Shown in pieces: positions 1-53,212 of a stretch of DNA of 53,212 bases. How positions within the stretch are numbered: position 1 is the stretch's first letter; the number at the start of each line of letters is the position of its first letter. The DNA lies in assembly GCA_025350765.1 (NCBI GenBank), contig JANXXC010000221.1, forward strand, positions 1 to 53,212, given 5' to 3'. The notes beneath the pieces were generated by a model that searched no databases, was not told the DNA's origin, and worked only from the letters and a program-made list of their open reading frames with translations. A program made the position numbers and the translations under genes. Source of the DNA: Holophagaceae bacterium. GTDB lineage: Bacteria > Acidobacteriota > Holophagae > Holophagales > Holophagaceae.

Positions 1-136
1 GTTGAAAATCTCGTGACGACACACTCTAGCCTTTCTGATCGGAACGGATTGGCTCCTGCTTTACGGCTAAGCGGACGATTGGAAGCTCTTTTCTGAAGCC
101 TGTGTTCAGAGAGACTGGAAGAAGCCCCTCGCCCGG

Positions 137-556
137 GTGGAGAAACAGGTCCGATCCCAACCTTTGTACTGGGTGGAGGGTGAACCAGGCGGCCAGATCG
201 GCCGCCTCCGGAAAGGGCCAGCGCTCCTGCAGGGCCGGGTCGGGGATTTAATCGATGGCGAGATGGTTGAGGGGGCCTACATTCCTCCGAAGATGACCGG
301 CACAACCTTTCTCCAGCCAGAATTCCCGGCCGAGGCCGGGAACCAGAGGCTGACGGCCGACGCGAGGGTACATGTCTCGGTGGATGCCCATGGCCGCGTC
401 ATCCGGCTGCGGCTGGTTCCGGGCTACGCTCTGGGCCTCTTCGGCCCCGAGGCCTTGAAGTGGGTGACCCGTTGGGATTTCAAGCCCGCTACCCAGGACG
501 GGAAACCCACCAGCGGCGGGACCGTGGTGCGCGTTCGTTATTTTCGGAAGCCCTGA
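137..556 (+). CDS. TonB C-terminal-domain-like protein (139 aa, GTG start)
   Basis: ORF track. The C-terminal ~80 aa (ARVHVSVDAHGRVIRLRLV...EALKWVTRWDFKPA...GGTVVRVRYF) resembles the TonB_C pattern. No N-terminal anchor or Pro-rich linker is seen, so the call is tentative. Confidence 0.4.
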   Translation: MEKQVRSQPLYWVEGEPGGQIGRLRKGPALLQGRVGDLIDGEMVEGAYIPPKMTGTTFLQPEFPAEAGNQRLTADARVHVSVDAHGRVIRLRLVPGYALGLFGPEALKWVTRWDFKPATQDGKPTSGGTVVRVRYFRKP

Positions 557-630
557 TCCGGAGCTATCGATAGGGATTGCGACCCGAGGTGCGAAGCGAT
601 CAAAAGGGCCAAACGCGATACCCAGAATAA

Positions 631-1422
631 ATGGTGCTTCCTTCCTATCTTCGCTCCCTCCAGACTTGGCCCATGAAAACTGAAACGAATCCGGCCATGG
701 ATTTACTTCCTGCAGGGGTGGCGCAAAGCCTCCAGGAATTTCTAACCCAAGCTCAGCAGACCCTGGGCGCTTCCCTGCAGTCCATCTCGCTCTTCGGGAG
801 CGGAGCCGAGGGACGCCTCCGGGCCACTTCCGACCTCAACTTGCTGCTGGTACTCCGGGATCTCAACCCCTCGGCTCTGGAGAAGCTGCGGGAGCCCATG
901 CGACTGATGGAAACCCTACATCGAGCCCGCTTCTTGCTCCTGCTCACCGACGAAATGCCTGCAGCCCTTGAGGCCTTTCCCGACAAGTTCGCGGATATTT
1001 TCAGGCGGCATCAACGGCTTATCGGTTCGGACCCCTTCGAGGGGCTGAGCGTCGATCCCCGCCACCTCCGGCAGAAAATCTCCCAATCCTTTTTAAACCA
1101 GACCCTGAGGCTCAGGGAGGCCTATGTTTTGCGAAGCCTTCGAGAGGAACAGGCCGAACGGGCCCTCGCGGAGGCGACGGGTCCCCTGAGAAGCGAAGCC
1201 GCCAATCTCCTGGAGCTCGAGGGGCAAAATCTCGCTCCGAAAGAAGCCTTGGCCAAGATCGCCGCGGAACTTCCCGGGGGTCCCTGGGAAGACCTTTTGG
1301 ATGCCCTCTCCCAGGTCCGGGAAGGAGAAACGCTTCCGCCAGGCACCCCGCCAGCCTTCCTTCTTCGATTGGCTGATCTGGCCCAGCAACTTTACCGGCG
1401 CTCCCTGGAGGTCCGGTCTTGA
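631..1422 (+). CDS. Nucleotidyltransferase-fold (MNT/KNTase-like) domain protein
   Basis: 263-aa ORF with an N-terminal LFGSGAEGRLRATSDLNLLLVL motif (G-S-x10-D-h-N-h, NTase-like). Its stop overlaps the next start (TTGA at 1419-1422). Confidence 0.6.
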   Translation: MVLPSYLRSLQTWPMKTETNPAMDLLPAGVAQSLQEFLTQAQQTLGASLQSISLFGSGAEGRLRATSDLNLLLVLRDLNPSALEKLREPMRLMETLHRARFLLLLTDEMPAALEAFPDKFADIFRRHQRLIGSDPFEGLSVDPRHLRQKISQSFLNQTLRLREAYVLRSLREEQAERALAEATGPLRSEAANLLELEGQNLAPKEALAKIAAELPGGPWEDLLDALSQVREGETLPPGTPPAFLLRLADLAQQLYRRSLEVRS

Positions 1423-2324
1423 ATCCGCTTGATCTTCGAGGTCCCGAATTCCTGGTTTTCTACATCCTGATCGTTAGCACTGGATCCGGAATTCTCTGGA
1501 TGCTCCGCCGCGCGCAGGAGGGCGGTTCTGTTCCGCGCCTGGATGTCTCCGACCCCTTCCTTCTGGCTTTTCTGCGGGGAGGAAAGGCGGAAATGCTCCG
1601 GGTGGGGCTGTTCTCACTGGTCGATCGAGGCCTCTTTATGCTCGTCGGCGGTGGGGCCCAATTGGTGATTGCCGAACCCATGGCCGCTGAAAAAGTTCGG
1701 CGTCCCCTGGAAAAGGAATTGCTGCGCAAATTCAACGAGGCCCATGCTCCCCAATCTGTCCTGACGGTTTCTAGTCCCATCCTGGATGGGGACGAATACC
1801 AACAAACCCTAGAAAGCCTCCAGCTCCTTCCGGATGAATCCCAGAAGGCTCGACGGGTTTGGCTCTTCATCATCGGGGCCCTTGGCCTGGGCGGCTTGGC
1901 TGCGGTGAAGGTGTTTGTCGCCCTATCCCGGGGAAGATCGAATGTGGGTTTTCTCATCATTCTGGGTGCCCTCTCGCTGGTGCTGGTGGGCGCGGTGCTT
2001 TTCCCGCGCAGGACCTCTCTCGGCTCCAGGGCCTTGGAGGATCTCCAAAGGCTCACCCAACCCATGAAGGGCCGTGCGGCCAGCCTACAGCCTGGTGGGG
2101 GCACCGCCGAAGCTGTGCTGCTCGCGGCAATCTTCGGGTTTTACACCCTTCCAAGCGCCTTCTCCTACCTCACCCTTCTTTTCCCTCCCCGCCGTTCATC
2201 CTCCTTTGGGTCTAATAGCGGAACCTCCTGTGGATCTGCTAGCGGAACCTCGTGTGGGTCTGCGGGCGGGTCATCCTGCGGCGGCGGCGGATGCGGCGGT
2301 GGGTGTGGAGGCTGCGGGTCATGA
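1419..2324 (+). CDS. TIGR04222-type multi-pass membrane protein with C-terminal Ser/Gly/Cys-rich tail
   Basis: N-terminus MNPLDLRGPEFLVFYILIV...DPFLLAFLRGGKAEMLRVGLFSLVDRG matches my recollection of the TIGR04222 domain. There are about 4 hydrophobic segments. The tail is ...SGTSCGSASGTSCGSAGGSSCGGGGCGGGCGGCGS. TTG start overlaps the upstream stop. Confidence 0.75.
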   Translation: MNPLDLRGPEFLVFYILIVSTGSGILWMLRRAQEGGSVPRLDVSDPFLLAFLRGGKAEMLRVGLFSLVDRGLFMLVGGGAQLVIAEPMAAEKVRRPLEKELLRKFNEAHAPQSVLTVSSPILDGDEYQQTLESLQLLPDESQKARRVWLFIIGALGLGGLAAVKVFVALSRGRSNVGFLIILGALSLVLVGAVLFPRRTSLGSRALEDLQRLTQPMKGRAASLQPGGGTAEAVLLAAIFGFYTLPSAFSYLTLLFPPRRSSSFGSNSGTSCGSASGTSCGSAGGSSCGGGGCGGGCGGCGS

Positions 2325-3172
2325 ACGATCGATTCGGGATTGGCTGGCGGCCAGAACTCAGCGCTGGCCTGCTGGCCCATGGCGAGCAGATGGATCTCAC
2401 CGAGCTCATTTTGGAGGACGCCGCGGCGGCTTCTCCACGCCACCACCGCGCCTACCGGACCCTTGCCTCCCAGGTGCCATTCTGGTTGCATGGCACTAGC
2501 CTGGGCATGGCCTCCACCTTTCCCTCGGACGAGAAAAGGCTGGCCCGCTGTGCGCGGATGGTGGAAGTCATTGGCCCCGAAGGGTGGAGCGAACACTTGG
2601 CCTTTGTTCGGGTTCCGGGCATTGAAATCGGCCACCTAGCGGCTCCTCCCCGCACCCTGGAGACCGCGGAGGGAGCTGCGCAAAATCTACGACGGGCCGC
2701 GCGGATTGTGGGCAGTCTGCCCCTCGTCGAGAACGTCGCCTCCCTGATGAGGCCCCCAGGAAGCACTCTTCCGGAAGCCGAATGGATCCGTTTGATCCTG
2801 GAAGCCAGCGGCGCGGAACTGTTATTAGATCTCCATAATCTGTACGCCAATGCCATGAACGAAGGGGAGGATCCGACCCAGCGACTATTGGCTTTCCCTC
2901 TGGACCGAGTGGGCCAGGTGCACGTGGCGGGGGGACGGTGGATCGGGGCGCCCGGAGCGTTGAAGCGGCTGGACGATCACCTCCATCCCACCCCCCCGGA
3001 GGTCTACGGCCTCTTGGAGACCCTTGCGAAAGTCCACCCAGGCCCGCTCAACGTGGTCCTGGAGCGGGATGGAGCTTATCCCGCCATTCCGGATCTCCTG
3101 GCCGAATTGGAGCTTGCACGGGAGGCAGTAGTCCGGGGAAGACAGCGCCGAGTTCTGGAGGCCGCGTCATGA
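2321..3172 (+). CDS. DUF692 / MNIO family (MbnB/TglH/HvfB-like multinuclear non-heme iron) protein
   Basis: Starts MNDRFGIGWRPEL. Family-typical motifs are present (WLHGTSLG, WSEHLAF, PLVENV, LLLDLHNLYANAMN, VGQVHVAGG, LDDHLHP). The ATG at 2321 overlaps the upstream TGA (ATGA). The track ORF 2252..3172 is an upstream extension in the same frame. Confidence 0.85.
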   Translation: MNDRFGIGWRPELSAGLLAHGEQMDLTELILEDAAAASPRHHRAYRTLASQVPFWLHGTSLGMASTFPSDEKRLARCARMVEVIGPEGWSEHLAFVRVPGIEIGHLAAPPRTLETAEGAAQNLRRAARIVGSLPLVENVASLMRPPGSTLPEAEWIRLILEASGAELLLDLHNLYANAMNEGEDPTQRLLAFPLDRVGQVHVAGGRWIGAPGALKRLDDHLHPTPPEVYGLLETLAKVHPGPLNVVLERDGAYPAIPDLLAELELAREAVVRGRQRRVLEAAS

Positions 3173-3411
3173 GCCAGGCACTGGAGCGTCTCCTGGCGAT
3201 GATCTATACGGATTCCGCGGCCCTGGAACGCTTCCTGGCAGATCCTATCACCGAGGCTTTGGGCGCCGGGTGCACGAAGGAAGAAGCCGCGCGCCTTGAA
3301 GCCCCTGATGCATCAGGTTTACGGTTGGCTCACCAAAGTTTCCACCGGAAAAGGACGTTGAAGCACGCTCTCTCGTCAAAAGTCTGGTGGCGATGGTTGA
3401 TGGGCCGTTGA
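3169..3411 (+). CDS. Small (80 aa) helical protein, function unknown, coupled to the DUF692 gene
   Basis: The ATG at 3169 overlaps the DUF692 stop (ATGA). It is in frame with track ORF 2938..3411. The sequence MSQALERLLAMIYTDSAALERFLADPITEALGAGCTKEEAARLE has a LigA-subunit/NHLP-leader-like helical flavour, which is only a weak impression. Confidence 0.5.
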   Translation: MSQALERLLAMIYTDSAALERFLADPITEALGAGCTKEEAARLEAPDASGLRLAHQSFHRKRTLKHALSSKVWWRWLMGR

Positions 3412-3600
3412 AGGGTTGGAGTTTCTCCACCGGATCTTGCTAAAGGAATCGACGCGGCGAATTGATATCAACTTGGTCTCGATCCCGATGCTACTAGCCC
3501 GGAACCCCGACGCATTGCAGCAGCGGGTGGCGCGTCAGGTCGCCTCGCAGGAACGCATTGTGCATGGGTTCGCTTGTCTGCACGACCCGCGCGGGCCCTA

Positions 3601-4572
3601 TCAGAAGACCTCCTTAATACCTCGTACGGGAGCCGCGGCCTCCCTGTGAAAGGTCCTCGCCCAATCCTTGGGCAGAAAGAACACCTGGGCCTTGCGGTTC
3701 CGCAAGAAAACCAGTGAATCCCAGATAAGGCCTTGGTCGACACGGAGTGGATCAAGAGGCCCTTCATCCAGGGCCACGGTTTTGGGCTTGAGAAGGCCGC
3801 GATAGATGAAATTCCAACGGCCTTGGAGGTGCACCAGGTATCCATCCTTCAAGCGCGGGGCGCCCTTCACTTGGCGGGCAAAAGCGCGCACCACGTGGTC
3901 GCTGCCCAAGGGATCCAATTCGAGGATGGCCAGCTCCGCCCATTGGGGCACTTCATGGCGCCCGGCTCGCCGCACCCAGGACATGATGCGCCCGGCGAAG
4001 CCCACCAGCAGGAAATGCAGCACCCGGAAGAGCAGCGGCAGCATGAGCGCGATGAGCAGAATGAGCGCCACCAGCACTGGGATGGCAATGGTGGGATGGC
4101 TGTACGCCAGGGCCAGTAGGCCCACCACGCCCACGTCTTCGGCCACGCTGATGAGGCCGTGAGTGGTGGGCTCCGGCGCCGTGTGGGCCATGAGGCGAAT
4201 GCCCATCTTGGTGCCGTGGGTGCCCAGGGCGATGGTGCCGCCGGCGAGCATGGCGATGACCTGTACCGTGGGGTGCAGATCCCCGGCGGCCGCGAGTGCC
4301 AACAATGCGCCGCCGACGGGCCGCACGAAGGTGTGGATGCCATCCCAAATCACCGTGACAAAGGGCACCTTGTCCGCGAAGAATTCGATGAGGAAGAGCA
4401 GGCCTGCGGCGATGAGCACCGCCGGATGGGACAGCACATGGAGTTCAGAAGGAAGGCCGCTGATCCAATGAAAGCGTTCCGCCAGGCCCACCGTCAGCAC
4501 CGCGAGGTAGAGGTTGATGCCCGAGACCACGGAGAGCCCGAGGATCCCAGCGAGGGTGGAAAGAGGAGCCAC
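3601..4572 (-). CDS. DUF4126-like membrane protein with extra ~130-aa C-terminal soluble domain
   Basis: 323-aa ORF with a GTG start. The N-terminal half is polytopic (LGLSVVSGINLYLAVLTVGL..., FADKVPFVTVIWDGIHTFVRPVGGALLA), typical of DUF4126. The C-terminal half is non-hydrophobic. Confidence 0.65.
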   Translation of the reverse strand: MAPLSTLAGILGLSVVSGINLYLAVLTVGLAERFHWISGLPSELHVLSHPAVLIAAGLLFLIEFFADKVPFVTVIWDGIHTFVRPVGGALLALAAAGDLHPTVQVIAMLAGGTIALGTHGTKMGIRLMAHTAPEPTTHGLISVAEDVGVVGLLALAYSHPTIAIPVLVALILLIALMLPLLFRVLHFLLVGFAGRIMSWVRRAGRHEVPQWAELAILELDPLGSDHVVRAFARQVKGAPRLKDGYLVHLQGRWNFIYRGLLKPKTVALDEGPLDPLRVDQGLIWDSLVFLRNRKAQVFFLPKDWARTFHREAAAPVRGIKEVF

Positions 4573-4586
4573 GGTGCCTCAGCCTT

Positions 4587-4850
4587 TCAGTGGCGGAAAT
4601 AGCGCAGCGCCAGCAGCAGGAGGACGGCACCCGCGATGCTGATGAGGGCGCTGAAGACGCGGCCGCTGGGCTTGTCCCCGGATTCCAGGCCCACGGCGCT
4701 CGCCAGGAAATGCCCTCCGAAGGAACCCACCACGCCCACAAGCCCGGTCATCCAAAAACCGATGGGGTCGTGGCCCGGTAGGACGAAACGCGCCACCAGT
4801 CCGACGATGAGGCCGAGGATGAACTTCCAGATGAGGTGGAACATGGGCAT
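4587..4850 (-). CDS. GlsB/YeaQ/YmgE family stress-response membrane protein
   Basis: 87 aa with family-typical sequence (ILGLIVGLVARFVLPG...GFWMTGLVGVVGSFGG). Confidence 0.85.
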   Translation of the reverse strand: MPMFHLIWKFILGLIVGLVARFVLPGHDPIGFWMTGLVGVVGSFGGHFLASAVGLESGDKPSGRVFSALISIAGAVLLLLALRYFRH

Positions 4851-5210
4851 TTCCTTTTCGATGGATGGCGAAGGCTACGCTGCGGAAATCAAGACGTCAA
4901 CCGAAGCGGATTTCGAAGGGGCTGTTTGAGGGTGTTCCTGGAAGGAAACGATGGTGAGCAGCGTTGCCCTCTGGCATGTATATGGTTTGTCGTTCGCCTG
5001 AGGTAATGGGCCTATCCCTTGAGTGTCAGCAATACGTTCAAGCATCTCTCCCCTCCTCATTCAAAAAGCCCCTTCAGAAAGAAATCGCGGATCAGCCATC
5101 ACTCAGGAAATCTTTCTGGTTCGTCGCTAAGAGTTTGCAATTCAAGACCCTCTACTTCATGCAGAGACTAGCCAGGAATGCCCTGTAAGTCGCCAGACCT
5201 ACAAGAAGGC

Positions 5211-5624
5211 TCAAGACTGCGGGAAACTGAAGGCTCGTTTAGAAAAATGGTCGAGACTCATGGAAAGCGCTTTGCGTTCCGAAACCGCGCTTAATATCCG
5301 CCGCGCAACCAGCCCCCAAACCAAGGTTCCAAGGGCGCTGATGACCGGCAGCACCAAAAGGTACCATTGGGGCTGGGGCCCGCCCTTGGAGGCGAGGCCA
5401 AACCCGATCCCCACCACCAGCACGATGACACTAAGAATGCGCACGGCGGGTTGTCCGCGGCCGATGAGCGCGGCAATGTATCCGCTCGCGGCGGCCGCCA
5501 GGAAACCGCTCGCAAGGTTCGCGAATAAATACATCCTTGTAAGGGGTGTCTTGTCGCTGGGCTTGGCGTTTCCCAACAGGGTTTTCGAGAGGATGGCCGT
5601 GATCACCAGGACAAGGATCACCAT
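5211..5624 (-). CDS. Hypothetical small membrane protein (~4 TM)
   Basis: 137-aa ORF with several hydrophobic segments. No family recognised. Confidence 0.4.
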   Translation of the reverse strand: MVILVLVITAILSKTLLGNAKPSDKTPLTRMYLFANLASGFLAAAASGYIAALIGRGQPAVRILSVIVLVVGIGFGLASKGGPQPQWYLLVLPVISALGTLVWGLVARRILSAVSERKALSMSLDHFSKRAFSFPQS

Positions 5625-5765
5625 TGAGGCTTAGCCTGCGATGACCGCGAGAACCTTCCGGACGATGGGATCTCATGGATACTGGCTTGATCAAATTCTT
5701 TTCATTTCGTGAGCGGCGTAGCGCGGTCCACTGCCCTCATGCTTCCATCAATCAGGAGGTGTTCC

Positions 5766-6254
5766 ATGGCCCTTGGGAAATCGGAAATCGATGCCTACCT
5801 TATGCGCTACGGATCTGGCCCCGCCCTGCTGCGTATGGCCTGGTCGGAAGTCCCCCCGGAAGCCCGCCAGTGGCAGCCTGGAACGGGAAAATGGTCTGCC
5901 CATGAAATTGTCGTCCACTGCGCCGATTCCGAAACCTACGGCGCCACGCGCATCCGCCTAGTGCTCGCCGAAAAGGAGCCCCTCATCGTGGGCTACGACG
6001 AGAACCTGTGGGCCCGCACTTTCGACTACCACGGCCACGATGTAGAGCTGGCCTTCCGCACCATCGAGTCGGTGCGGGCCAATACCGTGACCATGCTGCG
6101 CCGCCTGCCGGACGGCGCCTGGGGTCGAGAAGGCCGCCACACTGACAGTGGACCCTACACGGACAACGACTGGTTGCGCATCTACGCAGAGCATCTCGAA
6201 GTCCACGCGCGGCAGATCCGGCGGAACATCGCAGCCTGGAAGAACAAAAGTTGA
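5766..6254 (+). CDS. DinB-family (DinB_2-like) protein
   Basis: Contains HEIVVHCADSETYGATRIRL...YAEHLEVHARQIRRN. The ATG at 5766 is preceded by AGGAGG. The track ORF starts at a GTG at 5709. Confidence 0.75.
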   Translation: MALGKSEIDAYLMRYGSGPALLRMAWSEVPPEARQWQPGTGKWSAHEIVVHCADSETYGATRIRLVLAEKEPLIVGYDENLWARTFDYHGHDVELAFRTIESVRANTVTMLRRLPDGAWGREGRHTDSGPYTDNDWLRIYAEHLEVHARQIRRNIAAWKNKS

Positions 6255-7063
6255 CCTCCGAGCTGAACCTCGACGCCTATTTATCGCGCATCGGCTACAC
6301 CGGGGCGCGTGCCCCAAGCCTTGAGTGCCTGCGCGCATTACATCTGGCCCATGGCTCCACCATTCCCTTCGAGAATCTGGATATCCAGATGGGTTTGCCC
6401 ATCAAGCTGGATTTGGCGTCGCTGCACGAGAAGCTGGTAAGGCGCCGCCGCGGGGGATATTGCTTCGAGCAGAACACGCTGTTCATGGCTGCGTTGCGGG
6501 CTTTCGAATTTGAGCCCAAACCCTGCGAAGCCCGCGTGCGCTATGGCATGCCTGCCGTGTTGCCCCGCACCCACATGCTGCTTTTGGTGGATGTCGACGG
6601 CGTCGAATACCTTTGCGACGTGGGCTTCGGCGGCGAAGGTTTGCTGCATCCCCTGCCCACGGATGGTGAAGCGCATGAACAGTTCTCAAATACCTACCGC
6701 GTCGTGGCGGAGGGCGCGCTGCGAGTGCTGCAAAGCCTTCACGCGGATGGCTGGTTTGATCTCTACGCTTTCATTCCCGAAGAACGCAATGCCGTCGATT
6801 TCGAAATGGGGAATTGGTACACCAGCGCCTATCCGCAGTCCCGATTCGTCCTGACCCTCACGGCTCAGTTGCCGACACCCGAGGCACGCTATACCTTGCG
6901 AAACCGCACTTACACGGTGATCCGCAACAGAGTCGAAACCACGCGAGAACTGGATGACGCGGAATTATGGAAAGTATTGCGAGACGTCTTCACGTTAGAT
7001 GTGCCTGATGGGACCTCATTTCGGGCGATTAACCCTTCTTCATTCGATGCGCCCAATTCTTGA
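6251..7063 (+). CDS. Arylamine N-acetyltransferase
   Basis: Contains LDAYLSRIGYTG...LHLAHGSTIPFENLD...RRRGGYCFEQN (NAT catalytic Cys context). The TTG start overlaps the DinB stop (TTGA). Confidence 0.85.
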   Translation: MTSELNLDAYLSRIGYTGARAPSLECLRALHLAHGSTIPFENLDIQMGLPIKLDLASLHEKLVRRRRGGYCFEQNTLFMAALRAFEFEPKPCEARVRYGMPAVLPRTHMLLLVDVDGVEYLCDVGFGGEGLLHPLPTDGEAHEQFSNTYRVVAEGALRVLQSLHADGWFDLYAFIPEERNAVDFEMGNWYTSAYPQSRFVLTLTAQLPTPEARYTLRNRTYTVIRNRVETTRELDDAELWKVLRDVFTLDVPDGTSFRAINPSSFDAPNS

Positions 7064-7706
7064 GAATGTAGGCCTCAGCATCGGGGGTTTTGCAGTCGGT
7101 CTCGCCATGATCTACGACGACCTTTCCAATGCGCTTGGCGGCGGCGAGTGCCGCTAGTTTCAGGTGTTCATTTCGGGTGCCGAGGGCGATCAGGGTGTTG
7201 TTCATGGCGCCGCGAGTGCGATTCGGCGCGGCGTGGACTTCCTTTTCGATGCGTTTGATGAAAGACCCGAAAAAAGCTTCGTCCCTAGTCTTGTCGTCCA
7301 TGGCGGCGCGGGCCAGCAGCCCCCACCCGGCGCTGCTGATCCACTCATCCTTCGATTCCATCCAGGCCTTCATACAGGGCTCGGCGTGGGGTGTGTGCGC
7401 CACGAAAGTGGTGAAGGCATCCACGATGGGATAGCCCGTGCAACCGTTTAGCCAGGCATCAATTTCTTTGCGGGTGGCCTTGGATGGATCGGCGATTTGC
7501 GAAGCCAAAATCCGTGCTTCGTGAATGCCGGATTCCCATAAGTCCAAGGCCAGGACATGGTCGATTTTGATCCGTTTCTGAAGCTTTGCGAGATCGCTGT
7601 AGAGCACGCCCAGGACTTCACCTTCGGCGCCGTGGCGGCGGTAGATCCGAGCGGTGCCTTCCTTGCCCGAAGCCTTCAATAATTGGAGGATTTCAGATGC
7701 GTTCAT
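7029..7706 (-). CDS. DNA alkylation repair (AlkD-like HEAT-repeat) protein
   Basis: 225 aa. The N-terminus ILQLLKASGKEGTARIYRRHGAEGEVLGVLYSDLAKLQKRIK is typical of the DNA alkylation repair enzyme family. Its 3' end overlaps the convergent NAT gene by 35 nt. Confidence 0.75.
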   Translation of the reverse strand: MNASEILQLLKASGKEGTARIYRRHGAEGEVLGVLYSDLAKLQKRIKIDHVLALDLWESGIHEARILASQIADPSKATRKEIDAWLNGCTGYPIVDAFTTFVAHTPHAEPCMKAWMESKDEWISSAGWGLLARAAMDDKTRDEAFFGSFIKRIEKEVHAAPNRTRGAMNNTLIALGTRNEHLKLAALAAAKRIGKVVVDHGETDCKTPDAEAYILKNWAHRMKKG

Positions 7707-7713
7707 GGTTCAC

Positions 7714-10185
7714 CTAGGGAGTGCCCGCGGCGGCTGGCCGGGGCGGGGCATTCTTCACGTAGCGATCAAACCAGGCGAGCATTTCAAAGAGCACATGCTC
7801 CGTGGATTCCCTGGCAGCGTAGCCGTGGTTCTCAAAGGGCAGCATGACTAGGCGTACGGTCTTGCCGATGCCCCGCATGGCTTCATAGAGTTTTTCGGAT
7901 TGCATGGGCACCGTGCCGGGATTGGAATCCAGCTCGCCGTGGATCAGCAGCAGCGGATCCTTGAATCGATTCGCTTGAAGCACCGGCGAAAGCTTCACGT
8001 AATTGTCCTGGGCCTCCCACAGGGAGCGTTTCTCGTTCTGGAATCCGAAGGGGCGCAGGGTGTGGTTGTAGGCGCCGCTGCGGGCAATGCCGGCGCGGAA
8101 CAGATTCGAGTAGGCCAGGAGGTCCGCGGTCATCAGCGCGCCGTGGCTGTGGCCCCCCACGCCCACGCGGTCGGGGTCCGTCACGCCCAGTTCCACCGCT
8201 TTATCAATGGCGGCCTTGGCGTTGGCGGTGATCTGCTCAATAAAGGTGTCGTAGACCGTTTCCGGGGGCCCCACCACGGGCATGGCGGTATGCGCCAGCA
8301 CCGCATAGCCCTGGAGCAGAAAGAAAAGTTCGGAGGTGCCTTCCAGAGTTGTGAATTGCCTGGAGGAGCCCTCCACTTGGCCGGCGACAGCCTTCTCCGC
8401 GTAGTCCATGGGGTAGGCCCAAAGCACCGTGGGCAGCCGCGTTCCGGCCTTGTAGCCCGGCGGCAGATAGAGCGTGAAAGAGAGCGGCACGCCGTCGGGC
8501 CTTGTGTAGCTCACCAAGCGCTTGGTGATGCCCCGGATCTGCGGCGTGGGGTCAGGGAAATGGGTGACCGCTTGAAGCGTGGATTGCCCCAAGGCTTCCC
8601 CTTCCGAGGCGGCCTTCAACAGGCTTGGTGAAAGGGTTCTCATGAAGAGGTTGGGGGGATCGGTGGGAGATTCCTTTTGGGTGAGAAAGGTCCCAGCCTT
8701 GGGATCCAGCCAGGTGGAAAATGATTCGAAATGGGCCTTCCCAGACCTGAACAGTCTCGTGGTTTGAAGGCTCCGAAGGTCTAATTGATCGAGGAAGGGG
8801 CGGTCGCCATCGGGCGAGGAACCATTGCCTTCCAGGTAGATGGAATCGCCCTGTTGCTGAATGGCCCAAGCTCCGTTGAGCAGCTGGCGGTAGACGGGGT
8901 AGCCGGGATTTTTGTACTTCTCATCCGAGCTCCTGTTCCATAACAGCCTTGGCGAAATGGCGCGGTCATCGGCGGCGATGATGAAGGTGCGGGTCCAGTG
9001 GCGGTCCCGGTCGTAATCTGAGACCAGCGCCAGCCCACCTTTTTCAATCCATTGCAGCCCTGAGAAGCGCTGTTGGGTTTTGAAAATCTCGATGGCGCTT
9101 CCACCCACGCGCTTCAACATGAGGCGATCCCGATGGGCTGCCTTGATCTTGGGGTCACCGCCATCCAAGGCTTCGGTCCATGCAAGCGTCGCGGGCTCCG
9201 TGGGTCGCCAGCCGTGGTCCCGAGGCCCGACCACCACGCCATCAATGGGGACCTGCTCCGCGAGGGGCTGGCTGGTGAGGGACTCCACCAGCTCGCCGCG
9301 GGTGTCCCACACTTCCACCTCTTTGGGGAAACGGCTCCAGGTGCGCTGGTAGGAGTAGGGGCGGTGGACGCGCTCCACCAGCAGACGATGGCCCCCTGGC
9401 GCCGGAGACACACGACCGAAAACCGCGGGTTTGCCGAGCAGAGCGATCTTTCCCGAGGCCACGTCCACCGTGGCCAGTTGAGAAGTGGCGTAGTGGTCGA
9501 AGAGATCCGCGTCATGGGGGTTCTTCAAAACGTCCCGGACTTCGTAGGTACTGCTGGCGATGGTGGCGCCCATATTCTCCTGGATCTTGGGACCGGGGGG
9601 AACGCTGGGGGCCTCGGGGGCTGAGCCTCGGTCGGCGGGAATGATCTTCACCAACAGCGTTTTTTGGTCCGGCATCCATTGCAGTGAATAACCCAGCAGC
9701 GGATTTACTCTCAGGCCCGGCAGCGGTCGGGCCTTGCCCGTGGCCGCGTCGGCCACCCACAGATCGAGGCCCTCTTGAGTTTCATAGGTGAACGCGAACA
9801 TCGTCCCGGTAGCGTTCCACCTTGGGTAGCCGAGCCGCGCATTCGCGGGCAGAACCACAGGGGTCTCGGCGCCGTCCTTGATGCTTTTCAAGGTCAGGCC
9901 CACGTAGTAGGAGCGGTAGCTGCTCTCGGCGTTGGTGCGGGGATTGATGCGCACACCCCCAAGGCGCAGCATGGGCTCCGCCAGATCGGAAATGGATGGA
10001 TAGCGAATCCCTTGCGCGAAGAGGATGACGTCATGGGTGGGACTTACGAAGGGCCAAGGTGGAAGCTGGGCGTTCAGCACGTCCAGCACTTCATTTGGAG
10101 GCTTTTGATAGCCCTGCTGGGCTGGGGCCATAAAGGGCCAGAGAGCACCCGCGACGGCGCAAAACAATCGAAGGAAACGCATCAT
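7714..10185 (-). CDS. S9 family serine peptidase (prolyl oligopeptidase/dipeptidyl aminopeptidase-like), secreted
   Basis: Signal-peptide-like start MMRFLRLFCAVAGALWPFMAPAQQ. The C-terminal alpha/beta hydrolase domain carries GGHSHGA (GxSxG), HGELDSN and ENHGY. Confidence 0.8.
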   Translation of the reverse strand: MMRFLRLFCAVAGALWPFMAPAQQGYQKPPNEVLDVLNAQLPPWPFVSPTHDVILFAQGIRYPSISDLAEPMLRLGGVRINPRTNAESSYRSYYVGLTLKSIKDGAETPVVLPANARLGYPRWNATGTMFAFTYETQEGLDLWVADAATGKARPLPGLRVNPLLGYSLQWMPDQKTLLVKIIPADRGSAPEAPSVPPGPKIQENMGATIASSTYEVRDVLKNPHDADLFDHYATSQLATVDVASGKIALLGKPAVFGRVSPAPGGHRLLVERVHRPYSYQRTWSRFPKEVEVWDTRGELVESLTSQPLAEQVPIDGVVVGPRDHGWRPTEPATLAWTEALDGGDPKIKAAHRDRLMLKRVGGSAIEIFKTQQRFSGLQWIEKGGLALVSDYDRDRHWTRTFIIAADDRAISPRLLWNRSSDEKYKNPGYPVYRQLLNGAWAIQQQGDSIYLEGNGSSPDGDRPFLDQLDLRSLQTTRLFRSGKAHFESFSTWLDPKAGTFLTQKESPTDPPNLFMRTLSPSLLKAASEGEALGQSTLQAVTHFPDPTPQIRGITKRLVSYTRPDGVPLSFTLYLPPGYKAGTRLPTVLWAYPMDYAEKAVAGQVEGSSRQFTTLEGTSELFFLLQGYAVLAHTAMPVVGPPETVYDTFIEQITANAKAAIDKAVELGVTDPDRVGVGGHSHGALMTADLLAYSNLFRAGIARSGAYNHTLRPFGFQNEKRSLWEAQDNYVKLSPVLQANRFKDPLLLIHGELDSNPGTVPMQSEKLYEAMRGIGKTVRLVMLPFENHGYAARESTEHVLFEMLAWFDRYVKNAPPRPAAAGTP

Positions 10186-10284
10186 CCAACCTCGCTGAAT
10201 ATGAATCGAAAAGGAGTCATCAGGATAGACGCTCAGTTTCACTCATGCGAGATCCGTGGCGGGAGTTCCCCGGCCGGTCCCGAT

Positions 10285-11067
10285 TCACATCCACGCGAAG
10301 CTTCGCAACGAGAGATTCCCCATCTGGAAACCTTCGAAGACGGACCGAATCTGGTCGGTTTCATCAGCCGCGCCGAGGGCCACAAAGAGCGGATCAAGAT
10401 GCTCCGTGGTGGGCGCGGCTTCACGGCTGAGGGGCAACAACTCACGGTGGCGGAAGAGTTCATCATTGCGTCCAGGTTCGATGCGCTCCATGAACCAGGC
10501 TTCCGCCTCCAAGGCCCAAGGCTCAATGACATCGTCGAGAGCGTCCCATCGCACCCGGCCCAAATTGTGAATCAGGCCCCCGGTGCCGAGGATCAACACA
10601 CCTTGGTCCCGCAGGGGCGCCAGAGCCCGACCCAGCTCTGCCAATCGCGCGGGCTCGATCACGGGCAGCGTGACTTGAACCACCGGAATATCCGCATCGG
10701 GAAAGGCATGGCGCAGCACGGACCAGACGCCGTGATCGAAGCCGCGGTGGGCATCCGCGATGGGATCGAAGCTCGCGCCGCGCATCAAGAGGGAAGCCCG
10801 CTCTGCCAGATTGGGATCACCGTGAGCCGGATAATCCAGCGCATAAAGCTCCGCGGGAAATCCGCCGAAATCATGGATGATGCCGGGCCTAGGCGCCGTG
10901 GTGATGCGCAAGGGAAGATGGGCCTGCCAGTGGGCGGACACCGCCAGGATGGCCGCGGGACGCTCAGGGAGGCCATTCGCGAAGCGGCGCAATGCCACGC
11001 CGTAAGTCCCTCCAGCAAGGGCCAGCATGGGAGAACCATGAGAAACGAAGAGGGAAGGTTGGCGCAT
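10285..11067 (-). CDS. Class III extradiol ring-cleavage dioxygenase (4,5-DOPA dioxygenase/YgiD-like)
   Basis: Contains MRQPSLFVSHGSPMLAL...AILAVSAHW...DHGVWSVL. GGAG lies upstream of the ATG at 11067. The track ORF extends to 11127. Confidence 0.8.
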   Translation of the reverse strand: MRQPSLFVSHGSPMLALAGGTYGVALRRFANGLPERPAAILAVSAHWQAHLPLRITTAPRPGIIHDFGGFPAELYALDYPAHGDPNLAERASLLMRGASFDPIADAHRGFDHGVWSVLRHAFPDADIPVVQVTLPVIEPARLAELGRALAPLRDQGVLILGTGGLIHNLGRVRWDALDDVIEPWALEAEAWFMERIEPGRNDELFRHRELLPLSREAAPTTEHLDPLFVALGAADETDQIRSVFEGFQMGNLSLRSFAWM

Positions 11068-11138
11068 GGATGCTCCGCTCATCATTCTCAGGCACGGGAA
11101 TCGTGAGGCACCATACTTCTTCTGCACCTCAATGATTT

Positions 11139-11957
11139 TTGGAAGCGCCGCGTTCCATGCCGGATCCTCGTATCCAAACCACCATCGAAGCCTATTTCTG
11201 CGCGGTCAGCGAAGGGGATGAGGAGGCCTTCGCGGCCTGCCTTCGGCCCGATATCCTGTTCTTCGGCAGCATGGGCGGCACCCAGTTGCGCGGCATTGAT
11301 CCCCTTCGGGGCGCCTTCCGCGCGCTCCGCGAGCGATTTCCATCGTTGAGCCAGAGGGCCGCGCGGACCTTTGGTGAAGGGCCCGAGATCGCGGTACTGG
11401 TGGATCTGTCTTTTGGGATGGATCCAGGGATGCAAGGGCTCTGGATCTTTCGCTTTGACGCGGAGGCCCGGGTGGAGCGGCTTTCGGCGTTATGGGACCC
11501 CCAACGGGTCCAGTTGAGGAAGGCCCGCTGGGATCTGGATCCCGAAGTGGATTTCACGACCGGGTCGATGGATCCGGCCCTTCAGTCGGTCATGGACAAT
11601 TATTTCGAAACCTTCAACCAGGGCGATGAGGGCCGTCACGTGAGCCTATATTCCCCGGAGGTGGCGTATTTCGGGTCCGTGAGCCGCATGACCGCCGCGG
11701 GAATTGCCACCATGCGCGGCGTCTTTCGGGGAGCGCGGGAAAGCTTCGGCATCCGGAGGCTCACACCCACACACTATTTCGGACGAAGACAGGAAGTGGC
11801 GGTCCTGGTGAAGATCGCCGGGGCGGGGGCAGGCGGCCCCGAGACCCCTGAAACCGAAGGTGTCTGGGGCTTCCGTTTTGATGACCACCTGCGCATCGAG
11901 CGCATGTCAGTCCTTTGGAACGCCTCCGACTTCCTGAGGCGCCCCCCCCGGCTTTGA
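11139..11957 (+). CDS. Tandem SnoaL/NTF2-like domain protein
   Basis: Two similar halves (IEAYFCAVSEGDEEAFAACLRPDILFFGS and VMDNYFETFNQGDEGRHVSLYSPEVAYFGS). Confidence 0.55.
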   Translation: MEAPRSMPDPRIQTTIEAYFCAVSEGDEEAFAACLRPDILFFGSMGGTQLRGIDPLRGAFRALRERFPSLSQRAARTFGEGPEIAVLVDLSFGMDPGMQGLWIFRFDAEARVERLSALWDPQRVQLRKARWDLDPEVDFTTGSMDPALQSVMDNYFETFNQGDEGRHVSLYSPEVAYFGSVSRMTAAGIATMRGVFRGARESFGIRRLTPTHYFGRRQEVAVLVKIAGAGAGGPETPETEGVWGFRFDDHLRIERMSVLWNASDFLRRPPRL

Positions 11958-11964
11958 ATGCGGA

Positions 11965-12594
11965 TCAGTCTTTGCCGTCCATGTCGTAGGCCAGTTTCAG
12001 CCAGCGCTGCAGCTCGCCATCAATGTCATCGAGCGACTTCACTTCGATGCGGTGGCTGATGCGATCTTTTTTAGCGAAGCCGCCGGTTTCAATCAGGCGG
12101 CCCTTCCCCAGGGTGTCTTTCAAGGCGAAACCAAAATCAATGCGCGTCAAAGTCGTGGGCTTGATCTGCGCGAAAACATGATTGCGATAGAGGGGCACGA
12201 TGGTCTGGCAAGGACAGGCCTTCACGTCCTTGCCGATGGAAAGGCCAAGTTTCAAGAGCGCGTCGTAGAGCGGCTTCAGATGCGCCTTCTTCTCGCCGTA
12301 CATCGCTTCGACATAGGCTTCGGCGGCGGCAAGATAGCCTTCGGACGTGTCGTCGAAAAGATTCCCTTTCTCCGCCAGGGTTCGCTCGGCCACCAGGCCC
12401 GCTTGGGTGTCGCCGAGGCCCTGGTTTTTTAGCCACGATTTCAGGGCCTTGATCTCCGTTAGCTTGGCGCGGCGGCCCACCATGATCCAGCCGTCCAGAT
12501 CATGGCCGGTATTGGCCTTCAAATTCTCGATGATGCTCTGGACGTAGGCCACGCCGGGATGGACAGAATAGAGGGATGTCTTCATGTCGCTCAC
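11965..12594 (-). CDS. DUF4287/DUF5655-like protein
   Basis: 209 aa. The C-terminal part (TRIDFGFAL...ISHRIEVKSLDDIDGELQRWLKLAY) resembles DUF5655. The GTG start overlaps the upstream stop; an alternative ATG is at 12585. Confidence 0.5.
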   Translation of the reverse strand: MSDMKTSLYSVHPGVAYVQSIIENLKANTGHDLDGWIMVGRRAKLTEIKALKSWLKNQGLGDTQAGLVAERTLAEKGNLFDDTSEGYLAAAEAYVEAMYGEKKAHLKPLYDALLKLGLSIGKDVKACPCQTIVPLYRNHVFAQIKPTTLTRIDFGFALKDTLGKGRLIETGGFAKKDRISHRIEVKSLDDIDGELQRWLKLAYDMDGKD

Positions 12595-13073
12595 CCCTGG
12601 GGAGGCTGCATCTGGGCGAAGAAGGCTTCGCCGCGCCGCGCTTGCTCTTCATCGGTGAGGTCTTCAAGGCGGCTGGCGAGGCTCCACTGGTGGCCGAAGG
12701 GATCGGTCACCTGGCCGAATCGGTCGCCCCAGAACATATCGCCCACGGGCATCTTCACAGTGCATCCCGCTTCCACCGCCCGCGCGAAATCCGCGTCCAC
12801 GTCTTCGACAAACAGATGCAGGCTCGAAGCGCAGCCACCGAGGGTCAGCGGCGATTTGGAACCCCACTGCTCGTTTTCCTCGGTGAGGAAGAGCCGCGAG
12901 TCGCCTAGCTGAATTTCGGCGTGCATGACGCTTTGGCCATCCGGCATGAAGTGGACCTTGATCCGCTGGGCTCCGAAGGCCCGCTCGTAGCACTCGATGG
13001 CCTTCAGCACGCCGCGAACGATGAGATAGGGCGTGAGGCGGTGGTAACCGAGGGGAATGGGTTTGGCAGCCAT
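12591..13073 (-). CDS. VOC family (glyoxalase/PhnB-like) protein
   Basis: Contains PYLIVRG...AIECYERAFGA...MHAEIQLGDSRLFL...GDMFWGDRFGQVTDPFGHQWSLA. GGAGG lies upstream of the ATG at 13073. Confidence 0.8.
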   Translation of the reverse strand: MAAKPIPLGYHRLTPYLIVRGVLKAIECYERAFGAQRIKVHFMPDGQSVMHAEIQLGDSRLFLTEENEQWGSKSPLTLGGCASSLHLFVEDVDADFARAVEAGCTVKMPVGDMFWGDRFGQVTDPFGHQWSLASRLEDLTDEEQARRGEAFFAQMQPPQG

Positions 13074-13135
13074 GATGTCCTCCGGCTTGTGGTCGAAATG
13101 ATTGAGTTGATGGCATTCCAACTCGGCCCTCTGGC

Positions 13136-13864
13136 CTAAAAATGAATTTCCGCCGCCCCCAGCACTTTGCGGCTCCCACGTTCTTGAGCGAAGACCACAG
13201 CCCGCATTTTTTTGGGATTCCAGCCGGCCTTGAGCTTGAGGGGCACCTTCACGTGAAAAGCGGCCCCCGTAAGGGTGCCGAGAATGCGCAGCTCCCGTAC
13301 CACGGCGGCATGATGGAGCGTGCGGCCACCGTTCTCGCCCCGCAGCACACGGCTTTCCAGACCCTCTTCGGCCAGGGCGACGAGGACCTCTGCAGGGGCC
13401 GAGGCAGGCGCAGGGGCAGCGGGGATCCGCACATCCAGTACGTCCTTCTCCAGGGTGAGCTCAATCGCCCAGGTTGTTCCTTTTGTCGCCTGAAGGATGG
13501 CGCGTTGGGCCTCGCCGCTGGAGCTGCCCACGAAGGCGGTCGTGCCCTCCACGATCATCTGGGGCGTGTAGACGCTGGGGAGATGCAAAGACGCGGCGTA
13601 GTTGCGCTGCCGCGTGGTGAAGGTGGTATCGCTGTAGGGATCTCGCCACCCGATGTAGTCCCAGTAGTCCACATGAAACTCTAAGGCGATGATCCGAGCG
13701 GCGGGAATGGATTGATCCTTTTCCAAGCGCGAAAGCAGATCGTCCGCCGGGGGGCAGCTAGAGCAGCCTTCGGAAGTGAAGAGCTCCACCAACACCGGGC
13801 GCCGCTGGGTCGGCGGTGTGGGCGGAATCGCCGCCCGCATCCAGGGGAGCAGTAGCAGGATCAA
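13136..13864 (-). CDS. DUF1223 domain protein (thioredoxin-like, CxxC)
   Basis: Contains VLVELFTSEGCSSCPPADDLL...HVDYWDYIGWRDPYS. The TTG start overlaps the rhodanese stop. Confidence 0.8.
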   Translation of the reverse strand: MILLLLPWMRAAIPPTPPTQRRPVLVELFTSEGCSSCPPADDLLSRLEKDQSIPAARIIALEFHVDYWDYIGWRDPYSDTTFTTRQRNYAASLHLPSVYTPQMIVEGTTAFVGSSSGEAQRAILQATKGTTWAIELTLEKDVLDVRIPAAPAPASAPAEVLVALAEEGLESRVLRGENGGRTLHHAAVVRELRILGTLTGAAFHVKVPLKLKAGWNPKKMRAVVFAQERGSRKVLGAAEIHF

Positions 13865-14379
13865 TGGTGATCCGCCTTATGGGATGGATCCGCCGGATAC
13901 ACCGGAAGGTTTCCGGCGCGCCAAGCCCGCAATCCACCCTTGAGTACGTAGAGCCAGGTGTAGCCATGGGCTTCCATGATGGGCTTGGCTCGGTGGGAGA
14001 GCTCGTCGGTCTCGTCCACCAGCACGACGGGTTTGCCCTTGGCCTCCTTTTCGATCTCACTCAGGCGGTTGACCAGCTCGGGGAGCGGGATGGACAAGGA
14101 GCTGCGGATATGGCCGTGCTTCCCGAAAAACTCGTCGGGAGGGCGGAGGTCCACGATCACCGGTTTCACGCCCGGCATCAGCTGTTCCAACTGAATGGGA
14201 TCCAGCACGCCCCCTTTGCGGGCCCTCAGTGCGGAGGGCAGCTTGATGATCCAGAGACAGAGGAGGATGAGGATCGCGAGGGCCGCGATGGCGCCAGGGA
14301 TGTAGATTTCAGGCCGGTCCAGCCAGGCCTTATCCGGGGGCTGGGGCAGCAGCAAAACACAGGTGACCATCCAGGACAT
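13861..14379 (-). CDS. Membrane-anchored rhodanese-like domain protein
   Basis: Two N-terminal hydrophobic segments, then VIVDLRPPDEFFGKHGHIRSSLSIP...VLKGGLRAWRAGNLPVY. The track ORF extends to 14451. Confidence 0.7.
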   Translation of the reverse strand: MSWMVTCVLLLPQPPDKAWLDRPEIYIPGAIAALAILILLCLWIIKLPSALRARKGGVLDPIQLEQLMPGVKPVIVDLRPPDEFFGKHGHIRSSLSIPLPELVNRLSEIEKEAKGKPVVLVDETDELSHRAKPIMEAHGYTWLYVLKGGLRAWRAGNLPVYPADPSHKADHH

Positions 14380-14480
14380 GGCGGCCTCATCAGGGGTTGA
14401 GTTGGAGGAAGTATGCCCGAAATCATGGAACCTGCGGGACCGGGCTGGCATTATTCAGGGGTACCCTACGGGATCCTTCC

Positions 14481-15056
14481 TTGACACTTTCCGCTAGAAT
14501 CCTGCTTCCCCTCGCCTTGCTTGCCTTGGCCGCTTCTCAAGTGGGATGTGGCAGCAGCGCTCCCGAGGCCCTGGCCCTCGAGCCAAACTCCCCGGTGGTG
14601 CAGGTGGGCGAGCGGCTGGTCCTTCGCGCCGAGCCGACGGAGGATCTGGCAGCGGACCCCGAGTGGGTGCTCATGGAGTACAACGGCGGCGGGCTGCTCA
14701 GCACCAAGGGACTCAGCACCACCTACCTAGCGCCCAATCACGCGGGCACCTTCCATCTGGTAATCCAATCCAAGCGCCCCGATGGGTCCCCGGTGAAGGT
14801 CCAACGGGATATCCGCGTCATCCCCCTTTTCAAACCCGAACCGGCATCGGCCCTGCTGCGGCCCGGACAGGCCCAAACCTTCAGCGTGAAGGTCAAGGGC
14901 CTGGCCCGGTCTGAGGTGACCTGGAAAGCCGAAGGGGGGAGCTTCAACGAGGGGGGAATCTACGTCGCTCCCACGGAGCCCGGCACCTACAAGCTGACCG
15001 CCACCAGCGTAGTGGACTCAAGCGTCAGCGCAGTGGTGACAGTGGTGGTGAATTAA
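14481..15056 (+). CDS. Lipoprotein with two Ig-like beta-sandwich repeats
   Basis: Lipobox LLALAASQVGC|GSS, followed by two similar ~80-aa segments. A TTG start at 14481 is assumed; the track ORF starts at 14397. Confidence 0.5.
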   Translation: MTLSARILLPLALLALAASQVGCGSSAPEALALEPNSPVVQVGERLVLRAEPTEDLAADPEWVLMEYNGGGLLSTKGLSTTYLAPNHAGTFHLVIQSKRPDGSPVKVQRDIRVIPLFKPEPASALLRPGQAQTFSVKVKGLARSEVTWKAEGGSFNEGGIYVAPTEPGTYKLTATSVVDSSVSAVVTVVVN

Positions 15057-16069
15057 TCCGGCAGGGTCAGCCCCAACCGCTCGGCCAACTCGCGGAATTC
15101 ATCGGGAATGGGGGCTTCCACGGCGATGCGCTCGCCGCTGAGGGGGTGATCCACCGCGAGCTTCCAGGCGTGGAGAAAGGGATGGGGTAGTTCCAGGGGC
15201 TGCTTGTCCGTGTCCTGCCAGCGCATGGGGCCGCCATAGAGGCCATCGCCCAGTAGCGGGGCGCGCAGGTGCTGCAGGTGGGCGCGGATCTGGTGGGTGC
15301 GACCGGTGAGCAGTTCGCATTCCACGAGCGCCACGCTGGGCGTACGGGAAATGATCCGGATGCGCGTCTGGGAAGGCCGTCCCGCCGCAGCGATGGTCAT
15401 GCGGATCCGGTCGGTGCGGTGCCGGGCGATGGGTTGATCAATGAGCAGAGAGCCGAGCTGCGGCAATTTGGGCGAATGGCGCACCAGGGCGAGGTAACGC
15501 TTTTCCACACCGCGTTCCTTGAACTGCCCCTGCAAGGAGTATTGGGCTTCCATGGTCTTCGTCAGGCAGAGGCAGCCCGACGTGTACCGATCCAACCGAT
15601 GCACCAGGCCGGGCCAACCGCGCGTGGGTTGTTCTTCTTCATCATTTTCAGAGTTCTCAATCTCATCCGCGGGAAGCGGCAGATCACCCGTCGGCAGCTT
15701 TTGCTGCAGCCGCCCCAGCAGCGCGTTCACCACGGTGCCGCCCGTGTGGCCCGGCCCGGGATGCACCACCATGCCTGAGGGCTTGTCCACGATCCAAAGT
15801 TGGGCATCCTCGAAGAGCGTGGGCAGGTCAATGATTTCGGCGTTTAAGTGCCGGGCCGGGGGTTTCATTTCGGGCAGCTCGGTATCGAGGACATCGCCCG
15901 CCTTCAACTTTTGGCCGCCCTTCGAGGGCACCGCGCCATTGAGCAGAACGCGGCCTTCGCGGATCCAGTCGTCCCATTTATTGCGCGGGACTTCTGGCAG
16001 ATGTTCCGAGAGAAAGCGGTCCAGCCGCGGATGACTTGAATCAATTTCAATGCGCATCAGGATTCCCAT
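15053..16069 (-). CDS. rluD: RluA-family 23S rRNA pseudouridine synthase (RluD-like)
   Basis: S4-like N-terminus (RLDRFLSEHL...), HRLDRYTSGCL catalytic motif, TGRTHQIRAHL. The start overlaps the lgt stop (TGATG); an alternative ATG is at 16057. Confidence 0.85.
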   Translation of the reverse strand: MGILMRIEIDSSHPRLDRFLSEHLPEVPRNKWDDWIREGRVLLNGAVPSKGGQKLKAGDVLDTELPEMKPPARHLNAEIIDLPTLFEDAQLWIVDKPSGMVVHPGPGHTGGTVVNALLGRLQQKLPTGDLPLPADEIENSENDEEEQPTRGWPGLVHRLDRYTSGCLCLTKTMEAQYSLQGQFKERGVEKRYLALVRHSPKLPQLGSLLIDQPIARHRTDRIRMTIAAAGRPSQTRIRIISRTPSVALVECELLTGRTHQIRAHLQHLRAPLLGDGLYGGPMRWQDTDKQPLELPHPFLHAWKLAVDHPLSGERIAVEAPIPDEFRELAERLGLTLPD

Positions 16070-16905
16070 CAAACTGTAGTCGGTGCGGATTTGGGGGCGG
16101 AAAAGGGCGGACGATTCCGCGAAAAGGCCCAGATGCCGACGCCCAAGGCGATGAAGCCGAAAGCCGTCAGACGCCCCGTGGTGAGCCAATTCAGCCCCAG
16201 CCAGGCGCCCCGGTCCAGATCACCGCGCCAGATCTCCACGATGATGCGGCCGATCCCTTCGAGTACGAAGTAGAGCGAAAAGACCTGGCCTTCGAAACGC
16301 CGTTTTTTCCGAGCCAGGATCAGGATGCCGCAAATGAGCAGGTTCATCCCGAAGTGATAGAGCTGCACCGGATGGATGTGCTCGGAAAGGGGCGTGCCGG
16401 AGAGTTCGCGGGCCTCGGGGTTCGTGAAGGTCACGGCCCAGGGAAGATCGCAGCTGGTGCCGTAGCAGCAGCCGGCCATGAAGCAGCCGATGCGGCCGAT
16501 GGCCTGGCCCAGGGCCACCGCGGGTACCAGTGCGTCGCCGGTCTTGCGCATGGGAAGGCCCGCCTTCGGGCGCATCTTCCAAAAGAAGACGAGGGCCGCG
16601 GCGATGATGCCGCCATGAATCGCACCGCCGGCCCTTAACATGCCGATGGTGAAGATCTCGCTGAAGGCCATGTGGCCCTCGCCCCCTACGGGCGTGAGCA
16701 GGCCCACGATAATCATCAGGGCCTTGGAGCCCAGCACCCCGGCGATGAGCACCGAGATCGCCATGTCCGTGACGGCCTCGTGGGAAAGCCCCTCCAGATC
16801 GCCCTGGCGCTTCGCCAGAGCCAGGGCCGCGAAGAAGGCCAAGGCCATCATCAGGCCGTAGGTGCCGATCCCGAAGCTGCCGATGTGGAAGAGGTAGGGA
16901 TGCAT
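16069..16905 (-). CDS. lgt: Prolipoprotein diacylglyceryl transferase
   Basis: Contains MHPYLFHIGSFGIGTYGLMMALAFF...HPVQLY...GRIGCFMAGCCYG. The start overlaps the upstream stop (TGATG). The track ORF 16069..17271 is an upstream extension. Confidence 0.9.
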   Translation of the reverse strand: MHPYLFHIGSFGIGTYGLMMALAFFAALALAKRQGDLEGLSHEAVTDMAISVLIAGVLGSKALMIIVGLLTPVGGEGHMAFSEIFTIGMLRAGGAIHGGIIAAALVFFWKMRPKAGLPMRKTGDALVPAVALGQAIGRIGCFMAGCCYGTSCDLPWAVTFTNPEARELSGTPLSEHIHPVQLYHFGMNLLICGILILARKKRRFEGQVFSLYFVLEGIGRIIVEIWRGDLDRGAWLGLNWLTTGRLTAFGFIALGVGIWAFSRNRPPFSAPKSAPTTV

Positions 16906-17396
16906 CAGGAATCCTTTTTGGAATCGGCTGGAATCTCGCCAGGAATATCCCGCAACCGCGCTGGGGGAAGATCCAGGTCCCGGATCTCGAAGCTGATGAT
17001 CTCGCCGTAGGGGCGAAGGAGGGGCATGAGGCGGGCCGCCACGAGGGGCCGGAAGGCCCCGTAGAATTCCTGCGACAGCAGCGCCTTTGGTTTCCCCGTG
17101 ATGCGGAATTCGCGCACCTTGCCGGTGTGCAATTCCAGGAGTTTCGCATCCTCCAGGTGGGGCCCCACCAGCTCCAGCACCTGCTTTCGCACGGCCTCGG
17201 GCAGGGGCCCGTGGTCCACGGCGGGCGCAGGGGCGAGCTTCACGGCACGGGTGACACGGCGAACGGTCCACGCGGAATACAGCAGGAAGGCCGCCAGCAG
17301 ACTCAGGCAGATGAGCATCCAGCGCCGCTCCGAGGGGGGCGCGCCGCCTTCGAGGTTGTGCACGGGATCTTTGGGAAGGGCGGCGGGTTCGGTCAT
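16905..17396 (-). CDS. Hypothetical single-pass membrane protein upstream of lgt
   Basis: ORF in the lgt operon with one TM (WMLICLSLLAAFLLYSAW). No family recognised. The start at ATG 17396 is chosen to avoid overlap with the divergent lpxD. Confidence 0.4.
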   Translation of the reverse strand: MTEPAALPKDPVHNLEGGAPPSERRWMLICLSLLAAFLLYSAWTVRRVTRAVKLAPAPAVDHGPLPEAVRKQVLELVGPHLEDAKLLELHTGKVREFRITGKPKALLSQEFYGAFRPLVAARLMPLLRPYGEIISFEIRDLDLPPARLRDIPGEIPADSKKDS

Positions 17397-17466
17397 GGGC
17401 TTAGTCAGGCAATCATGGAATTGGCGCGTAGCCGCGTAGCGTGGCAGGCTCGAAGCGGGGGAGACC

Positions 17467-18462
17467 ATGCGCGAGGGAAGCATCACGGCAAAGGAATTGG
17501 CTCGGCGGCTGAACGGCACGCTCAACCATTGTCCCCCGGAAAGGCTCCTTCACGAAGTGCGGCCCCTGGATGAAGCAGGGCCGGGGGCCTTGAGTTTCTT
17601 GGCCAATCCGAAATACGCCGCCAAAGCGACCACCGCCGAAGCCGGGCTGATCCTGGTGGACCCCAAAACCGACTTGGGCGATCGCGCCGTGCTGGTAGTG
17701 GAAAACCCCTACTGGGCCTTTGCCCAATGCATCGAGTGGCTGCATCCGGAGCCCTTGCCCCAATGGGAACAAACGCCCATCCATCCTTCCGCCGAAATCC
17801 ATGCACGGACTAGGGTCGCGCCGGGGGTCACCATCGGCGCGCGGACTTCCATCGGCGAAGGCTGCGTGCTGCATCCGGGCGTCCACATCGGCGATGACTG
17901 CATCATTGGCGATGGCTGCGAATTGTTTCCCGGCGTGGTGCTCTACCGCCTCACCAAACTTGGCCGGAACGTGCGCATCCACGCCAACTCAGTGCTGGGC
18001 AGCGATGGCTACGGCTACGTGCTGGTGGACGGCCGTCATCAAAAAGTCCCCCAAGTGGGTTGGGTGGAAGTGGGCGATGAGGCCGAACTGGGCGCCTGTG
18101 TCACCGTGGATCGCGGCGTGCTGGGACCCACGCGCATCGGCGCGGGCACCAAGGTGGACAACCAGTGCCAGATCGCGCACAACGTGCAAATCGGCGAGCA
18201 TTGCCTCATCGTGAGCCAGAGCGGCATCAGCGGATCTTCCAAGATCGGCGACTACGTGACCCTGGCGGGCAAAGTGGGCGTGGTGGGCCACATCGAAATC
18301 GGTGCCCGCAGCATCGTGGGCGGCGGCAGCGTGGTGGCCAAGAGCCTTCCGGTCGGCAGCTTCGTCACGGGCTATCCGGCGAGGCCTCACAAGGACTGGA
18401 TCGAAGCCCAGGCCGCCTTGAATCGGCTGCCGAAAACGCTAAAGAAGCTCCAGCGCGGGTGA
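17467..18462 (+). CDS. lpxD: UDP-3-O-acylglucosamine N-acyltransferase
   Basis: 331 aa with a left-handed beta-helix hexapeptide repeat region and an LpxD-typical N-terminus. Confidence 0.9.
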   Translation: MREGSITAKELARRLNGTLNHCPPERLLHEVRPLDEAGPGALSFLANPKYAAKATTAEAGLILVDPKTDLGDRAVLVVENPYWAFAQCIEWLHPEPLPQWEQTPIHPSAEIHARTRVAPGVTIGARTSIGEGCVLHPGVHIGDDCIIGDGCELFPGVVLYRLTKLGRNVRIHANSVLGSDGYGYVLVDGRHQKVPQVGWVEVGDEAELGACVTVDRGVLGPTRIGAGTKVDNQCQIAHNVQIGEHCLIVSQSGISGSSKIGDYVTLAGKVGVVGHIEIGARSIVGGGSVVAKSLPVGSFVTGYPARPHKDWIEAQAALNRLPKTLKKLQRG

Positions 18463-20951
18463 TGCAACCCCTTTCCCCCCTTCCCATTGATCCGCTGCTG
18501 CCGCAGGTTCTGACCTCGCTGAAGGCCAATCCGAACCTCGTCATCACGGCAGATCCCGGCGCCGGGAAAACCACCCGCGTGCCCCGGGCCATGCTGGATA
18601 GCGGCATGCTTTCCGAGGGCGAATGCTGGGTGCTGGAACCCCGCCGATTGGCTGCCCGCTTGGCGGCGGCCCGGGTGGCCGAGGAGCTTGGAGAAGCCCT
18701 GGGCGAACGCGTGGGCTACGCCGTGCGCTTCGAGCAGAAAGTATCGAAGGCCACGCGCATCCGCTTTGTCACCGAGGGATTGCTGCTGCGCCGCCTTCAG
18801 GGTGATCCGCAATTGAAGGGCATCGCCGCGGTGGTGTTGGATGAATTCCACGAGCGGCACCTGCACACGGATCTGGCCATCACCCTGCTGCGGCGAATGC
18901 AGCAGCAGGATCGTCCTGATCTCCGACTGCTGGTGATGTCCGCGACCTTGGACGCCGCACCCGTCGCGGCTTTTTTGGATGCGCCCGTTCTGCGCAGCGA
19001 GGGCCGCGCCTATCCCGTTGAGCTGCGGCACGCGGAGCGTCCCGATGACCGCGCCGTATCGATTCAGGTGGCGGAAGCCGTGGAGCGGATCTACGAGGGC
19101 GGCCCGAAGGGCCACACACTGGTCTTTCTTCCTGGCGCGGCGGAGATCCGAGCCTGTCTCAAAAGCTGCGATGGCATCGCCCGGCGTCTTGGGTTGCGCC
19201 TGTTCCCGCTGCACGGCGAGCTGAGCGCGGACGCCCAACAGCAGGCCATCGCGCCTTCCGCCGCGCCGAAAATCATCCTGAGCACCAATGTGGCGGAAAG
19301 CTCCGTGACGCTGGATGGGATTCATGCGGTGGTGGATTCGGGGCAAGGCCGCCAAGCCGAGCACTCGCCCTGGAGCGGCCTTCCGAGCTTGCGCACCACG
19401 CGCATCAGCCAGGCCCGCTGCATCCAGCGCGCGGGCCGCGCGGGCCGCACTGGGCCGGGGCTGTGCGTGCGGCTTTTCACCGAAAGTGATTTCAAGGCGC
19501 GGCCCGATTTCGACACGCCGGAATTGCAGCGCGCGGATTTGGCCGAACCCCTGCTCTCCCTGCATGGCCTCGGCATCCCCAGGCCTTCGGAACTGAATTG
19601 GTTCGAGAATCCCCCCGCGCCCTCGGTCGAAGCCGCCGAAAAACTGCTGCGCTGGATCGGCGCCTTGGATGAGGCCGGAACGCTGACCGCCGTGGGTCGC
19701 GCGATGCTCAAGGAACCATTGCATCCTCGGCTGGCGCGGTTGGTGGTGGCGGGTGATGAGGCGGGAATCCCCCGTCTGGCGAGGGAAGCGGCGGCGTTGC
19801 TGGAGACCGGCGATTTGGAGGCGCGGCAGAACCTGGACCGCGCCGCGCCGCATTCCGGCCCGCCGCTTTCATCGGATCTATGGCTGCGCCTGGATCAATT
19901 CCACGAAGCGGAGGCCGCGAACTTCAATGCCGGCGCTTGCCGCGCCGCGGGTCTTGATGCGAGCGCCGTGCATCGCGCCCACCAGGCCGCGAAGAGTCTG
20001 CTGCGGGATACACCGAAACGGGAAGCACCGGCGGAGGCCGAGACCCTTTTGTTGAAGGCCTTGCTGCGGGCCTATCCCGACCGCTTGGCCAAGCGCGGCG
20101 GGGGCGCGACCGTGGCTTTCGTCGGGGGAGGCGGCGCCACCCTGGACCCTCGCAGCCGCGTGAAAGAAGGTCTGTTGCTGGCCTTGGAAGCGGATCAAAT
20201 CAAGCGCGGCGCGGGAAGCGAAACGAAGGTCCGTATCGCCTCCAGATGTGAAGCGGATTGGCTGCTGGAGGCCTTTCCTGAACGCTTTCGCGATTCGGAG
20301 GACCTGGTCTTCAACGCGTCGAAGGACCGCGTAGAGTGCATCTCCCGCCTTTGGTTCGAGGATCTCTGCATCGACGAAAGCCGCGGCCCCGCGCGGTCCG
20401 ACCAGCCCGGCGCCGCGGATGTCCTGGCGGACGCCTTGCTGTTAAAAGGTCTCGGCGAGGACCAGGAAAAAGTGGATCGCCTCTTGGATCGCGCGGCTTT
20501 CCTGGCGAAGCATCGCGAGGATCTCGGCCTTCCAGGGCGCGAACGGCTTCTCCATCGCTTGCTCGCCAAAGCCTGCGAAGGCGCGGTCTCTCTGAGGGAC
20601 TTGAAGTCCATTGATTGGGCCTGGTCCTTGAAATCCATGCTGGGGGATGAAGCCGCGCGGCTGATGGAAGCCTGGGCGCCGGACACGGTGCAGCTGCCCA
20701 AGGGGCGCCCTGCGAAGATCCACTACGACGGCGAGTCTCCGTGGATCGAAGCGCGGCTCCAGGAATTCTGGGGTCTCAAGAAAAGCCCGACCATCGCTGG
20801 AGGCGCCGTGCCCTTGGTTTCGCATTTGCTGGCGCCCAACATGCGCGCCGTGCAGGTGACCACGGATTTGAAAGGCTTCTGGGAGCGAGTCTATAAAGAG
20901 ATCCGGCCCGGGCTTTCGCGGAGATACCCGAAGCATCATTGGCCGGAATAA
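18462..20951 (+). CDS. hrpB: ATP-dependent RNA helicase HrpB (DEAH-box)
   Basis: Contains MQPLSPLPIDPLLPQV...ADPGAGKTTRVP, LDEFHERH, SATL, QRAGRAGR. The ATG overlaps the lpxD stop (TGATG). Confidence 0.9.
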   Translation: MQPLSPLPIDPLLPQVLTSLKANPNLVITADPGAGKTTRVPRAMLDSGMLSEGECWVLEPRRLAARLAAARVAEELGEALGERVGYAVRFEQKVSKATRIRFVTEGLLLRRLQGDPQLKGIAAVVLDEFHERHLHTDLAITLLRRMQQQDRPDLRLLVMSATLDAAPVAAFLDAPVLRSEGRAYPVELRHAERPDDRAVSIQVAEAVERIYEGGPKGHTLVFLPGAAEIRACLKSCDGIARRLGLRLFPLHGELSADAQQQAIAPSAAPKIILSTNVAESSVTLDGIHAVVDSGQGRQAEHSPWSGLPSLRTTRISQARCIQRAGRAGRTGPGLCVRLFTESDFKARPDFDTPELQRADLAEPLLSLHGLGIPRPSELNWFENPPAPSVEAAEKLLRWIGALDEAGTLTAVGRAMLKEPLHPRLARLVVAGDEAGIPRLAREAAALLETGDLEARQNLDRAAPHSGPPLSSDLWLRLDQFHEAEAANFNAGACRAAGLDASAVHRAHQAAKSLLRDTPKREAPAEAETLLLKALLRAYPDRLAKRGGGATVAFVGGGGATLDPRSRVKEGLLLALEADQIKRGAGSETKVRIASRCEADWLLEAFPERFRDSEDLVFNASKDRVECISRLWFEDLCIDESRGPARSDQPGAADVLADALLLKGLGEDQEKVDRLLDRAAFLAKHREDLGLPGRERLLHRLLAKACEGAVSLRDLKSIDWAWSLKSMLGDEAARLMEAWAPDTVQLPKGRPAKIHYDGESPWIEARLQEFWGLKKSPTIAGGAVPLVSHLLAPNMRAVQVTTDLKGFWERVYKEIRPGLSRRYPKHHWPE

Positions 20952-20955
20952 GGTT

Positions 20956-21647
20956 TCCTGATTATCGGCTTCCCCTCAGCCAGAAAAGCTGAACACTGAA
21001 GGCACAGAAATCTACGGAAGAACACGGAAACGCGGGTTCACACCAATTTGAACTCAAAAAAATACTACGCGGAGGACGCGGAGAAGCGGAGGCTCGCGGA
21101 GCTGCCCGTTTTTGAGATCCGTCCAGCAGGGGCCAAGGATTCGGGCGCGGCCGATGACTCGCTCCCAATAGGCGATCAAGGCCGCGCCCGAATCCTCACC
21201 GCGAAGCGGTGATGCCCGGTAACGCGGGCGCCCCTGCACGCAACGGACGAGCCCCTCTGCTTCCCTCTGATATCCTCCGCTGCCCTCCGCGTGGTGCATT
21301 TTACTGAGGTTGGCCATTCGGCTGAGTTTCAGGGGTAATCAGGAAAAAATAAAACCCAACAACAAGACACCAAGAAATATCTTGATCGGTTCCGTCTCGC
21401 CATCGCGTTGCGGCGGCGTACCGAAATGCGTGGATGGGTCGGCGCCCCTTGGTGTCCTTGCTGCCTTGGTGGTGAATCATTTTCTTGGCGTCGTCCTGAT
21501 GAATTTTATCGTATTGAACACGACTTAGCATCAGGGCCGCGTGCCACCATACGGCTCCTTCTGGGCCTCCGATTTTTTACCGTGTTCTCCGTGTCCCAGC
21601 ATTTCGATGGCAGGTGAGAATTGGCGGAATCCTGCTGATAATCAGGT
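20956..21647. mobile_element. Non-coding MITE-like element (692 bp) with TCCTGATTATC-type inverted termini, flanked by AGGTT direct repeats
   Basis: The left end TCCTGATTATC (20956-66) pairs with the right end GATAATCAGGT (21637-47). AGGTT occurs at 20951-55 and again at 21648-52. An additional internal right-end copy GGTAATCAGGA lies at 21334-44. Subterminal CTCAGCC motifs are present. There is no credible ORF. Confidence 0.4.
21136..21196. repeat. Perfect 17-bp inverted repeat (hairpin, 27-nt loop)
   Basis: AGGATTCGGGCGCGGCC (21136-52) pairs with GGCCGCGCCCGAATCCT (21180-96). Confidence 0.8.
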
Positions 21648-21651
21648 AGGT

Positions 21652-22563
21652 TCATCGCCGCTTTGCTTTCGTCTCCGGCGGCGGGCTTCCCTCCCGCACC
21701 AGGGATAGAAAGGCCTTAGCGGCGTGGGAGAGGCTGTCCTCGCGCCGGTAAACCATGCGCAGGGTCTTCTCGATGTGCATCCCTTTGACCGGGACCTCCA
21801 CCAAGGTGCGCGCGTCCAAGGCGTCCTGCACCGAGAGGCGCGGCAGGATCGCCAGGCCCGCGCCCAGCCGCACGAATTCCTTGATGGTTTCCAGGGTCGC
21901 CAATTCCATGGTGATGTTCAAGGGCGCATGAGCCTTGGCGAAGAGCTCTAAGATCCGCGTCCTTGCGGGTGTCCGCGCGTTGTGCGCCACGAAGGTTTCC
22001 TTGCCTAGTTCTTTGAGGGTGACCTGATCCCGGCGGGCGAAAGGATGATCGGGAGGCACCACCAGCACGAGCTCATCCTGGTGCACCGCCAGGGACTCCA
22101 GGCCGGACTGAGGCGGGTCATAGGAGAGAAATCCGAAATCCAGATTGCGCTCCAGCAGCTCGCCTGGAATACGCTCGGAGAGATGGCGTTCCACGGTGAT
22201 CTTGATCTGCGGGAAGGCCGAGCGGTAGTGCAGCAACAGGGGCGGCAGCAGGTAGAGCGAGGTGCTTTCGTTGGCGCCGATGCTCAGGCGGCCCCCCAGC
22301 ATGCGGCGGAATTCCCCCACCGCTTCGAAGGCTTCCGCCCGCAGATTCACCATGCGCTGGGCGTAGGAGAGCAGGGTGCGGCCCGCATCAGTCAGGGTTC
22401 CACCCTTGGCGCTGCGATCGAAGAGGGCCTCCCCCAGCTCTTCTTCGAGCTTCTTGATGGCGATGCTCAGGGCGGGCTGGGTACGGAACAATTTATCCGC
22501 CGCCCGGGAGAAGCTTTTCTCGCGGGCCACATGGAGGAAGGCTTCGAGCTGTCCGAGGTCCAT
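21652..22563 (-). CDS. LysR-family transcriptional regulator, divergent from leuA
   Basis: Starts [44 protein letters not shown] (HTH), 303 aa. The track ORF 21652..23334 is an artefactual upstream extension. Confidence 0.85.
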
Positions 22564-22571
22564 GGCGATAG

Positions 22572-22588
22572 TATAAAAATAATTTATA
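22572..22588. promoter_or_regulatory. Candidate LysR-type operator (dyad TATAAA-N5-TTTATA) in the AT-rich divergent promoter region
   Basis: The dyad tataaaaataatttata lies 9 nt from the LysR start, within the AT-rich spacer 22564-22620 between the LysR gene and leuA. Confidence 0.35.
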
Positions 22589-22659
22589 GAATTGTAAAAA
22601 CAATAAATTTTTAGAGAAGACCCGCCACCGTTAGCCTTGCTTTTTGGGCGAGGTATTTC

Positions 22660-24216
22660 ATGGGCCAGGCGAGGGTGTCGATTTTCGATACAACGCTGCG
22701 CGACGGTGAACAATCCCCGGGCTGCAGCATGAACCTCGACGAGAAGCTGCGCATGGCGCGCCAGCTTGAAATCTTGGGGGTGGACGTCATCGAGGCGGGC
22801 TTCCCCGTGGCCTCGGACGATGATTTCGCCGCCGTGCAAGCGGTGGCCCAGGCCTGCCGCCGTCCCATCATCGCAGGACTCTGCCGTGCCTTGCCCCAGG
22901 ACATCACCCGTGCCTGGGAGGCCCTGCGCGGCGCGGCGCGGCCCCGCATCCACACCTTCCTGGCCACCTCGGACATCCACCTCCATCACAAGTTGCACAA
23001 GACTCGGGGAGAGGCACTGGAGATGGCGGTGGCCGGAGTGCGCCTGGCCAAATCTCTGACCCAGGACGTGGAATTCTCCGCCGAGGATGCCACCCGAACC
23101 GATGTGGATTTCCTTTGCCAGATGGTCGAGGCCGTTATCGAGGCCGGCGCCACGGTGGTGAACATCCCGGACACCGTGGGGTATGCCATTCCCAGTGAAT
23201 TCGGGGATCTCATCCGGGTCCTGAATCAGCGGGTGCCGAACCTCCATCGCGCGGTGCTCAGCGTCCACTGCCACGACGATCTGGGACTGGCCGTGGCCAA
23301 CTCCATCGCCGCGGTGGAAGCCGGCGCGCGCCAAGTGGAATGCACCGTCAACGGCATTGGTGAGCGCGCCGGGAATGCCTCCTTAGAGGAAGTGGTGATG
23401 GCCCTGCAGGTGCGCCGCGACCGCCTGCCTTTCGAGACCGGTGTGCTGGCCGACCAGATCATTCGCAGCAGCCAGCTGCTCACCAACATCACGGGCGTCC
23501 ATGTGCAGCCGAACAAGGCCATCGTTGGCCGCAACGCCTTCGCCCACGAGGCCGGCATCCACCAACACGGTGTGCTTCAGAACCGCAGCACCTACGAGAT
23601 CATGACCCCCGAATCCGTGGGCGCCCGCACTCAAAGCCTGGTGCTGGGCAAGCACTCGGGGCGCCACGCCCTGGATCAACGCTTCAAAGAGATGGGTTTC
23701 GATCTCACCAAGCTTGAACTGGAAAAGGCGTACAAGATTTTCACCAAGCTCAGCGACCAAAAGAAGGAGATCTTCGAAGAGGACCTGCTAGCCATCGTCC
23801 AGGACGGCTTGGCGCAGATCCCCGAGGCCTGGAAACTGAGGGCGGTGCAAGCCACCGCAGGGACCATGGCCACGGCCACCGCGCTGGTGACGCTCTGGGA
23901 CGGCGAACAGGAATTTACCGAAACGGCCTCGGGTGATGGCCCCGTGAACGCAGTCTGCGCCTCCATGGACAAGCTCACGGGCCTCAAGGGAACCCTGCTC
24001 GATTACACCGTGCGCTCCATCACCGTGGGCGCCGACGCGGTGGGAGAGGTCTTCGTCCACGTGGATTTCGGAGGCACGCCTTCCTCGGGCCGCGCCGCCA
24101 GCACGGACATCGTGGATGCATCGGCCCGGGCCTACCTTAACGCCGTCAACAAGCTCGTCTACGCGCGCCGAAACCGCGACCTCCAACACCAACTCCTGCC
24201 AGCGGCCAGCGCCTGA
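22660..24216 (+). CDS. leuA: 2-isopropylmalate synthase
   Basis: Starts [21 protein letters not shown] and contains [15 protein letters not shown]-terminal regulatory domain is present, and the gene sits in leuCDB context. Confidence 0.85.
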
Positions 24217-24217
24217 A

Positions 24218-25555
<1,338 letters not shown>

Positions 25556-25558
25556 ATT

Positions 25559-26095
25559 TTGAGCGAGATTCCCATGCCTGAAATTCCGACCAAGCTGCGC
25601 GGCCGAGCTCATGTCTACGGCCGCCCCCACATCAACACCGACGAGATCATTCCGGCCCGTCACCTCAACGTGCACGATGAGGCGGAGCTGGCGCGCCACG
25701 CCATGGAGGACATTGACGAGGGCTTTGTGGCGCGAGTCCGGCCCGGTGACATCCTGGTGGCGGGTGAGGATTTCGGCTGTGGCTCTTCCCGGGAACATGC
25801 GGTGTGGGCGTTGCGAGGCGCGGGCGTGAAGGTCGTCATCGCCCAGAGCTTCTCCCGGATTTTTTTCCGCAACGCCATCAACAATGGCTTCCTCGCCATC
25901 GAATGCGTGGGCGCGGCGGAACTAGCTTCGACCGGCGATGACTTGGAAGTGGATTTGGAAAGGGGCCTGCTGCTCAATCACACCCGCGGCGCCGAGGCGC
26001 GCTTCGTTCCGCTCACGGATTTCGCCAAAGAGCTGTTGGCCGCGGGAGGCCTGCTGCCTTTCGTGCTGGCCAAGCGCGCCAAGGTGGTGGCCTGA
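25559..26095 (+). CDS. leuD: 3-isopropylmalate dehydratase small subunit
   Basis: Contains [16 protein letters not shown] start at 25559; an alternative ATG is at 25574. Confidence 0.9.
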
Positions 26096-27204
26096 TGCCA
26101 GAACCCATCTGCATCGCCGTGCTCCCCGGAGATGGAGTGGGGCCCGAGGTCACGGCGGAAGCCGTGGCCTGCCTGGAGGTCGTGGCGCTTGAATTTTTTC
26201 ACGAATTTGAATTCCATGAGCATCTCATCGGTGGCGCGGCCTTGGATGTCGTTGGTGTGCCCCTTCCCGAAGCGACCTTGAAGGCCTGCCAAGAAAGCCG
26301 CGCGGTGTTTCTGGGCGCGGTGGGTTCGCCGAAGCACGATCATCAGCCCGCGCATCTCCGCCCCGAATCAGGCCTGCTGGCGCTCCGTGCAGCTCTGGGC
26401 GTATTCGCCAACCTCCGTCCGGTGCGGGTGGATGACGCGCTGATCGATGCCTCTCCGCTGAAGGCCAGCATCGTGCGAGGCACGGACCTCCTCATCGTGC
26501 GGGAACTGGCCGGGGGCCTCTATTTCGGCGAGCCGCGCAGCCTCACGAAAACCCGCGGCGTCAACACCATGGCCTACACCGATGGGGAAGTGGAGCGCGT
26601 GGCGCGCGTCGCTTTCAAATTGGCGAAAGGCCGCCGCCGCAAAGTCACCTCCGTGGACAAGGCCAACGTGTTGGAGAGTTCGCGGCTTTGGCGCTCGGTG
26701 GTGGATCGCGTGGCCAAGGACTACCCGGAGGTGAAGCTGGACCACCAGTACGTGGACAGCTGCGCTATGGCCTTGGTGACGCGGCCCGCGACCTTTGACG
26801 TGCTGCTGACGGAAAATCTTTTCGGCGACATCCTGAGCGATGAAGCCGCCGTGCTGCCCGGTTCCTTGGGCCTGCTGCCCTCGGCCAGCCTGGGCGGCAC
26901 GGTGGATCTGTATGAACCGGTGCACGGCTCGGCGCCGGATATCGCGGGCCGGGGCATCGCCAATCCGGTGGGGGCCATTCTTTCGGCGGCCTTGCTCTTG
27001 CGCTACACCCTTGGCTTGGAGACGGAGGCGCGGCTGCTGGAAGAGGCAGTTCGCGGGGTGTTGGCGGAGGGCTGCGGAACTCCCGACCTGCAGGGTGCCC
27101 GCATCCCCGTGGGCACCACCGAACTTGGGAATCGGATCCGGCGCCGCTTCACCGAGCTGGCTTGGAGTGGCGCCAGCCTTGAATGTGTAGCCTCGGCGAA
27201 GTAA
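26095..27204 (+). CDS. leuB: 3-isopropylmalate dehydrogenase
   Basis: Contains [13 protein letters not shown]...[12 protein letters not shown]...[14 protein letters not shown] overlap with leuD. Confidence 0.9.
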
Positions 27205-27275
27205 CTATTTAATTAATGATAATTTTTTGATTATTTATCCTTGACATGAGATGACCCGGGGTTAACCTTGACGGT

Positions 27276-27425
27276 ATGAAGTTCCCGTCTCCCCTCCCGC
27301 AGCGCGCGCTGTGCTCCTCCTCGGCCCTCAGCGGGCTGCAGGGTGGTTTTGCCGCGCTATCCGCTCAGGTAGTGGTGGTGGTACCGGTCGTCGTAATTAT
27401 TAGCGGCGAGGTAGGGGCCCCCTAG
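27276..27425 (+). CDS. Val/Ile-rich ilv leader peptide (49 aa), not in the ORF track
   Basis: My own translation gives [49 protein letters not shown]. There are 8 Val and 2 Ile within an 11-residue run. It is followed by a terminator hairpin and lies directly upstream of ilvD. Confidence 0.7.
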
Positions 27426-27446
27426 GCGGAACGAAAAGATCCGACG

Positions 27447-27486
27447 AGCCCCGCACCTCACCCAGGTCGCGGGGCTTCTTGTTTTT
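27447..27486 (+). terminator. Attenuator (intrinsic terminator) of the ilv leader
   Basis: The stem is AGCCCCGC (27447-54) with GCGGGGCT (27469-76). It is followed by TCTTGTTTTT. A possible competing pairing is GGCGAGGTAGGGGC (27405-18) with GCCCCGCACCTCACC (27448-62). Confidence 0.6.
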
Positions 27487-27520
27487 GGGCTCCGCGGCAT
27501 TCGAAATCAACGAGGATTTC

Positions 27521-29314
27521 ATGCCCCACACACCGAGCCCCACTGACACGGATTACCGAGCCCAGGCCGATGGACACCCGTCTGCCTCAGACCAGAGAGT
27601 GGCCCATGATGGGATTGCCGTCTCCGCAGCGGTGGCCTCTTCCTCCATAAAACCTTGGCCTCCTCTTCGGAGCCGCCCTTTGGTGGAGGGCCACCGCCGG
27701 GCCCCCGCGCGGGCCATGCTCAAAGCCGCGGGTTTCAGCGATGAGGACTTGGCCAAGCCCATCATCGCCGTGGCCAATACTTGGACCGAAATAGGCCCCT
27801 GTAATCTCCATCTTCGAGAATTGGCAGAATACGTAAAGGTGGGCATTCGAAAGGCGGGTGGCACACCCATGGAATTTAATACTGTTTCTGTATCTGATGG
27901 CATTACCATGGGAACCGAAGGAATGTTTACATCTTTAATAAGTAGAGATTTAATCGCAGATTCTATTGAGTTGGTGGGTCGTGCTTATCCATTCGATGGC
28001 ATGGTTTGCCTGGCGGGCTGCGACAAGACTCACCCGGGTGTGGCCATGGCTCTGGCGCGGCTGGATCTGCCGGGGCTGGTGCTCTATGGCGGGCCCACCG
28101 CACCGGGTTGTGTGGAGGGCAAGGATGTCACCATCCAGGATGTTTTCGAGGCGGTGGGTCAGCAGAACATGGAACCCGCGCGCTACCGTGCCCTGGAAAA
28201 TGGCGCCGGCCCCGGCGCCGGGGCCTGCGGCGGCCAGTTCACCGCCAACACCATGGCCACGGCCTTCGAAGTGTTGGGCCTCTCTCCCCTGGGCAGCGCC
28301 GGCGCGCCCGCCGAGGAACAGGAACGCAAGGATGTGGCCGAAGCCGCGGGCTGCAAAGTCATGGACCTGGTGCGCGCGGACCTCCGCCCCAGCCACATCC
28401 TGACGCGCACTTCCTTCGAGAATGCCATCGCCGCGGTGGCCGCAACGGGGGGTTCCACCAACGCGGTGCTGCACCTGCTGGCCCTCGCCAAGGAAGCGGG
28501 CGTGGAGCTGGACCTGGAAGCTTTCGACCGCGTCAATGAGCGCACGCCGATCCTCGCGGACCTCAAGCCCGGTGGGCGTTTCGTCGCGGTGGATCTGCAT
28601 CGCGCCGGCGGCGTGGGTCTGGTGGCCAAGCGGCTGCTGGAGGCGGGCCTTTTGGATCCCAGTCCCTTGACCGTGGATGGCATGAGCCTCGGCGAAGCCC
28701 TTGCGGAGGTGGTGGCGGCGCCGGGTCAGCGCGTGGTGCGCGACTTCGACAAACCCCTACAAAGCAGCGGGGGCCTAGCCATCCTGCGGGGCAGCCTCGC
28801 GCCCGAGGGTTGCGTGGTGAAACTGGCGGGCCATGGCCGCCGTTTCCACCGAGGCCCCGCGCGGGTTTTCGATCGAGAAGAAACCGCCTTCGAGTATGTG
28901 CGGGCGGGCCACGTGAAGGACGGCGATGTCATCGTCATCCGCTACGAAGGACCCCGCGGCGGTCCCGGCATGCGCGAGATGCTGGCGGTGACCGCCGCCC
29001 TCCATGGCGCAGGCCTGGGCGAGTCCGTGGCGCTGCTCACCGATGGACGATTTTCCGGCGCCACCCACGGCTTCATGGCGGGCCACGTTTCCCCGGAAGC
29101 CGCGGTGGGGGGGCCCATTGCCCTCGTCCGCGAAGGCGACCTCATCTGCTTCGACGTGGCCGCGCGCCATCTCAATCTCGAAGTGGACTCCAGCGAATTG
29201 GACAAGCGCCGCGCCACTTGGTCTCCACGTCCCTCCACCGTCCCCCGGGGCGTGATGTCGCGCTACGCGGCCTCCGCCACCTCCGCTTCCGAAGGCGCTT
29301 CACTATGCAATTAA
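27521..29314 (+). CDS. ilvD: Dihydroxy-acid dehydratase
   Basis: Contains [17 protein letters not shown]...[12 protein letters not shown]...CDKTHPG. The ATG at 27521 has GAGGA upstream. This gives a ~37-aa N-terminal extension relative to the usual start; an alternative GTG is at 27632. Confidence 0.9.
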
Positions 29315-31023
29315 CCGGTGCGCAAATCATTTGGGAATGCCTGGTGCGCGAAGGCGTGGACACGGTCTTCGGCTATCCCGGCGGGGCTATTCTGCCGGCC
29401 TACGATGCGTTGCTCGACTACCCAGTCCATCACGTGCTGGTACGCCACGAGCAGGGCGCCGCGCACATGGCGGACGGCTACGCGCGCGCTTCGGGCAGGG
29501 TGGGCGTGGTCATTGCCACCTCCGGGCCCGGCGCCACGAATCTGGTGACCGGCCTGGCCAACGCGATGATGGATTCCATCCCCATGGTGGCCATCACGGG
29601 CCAAGTGGGCTCGCGCTTGCTGGGCACCGATGCCTTTCAGGAAGTAGATGTCACCGGCGTCACGTTGCCCGTGACCAAGCACAACTATCTGGTCACCTGT
29701 GCCGAGGACATCGCACCGGCCCTCCGCGAGGCCTTCGCCCTGGCGAAGCACGGCCGCCCGGGCCCCGTGCTGGTGGACATCACCAAGGACGCGCAGCAAA
29801 CGAAAGTCGAATTCGATTGGGATGGCGCTGAGCCTACGCGGCACCTGCGGCGCGGCCATCCGCCCATTGGGGAATCGCAACTGGCGCGAGCCCTCGAGCT
29901 TCTCCATGAATCCAAACGCCCCCTCATCCTCGCGGGCCACGGCATCGAATTGAGCGGTGCGAAAGCCCGGGTGCTGGCCTTTGCCGAGCAGATGCAAATC
30001 CCCATGGCGACGACCCTCCTGGGCATCGGCGCCGTGCCCGCGCGGCATCCTCTCAACCTGGGAATGATGGGCATGCACGGCGAGGCCTGGGTCAATCAGG
30101 CCATCCAGGAAGCGGACTTGCTGCTGGCCTTCGGCATGCGCTTTGATGATCGCGTGACCGGCACCCTGGCCACCTACGCCCAGCATGCCAAGAAGATCCA
30201 CGTGGACATTGACCCGGCGGAATTGGGCAAGAACGTGCCCGTGGAACTGGGTGTGGCGGCGGATTTGAATACCTTCCTCGGGGCCTTGCTGCCGCGCGGC
30301 GAAGCGCAAAATCACGGGCAGTGGCTGGAGCACATCCGGGAATTAAAGGGCGATGCCGCGGTGCGTGACATCCAGACCCTTCCCGACGAAGGCCGCCTCT
30401 TCGCCGCCCACGTCATCCACGAGTTGTGGCGCCTCACAGAGGGTGGGGCCATCGTCGTGACGGACGTGGGCCAGCATCAGATGTGGGAGGCCCAGTACTA
30501 CCATCACGACGAGCCCCGAAGCCTCATCACCAGCGGGGGTCTCGGCACCATGGGCTTCGCGCTGCCCGCGGCCATCGGCGCTAAATTCGCGCGGCCCGGA
30601 AAAGAAGTTTGGGTGGTGGCCGGAGACGGCGGCTTCCAGATGACCATGGCCGAGCTGATGACGTTGGTCCAGGAGGGTTTGAAGGTCAACATCGCGGTCA
30701 TCAATAATGGCTACCTGGGCATGGTGCGCCAATGGCAGGAGTTCTTCTACGAGCGGCGTTACTCCGCCACGCCCCTCCTTAGCCCCGACTTCGTGAAGCT
30801 CGCCGCCGCCTTCGGCATCGAAGGGCGCAGCGTCAGCACCCGCGCCGAGGCGGTGGAGGCCATCCAGGCCGCGCGATCCTCGACGGGGCCCTTCCTAATC
30901 GATTTTCGCGTGGAGCAAGAAGACACCGTGTTCCCCATGGTGCCCGCGGGCGCCGCCCTGGACGCCATGATCCGGCGCCCCATGCCCTCGGTCCTAGCCG
31001 AAACCGGGGCGGATGTTTCGTGA
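29305..31023 (+). CDS. ilvB: Acetolactate synthase large subunit
   Basis: Starts [31 protein letters not shown], with the ThDP motif [12 protein letters not shown]...NN. It overlaps ilvD by 10 nt. Confidence 0.9.
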
Positions 31024-31050
31024 GTCGAGTCGTCGAAAAGAAAAGAAACT

Positions 31051-31077
31051 ACGAAGGCTCACGAAGGCACACGAAGA
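31051..31077. repeat. Three ACGAAGG-type words phased exactly 10 nt apart
   Basis: acgaaggctc / acgaaggcac / acgaagaa at 31051, 31061 and 31071. Confidence 0.8.
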
Positions 31078-31128
31078 ATTTCCTCCCAAGTCTTTCTGTT
31101 CGCCGAAACGCAGCGCTGATGACTCCTC

Positions 31129-31184
31129 AAGACTCAAGACTCAAGACTCAAGACTCAAGACTCAAGACTCAAGACTCAAGACTC
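31129..31184. repeat. Heptanucleotide microsatellite (AAGACTC) x8 in the ilvB-ilvN spacer
   Basis: Eight perfect tandem copies, counted by hand. Confidence 0.9.
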
Positions 31185-31220
31185 ACCCCTCACACCTCGT
31201 ACCTCACCCCCGGAGTTCCC

Positions 31221-31760
31221 ATGCCCCACTTCCTTGTGGCCACCACCGATGACGAACCCGGCGTCTTGAACCGCGTGACTTCCTTGGTGCGCCGCCGCGC
31301 TTTCAACATCCATTCCCTTACCGTGGGCCCCGCGGAAACGAGCGGCACCTCGCGCATGACGATGGTGGTGGAAAGCGATGAGGCCGGTGCGCTGCGCGTG
31401 GCTTCGCATCTCGAAAAGCTTCTGAACGTGCTGAAGGTCGAGGTGCTTTCGGAGCGGCCCTCGGTGGTGCGCTACCTCGCGCTGCTACGGGTCTCCGCGC
31501 CGGTCGCCACACGGGGCCAGGTGCTGCTGGTGGGGAACGCTTTCCGAGCCCAGGTGGTGGATGTGGCCGAGGATTCCGTGGTGCTGGAGTGCAGCGGCAG
31601 CGCCGAAAAGATCGCCGCGCTCGCCGAGGCCCTGCGCCCCTACGGCCTGCTGGAACTGAGCCGCACCGGAGCTCTGGCCATGGCCCGCGGCACCCTCCCC
31701 TCGGTGGTGCCCCTCCGACGCGCCGCGACGGAATTCTCACCCCTGGCGATGTCGGTCTGA
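31221..31760 (+). CDS. ilvN: Acetolactate synthase small (regulatory) subunit
   Basis: Starts MPHFLVATTDDEPGVLNRVTSLVRRRAFNIHSLTV (ACT domain). The track ORF 31020..31760 reads through the repeats and was trimmed. Confidence 0.85.
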   Translation: MPHFLVATTDDEPGVLNRVTSLVRRRAFNIHSLTVGPAETSGTSRMTMVVESDEAGALRVASHLEKLLNVLKVEVLSERPSVVRYLALLRVSAPVATRGQVLLVGNAFRAQVVDVAEDSVVLECSGSAEKIAALAEALRPYGLLELSRTGALAMARGTLPSVVPLRRAATEFSPLAMSV

Positions 31761-32834
<1,074 letters not shown>

Positions 32835-32842
32835 GAGCACCC

Positions 32843-33721
32843 ATGCAGATCTGGCTGGATGGCTGCCTCGTCGCGGCCAAGGACGCCTCTATCTCTCCAC
32901 TGGCCCACGGCCTGCACTACGGCACCGGCGTCTTTGAAGGCATTCGCGCTTATCGCAGCGCTAAAGGACCCGCCATCTTCCGGTTATCGGATCACCTGGA
33001 TCGCCTGGGCCGGGGCGCAGAGGCCCTGGGCATGGCGGTGGACCTAGAGGACCTCCATCGCGGGTGTCTGGAAGCTCTTCAAGCCAGTGGATTGGAAGAG
33101 GCCTACCTCCGCCCCCTGGTGTTTTATGAAACCGGAGGCCTGGGCCTGGATGTCGCTGGATTGAAAGTTCGGCAGATGGTGGCGGCTTTGCCGTGGCGGA
33201 ACCATCTCGGCGATGCGGGAGAGCAGCGCGGCGTGCGCCTGCGCACCAGTCCCTATCGCCGGAATTCAGCCGCGGCGCTGCCACCCTTGAAGCTCTGCGG
33301 TGGCTACGTGAACTCGGTATTGGCCAAGCTCGAAGCCACCCACGCGGGCTTTGACGAAGCCCTGTTCACGGATGCTGCCGGCAACGTGGTGGAGTGCACC
33401 GGCGAGAACGTGTTCCTGGTGAAGAAGGGCCGCATCACCGCGGTTCAGCATGGCGACGCGCTGCCGGGCATCACGCGGGAAACCATCCTGGCGCTCACGG
33501 GCGCTGAATCTCGGACAGTGGCCTTGGACGAATTAAAGGCTGCGGATGAAGTCTTCCTCACGGGCACCAGCGCTGAGGTGACCGCCGTGGGCGCGCGGGA
33601 CGAACGCAGTTGGACGTTAAACCCCGTGACACGGGAATTGCAGGCCCTCTACCAGCGGGTGGTTCATGGCGAGGCCGAAGCCTCGCGCGGCTGGCTCACG
33701 CCGTTGCAGGTGAGCGTATGA
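32843..33721 (+). CDS. ilvE: Branched-chain amino acid aminotransferase (fold type IV)
   Basis: Contains HGLHYGTGVFEGIRAY...LKLCGGYVNSVLAK...GITR. Confidence 0.85.
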   Translation: MQIWLDGCLVAAKDASISPLAHGLHYGTGVFEGIRAYRSAKGPAIFRLSDHLDRLGRGAEALGMAVDLEDLHRGCLEALQASGLEEAYLRPLVFYETGGLGLDVAGLKVRQMVAALPWRNHLGDAGEQRGVRLRTSPYRRNSAAALPPLKLCGGYVNSVLAKLEATHAGFDEALFTDAAGNVVECTGENVFLVKKGRITAVQHGDALPGITRETILALTGAESRTVALDELKAADEVFLTGTSAEVTAVGARDERSWTLNPVTRELQALYQRVVHGEAEASRGWLTPLQVSV

Positions 33722-34677
33722 GTGGCGCCGTATCCAGTGACGTGGTGAGCCTGGAGGATCTTTTGGCGGCGCGCGAAAGGCTGCATCCCCATGTGCGCCG
33801 GACGCCCGTCATGGGGCTCAGGGTGCCCACGCCTAGGGGCCCGCAGGAGGTGCTCTTCAAGCTGGAGCTGCTGCAAGTCACGGGTGTCTTCAAGGTGCGC
33901 GGGGCCTTCAACGCCCTGCTCCAAACCCCCGCGGAAAAAGTGCTGGCCTGCTCCGGCGGAAATCACGGTCTCGCCGTGGCCCATGCCGCCGCGGCCCTGG
34001 GCAAACGCGCCATCATCTTCGTTCCGCTGACGGCGGCGCGCCTCAAGGTGGAGGGCATGCAGCGCTTGGGCGCCGACGTTCGTTCAGTGGGAGCTTCGCC
34101 CCGGGAAGCCTTCCAAGCCGCGGATGACATGGCCCGGGACTCCGGCCTGCCCATGATCCATCCCTACGATCAGGCTGAGGTCATCGCGGGGCAGGGGACT
34201 CTGGGGCTGGAGCTTTTGGAACAAGCGCCCGAAGTCCGCCATTGGCTCATGGCCGTGGGCGGGGGTGGTCTGGTGGCGGGCTGTTCGGTCGCGTTGGAAG
34301 GACGCGCTCAAATCATTCCGATTGAACCCGAGGGCTGTCCGGGACTCTTCGAGGCTCAAGCCGTCGGTCATCCCGTGGCGGTGAAATCCGAAGGTTGCGC
34401 CAGCACCAGCTTGGGACCCCCGAGTTTGGGCGAGGTGCCCTGGATGATTCTCAGGGATCGCCCGAATCACCGCCTGGCCCCCTGTGTGCTGGTGGATGAG
34501 GGCGCCATTCTTCGGGCTCAAGGCTGGCTTTGGCGAGAGGCCCGTCTCGTGGCGGAACCCGGCGGCGCCACCGCCTTGGCGGCCCTGATGAGCGGAGCCT
34601 GGGCGCCAGCGGATGATGAGCCCCTGGGCGTCGTGCTCTGTGGCGGCAACGCGGACGGACTTCCTGCTTGTGAATAA
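33718..34677 (+). CDS. PLP-dependent threonine/serine dehydratase (no ACT regulatory domain)
   Basis: Contains the FKVRGAFN lysine motif and GGNHG. 319 aa. ATGA overlap with ilvE. Confidence 0.7.
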   Translation: MSGAVSSDVVSLEDLLAARERLHPHVRRTPVMGLRVPTPRGPQEVLFKLELLQVTGVFKVRGAFNALLQTPAEKVLACSGGNHGLAVAHAAAALGKRAIIFVPLTAARLKVEGMQRLGADVRSVGASPREAFQAADDMARDSGLPMIHPYDQAEVIAGQGTLGLELLEQAPEVRHWLMAVGGGGLVAGCSVALEGRAQIIPIEPEGCPGLFEAQAVGHPVAVKSEGCASTSLGPPSLGEVPWMILRDRPNHRLAPCVLVDEGAILRAQGWLWREARLVAEPGGATALAALMSGAWAPADDEPLGVVLCGGNADGLPACE

Positions 34678-34728
34678 CACATTTGGCCTGCGCATAATAT
34701 TCATTCGTGAGCTTCAGGAACCGGACCG

Positions 34729-35994
34729 ATGCCTGTCGGCCGTTATCTAAAGGAAGGACACACCGTGGCACTCTCCGAGTCGCTGGACAGTATTTCCCTA
34801 GGCAAGATCGTCGTCATCCGCGAGCAGCTGATGAAGGCGCAGGCGGCGGGCCAGACCGTGTACCGGCTGGAATCTGGGGATCCGAGTTTTTCCGTCGCAC
34901 CCCACGTTCTGGCCGCGCTGCAAGCGGCTGCGGTGGCGGGGAAAACCCACTACATCCCCAACGACGGCATCCCCCAACTGCGGGCGGCCCTGCGGGACAA
35001 GCTGCGGCACAAGAACAAGATCGCGGCCGTGACCGAGAACGATATCTTCGTCACCAACGGCGCCATGCACGCGCTCTTCGTGACCTTCTCCTGCCTGCTG
35101 AAAACTGGCGACGAAGTCATCGTGCCGGACCCCATGTGGACCGAAGTCGTGGAGAACATCAAGCTCGCGGGCGGTGTGCCCGTGGGCGTTCCGCTGAAAT
35201 TCGAGAAGGACTTCGAGTACGATCCCGCTGATATTCGCGCGCGCATCACGCCGCGCACCAAAGCCATCTTCTTGAACACGCCCCACAATCCCACGGGGGC
35301 GGTGTTGTCCAAGGAAACGTTATTGGAGATTCTGGCCATCGCCGAGGCCCACGGTCTTTGGATCATCAGCGACGAGGCCTACGAAGACGTGCTCTACGCG
35401 CCGAACGAGCATCACTCCATCGCCGCACTGGCGCCGCACTATCTGGACAAGATCATCAGCGTCTATTCATTCTCCAAGACCTACGCCATGAGCGGGCTGC
35501 GGGTGGGCTGCATCGTCACCACCGACTCTGTGCTTCAATCCCGCATTCCGAAACTGCTGCGCTGCACCATCAACGGCGTCAACAGCGTCACCCAGTGGGC
35601 CGCGGTGGCCGCGCTGGAGGGGCCCCAGGACCAATTGGCGGAAATGCGCGATGAATACGCGCTGCGCCGGACGCTGCTGCTGGAAGCGCTTCAGGGCATC
35701 GAGGGCTTGCGTCCCTTCGCGCCCCATGGCGGCTTTTGTTTGTGGGCCCAACTGGATCCGAGCTTGGACGCGCGCTTGGGGTGTTCTAGTGGGGATGAAC
35801 TATCGGAATGGCTGGCCCGGCAGGGCATCGGCAGCGCGCCGGGAGATGCTTTTGGCGTGACCTGCCACGATGCCATCCGCTTCGCCTTTAGTTGCGATAC
35901 GGAAATGGTGCGCAGCGGCGCCATTGCCTTGCGACGCGCGCTGACGGGGCAGACCGCTGCATCCGCCGCGCCCCTCGCGGAAAGCCGATCCTGA
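34729..35994 (+). CDS. Class I/II PLP-dependent aminotransferase (aspartate aminotransferase family)
   Basis: Contains YRLESGDPSF, NPHNPTGAV and YSFSKTYAMSGLRVG. Confidence 0.8.
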   Translation: MPVGRYLKEGHTVALSESLDSISLGKIVVIREQLMKAQAAGQTVYRLESGDPSFSVAPHVLAALQAAAVAGKTHYIPNDGIPQLRAALRDKLRHKNKIAAVTENDIFVTNGAMHALFVTFSCLLKTGDEVIVPDPMWTEVVENIKLAGGVPVGVPLKFEKDFEYDPADIRARITPRTKAIFLNTPHNPTGAVLSKETLLEILAIAEAHGLWIISDEAYEDVLYAPNEHHSIAALAPHYLDKIISVYSFSKTYAMSGLRVGCIVTTDSVLQSRIPKLLRCTINGVNSVTQWAAVAALEGPQDQLAEMRDEYALRRTLLLEALQGIEGLRPFAPHGGFCLWAQLDPSLDARLGCSSGDELSEWLARQGIGSAPGDAFGVTCHDAIRFAFSCDTEMVRSGAIALRRALTGQTAASAAPLAESRS

Positions 35995-35995
35995 T

Positions 35996-36772
35996 ATGCG
36001 CGTGGGCGTGGTCCAGATGCAAGTCGTCGATGGCGATGCCGCGGCTAATCTCCGGCACGCCGAAGCACTCATCAACGTCCACCCTGGCGCGGCTCTCTAC
36101 GTGCTCCCGGAACTTTGGACAACGGGCTACGCCCATTCGTGCTGGCCTGCGGTGGCCCAGGAGCACACGCCGGCCATCTGCCAAGCGCTTCAATCCCTCG
36201 CCCAAAGCTCCCACGCTTGGATCGCCGGGAGCATGATCAGCCGCAACGAAAATCAGCAGCTCGTGAACCGGCTCTGGGTTTTCTCACCCGATGGCGCGGC
36301 GCCGATCTTCTACGACAAGGGCCATCTCTTCGAGCCCATGGATGAACATCTGTATCTGGTGGCGGGTAAGCGCCGCATTCGCTGTTCCATTGGCGGGGTT
36401 GAGACGGCCCTCAGTATTTGCTTCGATCTGCGCTTCCCCGAGATGTATCGCCGCGACGCGGTAGAAGGCGCAGAGATGTTCTTGGTGGTGTCCGAATGGC
36501 CCCATCCCCGCAGTGAGGCGTTAAGAACCCTGGCCCGCGCTCGCGCCATGGAGAACCAAGCCTACCTGGTGCTTTCGAACCGCGTGGGACCCGCGGATGA
36601 CGGCACCATTTTCTGCGGTGGGTCCATGGTTGTCGGTCCCGATGGATCGGTGTTGGCGGACGCCGGGGACTCGGAAGGGGTGATCTTTGCGGACATTGAT
36701 GCAGAGGCGGTTCGAGGGGGCCGAGCGGCATTTCCCGTGCTGGGGCTGAGGCAGGCAGGGCTGGATTTCTGA
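35996..36772 (+). CDS. Carbon-nitrogen hydrolase (nitrilase superfamily, omega-amidase-like)
   Basis: Starts MRVGVVQMQV, has LPELWTTGY (catalytic Glu) and the ICFDLRFPE Cys motif. Confidence 0.8.
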   Translation: MRVGVVQMQVVDGDAAANLRHAEALINVHPGAALYVLPELWTTGYAHSCWPAVAQEHTPAICQALQSLAQSSHAWIAGSMISRNENQQLVNRLWVFSPDGAAPIFYDKGHLFEPMDEHLYLVAGKRRIRCSIGGVETALSICFDLRFPEMYRRDAVEGAEMFLVVSEWPHPRSEALRTLARARAMENQAYLVLSNRVGPADDGTIFCGGSMVVGPDGSVLADAGDSEGVIFADIDAEAVRGGRAAFPVLGLRQAGLDF

Positions 36773-36809
36773 GGTTGGATGCATCCTGGCCAAGCAAGAC
36801 CCGCGTCCT

Positions 36810-36983
36810 TCAATAAGCCCTTGAAAGGCCTAGTTTCAGGGGCTCGTTTCCATGGATGGGCACAGCCAAGCGAATGGCTTCACCGACTTTTCCATAGATT
36901 CGATGGCTTCCCCGCTGACGCAGAAGTGCCCAGCCGTTCTGCTCCAGAAAACGACAGAACTCCTGGCCGGACGGCGGGTTCAA
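36810..36983 (-). CDS. hicA: HicA-family toxin (57 aa, TTG start), below the ORF-track size cutoff
   Basis: My own translation gives (M)NPPSGQEFCRFLEQNGWALLRQRGSHRIYGKVGEAIRLAVPIHGNEPLKLGLSRAY*. It has the HicA hallmarks (GW.L.RQRGSH, P.HGN..L). The TTG overlaps the hicB stop (TTGA), and an in-frame TGA lies 14 codons upstream. Confidence 0.65.
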   Translation of the reverse strand: MNPPSGQEFCRFLEQNGWALLRQRGSHRIYGKVGEAIRLAVPIHGNEPLKLGLSRAY

Positions 36984-37183
36984 ATGGCGAATTCCAGGAG
37001 ACGGCCACCCCCTTGGAGATCAAGGTCACCAAGTGAAGTTTCCATGAGCAATTCCACAACCTCTTTGAGGTTCGCTTGCAGCTCATCCAGGCTCTCCGCT
37101 TGGGTATAGCAGCCAGGCAGGGCGGGTACCTCGGCCCAGAACCCGCCTTCCTTCGCTTCATGCACTATGGCCACGACGCGCAT
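36980..37183 (-). CDS. hicB: HicB-family antitoxin (short UPF0150 type)
   Basis: Starts MRVVAIVHEAKEGGFWAEVPALPGCYTQAESLDELQANLKEVVELLME. The track ORF extends to 37228. Confidence 0.75.
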   Translation of the reverse strand: MRVVAIVHEAKEGGFWAEVPALPGCYTQAESLDELQANLKEVVELLMETSLGDLDLQGGGRLLEFAI

Positions 37184-37271
37184 CTTGCACCTCTTGGCAA
37201 AGTGTACGCTTCTACCGGGCTTCTGCACTCTTCACTGCCCAATTTCATTGATCTGTGGTTTCAATAACTCC

Positions 37272-37763
37272 ATGGCCGAATCCCTTTCCTTCCGACCTAT
37301 CCGTCTCGAAGACGACGCGGCGATGGCTTCGATCATCCGCGCGGTGATGCCGGAGTTCGGTGCGGACGGTCCCGGCTTCGCCATCCATGACCTTGAAGTG
37401 GATGCCATGTGCGCTTCTTATTCCGTTCCCGGCGCGGCCTACTTCGTGGTGGAAACCGCCGAAGGCTCCGTCATCGGCGGGGGTGGCGTCGCGAAATTGG
37501 ATGGCGGCGACTCGGGCGTGTGCGAACTGCGGAAGATGTATTTTCTTCCCGAGGCGCGCGGCACCGGCATGGGCGAAAAACTGCTGCGCCACTGTCTTTC
37601 CACGGCCAAGGACCTGGGCTACAAAACCTGCTATTTGGAAACGCTAACGGGCATGGACGCCGCCATGCGGCTCTACGAAAAAGTAGGATTCCAAAAACTT
37701 TGTGCGCCCATGGGCGCCACAGGCCATGGCGGATGCGATCGCTGGTTCGCGAGGGAACTGTGA
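37272..37763 (+). CDS. GNAT family N-acetyltransferase
   Basis: Contains CELRKMYFLPEARGTGMGEKLLRHCL...GYKTCYLET. Confidence 0.8.
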   Translation: MAESLSFRPIRLEDDAAMASIIRAVMPEFGADGPGFAIHDLEVDAMCASYSVPGAAYFVVETAEGSVIGGGGVAKLDGGDSGVCELRKMYFLPEARGTGMGEKLLRHCLSTAKDLGYKTCYLETLTGMDAAMRLYEKVGFQKLCAPMGATGHGGCDRWFAREL

Positions 37764-37908
37764 TCCGGCTTCCGGCTTCCGGCCTCCGGCTTCCGGCCAC
37801 GCGAAGCGAAGCCCTGGTGCAGACGACGTTGGGTGGGATTTTTCATCGCGCATCATTTCAATACGCGCCAAAGGCGCGGGGCACCCTTTGCGGAAGCCGG
37901 AAGCCGGA
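37764..37908. repeat. 18-bp perfect inverted repeat built from GCTTCCG words
   Basis: TCCGGCTTCCGGCTTCCG (37764-81) pairs with CGGAAGCCGGAAGCCGGA (37891-908). GAAGCGAAGC direct repeats lie near 37802, 37919 and 37949. Confidence 0.85.
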
Positions 37909-38010
37909 CCATCCGACAGAAGCGAAGCGAATGGAGGATGGGACCGTGAGCGAAGCGAACGGCCCCGAAGGGGCGAGTGGCGGAGCTCCGAGTCAAGCCG
38001 GGAGCCGGAA

Positions 38011-38406
38011 ATGATTCTCGGCCTCGGCACGGACCTCTGCCCACCCTCGCGGTGGAAGCATCTGGTGGAGCGATTCGGCGCGGAGAAATGTGCGCATAAA
38101 TTTCTTCACGCCGACGAAGCGGCCTACCTGCTCGGCGGCAATCGCGACCGCTTACCGGAGCGGCTGGCGGGTCGCTGGGCCCTGCGCGAAGCCTTCGGGA
38201 AGGCACTGGGGTCGGGCCTTTCAGGGTGGTCCTGGAAGTCCCTGCGTTACCTGAATGGGCGACTCTGGTCGGAGGGAGCTCTTGCCGAGCAGCTTCGGAA
38301 TCGAGGCATCACGCGGCTTCATGCCTCCGTGAGCCACGATGGCGACATCGCCATGTCCTTCGTGATTTTAGAGGGCGATTCAGAGCGCGGCGAGCGTCAC
38401 GATTAA
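38011..38406 (+). CDS. acpS: Holo-[acyl-carrier-protein] synthase
   Basis: Contains MILGLGTDLC...RWALREAFGKALG...SVSHDGDIAMSFVILE. Confidence 0.85.
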   Translation: MILGLGTDLCPPSRWKHLVERFGAEKCAHKFLHADEAAYLLGGNRDRLPERLAGRWALREAFGKALGSGLSGWSWKSLRYLNGRLWSEGALAEQLRNRGITRLHASVSHDGDIAMSFVILEGDSERGERHD

Positions 38407-38480
38407 TGTAGGCGGGGGCGGCACCCGATCCACCAGGCTTCGTCCACAAAGCGCCGGCGTGAGAAAAGCGAAAAAACAAA

Positions 38481-38571
38481 GGCCACGGATTTACCGGATT
38501 CACACGGATTTGTTATCTTCTGGTTTTTAAAAATCTGTGAAAATCCGCGCAATCCGTGGCTCGATTTTTTT
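38481..38571 (+). terminator. Long imperfect hairpin (~30-bp arms made of CACGGATT words) followed by T7; likely acpS terminator
   Basis: Left arm ggccacggatttaccggattcacacggattt, right arm aaatctgtgaaaatccgcgcaatccgtggc, then tcgattttttt. Confidence 0.5.
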
Positions 38572-38620
38572 GGTGAACTCGCGTTCCTATCGGATATTGC
38601 TTTGTGTCCTTCAAGCCATT

Positions 38621-38991
38621 TCCTGATTACCAATGATCCTCAGCCAATTTGCGCGCTTCCCCAACACCCTGGCCCGCACAGGATCGCGAGAAAAAGCGAG
38701 ACCCAGAGGTGAGATGGAAAAAGAAGCCACGGATTCACACAGATGTCCGTCATCGGAGCGCCGAGCGAAAATGGGTGTGGCGCTATCATCGCAATGTTTT
38801 TTGGAACCGCGAAAAACGCCAATGCACGCGAAAAAAATAAGCCACAAAGGACGCAGAGATCACAAAGAGTGCCTTTGTGTGCTTTGCGTACTTTGTGGCT
38901 GATTTAGTTTTTTTCAGTCTCGCGGTGGCTCAGGGCTTTTCGCGTGATTTGGCAGTAGGTTTTTTGGGCTGATGATTGTTGGTAATCAGGA
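38621..38991. mobile_element. Non-coding MITE-like element (371 bp) with 13-bp perfect inverted termini TCCTGATTACCAA, flanked by GCCATT direct repeats
   Basis: The termini are at 38621-33 and 38979-91. GCCATT occurs at 38615-20 and 38992-97. The subterminal TCAGCC motif is shared with the 20956 element. An internal hairpin GCCACAAAG (38841-49) / CTTTGTGGC (38891-99) is followed by a T-run. Confidence 0.45.
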
Positions 38992-39023
38992 GCCATTTTA
39001 TCTTTGGTGAATGTGGGTCGGCA

Positions 39024-39755
39024 TCAGAGGGTCCGGAATAGGGTCAGCACCCGGATTTCGGCGGCGCCCGCCTTCGTCAAGATTTGTGCGCAGCGCAGCA
39101 GCGTCGTGCCGGTGGTCCACACGTCATCCACCAGCAGAATGATCTTGCCTTCCACCTTTGCGCCGTCTCTCAACGCGAAGGTTTTTTGAGGGAGACGTCG
39201 TCGCTGATTTTCGGGACGGCCGGTTTGACGCGGGCTTCGCAGCGATTTACGCAACATCGGAACGAAAGGCCTTTCGAGGCGCTTAGCACTGAGTTTCGCC
39301 AGGTCCTCCGCCAAATCGAATCCACGACTCCATTTTCTCCAAGGATGGGCGGGCACGGCGGTGATGAGATCCACTTCCGCGGCGAAATCCGGCAATGGCA
39401 TCTTGGCCGCGCGACCTAGTAGCGCCGCCCGCCAGCCCCACTCCCCCGCCTTGATGCCGGGCATGAGCATGGCGCCAAAGGCGGGCCTTCCGCCGTGGTA
39501 ATCAAACAGCGCATCACCCCGGCTCCAGGCCACGGGCTCGGGGCATTCACGGTCCTCGCCGTGACTTAGGGCGCAGCGGATGCAACGGCCTTCAGGCAAA
39601 AGAATCAACCCCGACCAACAGCGGCCGCAGAGCCCGGCTTCGGAATGGTCTTCGAGGGCTCCCAAGCAGCCCCGGCAACGCAGGGCACAAGCGCGCAAAC
39701 GCAAAAAAGCTCCCAGGATCGGGAGCTTTTCTGGCGGCAAAAGCCGCAAGGTCAT
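39024..39755 (-). CDS. comF: ComF family protein (phosphoribosyltransferase domain, N-terminal Cys clusters)
   Basis: Contains CRGC...CGRC...CIRC and IILLVDDVWTTGTT. ATGA overlap with the permease stop. Confidence 0.8.
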   Translation of the reverse strand: MTLRLLPPEKLPILGAFLRLRACALRCRGCLGALEDHSEAGLCGRCWSGLILLPEGRCIRCALSHGEDRECPEPVAWSRGDALFDYHGGRPAFGAMLMPGIKAGEWGWRAALLGRAAKMPLPDFAAEVDLITAVPAHPWRKWSRGFDLAEDLAKLSAKRLERPFVPMLRKSLRSPRQTGRPENQRRRLPQKTFALRDGAKVEGKIILLVDDVWTTGTTLLRCAQILTKAGAAEIRVLTLFRTL

Positions 39756-41320
39756 GCGGCGGAACCGTTGTTGAGCTTGCTGTGATTCTTCCCATAGCCG
39801 AAGTAGATGAAAAACCCGATGATCAGCCAAACGATGAGGCGCAGCCAGGTGTCCTTCGGCAGATTTGACATCACCCAGATGCAGGCGAGGGCGCCAAGAC
39901 CGCCGATGATGACGGCCCCGGCAGTACCGCCAGGCACCTTGAAGGGACGGGCCACGTCGGGGTTGTTGATGCGGAGGATGGGCACGCCAACGCAAACCAG
40001 CACGAAGGCCAACAGGGTGCCGATGGAGACCAATTCACCCACGAGGCTCATGGGCATCAGGCCGCCGCAAATGGCCACAAAGACCCCCGTGACCACCGTG
40101 GCCCGATGGGGCGTTCCAAACTTGGCGTGGGTGGTGCCAAACCAAGGCAGCAGGCCGTCCTTGCTCATGGCGTAGAAGATGCGCGTCTGACCCATCATCA
40201 TCACGAGGATCACCGAAGTCAGGCCGCTGAGGGCGCCCAGCTTGACGAGGAAAGTAAATATTTTTGCGGCTCCCAAGCTCCAGTGCCGCAGGGCCACGAT
40301 CTTATCAATGCCCACCGCCACGGGATCCGAAACGCCCAGCAGCTTGTAGGGCACCACGCCCGTCAGCACCAGGGCCATCAGGATGTAGAGGATGGTGCAG
40401 ACCACCAGGGAACCGAGGATGCCGATGGGCAGGTCCCGCGTGGGGTTCTTGCATTCCTGCGCGGTGGTGGAAACCGCGTCGAACCCGATGTACGCGAAGA
40501 AGACCACGCCTGCGCCCGTGAACACGCCAGGCCAACCGTAGCTGATAATGTCTTTGCCCGCCCGCACGCTGGGGCCCACCGGGGGCACGAGGCTGGCGAG
40601 ACCCGTCGCGGCAGGGTTTCCGATCCAATTCGCGTGATCCACCACCGCCCAGCCGAGGATGATGAAGATCAGGACGATGGACACTTTCACGATGACGATG
40701 AGGTTGTTCACGAAGGCGGATTCCTTCATGCCCCGATACAGAATGGACGCGACGAGCAGCGCCACGAAGGTGGCGGGGATATTCCAAACCCCATGCACCT
40801 GGGTTCCATCGGAGAGCGTCACGAGATTGCCCCAGGGGCCCTCAGTGAAGCGCAGCATCCCATCGGACAGATGGATGCCAAGGGTTTTTTGGATCATGGA
40901 AAGGAAGTAGCCGGACCACGAAACCGATACGGTGACGGCGCCAAAGGCATATTCGAGAATCAAATCCCAGCCGATGATCCAGGCGATGAACTCGCCCATG
41001 GTGGCGTAACTATAGGCGTAGGCCGAGCCTGACACCGGCACCATGGCCGCCATCTCCGCGTAGCAAACGCCCGCCAAGGCGCAAAGGATGCCGCCGATGA
41101 CGAAGCTGTACACGATGCCGGGGCCTGCGTAATAAGCCGCGGCCGTGCCCGTGAGCGAGAAGATGCCCGCGCCGATGATGGCGCCGATGCCGAGCGTCGT
41201 GAGGTTGAAGGCGCCCAGGGTGCGCTTGAGCGTGCCTCCTTGCCCGCCTTCTCCGGCGTTGGGATCATTGGCGTCCGAGATGAGACGAGCCAAGTCTTTC
41301 TTAGCGAAAAGTCCCGACAT
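39752..41320 (-). CDS. APC-superfamily amino acid permease (cationic amino acid transporter-like)
   Basis: About 12-14 TM. Contains LKRTLGAFNLTTLGIGAIIGAGIF. AGGAGG lies upstream of the ATG at 41320. Confidence 0.9.
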   Translation of the reverse strand: MSGLFAKKDLARLISDANDPNAGEGGQGGTLKRTLGAFNLTTLGIGAIIGAGIFSLTGTAAAYYAGPGIVYSFVIGGILCALAGVCYAEMAAMVPVSGSAYAYSYATMGEFIAWIIGWDLILEYAFGAVTVSVSWSGYFLSMIQKTLGIHLSDGMLRFTEGPWGNLVTLSDGTQVHGVWNIPATFVALLVASILYRGMKESAFVNNLIVIVKVSIVLIFIILGWAVVDHANWIGNPAATGLASLVPPVGPSVRAGKDIISYGWPGVFTGAGVVFFAYIGFDAVSTTAQECKNPTRDLPIGILGSLVVCTILYILMALVLTGVVPYKLLGVSDPVAVGIDKIVALRHWSLGAAKIFTFLVKLGALSGLTSVILVMMMGQTRIFYAMSKDGLLPWFGTTHAKFGTPHRATVVTGVFVAICGGLMPMSLVGELVSIGTLLAFVLVCVGVPILRINNPDVARPFKVPGGTAGAVIIGGLGALACIWVMSNLPKDTWLRLIVWLIIGFFIYFGYGKNHSKLNNGSAA

Positions 41321-41488
41321 GAAGGAACCTCCTGAAACTGCGATATGGGGGGCTGACAATCTGGCAATGCTATCAGGGGATGGCCATAGGCCCAAGCGTT
41401 GCGAGGTAGGGGTAGGGGTCCCTACGCCAGGCCCGCCTTTGCGCCCGCGCCCAGACTAGGGCAGGCTTGTGCGATTCCTGGATTCCGA

Positions 41489-42964
41489 ATGCTCAAACCT
41501 TTGTGGGAAGACTTCGCGCCCTCCAAGCGCTGCGATTGGGTGGACCAGCTGCGCGGCCTCGCGGTGCTGGTGATGATGGAGGTCCACTGCGTCAACGTGT
41601 GGCTGAACCTGAAGCTGCGGCCCGAATGGCTCAACTATGTGAATGGTCTGGTGGCGCCCAGTTTCATGATGTGCGCGGGCTTCAGCCTAGTGTTATCGAC
41701 CTTTCGCGCCGATGGCACCTTGAGGCCCTTCAAGGACAGTTTCAAACGTTACCTTTTCATCCTAGCCTGCGCCTATGCGCTTCATGCGCCGGGCCTCACC
41801 TTGGCTGAATGGACGGTGCTAGCCACGCCGCATAAATGGCGCGAGCTTTTCAAAATTGACGTGATGCAGTGCATTGTCTATTCCCTGTTCATCCTGCAAG
41901 GGTTGGCGCGGGCCTTGAGGCGACCTCGGGCCTTCGCCTTCGTGGCGCTCGGGCTAGCCATCTACATCCCCCTTGTCTCGCCTTACCTTTGGGCCCATGG
42001 CATGGCGGATGGGCTCTGGTTGCCGGTGCGCGGGCTCTTTAATGGCAACGTTGACCGCGGGGTGCAGGCCCTTTTCCCGCTCTTCCCCTGGCTCGCCTTC
42101 GTGAGTTTCGGCGCTTTTTTGGGGGGCATGTACCGCCTTGCCAGACAAGACCATGAAGAGGGTGGGAAGGCCGCGTGGACCGAAGGCCGTTTCCTGCTCG
42201 CGCTTTTCACCCTGGGCTTCGTCCTGTGGCTCTGGGGCAGCCATGCGAAGGAGGGCTGGCTCTGGAAGGGGACGTGGGTGCAGGATTCCACGACCAAGGC
42301 TTGGCTATTGGACGGCCAGTGGAACTGGGATGAATTGAAGAACCTGCACAACACCACGCTGCCCAGCGTCGCGGACCGCCTGGGCTGGATCTGCATGGGT
42401 GGCGCGGCGCTGGGTTTCATCGAAGGCATGCGCCGCCACTTTAGGGGCGAGAACTGGATCGCTGCGTCCAGCAAAGAATCCCTGTTGCTCTACCTGCTGC
42501 ACCTCAACCTCATCTTCGGTGTGCTGCTCTCCCAGCCCGTGCTGAACGTCACGGGTCTTGACTGGAATACCCAGGGCTGGTCGGTGACCCTTGCGCTCAC
42601 GGCTCTGGTGATCGGCGCCAACATTGCCGTAGCCCTCGGATGGCAGCGGGTCCGCAGGGACGTGGACAAGATGAGGCGGCTCCAGCACCTGGGTGTTTCG
42701 GCCCTGGTCATTTGGTTCCTGGTGGGTGGCTGGTGGACCTTCCGCTACTACCTCCGCAGCCCCGAGCTGGCGCGGGAGCCTTACGTGTTCCTCGACGCCG
42801 CCCGAGCCCGGAAGCAGCTTCCCCCTACGCCCGACGGCCTGACTCGGGACGCCGATGAATATTTCCGCGAGGCCGCGCGACGGCGCGTGAACCTGAGTGA
42901 CGAAGCCAAGGTGAAGATCCGCGAGCAGATCCAGCGGCGAAGCCCGGCGGAAGGGGTTCGGTGA
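41489..42964 (+). CDS. DUF1624 (heparan-alpha-glucosaminide N-acetyltransferase-like) polytopic membrane protein with charged C-terminal tail
   Basis: Contains RCDWVDQLRGLAVLVMMEVH and multiple TMs. Confidence 0.65.
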   Translation: MLKPLWEDFAPSKRCDWVDQLRGLAVLVMMEVHCVNVWLNLKLRPEWLNYVNGLVAPSFMMCAGFSLVLSTFRADGTLRPFKDSFKRYLFILACAYALHAPGLTLAEWTVLATPHKWRELFKIDVMQCIVYSLFILQGLARALRRPRAFAFVALGLAIYIPLVSPYLWAHGMADGLWLPVRGLFNGNVDRGVQALFPLFPWLAFVSFGAFLGGMYRLARQDHEEGGKAAWTEGRFLLALFTLGFVLWLWGSHAKEGWLWKGTWVQDSTTKAWLLDGQWNWDELKNLHNTTLPSVADRLGWICMGGAALGFIEGMRRHFRGENWIAASSKESLLLYLLHLNLIFGVLLSQPVLNVTGLDWNTQGWSVTLALTALVIGANIAVALGWQRVRRDVDKMRRLQHLGVSALVIWFLVGGWWTFRYYLRSPELAREPYVFLDAARARKQLPPTPDGLTRDADEYFREAARRRVNLSDEAKVKIREQIQRRSPAEGVR

Positions 42965-43068
42965 AGCAGGTTCAATTTTTGATGTTCGATTTGTGGCGCG
43001 GACCTTTTCCCCTCACCACCTCGAACCTCGTCCCTCCTCCCTGCCCAAGCCCCTGATAACCTAATCCC

Positions 43069-44334
43069 GTGACCGACCCAAGCAGTAGCAGCATTCATCT
43101 CTGGCTCGGCTTTGCCGTGGCCGCGCTCCTGATCTACCGGGGGGTCATGGCCACGCTGCTGTCGGCCTACCACGCGCTGTCCTCCGTGCAGCGGCGGCGG
43201 CTGCTGGAGGAGGAGGCCATCGCGGATCCCCTGCTGGCGGGGCTTCTGGCGCGGCCCCATGTGCTGGGGATGGGACTTGGCCTCTGGAGCCAGGCTCTAC
43301 TGGCCTTACTACTGGTGTTCATCTGGCCCTTCCACGACGTGCTTCCAGGTGGAGGGTGGACCTTGGCGGCGGCGGCTCTGCTCTACGTCTGGGCCCTGGA
43401 TCTGGCGCTGCCCACGCTATTGACAGGTCGGAATCCCGCCACCTGGATCGTCCGCCTCTTTCCCCTGTACTCGCCTTTTCACCGGATTCTCGTGCCCCTG
43501 GTAGCGCCCGTCGCGAAAATATTCGAACGGCAGCGGGAGGAGCAGGACAAGGCCCGGGAAGACGAGGACGAGGACGCCACCGAGGATGCCGTGACGGCGT
43601 TGCTGGAAGAGGGCGAAGCCGAGGGCATTCTAGAGGAGACCGACAGCCTGCTCATCCGCAACGTGGTTAATTTTGGCGATACGGTGGTGCGCGAAGTGAT
43701 GACGCCGCGAACCTCCCTGGTGGCCCTGTCGGTCGAAGCCACCGCCAAGGAGGCCTGGACGGCCTTTCGCGAGAGCCGCCACTCCCGCATTCCTTTGTTC
43801 GAAGGCGGCATCGACAAAGTGGTGGGCGTTCTGCTGTTGAAGGATCTGCTGCAACATCCCGAGTCCGAATGCAAGGATCTGCGGGGTCTCATGAAGGCCG
43901 CGCAGTTCGTGCCCGAGAGCAAGCCCATCGAGGAATTGTTGCGAGACCTGCAGCGGGCCCGCGCCCAGATGGCCATCGTGGTAAACGAGTTCGGGGGCGT
44001 CTCCGGGCTGGTGACGGTGGAGGACCTGCTGGAAGAAGTCTTCGGCGAGATCCGCGACGAGCATGAAGGCGCCCCGGACATGGTGGAGCAGCAACCGGGA
44101 GTTTTCCTGGTCTCGGGCCACGTCCACGTGGAGGACCTCGAACAGCGCATGGGCCTTTCCTGGGAGCGTGGCGGCTTCGATACGGTGGCGGGCTTGGTAA
44201 TGGCGCGCCTGGGCCGGGTTCCCCAAGCCGGGGACCGGGTGCAGGCGGAGGGCGCCCTGCTGACCGTCACGCGCATGGAAGGCCCCCGCATCCTTCAGGT
44301 GAAGGTGGAGCGCACCAACGGGGCCGCGGCCTAA
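43069..44334 (+). CDS. Hemolysin/CNNM family protein (DUF21 + CBS pair + CorC_HlyC)
   Basis: Four TMs, then VREVMTPR, a CBS pair, and a C-terminal transporter-associated domain. Confidence 0.85.
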   Translation: MTDPSSSSIHLWLGFAVAALLIYRGVMATLLSAYHALSSVQRRRLLEEEAIADPLLAGLLARPHVLGMGLGLWSQALLALLLVFIWPFHDVLPGGGWTLAAAALLYVWALDLALPTLLTGRNPATWIVRLFPLYSPFHRILVPLVAPVAKIFERQREEQDKAREDEDEDATEDAVTALLEEGEAEGILEETDSLLIRNVVNFGDTVVREVMTPRTSLVALSVEATAKEAWTAFRESRHSRIPLFEGGIDKVVGVLLLKDLLQHPESECKDLRGLMKAAQFVPESKPIEELLRDLQRARAQMAIVVNEFGGVSGLVTVEDLLEEVFGEIRDEHEGAPDMVEQQPGVFLVSGHVHVEDLEQRMGLSWERGGFDTVAGLVMARLGRVPQAGDRVQAEGALLTVTRMEGPRILQVKVERTNGAAA

Positions 44335-45602
44335 TGTTGAAAAAATTTCTGGTGTGGTCGGCGATCCTCGCCCTGCCCATGGTGTTGATCGTGGTGCGGC
44401 GCCGGGAAAAGAGGCGCCTCACGCCCCAGCCTCGGGGCATGGTGCTGGGCCTTTATTCGGGCGAGCCGGATTACGACTACCGCGAGGAGCTGGATCGCAT
44501 CAAAGCCACGGGGGCCACCGGCGTGAGCCTTCAGGCCATCTACCGCATGGAGCGCCACGATAGCGTCGAGATCGTCCGCCATCCCACCAGCAGCCCCACC
44601 GATGAGGCCCTGCGGCGCACCTTCCGGCAAGCGAAAGTGCGCGGCCTGCGGATGATGTTCTTCCCCACCATCAACCTGCGGGACGAGGCGGATAAAGAGA
44701 AATGGTGGCGCGGGAACATCCGGCCCAGGGACTGGGACGCCTGGTGGAGGAACTACACGGCCTTCAACGTCCACCTCGCGGAACTGGCGCAACAGGGGGG
44801 CGTGGAATGGTTCAGTGTGGGCACTGAGATGGCGAGCACCCAATCCTATCCCGAGCGCTGGTGCGCCCTGGTGGCCGAGGTGCGAAAGGTCTTCCACGGA
44901 AAAATCGTCTACAGCGTGAACTTCGATAGCCACGATAGTTTCACCTTTGGCGATTGTCTCGATGTCATCGGCATCAACACCTACGACCCCATCGCCAAAT
45001 TCGATGAGTACCCCTCAAAAGTCCAGATCCGCGACGAATGGTGGTGGATCGTGAACAAGGCCCGCACCCTGCAAGCCCGGTTCCATCGTCCCGTGATGAT
45101 CACGGAGGTGGGCTATCCCTCCGTCGCCCATGCCCACGTGGGGCCCTGGGATTTCCGCACCGAGAAGCCCGTGGACCTTTCCTTGCAAAACGAGCTGCTG
45201 AAGGGGGCCTTCGGCGTGCTGCGCAACTGGTCTGATGGCGAAGCCGTTTTCTATTATCTCTATGGTGAGAACCTCAACCAGAAGCCCGTGGGCGGCCTCC
45301 AGGACCGCACCTACGCCATTTGGGGCAAGCCCGCCGAAGCGACCGTGCGGGACTATTTCGCCCTGCCCATTTTCGCAGGCCACATCCCGCCCAAACCCGA
45401 AGACATCCACAACGCGGTCATCCAGTCCCTGGTGGCGCAGAAGCGCAAGGAGCTTCGCTATGTCGACGGCAAGGTCGCGCCTTGGGCGGATCAATGGATG
45501 AAGGCGCATCCCGCGGATCGCGACGCGGCCGAGGCCATCCTGGCAAAGGAACCTAAGCCCGCCAAACAGATCCCGAAGGGGCGCGAGAGGAATGAGGGAT
45601 GA
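44334..45602 (+). CDS. Membrane-anchored TIM-barrel glycoside-hydrolase-like protein (clan GH-A-like)
   Basis: N-terminal TM, then candidate catalytic Glu contexts (WFSVGTEM and VMITEVGYP). The family assignment is uncertain. TAATG overlap with the upstream gene. Confidence 0.45.
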   Translation: MLKKFLVWSAILALPMVLIVVRRREKRRLTPQPRGMVLGLYSGEPDYDYREELDRIKATGATGVSLQAIYRMERHDSVEIVRHPTSSPTDEALRRTFRQAKVRGLRMMFFPTINLRDEADKEKWWRGNIRPRDWDAWWRNYTAFNVHLAELAQQGGVEWFSVGTEMASTQSYPERWCALVAEVRKVFHGKIVYSVNFDSHDSFTFGDCLDVIGINTYDPIAKFDEYPSKVQIRDEWWWIVNKARTLQARFHRPVMITEVGYPSVAHAHVGPWDFRTEKPVDLSLQNELLKGAFGVLRNWSDGEAVFYYLYGENLNQKPVGGLQDRTYAIWGKPAEATVRDYFALPIFAGHIPPKPEDIHNAVIQSLVAQKRKELRYVDGKVAPWADQWMKAHPADRDAAEAILAKEPKPAKQIPKGRERNEG

Positions 45603-45614
45603 GGTATGAGGTGT

Positions 45615-45665
45615 GAGGTGTGAGGTACGAGGCAAGCTGATCTTCCTCTTCCTACCTCACACCTC
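45615..45665. repeat. 13-bp inverted repeat hairpin (GAGGTGTGAGGTA / TACCTCACACCTC)
   Basis: Arms at 45615-27 and 45653-65. The 13-mer CCTCACACCTCGT (45655-67) also occurs at 31188-31200. Confidence 0.8.
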
Positions 45666-45701
45666 GTCCCTAGCCCCTGGAATGCGTTAACCTCTTCCCC
45701 C

Positions 45702-46451
45702 ATGGCCCTCCCTCGCAGCCCCTCCTCTGAGCCCGCTAAGGCCCCCTTGAAGATTGTTCTGTTCGTGGAGGACGAGGTCAGCACCCTGCGCTTCTATAGC
45801 GCCGGATTACGAGGGCTGCACGAGTTCAAGTTCCTGCTGGCGGAGAACGGCCAGCAGGCCCTGGATGCGCTGAAGGCCAACAACGTGGACGTGGTGGTGA
45901 CCGACCTGAGCATGCCGGTTATGGATGGCTTCACCCTCATCACCCGGCTCACGGCCAAATATCCGTCGATTCCCGTCCTGGTGGTATCCGCCATGTCTGA
46001 AACCAAGGCGGGGCAGGAGGCTCTGCAACTGGGCGCCCTGCGGGTTCTTTCAAAGCCCCCGCGCCTTTCCACCCTCATGGAGGAAATCCGCGCCGCCGCT
46101 CAACGGAAGGCCGAAGGGCTGGTCAAGGGGATCAGTCTGGGCAGCCTCTTGCAGCTGCTCAATTGGGAGCAAAAGACCTGCACCCTCACGGTCAAGAGCG
46201 AAGGCCGCGTGGGCATGATGTATCTGCGCCAGGGCGAGGTGGTGAGCGCCGCCTACCGGGAGCATGAAGGCATCGTCGCGGCCTACGAGATTTTGACTTG
46301 GGAGCTTCCGGAGATCGAATTCGTGGAGGCCTGCCGCATGGATCGCATCATTGACCTACCTGTGGCGGAATTGCTGATGAATGTGGCGATGATCACGGAT
46401 CATTCCACCCGTTCCGGCAAGGCCACCGAGCCTGGGAAACCCAAGCGTTAA
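45702..46451 (+). CDS. Response regulator (REC) with DUF4388-like C-terminal domain
   Basis: Contains VLFVEDE...VVVTDLSMPVMDG...SKP, then GISLGSLLQLLNWEQKTCTLTV...LRQGEVV. Confidence 0.7.
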   Translation: MALPRSPSSEPAKAPLKIVLFVEDEVSTLRFYSAGLRGLHEFKFLLAENGQQALDALKANNVDVVVTDLSMPVMDGFTLITRLTAKYPSIPVLVVSAMSETKAGQEALQLGALRVLSKPPRLSTLMEEIRAAAQRKAEGLVKGISLGSLLQLLNWEQKTCTLTVKSEGRVGMMYLRQGEVVSAAYREHEGIVAAYEILTWELPEIEFVEACRMDRIIDLPVAELLMNVAMITDHSTRSGKATEPGKPKR

Positions 46452-46587
46452 CGCATCGTGGTTGCCCGGCTCCAGAGTCCACTGGCGGATCGGCCAAACA
46501 ATCCAGGATAGCTGGAAGGAAATTTTTTTACACGACTTGAACTGAAAAGATTCTAGCGACAGCCTTAAGGTTCAGTCAGGAGAGCCC

Positions 46588-47733
46588 ATGCTCGCGAAGC
46601 CCCGCCTTCTGACCCCCGGCCCCACTCCACTCCTGCCGGAGGGTCTCTCAGCTCAATCCATGGCCACGGTCCATCATCGGACCCCGGCCTTCAAGGCTCT
46701 GTTCCGCAGCGCCCGAAAGGGTCTGCGCCGTTTCTACCGTCTGGAAGAGGGGGAAGAAGTGGTCCTCTTTTCCGGCAGCGGCACCGCCGCGCTGGAGGCT
46801 TCGCTGGTGAACGCAGCCAAGCCCGGAGATACGGTGCTGGTGGCCCACGCCGGGAAATTCGGCGAGCGATTTTTGAAGATCGCGAAAGCCTACGGGCTTT
46901 CGGTTTTGGAAATCCAAGCGCCCTACGGCGAAACCTTTTCCGAAGACCAAATCCGCGCTGTAGTACAAACAGCACCGAAGCTGGCGGCTGTTTGCATCCA
47001 GGAGCATGAGAGCAGCACCGGCGTGCGGCATCCCGTAAAAGCCCTGGCGGCGCGGGTACGAGAGCTCCAGCCGGAATGCCTGATCCTGGTGGATGGCATC
47101 ACGGGCGTGGGGGTTCATGACATAAAAATGAGCGATGGCCTTGATGCGCTGGTCTGCGGATCCCAAAAAGCCTTGGGGCTGCAACCGGGCCTGGCCTTTC
47201 TCGCCATGAGCCCCCGCTACCTCGCCCAGCTCGAAGGCCCGCACCTGCCGCGCTTCTATTTCGACATCCGCGCGGAATTGAAAGCCCACGCGGATAACGG
47301 AACCGCCTGGACGCCCGCCATCGGACTCGTCGCGGCCCTCGATGCCGCCTGCACCTGGCTGGATGGGATCGGCGGGGTGGAAGCGCTCATCGCCAATGCC
47401 ACCTTGCAAGCCACCGCCTTCCGCGCCGCCCTGAAGGAATGGGATCTCCCCTGCTTCGCCAAGGCTCCTGGCAACGCGCTGACGGGTGTAACCGTGGAGG
47501 GCTCCAGCGCAATCTTGAAAGCCCTTAGGGATAAGGCAGGCTTGAGTTTGGCCAATGGTCAGGGCGAGCTTGAAAATCACATGATCCGCGTCGCGCACTT
47601 GGGCTACGTGGACAGCCTCGACACCCTCATGGTCGTGAGCACTCTCGAAATGGCCTTCAAAGCCTTCGACGTGAAGATCGCCCGCAGCGGCTGCGAGGCC
47701 GCTCAAGAAGTGCTGGCCAATTCACTGAGATAA
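46588..47733 (+). CDS. Class V aminotransferase (serine-glyoxylate/phosphoserine aminotransferase-like)
   Basis: Starts LLTPGPTPL and carries the GSQKALG lysine motif. Adjacent to serA. Confidence 0.8.
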   Translation: MLAKPRLLTPGPTPLLPEGLSAQSMATVHHRTPAFKALFRSARKGLRRFYRLEEGEEVVLFSGSGTAALEASLVNAAKPGDTVLVAHAGKFGERFLKIAKAYGLSVLEIQAPYGETFSEDQIRAVVQTAPKLAAVCIQEHESSTGVRHPVKALAARVRELQPECLILVDGITGVGVHDIKMSDGLDALVCGSQKALGLQPGLAFLAMSPRYLAQLEGPHLPRFYFDIRAELKAHADNGTAWTPAIGLVAALDAACTWLDGIGGVEALIANATLQATAFRAALKEWDLPCFAKAPGNALTGVTVEGSSAILKALRDKAGLSLANGQGELENHMIRVAHLGYVDSLDTLMVVSTLEMAFKAFDVKIARSGCEAAQEVLANSLR

Positions 47734-47793
47734 CCGCGAAAAACACGAAATCACGCGAAACCTTTTGGCGCTTTTTCGCGTCTATTCGCGGTT
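47732..47793. repeat. Palindromic CGCGAAA-word element (stem AACCGCGAA / TTCGCGGTT)
   Basis: Arms at 47732-40 and 47785-93, with internal CGCGAAA/CACGAAA words at ~9-10 nt spacing and a T-rich tail. Confidence 0.8.
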
Positions 47794-47821
47794 CCATTCT
47801 TTTCATTTTTAGGAGTTTCCC

Positions 47822-49384
47822 ATGCGAGTTCTCGCCTGCGATGGCATTCATGAAGACGGCCTTAAGACCTTCCGCGGCGCGGGTTGGGAGGTCATCACGT
47901 CCGACCCGATCAAGGATCCGGCGGCCCTTTCCAAGGCACTGAAAGACGTGGAGGTGCTGCTGGTGCGCAGCGCCACCAAGGTTCCGGCGGAAGCGCTCCA
48001 AGGTGCCAACGCGCTGAAGGTCATCGGCCGCGCTGGTGCGGGCGTGGACACCATCGATGTGGACGCCGCGACGGATCGCGGCATCGCGGTGATGAACGCG
48101 CCGGACGGCAATACCCTGGCCGCCGCGGAGCAGGCCATGGCGCTGCTCTTCGCGCTGGCGCGGCACACGCCGAGAGCCGACGCGGAGATGAAATCCGGGG
48201 AGTGGCCCAAGGCGGGCCTCACGGGATTTGAGCTGGAGGGCAAACGGCTGGCGGTCATCGGCCTCGGGCGCATCGGTGCCACGGTGGCGCGCAAAGCGCG
48301 GGGCATCGGCATGGAGGTGGCGGCCTTCGATCCCTTTCTTCCCCAAGCCGTCGCCGCCCGCATGAACGTACCCATGATGGAGTTCGATGCGCTCCTGGCC
48401 TGGTGCGACATCATCACGCTGCACATCCCCCGCACGGCCGAAACCACGAATCTGCTGGACGACAAAAAACTCAAGAAATTAAAAAAAGGCGCCTACATCA
48501 TCAACGCCGCGCGGGGCGGATTGGTGGATGAAAAGGCCCTGGTGAAGCTGCTCGATTCGGGCCATCTCGCGGGAGCCGCGCTGGATACTTTTGTCATCGA
48601 ACCGCTGCCCGCGGATTCGCCGCTGCGCAGCCATCCCAAGCTCATCCTCACGCCGCACCTAGGCGCTTCTACGTCCGAAGCGCAAAAGGCCGTGAGCACC
48701 ATTCTCGCGCGGCAGATCATGGATTTCATCCAAACCGGCGCCGTGGCGGGCTGCGTGAATCTTCCGCCGCTTTCCGCCGAAGCCGCCCAGGAGATGGGAC
48801 CCTGGATGCCCCTGATGAGCGCCCTAGGAAAACTCTGTTCGCGTCTCGTTCCCGCGCCTACCAAACTGCATCTCACCTACGCGGGCCGCGTGGACAAGCT
48901 GGATCCGAAGCCGCTCACGCGGATGCTGGTGGCGGCTTTGCTGGGCACGGCTTCGGGTCGTGTGACGCCAGTGAATGCGCTGAATGAGGCCGTACTTCGA
49001 GGCCTTTCCGTCAGTGAAACCGTGGGTGGTGATGGGGATGGATTTGATCGCCTGCTGCGGGTGCGCGTGGAAGACGATGAACATGCCCGCGAGATCGAAG
49101 CCACGCTGCACCGGGGTCCTCGCGTGGTGCGCATGGATGGGGTGGAACTTGAATTCGATCCCCGCGGCCACTTCCTGCTCATGCGCAACGAGGATCGTCC
49201 GGGCATCATCGGCCTCGTGGGGTCGCACCTGGGCGCCGCGGGTATCAACATCATCAATTTTTCACTGGGCGCGACGGGCGATGGTCAAGCCCTGGCCGCC
49301 ATCACCGTGGACCGCGTCGTACCCGCCAAGCAGCTAAATTCGCTGCGAGGAATACCGGGGATTCTTACGCTTGAAATGGTCTAA
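47822..49384 (+). CDS. serA: D-3-phosphoglycerate dehydrogenase (long form with ACT domain)
   Basis: Contains the Rossmann motif GLGRIG and catalytic-region motifs. The C-terminal ACT domain includes DRPGIIGLVGSHLG. Confidence 0.9.
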   Translation: MRVLACDGIHEDGLKTFRGAGWEVITSDPIKDPAALSKALKDVEVLLVRSATKVPAEALQGANALKVIGRAGAGVDTIDVDAATDRGIAVMNAPDGNTLAAAEQAMALLFALARHTPRADAEMKSGEWPKAGLTGFELEGKRLAVIGLGRIGATVARKARGIGMEVAAFDPFLPQAVAARMNVPMMEFDALLAWCDIITLHIPRTAETTNLLDDKKLKKLKKGAYIINAARGGLVDEKALVKLLDSGHLAGAALDTFVIEPLPADSPLRSHPKLILTPHLGASTSEAQKAVSTILARQIMDFIQTGAVAGCVNLPPLSAEAAQEMGPWMPLMSALGKLCSRLVPAPTKLHLTYAGRVDKLDPKPLTRMLVAALLGTASGRVTPVNALNEAVLRGLSVSETVGGDGDGFDRLLRVRVEDDEHAREIEATLHRGPRVVRMDGVELEFDPRGHFLLMRNEDRPGIIGLVGSHLGAAGINIINFSLGATGDGQALAAITVDRVVPAKQLNSLRGIPGILTLEMV

Positions 49385-49434
49385 CCGCGAAAGGCGCGAA
49401 ACGCCGCGAAAGAAGAACATGCCCTTTCGCGGTT
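49383..49434. repeat. Palindromic CGCGAAA-word element (11-bp perfect stem AACCGCGAAAG / CTTTCGCGGTT)
   Basis: Arms at 49383-93 and 49424-34. Same family as 47732-47793. Confidence 0.85.
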
Positions 49435-49452
49435 TCATTTTCTGGAGCCTAT

Positions 49453-50094
49453 ATGCGCATTCTCCTTGCCCGTCACGGTGAAACCTCTTGGAATGCCCAA
49501 GGGCGCTATCAGGGACAGATTGATATTCCCCTTTCGGACGTGGGGGAAGCTCAAGGCTTTGCCTTGGGTGAGCGGCTGAAGGGCCTGTCCATCACCCGCG
49601 CCGTGGCCTCGCCGTTGTCGCGCGCCAAACGCACGGCGGAATTGGGGCTCGGTGATCGCGCGGTGATGTTGACCACCGAAGCAGGTCTCATGGAAATCGC
49701 CCACGGCACCTGGGAAGGCCTGCTGGCGTCGGAAATCCGCGAAGTGGATGGCGCAACCCTGGCGGCTTGGCGGGATTCGCCCCACACCGTTTTGATGCCG
49801 AAGGGCGAATCCCTCCAGATGGTGTTGGACCGCGCCTGGCCTGCCTTCGTGAAAGCCTGCGCGGGTCTAGGCGAGGCAGACACGCTGCTGCTGGTGGCCC
49901 ACGACGCGGTGAACCGCGTCCTGCTCTGCCGCATCCTGGGCCTGCCCCTATCGCGCTGCTGGGCCTTCCGCCAAGCGCCCACTACGCTGAATCTGCTGGA
50001 AGGTCCGGATGTGGATCATCTCGAGGTGGTCCGTCTCAACGACTGCGCGCACACCACCGCGTTTTTTGGCGAAGCCGTGCATCGGGCGCTGTGA
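49453..50094 (+). CDS. Histidine phosphatase family protein (dPGM-like; candidate phosphoserine phosphatase)
   Basis: Starts MRILLARHGETSWN (RHG motif), and contains VAHDAV. Confidence 0.8.
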   Translation: MRILLARHGETSWNAQGRYQGQIDIPLSDVGEAQGFALGERLKGLSITRAVASPLSRAKRTAELGLGDRAVMLTTEAGLMEIAHGTWEGLLASEIREVDGATLAAWRDSPHTVLMPKGESLQMVLDRAWPAFVKACAGLGEADTLLLVAHDAVNRVLLCRILGLPLSRCWAFRQAPTTLNLLEGPDVDHLEVVRLNDCAHTTAFFGEAVHRAL

Positions 50095-50171
50095 TTGGTT
50101 TTCGGGGTGCTTCACTCCAATTCATGAGCTTCGGCGAACCCTTGGATTAAATTAGGCCAAGAGGCCCTGTC

Positions 50172-51311
50172 GTGAACCCGCGTTCATCTGATGCACTTTC
50201 CCGCCGCGAATTCTTGGAAGGCTCCGCCGCCGCGATGACCCTGGCTGCGGGGCTGCCACTTGGGGTGTCGGCGATGGGGCAAGATGCCTACGAGGAATCG
50301 CTAAAAGTGCTCCGGGGCGCGGGCCCAGAATATGCGGGCGGGCTCGCCAATCATGGACCCATGGCCGCGGAGGCCTATGTGGCCCTGGGCTGCGAAGACA
50401 GAGTGCTGGCGTGGGTTCGAGGGTATCGGAAGAAACTGGATGAAGGTGCTCCGAAAGGCGATTCGAAGGCCATCCATGACTGGCACGGGCAGTTGGGTTC
50501 CTATTCAGACTGGCCGCATTGGCTGGCCTTTTTTGAGGGGGAGATCCAGCGATCCACCTGGCGAAAAACACTCGCGATCTGGCTGCCGCGCTTGGCCCCA
50601 GGCATGGCCGGTGCCGCGGCGCATGGGTTGTTGCGCACGGCCTACGCGGCTCGGGGACTGTCGGTGCGGGAGACGCCTCTGCGACGGGAGGAATTAGCTC
50701 AAGGCCTCGCCTATTGGGCGGCGCGTTATGCGGAGCTGCCGGGGAACGGTGGCCTGACGAAAGGTACTGAGCGCCCAGTAGATCTGGTGCGTCACATTGA
50801 GGTCCATCAGGGCCCCAAGACGAGCCGGGGCCTCATCAGCGACGGCATCAAGGCTCTGGCGGATTTTCCGCCCTTCCAGAAAACCGCGCCGAGCGCCGAT
50901 CTTCAGGGAGAAGCGGGGGCGATCCTTTCTTCCATCACCCTGGCCTGTGCCCAGGGGATGGTCACGAACCTGGGCCGCGGCAACTTATTTGCCATGACCC
51001 ACGCGGTGACGGGCCCCAGTTCGCTTCGGATGCTGCTCCCCCACGCAGACCCAGAAGACCTGCCCTTGCTGCTTCACCATGCCTGGCGATTGGGCTTCGG
51101 GTTGCTCTCGGCCTTTGGCTCGGCGGCGAAGCAGGCCCTACCCCGAAGTGTGCCCTCCTCACGGGATGACTTGGTGGCGCGGGCCCTCAAGGTTCGCGAT
51201 GAACACGGGATGAAATTGTTAGCGGCCTGTGCAGAGGAATCCGCAATTTTATCGAACCCGGTTTTCCTAATAGCGGCGGAGGCCGGAATCGAAAAATTTG
51301 AAAATTCGTAA
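50172..51311 (+). CDS. DUF4243 (questin-oxidase-like) protein with Tat-type signal
   Basis: Has the SRREFLEGSAAAMTLAAG twin-arginine motif and HGPMAAEAYVALG. Confidence 0.6.
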   Translation: MNPRSSDALSRREFLEGSAAAMTLAAGLPLGVSAMGQDAYEESLKVLRGAGPEYAGGLANHGPMAAEAYVALGCEDRVLAWVRGYRKKLDEGAPKGDSKAIHDWHGQLGSYSDWPHWLAFFEGEIQRSTWRKTLAIWLPRLAPGMAGAAAHGLLRTAYAARGLSVRETPLRREELAQGLAYWAARYAELPGNGGLTKGTERPVDLVRHIEVHQGPKTSRGLISDGIKALADFPPFQKTAPSADLQGEAGAILSSITLACAQGMVTNLGRGNLFAMTHAVTGPSSLRMLLPHADPEDLPLLLHHAWRLGFGLLSAFGSAAKQALPRSVPSSRDDLVARALKVRDEHGMKLLAACAEESAILSNPVFLIAAEAGIEKFENS

Positions 51312-51475
51312 TTTTTAATAAAATTAATCATTCAATAAATACAGATATCAAATATTGAAATAATTAAATTTGTCTATTTTTTTATAAATTTTGTCATTTA
51401 ATTATTTCTATTTTTATAATCATTTATTTTTTAAATATTAAAATAATTAATCTTATATTTTGGCACAATCCTCGA
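51312..51475. promoter_or_regulatory. Extremely AT-rich island with an 18-nt direct repeat, upstream of comEA
   Basis: AAATATTGAAATAATTAA (51350-67) and AAATATTAAAATAATTAA (51433-50) are 17/18 identical and 83 bp apart. The surroundings are almost pure A/T. Confidence 0.5.
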
Positions 51476-51505
51476 TATTACTTGGTTGCCTGAAAGGAGG
51501 CAATC

Positions 51506-51919
51506 ATGAACAAAACCCTTACTTCCCTCACCCGAGTCATCCTTCTTGCGATGGCTCTTCCCCTGGCCGCTGCCGGGAGCGCCAAGAGTGTCAGGCCCCC
51601 GAAGGCCTCGAAGGCCAAAGTCAGCGCCCCTTCTCACGCCATCAACCTCAATTCGGCCACCATGACTGAGTTGATGCAGTTGCCCAAAATCGGCGCGAAG
51701 ACGGCCGAGCGCATCATCACCTTCCGCAAGGCTCACGGCGGTTTTCGCCGCTCCGAAGAGCTGATGAACGTGAAGGGCATCGGCGAGAAGTCCTATCAAA
51801 AGCTCCAGCCTTTCCTCAGCGTGGGCGCGGCTGCCTCGTCTCCGGTCACGGTGGCGACCACCACCAAGATGTCCCACCCCAAGCACGCCGCGGCCGTCCA
51901 ATCCGCCGCCAAGAAGTAG
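51506..51919 (+). CDS. comEA: ComEA family DNA-binding protein (helix-hairpin-helix)
   Basis: Signal peptide, then INLNSATMTELMQLPKIGAKTAERII...VKGIGEKSYQKL. A strong SD (AGGAGG) is present. Confidence 0.8.
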   Translation: MNKTLTSLTRVILLAMALPLAAAGSAKSVRPPKASKAKVSAPSHAINLNSATMTELMQLPKIGAKTAERIITFRKAHGGFRRSEELMNVKGIGEKSYQKLQPFLSVGAAASSPVTVATTTKMSHPKHAAAVQSAAKK

Positions 51920-51927
51920 GCGCGGAC

Positions 51928-52461
51928 ATGAGCATCGGCGCGCTTCTGCGTTCTTTTATTCCAGGGCCGGCCCCGCGCCGGTGCTCAAAGGGGTTCTCCC
52001 TCACCGAACTTTGCATTTCTATGGGGATCGTGAGCCTTCTAGGCGGACTCGGGGTCTCCACCCTCTCCTTGCCGAACCCTGGTCTTGCCGTGGTTCAGCA
52101 GGATTTGGAAGCTGCCCTGCGCCAGGCTTTCCATCAGGCCAGGGCCCAAGGCGCGAATGTCCACGTGGCTCTGGGTGCTCAAGCGGCCTCTTCCAACGTG
52201 ATGCCCGTGGCCTTGCCAAAGAATGTCCATTGGGGCAAGCCCGCACGGGTGCCGCTTCCGCCGGGCATGGACGACCCCAAGGTGGCGGATGTCACCGGCG
52301 AGGCCCATGGCCGCATCACCGTGACGCCGATGCACACCGCTACCGCGACGGCCTGGTTTCTCAACGACGGGCAAGACGTCCTCTGCCTGCGGCTGGCGGG
52401 GCATGGGCACTACCAGATGTTGCGATGGCGGGCCGCCAAACATAAATGGGGGAGGAACTGA
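51928..52461 (+). CDS. Prepilin-type N-terminal cleavage/methylation domain protein (GspH/FimT-like pseudopilin)
   Basis: Has the KG|FSLTELCISMGIVSLLGGL class III signal. The leader is unusually long (~22 aa). Confidence 0.6.
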   Translation: MSIGALLRSFIPGPAPRRCSKGFSLTELCISMGIVSLLGGLGVSTLSLPNPGLAVVQQDLEAALRQAFHQARAQGANVHVALGAQAASSNVMPVALPKNVHWGKPARVPLPPGMDDPKVADVTGEAHGRITVTPMHTATATAWFLNDGQDVLCLRLAGHGHYQMLRWRAAKHKWGRN

Positions 52462-53141
52462 TGCGCATCCTGGATCTATCACCGGATCAAAGACCCCGGG
52501 AACGCCTACTGGCGGGCCACGGCGAGGGCCTGAGTGAAGCCGAACTCCTGGCTTTGCTATGGGGCAATGGACAGAAAGGCAAGAATGCCGTCGAGCTGGC
52601 CCAGGAACTGCTCACCCGCACGGGTGGTCTCTCGGGACTCATGCATCAGGGCCTGCAGGATTGGATGGATCAGCTCGGGATTGGTCCCGCCAAGGCCTGC
52701 CAGCTTTGGGCCGCCCAGGAACTCTGCCGCCGCAGTCAGCGCACCACCGTGAAGCCTCGCATCAATTCGCCCAAAGTCGCAGGAGCCTATTTGATGCCGC
52801 GCTGCCAGGGCTACACCGAAGAACGCTTCGGCTTGCTCGCGCTCAACGCCAAAGGGGATCTGCTGGCCGAGCGCATCCTCAGCCAGGGCACCGCCACGGC
52901 CACGCTCATCAGCCCCCGCGAGTTCTTCCGCGAGGCCCTGCGCTACGGCGCCACCACCGCCCTGGCCTACCACAACCATCCCAGCGGCGATCCCACGCCC
53001 AGCCGCGAGGACATCCAGCTGACCCGGCGCCTCCAGGCCGCGGGCGAATCGCTCGGCGTCCCCCTGGCCGATCACCTGATCCTGGGCCAGGAGCGCTACC
53101 ACAGCTTCCGGGCGGCGGAGGGCTGGGATCAGCGGCCTTGA
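52461..53141 (+). CDS. radC: RadC-like JAB domain protein (UPF0758)
   Basis: Contains DQRPRERLL and the HNHPSGDPTPSREDIQLT JAMM motif. TGATG overlap with the upstream gene. Confidence 0.85.
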   Translation: MRILDLSPDQRPRERLLAGHGEGLSEAELLALLWGNGQKGKNAVELAQELLTRTGGLSGLMHQGLQDWMDQLGIGPAKACQLWAAQELCRRSQRTTVKPRINSPKVAGAYLMPRCQGYTEERFGLLALNAKGDLLAERILSQGTATATLISPREFFREALRYGATTALAYHNHPSGDPTPSREDIQLTRRLQAAGESLGVPLADHLILGQERYHSFRAAEGWDQRP

Positions 53142-53212
53142 GGGGATACAGCTTCGTTCCCGCGCCCGAGATTGCTATGCTCCGTCCGGGAGTCCTATCG
53201 TCCACCGAGTGG

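Follow-up and report, generated by a model that had tools for sequence, protein, structure and literature searches.

A locus in a Holophagaceae contig probably constitutes a self-contained, translationally coupled four-gene operon that modifies the C-terminal tail of its own membrane protein. Within the window, the whole stretch of 53,212 nucleotides that was analysed (contig JANXXC010000221.1), the operon comprises a nucleotidyltransferase (NTase)-like protein, a TIGR04222 membrane protein with a Cys-rich tail, an MNIO (DUF692) enzyme and an 80-aa protein, as listed here with their associated sequence features.

631–1422, + strand: ORF1, 263 aa (249 aa with the ATG at 673 as start)
1405–1409, + strand: Shine-Dalgarno site GGAGG of ORF2, within ORF1, read from the sequence
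1419–2324, + strand: ORF2, 301 aa, TTG start
2196–2321, + strand: proposed-substrate tail of ORF2, residues 260–301, with six Cys in S-C-G / G-C-G contexts
2200–2269, + strand: 24-nt tandem repeat, 2.2–2.7 copies (Tandem Repeats Finder scores 78–93)
2306–2310, + strand: GGAGG site of ORF3, read from the sequence
2321–3172, + strand: ORF3, 283 aa counted from the ATG
3156–3160, + strand: GGAGG site of ORF4, read from the sequence
3169–3411, + strand: ORF4, 80 aa

An earlier note on this DNA had described four ORFs on the + strand joined by overlapping stops and starts, and direct reading of the sequence confirmed all of its coordinates and motifs, with overlaps TTGA at 1419–1422, ATGA at 2321–2324 and ATGA at 3169–3172. 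A GGAGG also lies 8–10 nt 5′ of each of the three internal starts, within the preceding ORF. These overlaps and internal Shine-Dalgarno sites, together with an order and spacing kept in 80 loci, uphold the proposal of one coupled unit. Two start codons needed attention. Some gene callers begin ORF2 at M28 (274 aa), but the N-terminal motif (M/V)NPFDLRGPEFL is kept in 52 homologues, which argues for the TTG at 1419. Homologues of ORF1 align only from about residue 17–26 onward, suggesting that translation may in fact begin at the ATG at 673.

The arrangement is conserved. Our census covered 80 independent metagenomic loci encoding an MNIO 51–61 % identical to ORF3, and the same gene order is repeated across them, which argues against a chance arrangement. 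Wherever the relevant positions could be observed, a Cys-tailed TIGR04222 gene is located directly upstream of the MNIO gene (76/76 loci) and an ORF4-like gene is present (78/78), while an NTase-like gene precedes the TIGR04222 gene in 39 of 42. All of these genes share one strand and are mostly separated by gaps of −14 to +13 nt; in three loci the MNIO and ORF4 are fused. The co-occurrence of Cys-tailed TIGR04222 proteins with DUF692 genes, on which the earlier proposal depended, is conserved across these loci. No copper- or other metal-related gene is conserved beside the cassette in the neighbourhoods that we inspected.

ORF2 matches the TIGR04222 model at 83.9 bits (cut-off 43) over profile positions 1–228 of 229. 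By hydropathy it has three strong hydrophobic segments (residues about 11–29, 147–169 and 176–195) and a weak fourth (about 232–255), which exceeds the Kyte-Doolittle threshold of 1.6 in only 20 of 39 sequences. The protein ends in ...SGTSCGSASGTSCGSAGGSSCGGGGCGGGCGGCGS, a Ser/Gly/Cys tail whose six cysteines (C271, C279, C287, C292, C296 and C299) all fall within the last 31 residues; the 24-nt tandem repeat codes for its repeated SGTSCGSA unit. Neighbouring TIGR04222 proteins carry 3–8 cysteines each (mode 6) in their last 45 residues in 76 of 76 cases. The family alignment shows an invariant C296, nearly invariant C287 and C299, and a near-invariant terminal C-GG-C-G (CGGCG). With a Cys-rich Ser/Gly C-proximal region and a stop codon overlapping the MNIO start, ORF2 belongs to the MNIO-associated subset of TIGR04222 proteins. 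As judged from these sequences, the tail is likely to be the MNIO substrate, as the earlier note had suspected.

On which side of the membrane the tail resides is ambiguous. The loop after TM3 is assigned to the cytoplasm by charge bias, the fourth segment is weak, and a published analysis places the tail of such TIGR04222 proteins in the periplasm (PMC12452194).

The third ORF is, by its sequence, an intact MNIO of the BufB/HvfB-related group. It matches Pfam PF05114 (MbnB_TglH_ChrH) at 191.2 bits (cut-off 25) over profile positions 2–261 of 263. Both the TIGR04222 and the DUF692 assignments of the earlier note hold at scores above cut-off. All five motifs WSEHLAF, ENV, DLHNLY, HVAGG and DDHLHP are found. 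All 41 homologues share H57, H92, E137, D170, H201, D218, H220 and E248, and nearly all share N173. We take these conserved positions to be candidate iron ligands, a mapping from known MbnB and TglH in which ORF3 itself was compared by sequence; on this alignment the candidate ligand set is complete, and the claim of an intact enzyme stands. The conserved motifs can also be aligned with two structures, the DUF692 protein 3bww and TglH 8hci.

The closest NCBIfam models to ORF3 are BufB (NF050167, 150.5 bits) and then HvfB (NF003818, 119.2 bits). Both scores are below the curated equivalog cut-offs, 310 and 360 respectively, and although these are its nearest relatives, ORF3 was rejected as an equivalog of either. 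No MbnB or TglH model appears among its NCBIfam matches at E ≤ 0.1. Since BufB and HvfB both form thiooxazoles, the same chemistry is suggested for ORF3, although with scores under both cut-offs its chemistry could differ. An alternative, which we regard as unlikely though not far-fetched, is that the MNIO acts on the tail but yields another product, such as an oxazolone-thioamide (as MbnB does), removal of the Cys beta-carbon in the manner of TglH, crosslinks or some other oxidation, perhaps with a redox or structural role. ORF3 is the equivalog of no characterised MNIO, MNIO chemistry is varied, assignments of thiooxazole versus oxazolone-thioamide have been revised once already, and the lack of conserved metal-homeostasis genes nearby would also fit such a product. 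Against it are the nearest models themselves, the absence of MbnB and TglH matches, and the tail: its (S/G)-C-G motif resembles the K-C-G motifs in which the cysteines of oxazolin lie, and likewise the K-C-G of bulbicupramide.

A further point against a different product comes from a locus (L086) in one genome, where the enzyme has been exchanged. There, a radical SAM/SPASM protein takes the place of the MNIO and ORF4 after an NTase 44 % identical to ORF1 and a TIGR04222 protein with the tail ...CGGGGGCGGGGCGGCGS. The radical SAM/SPASM protein scores 485.3 bits (cut-off 350) against TIGR04082, the SbtM model, with only profile positions 195–516 of 516 matched; it does not have the N-terminal ~194 positions of the model. 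SbtM is a maturase that turns Gly-Cys motifs into thio(seleno)oxazole, a product recognised by its −4 Da shift and its absorbance at 304 nm (PMC9204691). Being a radical SAM enzyme, SbtM works independently of oxygen and has a fold unrelated to that of ORF3; it is absent from the window. An SbtM-type enzyme beside the same pair of genes is among the evidence for a 5-thiooxazole on a membrane-tethered tail, an argument that draws on a single locus.

The remaining small protein, ORF4, belongs to a family of 496 representative clusters. Alone it has no significant match in Pfam and scores 15.6 bits against the Os1348 model (cut-off 40). Its family is more informative: 53 of 71 members match Pfam LigA at E ≤ 1 (best 1e-5), 36 of 71 match Frankia_peptide and 9 of 71 match Nif11, and the family profile matches SonA and nitrile hydratase alpha with E values of 3e-4 to 6e-4. 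The AF2 model (pLDDT 90.5) is all-helical, and its top Foldseek matches are Os1348 (the best, TM 0.60), SonA and a proteusin precursor, at TM 0.5–0.6 and E > 1. ORF4 therefore appears to be a helical domain of the LigA/NHLP clan and not DUF2063, as indicated by family profile and predicted fold rather than by a Pfam match of its own. DUF2063 was found in 0/71 family members at E ≤ 1 and in none of the four window proteins, and neither sequence nor fold searches with ORF4 recovered TglI, DUF2063 or MbnC, in agreement with the earlier remark that no DUF2063/MbnC-type partner is recognisable. A PME-type 1 partner (DUF2063 plus RRE, about 250–260 aa) was likewise rejected for this all-helical protein of 80 aa.

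ORF4 is best read as an MNIO partner protein that has no peptide-recognition (RRE) domain. Natural fusions point to this role: an ORF4 domain is present at the C-terminus of the MNIO in 14 of the 120 best MNIO homologues (E 1e-18 to 1e-32). These strongly support the suggestion of the earlier note that the 80-aa protein fills the partner position. Also, no ORF4-like domain is present in the locus without an MNIO. The fusions have the same C-to-N order as an engineered HvfB-HvfC fusion, which outperforms the co-expressed proteins; without its partner, HvfB does not attain the mixed-valent diiron state in which it is active (bioRxiv 10.64898/2026.07.17.739211).

The same family matches could be read differently, with ORF4 as the true RiPP precursor, its LigA/NHLP-like portion serving as leader and its basic C-terminal 15–20 residues as core, while the TIGR04222 protein acts as an exporter, an immunity factor or an unrelated metal-binding protein. 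Frankia_peptide, Nif11, SonA and the proteusin NHLP precursor are typical of RiPP leader domains, precursor-enzyme fusions are known (for example the borosin OphMA, in which PMC12353581 notes a LigA-like domain), and residues other than Cys can be MNIO targets (PMC12452194). We nevertheless consider this quite improbable. Conservation in the family ends at the invariant K61-R62: the C-terminal residues that follow differ in number and sequence, and some members and several fusions have hardly any of them. The TIGR04222 tail, by contrast, is strictly conserved. The only Cys of ORF4 (C35) is Leu in most homologues, a Gly-Gly-type cleavage motif is not present, and in the locus that has no ORF4-like gene the Cys tail is again found with a Cys-modifying enzyme, there of SbtM type. 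On these grounds, together with the enzyme fusions, ORF4 was rejected as an NHLP/Nif11-type precursor.

With ORF4 taken as a partner, close parallels are the bufferin (BufA/BufB/BufC) and oxazolin (HvfA/HvfB/HvfC) systems, in which an MNIO and an obligatory partner make copper-binding 5-thiooxazoles from several cysteines and the partner gene is likewise 3′ of the MNIO gene. However, what those enzymes modify are small peptides secreted by way of a Sec signal peptide, whereas here an integral membrane protein would be modified on its tail. The bufferin and oxazolin partners are DUF2063+RRE proteins of about 260 aa rather than an 80-aa LigA-like domain without an RRE, and the present cassette lacks a DoxX gene but includes an NTase-fold gene in addition. 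The TglH-TglI pair of 3-thiaglutamate biosynthesis (PDB 8hi7) is similar in joining an MNIO to a partner with a LigA-like part, classified as such by ECOD in the N-terminal 59 residues of TglI (PMC12353581), and the ORF4 family belongs to the same superfamily. Unlike ORF4, TglI has an added peptide-binding domain, and TglH cuts out the Cys beta-carbon from a peptide carrier. The 8hi7 structure was not retrieved by sequence-profile or Foldseek searches with ORF4, and the tie to known MNIO partners is indirect, since it runs through the LigA superfamily only.

ORF1 has weak, below-cut-off sequence matches to Polbeta / ANT N-terminal, ANT(9) and MntA models. Its AF2 model (pLDDT 95.1) best matches AAD(9), AadA and ANT(3″)(9) in Foldseek, with TM 0.53–0.59 and E 1e-7 to 1e-5 over about 265–275 alignment columns, and on this model ORF1 is a two-domain protein of AadA/ANT-like NTase fold with an NTase domain and a C-terminal helical domain. 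AadA, ANT(9) and ANT(3″)(9) share this combination of NTase and helical domains, and their GS...SD region aligns with that of ORF1. Identity is, however, 11–17 %, scores are far below the NCBIfam cut-offs, and AadA/ANT genes are found in resistance elements, whereas ORF1 is in a protein-modification cassette. Moreover, the profile of ORF1 aligns to the AadA N-terminus with DxN in place of DxD. The family alignment shows A6, G42, S43, D54, N56, E94, K105 and R112 to be invariant (249-aa numbering; D54-x-N56 is D68-x-N70 in 263-aa numbering). The G-S, the first Asp and E94 are thus retained, but the canonical hG[GS]...D-x-[DE] catalytic motif is incomplete, its second, metal-binding carboxylate being an invariant Asn.

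The fold of ORF1 brings up a third reading, in which the cysteines of the tail stay unmodified and bind, for example, a metal or an Fe-S cluster, or the NTase and membrane protein form a conflict system of NTase and membrane effector (Hailong HalB/HalA, or an MNT-type toxin-antitoxin), with the MNIO acting on some other substrate. The ORF1 model does resemble the Hailong HalB NTase (TM 0.42–0.49) and MNT antitoxins, PADLOC gives weak PDC-S09 matches for ORF1, and an MNIO gene is missing from one third of the genomes that encode a TIGR04222 protein (PMC12452194). We judge this reading very improbable, because ANT/AadA structures fit ORF1 better than HalB does, PADLOC matches none of ORF2–4, the second catalytic Asp is replaced by Asn, and the MNIO and its partner are tied to a Cys-tailed TIGR04222 protein in every observable locus, and the gene junctions are translationally coupled.

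The NTase is absent from three census loci, so the proposed core reaction does not depend on it. The earlier note had also offered it as a stand-in for the MNIO partner; this now looks unlikely, since the NTase travels with the TIGR04222 protein even where a radical SAM enzyme replaces the MNIO.

Under the preferred reading, in which the MNIO modifies the tail of ORF2, ORF3 and ORF4 would form the active enzyme complex, with ORF4 binding and activating the MNIO in place of an RRE-containing partner. Using O2 and its iron cluster, this complex would turn the six tail cysteines, or some of them, into 5-thiooxazoles, for which one expects a shift of about −4 Da for each Cys and an absorbance around 302–305 nm, as with bufferins and oxazolin. 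Modification probably occurs on the cytoplasmic side, since the MNIO sequence gives no sign of a hydrophobic segment at its N-terminus. The product would remain on its membrane anchor and provide a thiol-rich site for Cu(I) or another soft metal. The least certain step concerns the NTase-like protein, which would be an accessory of the substrate and not of the oxidase; perhaps it binds nucleotides and acts as an adaptor for the portion of ORF2 in the cytoplasm, or it may add a second modification.

The idea put forward in the earlier note is not new: Cys-tailed TIGR04222 proteins were proposed in silico as MNIO substrates by Antoine et al. (Microb Genom 2025; PMC12452194). Their clusters resemble the present one in that the gene of a signal-peptide-less TIGR04222 protein with a C-terminal Ser/Gly/Cys region immediately precedes that of an MNIO akin to the bufferin and oxazolin enzymes, with no DUF2063 gene (PMC12452194). 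They differ in that ‘PME-type 2’ partners were noted in at least 10 % of them and many seem to have no partner (PMC12452194), whereas an ORF4-like, LigA-like protein is present here in 78/78 observable loci. In the terms of that survey, ORF4 could be a member of the short PME-type 2 group or of the ‘adjamnio-V’ group (PMC12452194). Of the four components, the 2025 survey thus predicted the pairing of substrate and enzyme but not the 80-aa protein or the NTase, and it is silent on a nucleotidyltransferase, on a LigA/NHLP relationship and on a radical SAM alternative (PMC12452194). To the predicted pairing our analysis adds a putative LigA-like partner, an NTase that travels with the substrate gene, and a radical SAM enzyme as an alternative to the MNIO.

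Four closely packed genes occupy the forward strand near the start of the window, and direct reading of the sequence bears out the open reading frames and overlap coordinates given for them in the earlier note.

The cassette and its flanking genes (window coordinates, strand, product)
137-556, forward strand: TonB C-terminal domain protein, upstream flank of the cassette
631-1422, forward strand: ORF1, 263 aa, NTase-like protein
1419-2324, forward strand: ORF2, 301 aa from a TTG start, TIGR04222 membrane protein with a Cys tail
2321-3172, forward strand: ORF3, 283 aa, multinuclear non-heme iron oxidative enzyme (MNIO, DUF692)
3169-3411, forward strand: ORF4, 80 aa, small protein
3601-4572, reverse strand: DUF4126 membrane protein, convergent, downstream flank
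4587-4850, reverse strand: transglycosylase-associated small membrane protein, downstream flank

Stop and start signals overlap at all three junctions (TTGA at 1419-1422, ATGA at 2321-2324 and ATGA at 3169-3172), and a GGAGG sequence lies within the preceding ORF, 8-10 nt before each internal start. Together these features form a classic translational-coupling layout, in keeping with the proposal that the four genes are one coupled unit. Gene callers differ in the start sites they choose: on some contigs ORF2 is called from M28 (274 aa), and ORF1 is called with 249-250 aa (window 1419-1500 and 631-675; loci L083 and L084). Alignments of homologues support TTG 1419 as the start of ORF2 and suggest ATG 673 for ORF1. 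An Rfam scan of the window returned no match, and a promoter and terminator scan gave a result no better than shuffled sequence.

The gene order is strongly conserved. When metagenomes were scanned with aligned MNIO homologues, 80 loci were obtained whose MNIOs are 51-61 % identical to ORF3, and six-frame ORFs from these loci were searched with the four window proteins; the census describes the clade around ORF3-type MNIOs rather than all TIGR04222 genes. The pairing singled out in the earlier note, a Cys-tailed TIGR04222 gene directly upstream of the MNIO gene, is found in 76 of 76 observable loci, the other 4 having less than 300 bp of upstream DNA. Both suggested companions travel with this pair. 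An ORF4 homologue follows the MNIO in 78 of 78 observable loci (the remaining 2 have less than 60 bp downstream), and of the 42 loci whose upstream DNA extends for 700 bp or more, 39 have an ORF1 homologue ahead of the TIGR04222 gene. Intergenic gaps mostly fall between -14 and +13 nt, and in three census loci the MNIO and the ORF4 homologue share one ORF. Reverse look-ups from nine ORF1 homologues led to ten distinct loci, nine with the order NTase-TIGR04222-MNIO and one (L086) in which a radical SAM protein replaces the MNIO; a look-up from P0011, a fusion of MNIO and ORF4 domain, likewise gave the MNIO layout. None of the TonB, DUF4126 and transglycosylase-associated genes that flank the 2.8-kb cassette in the window is kept beside it in other loci, and this variability indicates that the cassette is self-contained. 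It is common in soil metagenomes, while a scan of species-representative genomes found one distant locus (L001, 29 % identity); named relatives belong to Thermoanaerobaculia, Candidatus Binatia and Dongia.

Several variants were observed among these loci. The three-gene forms without the NTase (L022, L056 and L058) belong, with L053, to a subclade that carries TIGR04222, MNIO and small protein only, the last two being fused in L058; the TIGR04222 N-terminus reads MWPLDMRGPEF in L022 and L053 and MWPFDLRGPDF in L056. A 547-aa ORF that joins NTase and TIGR04222 protein in locus L003 was rejected as a fusion, because alignment of L003 (4020-4160) with the near-identical L021 (1262-1400) reveals a single-base insertion 35 nt ahead of the NTase stop. 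This frame merger, which as a natural fusion would have fixed the membrane topology, probably reflects an assembly error or else an isolated frameshift, and it was left out of the topology argument. In one further lineage (L088:7973-10750, L095:6783-8759 and L096:5350-7234) the cassette adjoins an HTH_3/PBP_like regulator and a molybdate/sulfate-type ABC transporter (SBP_bac_11, BPD_transp_1, ABC_tran+TOBE); the three loci share this synteny and were counted as one observation.

ORF3 matches the Pfam family MbnB_TglH_ChrH from end to end (191 bits, cut-off 25). Residues H57, H92, E137, D170, H201, D218, H220 and E248 are invariant among 41 homologues and N173 is nearly so; these positions sit in the motifs from which an intact DUF692 protein had been recognized, and they have counterparts in alignments to 3bww, a DUF692 structure, and to TglH. 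The full-length match and the retention of these residues at candidate ligand positions uphold that assignment. The closest curated models are BufB (150.5 bits), HvfB (119), ApyH (87) and ChrH (31), all below their equivalog cut-offs. As judged from these matches, ORF3 belongs to the MNIO superfamily, is related to thiooxazole-forming enzymes and lies outside the named families.

The assignment of ORF2 to TIGR04222 holds equally well (83.9 bits against a cut-off of 43). Its tail contains six Cys residues (C271, C279, C287, C292, C296 and C299), and a Ser/Gly/Cys tail with 3-8 Cys (mode 6) in the last 45 residues is kept in 76 of 76 TIGR04222 proteins neighbouring an MNIO, so the proposal that the tail is the enzyme's substrate appears sound. 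Within the family alignment of 39 sequences, C296 is invariant, C287 and C299 are nearly so, and the terminal pattern is C-G-G-G-(x)-C-G-G-C-G, conservation that speaks for selection on the tail rather than drift of low-complexity sequence. At window 2200-2269 a 24-nt tandem repeat (2.2-2.7 copies) encodes the repeated tail unit SGTSCGSA, and gain or loss of such repeats could explain the spread of 3-8 Cys among homologues. A PDB profile search with the TIGR04222 family matched only Gly/Ser linkers, through low complexity, apart from microcin B17 at an E-value of 3.4. DUF2207_C, a predicted membrane-protein domain in Pfam, weakly matches 35 of the 39 family members over TM2-TM3 (residues ~144-213, best E-value 6e-6), which may reflect a remote kinship of TIGR04222 proteins with DUF2207 membrane proteins.

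The side of the membrane on which the tail resides depends on a single segment. ORF2 has three strongly hydrophobic segments (Kyte-Doolittle hydropathy 2-3), and a fourth (~232-255) reaches the threshold of 1.6 in only 20 of 39 family members. Mean Lys+Arg values in the family are 0.41 at the N-terminus, 2.79 after TM1, 2.56 before TM2, 1.72 in the TM2-TM3 loop, 3.23 after TM3 and 6.64 over the whole loop to segment 4, a distribution that by the positive-inside rule places the region after TM3 in the cytoplasm. If segment 4 crosses the membrane, the tail would then be periplasmic, as in a published analysis of TIGR04222 proteins (PMC12452194); otherwise it would be cytoplasmic. Since no N-terminal hydrophobic segment is seen in the MNIO sequence, modification should occur on the cytoplasmic side under either topology.

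ORF4 has no Pfam match of its own and scores only 15.6 bits against an NHLP-clan model. An exhaustive profile search places it in a family of small proteins that comprises 496 representative clusters, with lengths mostly of 65-125 aa. In an alignment of 71 members L9, K61 and R62 are invariant and conservation ends after K61-R62; Pfam matches among these members are to LigA (53 of 71), Frankia_peptide (36 of 71) and Nif11 (9 of 71), with none to DUF2063. In PDB profile searches the family matched best to SonA, a split-borosin precursor with a LigA domain, and to the alpha subunit of nitrile hydratase (E-values of ~3e-4). An AF2 model of ORF4 is all-helical (pLDDT 90.5), and its nearest structures are Os1348, SonA and a proteusin precursor (TM 0.5-0.6), with the weak E-values expected for a helical domain of 80 residues. 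ORF4 is therefore probably a domain of the LigA/NHLP clan. With precursors among these relatives, ORF4 might itself be a precursor rather than a partner. We consider this unlikely: conservation ends after K61-R62, and a Cys-containing precursor was rejected because C35, the sole Cys of ORF4, is usually Leu in the 71 sequences. The ORF4 domain also forms the C-terminus of 14 of the 120 best MNIO homologues (E-values of 1e-18 to 1e-32).

These fusions have the same orientation as an engineered HvfB-HvfC fusion that exceeds the co-expressed pair in activity, in a study where the active Fe(II)/Fe(III) state was reached only with the partner (bioRxiv 10.64898/2026.07.17.739211). ECOD assigns the first 59 residues of TglI, another MNIO partner, to the same LigA-like group (PMC12353581). 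Pfam, PDB sequence profiles and Foldseek all failed to match ORF4 to DUF2063, MbnC or TglI, as the earlier note had anticipated for the first two. We conclude that ORF4 is a putative minimal MNIO partner in which the helical module is kept without a peptide-recognition domain (RRE). It may correspond to the short 'PME-type 2' or 'adjamnio-V' proteins of Antoine et al. Many ORF4 homologues have a basic aromatic ending such as WWRRL after the invariant KR (window 3340-3411, residues ~58-80), which is absent or altered in the fused forms; such an ending could be a membrane-interface anchor that holds the MNIO near its membrane-bound substrate.

ORF1 gives only weak NTase matches below cut-off in HMM searches, and only weak MNT-like matches with PADLOC. 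The AF2 model (pLDDT 95.1) has a two-domain ANT-type fold whose best structural matches are AAD(9), AadA and ANT(3'')(9) (E-values of ~1e-7, TM 0.53-0.59), with kanamycin NTase and the Hailong NTase HalB ranking lower. The family profile aligns to the N-terminus of AadA, with GS...SDVNLLL in place of GS...SDIDLLV, and the second metal-binding Asp is thus always Asn. The invariant residues are G-S, D54, N56, E94, K105 and R112 (numbering of the 249-aa form; add 14 for the 263-aa form). That so many polar residues are invariant suggests a real ligand-binding site; the protein may either transfer a nucleotide or simply bind it.

The exceptional locus L086 (assembly GCA_942493075.1, a 6.5-Mb record; sequence OW818681.1; cassette region L086:6001-8762) encodes in order an ORF1 homologue of 44 % identity, a TIGR04222 protein (85 bits) with the same kind of Cys-Gly tail, ...SSCGSGSSCGGGGGCGGGGCGGCGS, and a radical SAM/SPASM protein; the locus contains neither an MNIO nor an ORF4-like ORF. 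On TIGR04082, the model named 'thio(seleno)oxazole modification radical SAM maturase SbtM', the last of these proteins scores 485 bits (cut-off 350), covering only model positions 195-516. Genes for MauE/DoxX, rhodanese, DsbD and several thioredoxin-fold proteins lie nearby. The composition of this one locus indicates that the LigA-like protein goes with the MNIO and the NTase with the TIGR04222 protein. Of the two proteins suggested for the partner role, the 80-aa protein is favored by the MNIO fusions, and the NTase seems not to fill it. The thiooxazole that SbtM forms from the Cys of a Gly-Cys motif is marked by a loss of 4 Da and absorbance at 304 nm (PMC9204691), and BufB and HvfB install the same group (PMC12452194; bioRxiv 10.64898/2026.07.17.739211). 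Given this chemistry and the exchange of enzymes at one locus, 5-thiooxazole is the most economical prediction for the tail modification.

A full-text literature search for TIGR04222 led to essentially one study, that of Antoine et al. 2025, which reports that TIGR04222 proteins make up ~40 % of the Cys-containing proteins that lack a signal peptide and are encoded immediately upstream of MNIO genes, that the MNIOs of these clusters are close to bufferin and oxazolin enzymes, that the clusters have no DUF2063 genes, and that 'PME-type 2' partners occur in at least 10 % of them, many seemingly having no partner (PMC12452194). NTases, LigA/NHLP domains and radical SAM enzymes go unmentioned there in connection with these clusters, and modification of the tail is offered as a prediction without experiment (PMC12452194). 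The claim that the pairing is experimentally uncharacterized therefore stands, and the idea itself has been in print since 2025.

We propose tentatively, and with low confidence in the reading as a whole, that the TIGR04222 Cys-Gly tail is a protein-anchored thiooxazole metallophore, matured either by an O2-dependent MNIO with a minimal LigA-like partner lacking an RRE or by an O2-independent SbtM-type radical SAM enzyme. The AadA-like DxN NTase would be a shared substrate-side component, acting as a novel type of adaptor that presents the leaderless substrate to the maturase or as a second modifier (for example, by nucleotidylation of tail Ser residues).

To our knowledge, all characterized MNIO substrates are peptides or small secreted proteins whose leader or signal peptide is recognized by an RRE-carrying partner. 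The present cassette differs from every characterized system in that the putative substrate is the tail of a membrane protein, the putative partner is a LigA-like domain of 80 aa that lacks an RRE, and an AadA-like DxN protein co-travels with the substrate. Being compact, self-contained and widespread in soil metagenomes, it is attractive experimentally and easily tested by heterologous expression, and it would allow a direct test of whether the essential function of the partner is iron-cluster activation or substrate recruitment. The occurrence of either an MNIO or an SbtM-type radical SAM enzyme next to members of one substrate family is a genomic, and indirect, argument for the chemistry and suggests aerobic and anaerobic routes to the same tail modification. 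If our proposal is correct, an integral membrane protein tail would serve as an MNIO substrate with no more than an 80-aa helical domain as the partner, revealing a new partner logic in which a substrate without a leader peptide is recognized in trans, and the product would be a membrane-tethered thiooxazole array, a type of metal-binding site so far undescribed.

Follow-up and report, generated by a model that had tools for sequence, protein, structure and literature searches.

A conserved Cys-Gly-rich tail on a TIGR04222 membrane protein of Holophagaceae, probably modified by a neighbouring MNIO enzyme

A stretch of 53,212 nucleotides from a Holophagaceae bacterium (JANXXC010000221.1, hereafter the window) contains a compact set of genes which poses a question: Why does an integral membrane protein end in a disordered tail in which every Cys is followed by Gly, immediately before the gene for an enzyme of the MNIO (DUF692) family? 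The set forms a four-gene cassette on the plus strand, in the order nucleotidyltransferase-like (NTase-like), TIGR04222, MNIO and an 80-aa protein resembling LigA and Nif11, with 4-nt overlaps of start and stop codons joining each gene to the next (1419-1422, 2321-2324 and 3169-3172). We argue that the MNIO, an iron enzyme, probably turns the tail of its neighbour into ring structures that bind metal. A scan for promoters and terminators between 400 and 3800 gave nothing above shuffled expectation, and an Rfam search of the window returned no matches.

The protein carrying the tail, encoded at 1419-2324, has 301 aa and matches the NCBIfam model TIGR04222 ('near_uncomplex') with 83.9 bits, the cut-off being 43; residues 14-244 cover positions 1-228 of the 229 in the model and are followed by a low-complexity region of Gly, Ser and Cys at residues 257-301. 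Because homologues align from residue 1 of the 301-aa form, their comparison supports the TTG start at 1419 over the ATG of the gene caller, which yields a 274-aa product (P0001); an independent metagenome contig (L075), identical across the whole TIGR04222 gene, carries the 301-aa call. Hydropathy delineates a first transmembrane helix at residues 9-29, a soluble domain at about 45-135 and two further helices at 147-168 and 176-197. Residues 231-256 are weakly hydrophobic (KD19 of 1.57 vs 2.5-2.7 for the three helices) and are modelled by AlphaFold2 as a 10-residue helix plus turns (pLDDT of the whole model, 79). Counts of Lys plus Arg place the N-terminus outside and the loop 198-230 inside, and the tail would be periplasmic only if segment 231-256 spans the membrane. 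Since this fourth hydrophobic segment is weak, a cytoplasmic tail appears at least as likely as a periplasmic one; with a periplasmic tail, modification would be needed before translocation. No Sec signal peptide is recognizable, the protein having three firm transmembrane helices and no cluster of positive charges in its first 8 residues. Foldseek retrieved no meaningful match in the PDB for the model (TM <=0.17). The family is large: 3,061 of the 8,000 candidates that we scored gave TIGR04222 hits at E <= 0.001, and more than 3,500 non-redundant sequences have been reported (PMC12452194).

The tail itself (residues 257-301, at 2187-2321 on the plus strand) is composed of 38% Gly, 29% Ser and 13% Cys, and residues 259-298 are disordered in the AlphaFold2 model (pLDDT <50). 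Read directly from the DNA, the open reading frame ends in TSCGSASGTSCGSAGGSSCGGGGCGGGCGGCGS, and the terminal residues before the stop are PRRSSSFGSNSGTSCGSASGTSCGSAGGSSCGGGGCGGGCGGCGS. All the Cys of the protein lie here (271, 279, 287, 292, 296 and 299), and each precedes a Gly, three times within SCG and then three times within GCG, exactly as the earlier note on this DNA had read them; the chance of finding six out of six from the composition of the tail alone is about 0.003. Tandem Repeats Finder places an array with a 24-nt (8-codon) unit, in 2.2-2.7 copies, at 2200-2269 on the plus strand. Its two central units, at 2217-2240 (AGCGGAACCTCCTGTGGATCTGCT) and 2241-2264 (AGCGGAACCTCGTGTGGGTCTGCG), start in frame with the ORF, both encode SGTSCGSA and differ only in the third base of three codons (TCC/TCG, GGA/GGG, GCT/GCG), which agrees with the repeat that had been noted. 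The claim that the repeat differs only at synonymous sites stands for these two units and fails for a degenerate copy upstream, which encodes SSFGSNSG and has TTT (Phe) where the others carry TGT (Cys); the rule is therefore limited to the central copies. Even for these, 20 of the 72 single-base changes possible in the unit are synonymous, which gives a probability of about 0.02 that none of three random changes alters the peptide: taken alone, the silent differences are suggestive, not strong, evidence of a translated frame. The duplication is absent from the closest homologue (P0002, 65% identity) and is, on this comparison, lineage-specific.

That the frame is translated, and that the peptide rather than the DNA is conserved, is instead borne out by the relatives, of which 120, at 40-67% identity, have the tail in common while the codons of its motif vary across 66 loci. 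The most conserved part is the terminal motif SSCGGGGCGGGCGGCGS (2271-2321, plus strand), with three GGCG sites. In the alignment of homologues the pattern SSC-GGGG-C-GGG-C-GG-C-G is invariant or nearly invariant, as are the columns S285-G300 in an alignment of 27 homologues (A1) whose bodies are about 45% identical; the codons of GGGCGGCG across the 66 loci, nevertheless, include all those for Gly and both for Cys, with third positions of the terminal motif saturated. Among 77 relatives picked by patterns in the body only, the tail playing no part in the choice, 457 of the 493 tail Cys precede Gly, as compared with 39.5% Gly in the composition, and the tail ends in CGGCG plus Gly or Ser in 73. 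The number of tail Cys varies from 4 to 9 among homologues, with the number of SCG units. Judged from these comparisons, the Cys-Gly-rich tail is real and strongly conserved. In evolutionary terms, the terminal CGGGGCGGGCGGCG block would have been fixed by selection, whereas the SCG units upstream would expand and contract by slippage, the 24-nt duplication at 2217-2264 representing one such event.

The next gene (2321-3172, plus strand), the ATG of which overlaps the TIGR04222 stop in ATGA, encodes an MNIO of 283 aa that matches PF05114 (MbnB_TglH_ChrH) with 191.2 bits (threshold 25), its residues 5-269 covering positions 2-261 of 263 in the model. It possesses the conserved motif set HG, EH, EN, LDxHN and HxAG in the form LHG, SEHL, VEN, LDLHNLY and HVAG, matching identical residues in 3bww and in TglH (8hi7); going by the structures of MbnB and TglH, we take these motifs to carry the iron ligands. 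Its best NCBIfam matches are BufB with 150.5 bits and HvfB with 119.2 bits, which lie below the respective equivalog cut-offs of 310 and 360, and by these scores the enzyme is a member of a subfamily distinct from the BufB and HvfB equivalogs. No protein of the cassette matched a DUF2063 (PME-type 1) partner in NCBIfam or Pfam. The association with the tail recurs widely: the MNIO directly follows the TIGR04222 gene, with start/stop overlaps, in 52 of the 54 tail-unbiased loci having enough flanking sequence. Among metagenome loci, a small protein comes after the MNIO in 43 out of 43 and an NTase-like gene lies upstream of TIGR04222 in 46 out of 51. The hosts of MNIO loci belong to Acidobacteriota, Burkholderiales and cyanobacteria.

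The first gene of the cassette (631-1422, plus strand), which ends in a stop overlapping the TTG start of the TIGR04222 gene (TTGA), encodes the NTase-like protein of 263 aa. Its NCBIfam and Pfam matches to ANT/Pol-beta nucleotidyltransferases are weak, all the NCBIfam scores being far below cut-offs, and the profile of its family matches structures of ANT(3'')(9)/AadA at E 1.5e-5 over the NTase core only. The invariant residues of the family are G56 S57 ... S67 D68 x N70 and E108, with DxN replacing the DxD usual in the G-S ... D-x-D pattern of ANT/Pol-beta enzymes.

The last gene (3169-3411, plus strand), having an ATG that overlaps the MNIO stop in ATGA, encodes the 80-aa helical protein of LigA/Nif11/NHLP type. 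Searches with the single sequence found 3 proteins only, and the wider family was reached via a profile; its loci were counted by HMM, as tblastn at E 1e-3 under-detected them. Pfam LigA matches 16 and Frankia_peptide 13 of 20 members, Nif11 being matched too, and the family profile matches SonA at E 0.002. The AlphaFold2 model (pLDDT 86) has 6lk7, 8tb1 (a proteusin precursor) and SonA as best Foldseek matches; neither 3dee nor 8hi7 was retrieved, be it with the profile or with Foldseek. A leader-like domain is thus present, and there is no conserved Cys or core across the family: the part after a conserved S-x-x-x-K-R varies in length (median 26 aa, with some of 6-8 aa), Arg makes up 20% of the C-terminal extensions and Cys 0.8%, and 65 out of 145 representatives lack Cys altogether. 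The C-terminus of the 80-aa protein is a basic helix rich in Arg and Trp. Relatives of about 200 aa, on which PF26136 is the precomputed Pfam entry, add a C-terminal domain, giving the two-domain layout expected of a partner; against the PDB, their profile found nitrile hydratase alpha only. The 80-aa protein is a probable partner or adaptor of the MNIO, and it may correspond to the 'adjamnio-V' of PMC12452194.

The relatives lacking an MNIO create a puzzle of their own: What replaces the enzyme where the tail is retained? In some of them the adjacent place is taken by a radical SAM gene. In four loci (L011, L035, L043 and L046), which retain the NTase-like gene, the TIGR04222 gene and the CGGCG tail, the radical SAM/SPASM gene reaches 458-500 bits with the model TIGR04082 SbtM, above the curated cut-off of 350; in four others (L030, L044, L052 and L071), the radical SAM/SPASM gene belongs to a second clade. 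These proteins cover only positions 195-516 of the SbtM model, and a small protein of the 80-aa type accompanies none of the 8 radical SAM loci, the hosts of which are largely anaerobes (Kuenenia, Syntrophobacteraceae, an archaeon). The tail motif was one of the two search patterns in the genome scan that found these loci, which consequently does not inform on the frequency of relatives without the tail. SbtM is a thio(seleno)oxazole maturase acting on Gly-Cys/Sec in a GGUG motif (PMC9204691), and GGCG of the tail is the Cys form of that motif. Because two unrelated types of thiooxazole-forming enzyme adjoin the same tail, the latter is a likely multi-site substrate; the suggestion in the earlier note of a multi-site core region finds its support here, in the SbtM-type enzyme of MNIO-less relatives together with the MNIO of the 52 loci. 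Of 66 more distant relatives, about 13 retain the CGGCG tail and have no gene for an MNIO or a radical SAM enzyme within 6 kb, and the two recurrent clusters of neighbouring ORFs in loci with neither maturase gave no Pfam match.

How does this locus compare with known systems? The link between TIGR04222 and MNIO is not new, since it was independently proposed in silico in 2025 by the Jacob-Dubuisson group in Microb Genom (PMC12452194), from a sample composed mostly of Actinomycetota. The window has the arrangement of that class: a TIGR04222 protein without signal peptide but with an unstructured C-terminal Ser/Gly region containing Cys, its gene immediately before an MNIO close to those of bufferins and oxazolins, no DUF2063 gene and the tail as the proposed substrate. 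It differs in that the fourth hydrophobic segment is weak here, whereas a periplasmic tail was predicted there, and in the probable partner, which is a LigA/Nif11-like protein of 80 aa instead of the PME-type 2 (DUF2063-like) proteins of at least 10% of those clusters, structurally related to NGO1945 (3dee) and TglI (8hi7). The NTase-like gene and the radical SAM replacement are not mentioned in PMC12452194; more generally, in the papers searched we found no mention of a swap to SbtM, of an NTase-like partner or of a small protein resembling a leader.

The captophorins (bufferins, oxazolin/HvfA and fontiphorin) are 5-thiooxazole metallophores made by an MNIO with a PME-type 1 protein (PMC11626156, PMC13097082). 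Their BufB/HvfB/FonB-type enzymes form the 5-thiooxazole at the Cys of EGKCG repeats, FonB preferring a small residue after Cys (PMC13097082); what the earlier note says of Cys-Gly motifs is correct for substrates of the HvfA/oxazolin type. The present MNIO falls in the same broad clade and its putative substrate likewise has repeated Cys followed by a small residue; by analogy, the product would be a copper-binding 5-thiooxazole. Captophorin precursors, however, are small, secreted with Sec signal peptides and served by a DUF2063-RRE partner, while here the tail belongs to a polytopic membrane protein, with no DUF2063, DoxX or signal peptide, and Cys is preceded by Ser or Gly, not by Lys. In the SbtM/SbtA system (TIGR04082) studied in the Bandarian laboratory (PMC9204691), the substrate is a short selenopeptide of Geobacter/Desulfobacteria and not a membrane protein; the enzymes adjoining TIGR04222 genes lack the N-terminal 195 or so residues of the SbtM model, and the window itself contains no radical SAM gene. 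The 80-aa protein resembles the LigA/NHLP/Nif11 leaders, such as SonA and proteusin precursors, in its small helical fold and its sequence signature, and differs from them in having no conserved core, a basic end and a gene placed after that of the enzyme.

Other explanations have to be weighed against the tail being the substrate of the MNIO. One could regard the tail as a linker of low complexity, variable and free of selection on its Cys, and the repeat as an artefact of slippage, given the varying number of SCG units and the disorder in the model, but the near-invariance of the terminal motif across divergent bodies, the CGGCG ends of unbiased relatives and codons that vary freely where residues do not contradict this reading, which we reject as barely conceivable. 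Neither outcome against which the earlier note had staked its proposal has materialized, for MNIO-linked homologues do carry Cys tails and the positions of these Cys are under selection. The leader-like 80-aa protein could instead be the real RiPP precursor, and the membrane protein an accessory, serving for instance in export or immunity; the resemblance of the small protein to SonA and other leaders in sequence and fold, as well as its strict co-occurrence with the MNIO, speak for this, and yet it has no conserved core, its extensions are rich in Arg and poor in Cys, its longer relatives look like partners and the radical SAM loci dispense with it while keeping the Cys tail. We have rejected this possibility too and consider it very improbable.

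Two further readings, which seem to us unlikely to about the same degree, deserve a closer look. The Cys-Gly tail might act unmodified as a metal-binding, Fe-S or redox-active motif, the MNIO working elsewhere or only assisting: the distant relatives with a tail and no nearby maturase gene would fit, and so would DUF2207_C-like bodies, which occur widely together with Gly-rich tails. Because one third of TIGR04222-bearing genomes are without any MNIO (PMC12452194), the tail may indeed also work unmodified. Against this alternative stand the adjacency of the MNIO, with overlapping genes, in nearly all the close tail-unbiased loci, the swap to a second type of Cys-modifying maturase, which is difficult to account for with any target but the tail, and the lack, within the operon, of a further candidate substrate containing Cys. 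Alternatively, the tail is an MNIO substrate undergoing another chemistry, be it the oxazolone-thioamide of methanobactin, a thioamide or crosslink, or a TglH-like excision of the beta-carbon. Since the enzyme scores under the cut-offs of both BufB and HvfB, its chemistry could differ from theirs; its partner is not a DUF2063 protein, and MNIOs are chemically diverse (PMC12452194). However, BufB and HvfB remain its best family matches, the replacement enzyme passes the cut-off of SbtM, which makes thio(seleno)oxazole at Gly-Cys, and several earlier assignments of oxazolone-thioamide have been revised to 5-thiooxazole (PMC13097082).

On balance, we slightly favour the view that the tail serves as the substrate region in a RiPP-like system of protein size, modified by the MNIO to 5-thiooxazoles, even if no demonstrated modification of any TIGR04222 protein was found in the literature. 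The TIGR04222 protein would be anchored by its three firm helices and offer the disordered tail of about 45 residues to a cytoplasmic MNIO; this would act with the LigA-like small protein, the Arg/Trp-rich helix of which probably tethers the MNIO to the face of the membrane. Each x-Cys-Gly would then undergo a four-electron oxidation to a 5-thiooxazole ring, formed by the Cys together with the carbonyl of the Ser or Gly before it, a chemistry we propose because the nearest characterised relatives, BufB, HvfB and FonB, perform it; up to six modified sites would amount to -24 Da in total. In anaerobic lineages, the oxygen-independent SbtM-type radical SAM enzyme would do the same job on the same tail. 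The product, more speculatively, could be a membrane-tethered row of thiolate-bearing heterocycles binding copper or another soft metal. Considerably more tentative is the joint reading of all components: a membrane-anchored class in which a (S/G)-Cys-Gly array becomes a multi-thiooxazole metal site, with an interchangeable maturase (MNIO in aerobes, SbtM-type in anaerobes), the small protein as an in-trans adaptor for membrane targeting, the NTase-like protein with its DxN as a fourth component and a tail that is maybe cytoplasmic.

TIGR04222 proteins are abundant, yet none has been characterised. If the proposed modification is true, they would be the first integral membrane proteins to undergo thiooxazole chemistry, and RiPP-type maturation would reach beyond secreted peptides to a multi-site appendage that is anchored in the membrane and binds metal. 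The swap between MNIO and SbtM leads to a concrete prediction for the product, which should show -4 Da for each Cys and absorb at 302-305 nm, and would exemplify convergent aerobic and anaerobic routes to one modification, while the NTase-like gene and the leader-like small protein provide new handles on how MNIOs recognize a leaderless substrate.

The forward strand of the window carries four genes whose starts and stops overlap throughout and which therefore form one cassette: an NTase-like gene of 263 aa (631-1422), overlapping the TTG start of the gene for the TIGR04222 'near_uncomplex' membrane protein (1419-2324; 83.9 bits, cut-off 43); the gene for the DUF692 iron enzyme, or MNIO (2321-3172; PF05114, 191 bits), whose ATG overlaps the TIGR04222 stop; and an 80-aa ORF (3169-3411), here called the small protein, whose ATG overlaps the MNIO stop. 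The database copy of the window protein, P0001 (274 aa), begins at an internal ATG, at 1500 instead of 1419; the TTG at 1419 (MNPLDLRGPEF...), overlapping the stop codon of the preceding gene, is the likelier start in view of the homologues and the TIGR04222 model. For the MNIO, the mechanical ORF (2252-3172, forward strand) opens with a GTG at 2252 that falls within the coding region of the tail, in a different frame; homologues and the Pfam model agree better with the ATG at 2321 and its ATGA overlap. A DUF4126 membrane protein gene (3601-4572, reverse strand; 162 bits) converges on the cassette end and is probably unrelated, since none was found beside the cassette in any related locus. The body of the window protein is weakly similar to DUF2207_C (PF20990; 13.6 bits) and some homologues reach up to 38.5 bits (P0003, P0010, P0046), which connects TIGR04222 with the large family of DUF2207 membrane proteins.

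The 301-residue TIGR04222 product terminates in PRRSSSFGSNSGTSCGSASGTSCGSAGGSSCGGGGCGGGCGGCGS. Its only cysteines, 271, 279, 287, 292, 296 and 299, are all followed by glycine, as the earlier note had reported for the tail; tail composition by itself would give six out of six with a probability of about 0.003. The same note had described a tandem 24-nt repeat with synonymous differences only, and this holds for the two central copies, 2217-2240 and 2241-2264, which differ at three positions, every one third-codon, and both encode SGTSCGSA (with 20 of the 72 single-base changes in the unit being synonymous, three silent changes have P ~0.02). The array begins at 2200, however, with 2.2-2.7 copies according to Tandem Repeats Finder, and its degenerate upstream copy encodes SSFGSNSG, in which Phe (TTT) replaces the Cys (TGT) of the other copies, so that the statement is limited to the central pair. 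The duplication is lineage-specific, since it is missing from the closest homologue (65% identity); an independent contig, L075, carries a gene identical to the window's TIGR04222 gene.

A Ser/Gly/Cys-rich tail is present in all 120 homologues compared (40-67% identity), in which 745 of 822 tail cysteines precede glycine. The upstream SCG units vary in number (4-9 Cys among homologues), and in an alignment of 27 sequences the block S-S-C-G-G-G-G-C-G-G-G-C-G-G-C-G shows little or no variation, against an average body identity of ~45% to the window protein. Because the first genome scan included the tail motif among its search patterns, the scan of metagenome contigs was repeated with the alignment cut before the tail and the patterns NP[FL]DL[RP]GP[EQ] and DPYL[IL]A[YF]LR. 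In this tail-unbiased set, at least three tail cysteines occur in 77 of 78 complete genes, the remaining one looking frameshifted; glycine follows 457 of the 493 cysteines, against a Gly composition of 39.5%, and precedes 253 of them, serine preceding 225; and CGGCG plus G or S ends the tail in 73 of 77. These counts are drawn from related sequences, and binomial figures overstate their independence. Every Gly codon and both Cys codons are in use in the motif, so it is the peptide that is conserved and not the DNA. The tail is under selection, and both the homologues and the codon variety bear out the earlier claim of a translated frame with a conserved peptide.

Of the 54 loci in the tail-unbiased set that extend at least 1 kb downstream, 52 have the MNIO gene as the immediate next gene, and in one further locus it lies elsewhere in the fetched sequence; the small protein comes after the MNIO in 43/43 cases, and the NTase-like gene lies upstream in 46 of 51. 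Hosts of the cassette include Acidobacteriota, Binatia, Alpha- and Betaproteobacteria, Leptospirales, Polyangia, Planctomycetota, Cyanobacteria and others. In one locus (L028:6001-7737) the TIGR04222 frame of 578 aa ends in MNIO sequence, which reflects a genuine gene fusion or else a frameshift introduced by assembly, and in L082 the tail appears to be frameshifted. Some 13 distant relatives have retained the tail, and no maturase gene lies within 6 kb of it. Four distant loci with a CGGCG tail and no maturase gene (L049, L065, L068, L072) share a recurrent ORF directly upstream of the TIGR04222 gene, ~180-215 aa in three of them and much longer in L068; it has no Pfam match, and its coding strand is uncertain (shadow ORFs).

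In eight distant MNIO-less loci, found in the scan biased towards the tail motif, a radical SAM/SPASM gene adjoins the TIGR04222 gene. Four of these genes (L011:6852-7982, L043:6785-7906, L046:5739-6755 and L035:6927-7955, the last on the reverse strand) score 458-500 bits with TIGR04082, the model for the thio(seleno)oxazole maturase SbtM (curated cut-off 350), while covering model positions 195-516 only, the N-terminal ~195 residues being missing; in their loci the NTase-like gene and the CGGCG tail are retained and the small protein is absent. The other four (L030, L044, L052, L071) form a second clade, of which L030 was scanned and again matched SbtM best, below cut-off. SbtM forms its thio(seleno)oxazole from the Gly-Cys or Gly-Sec of a conserved GGUG motif (PMC9204691), and GGCG occurs three times in the window tail. 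MNIOs of the BufB, HvfB and FonB type form 5-thiooxazoles at the Cys of EGKCG-type repeats, with a small residue preferred after Cys (PMC13097082; PMC11626156), so the Cys-Gly motifs that the earlier note named for MNIO targets do occur in these repeats (PMC13097082). By homology, two unrelated enzyme families with one known product share the position beside the same tail, which is strong comparative evidence for the tail cysteines as the predicted target and a thiooxazole as the predicted product. The original observation on the tail is confirmed, and its reading as a multi-site core region gains support from the adjacent MNIO and its SbtM-type replacement. Judging from organism names only, hosts of the radical SAM loci are largely anaerobes (Kuenenia, Syntrophobacteraceae, an archaeon), whereas those of MNIO loci belong to aerobic or oxygenic groups; this would fit a split by lifestyle between an oxygen-dependent MNIO and an oxygen-independent SbtM-type enzyme.

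The NTase-like gene is found together with TIGR04222 whichever maturase type is present; in L052 its place is after the radical SAM gene. The match of its family profile to ANT(3'')(9)/AadA adenylyltransferases (E 1.5e-5) is confined to the NTase core. Within the family G-S ... S-D-x-N is invariant and a Glu is conserved; compared with the catalytic D-x-D, the second catalytic Asp is thus Asn. The small-protein family numbers 1,279 representatives at E <= 1e-3, with the consensus LEAFLARLYTDxxARxRFLADPxxEAxxAGLxxxExxALxxIDRxGLxLAAxSFxxKR. Pfam matches of its members (LigA 16/20, Frankia_peptide 13/20, Nif11 5/20), a profile match to the LigA-domain RiPP precursor SonA (E 0.002) and an AF2 model (pLDDT 86) closest to 6lk7, the proteusin precursor 8tb1 and SonA (TM ~0.5-0.6, weak E-values) point to a RiPP-leader-like fold, the fold matches being weak; the model did not retrieve NGO1945 (3dee) or TglI (8hi7). 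That the small protein is itself a RiPP precursor is disfavoured by what lies beyond the conserved S-x-x-x-K-R, a remainder of variable length (median 26 aa) with 20% Arg, 4.4% Trp and 0.8% Cys, 65 of 145 representatives being Cys-free, and by ~200-aa relatives carrying an extra C-terminal domain, labelled PF26136, in the manner of partner proteins. The window's small protein terminates in an Arg/Trp-rich helix, KVWWRWLMGR, which looks like a membrane-interface anchor; the protein is probably an adaptor keeping the MNIO at the membrane beside its tethered putative substrate.

On which side of the membrane that putative substrate is presented depends on a single segment. Across the 120 homologues, segments 9-29, 147-168 and 176-197 are strongly hydrophobic (mean KD19 2.5-2.7) and segment 231-256 weakly so (1.57). 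Mean K+R is 0.3 before TM1, 3.1 in the 15 residues after it, 3.1 in the 15 before TM2, 1.9 in the TM2-TM3 loop, 4.5 in loop 198-230 and 1.6 after segment 231-256, a distribution that favours an N-terminus on the outside and an inside location for both the soluble domain and loop 198-230. Were 231-256 to span the membrane, the tail would be periplasmic, as predicted for other TIGR04222 family members (PMC12452194); were it re-entrant or interfacial, the tail would be cytoplasmic, within direct reach of the MNIO or radical SAM enzyme. For 231-256 AF2 gives a 10-residue helix followed by short turns, with no membrane-spanning helix, and it shows the tail itself as disordered.

A 2025 in silico description (PMC12452194) already contains the link between TIGR04222 and MNIO, the Ser/Gly tails rich in Cys and the hypothesis that they are the substrate; it also reports that C-proximal Cys is missing from over a quarter of TIGR04222 proteins, and an MNIO from a third of the genomes with TIGR04222. 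It makes no mention of a radical SAM/SbtM, nucleotidyltransferase or LigA/Nif11-like partner for these clusters, and the literature searched contained no experiments on TIGR04222 tails; the locus adds one more member to a class described bioinformatically and experimentally untouched. Unlike captophorin/bufferin clusters, the window cassette has neither DUF2063 partner nor signal peptide, and its MNIO, best matched by BufB and HvfB, falls below each equivalog cut-off (with conserved motifs intact in comparison with 3bww and TglH); it is therefore not such a cluster in the strict sense, and by analogy it would probably work like one. To this picture the present analysis adds two conserved accessory genes and the MNIO/SbtM swap, from which the chemistry can be predicted.
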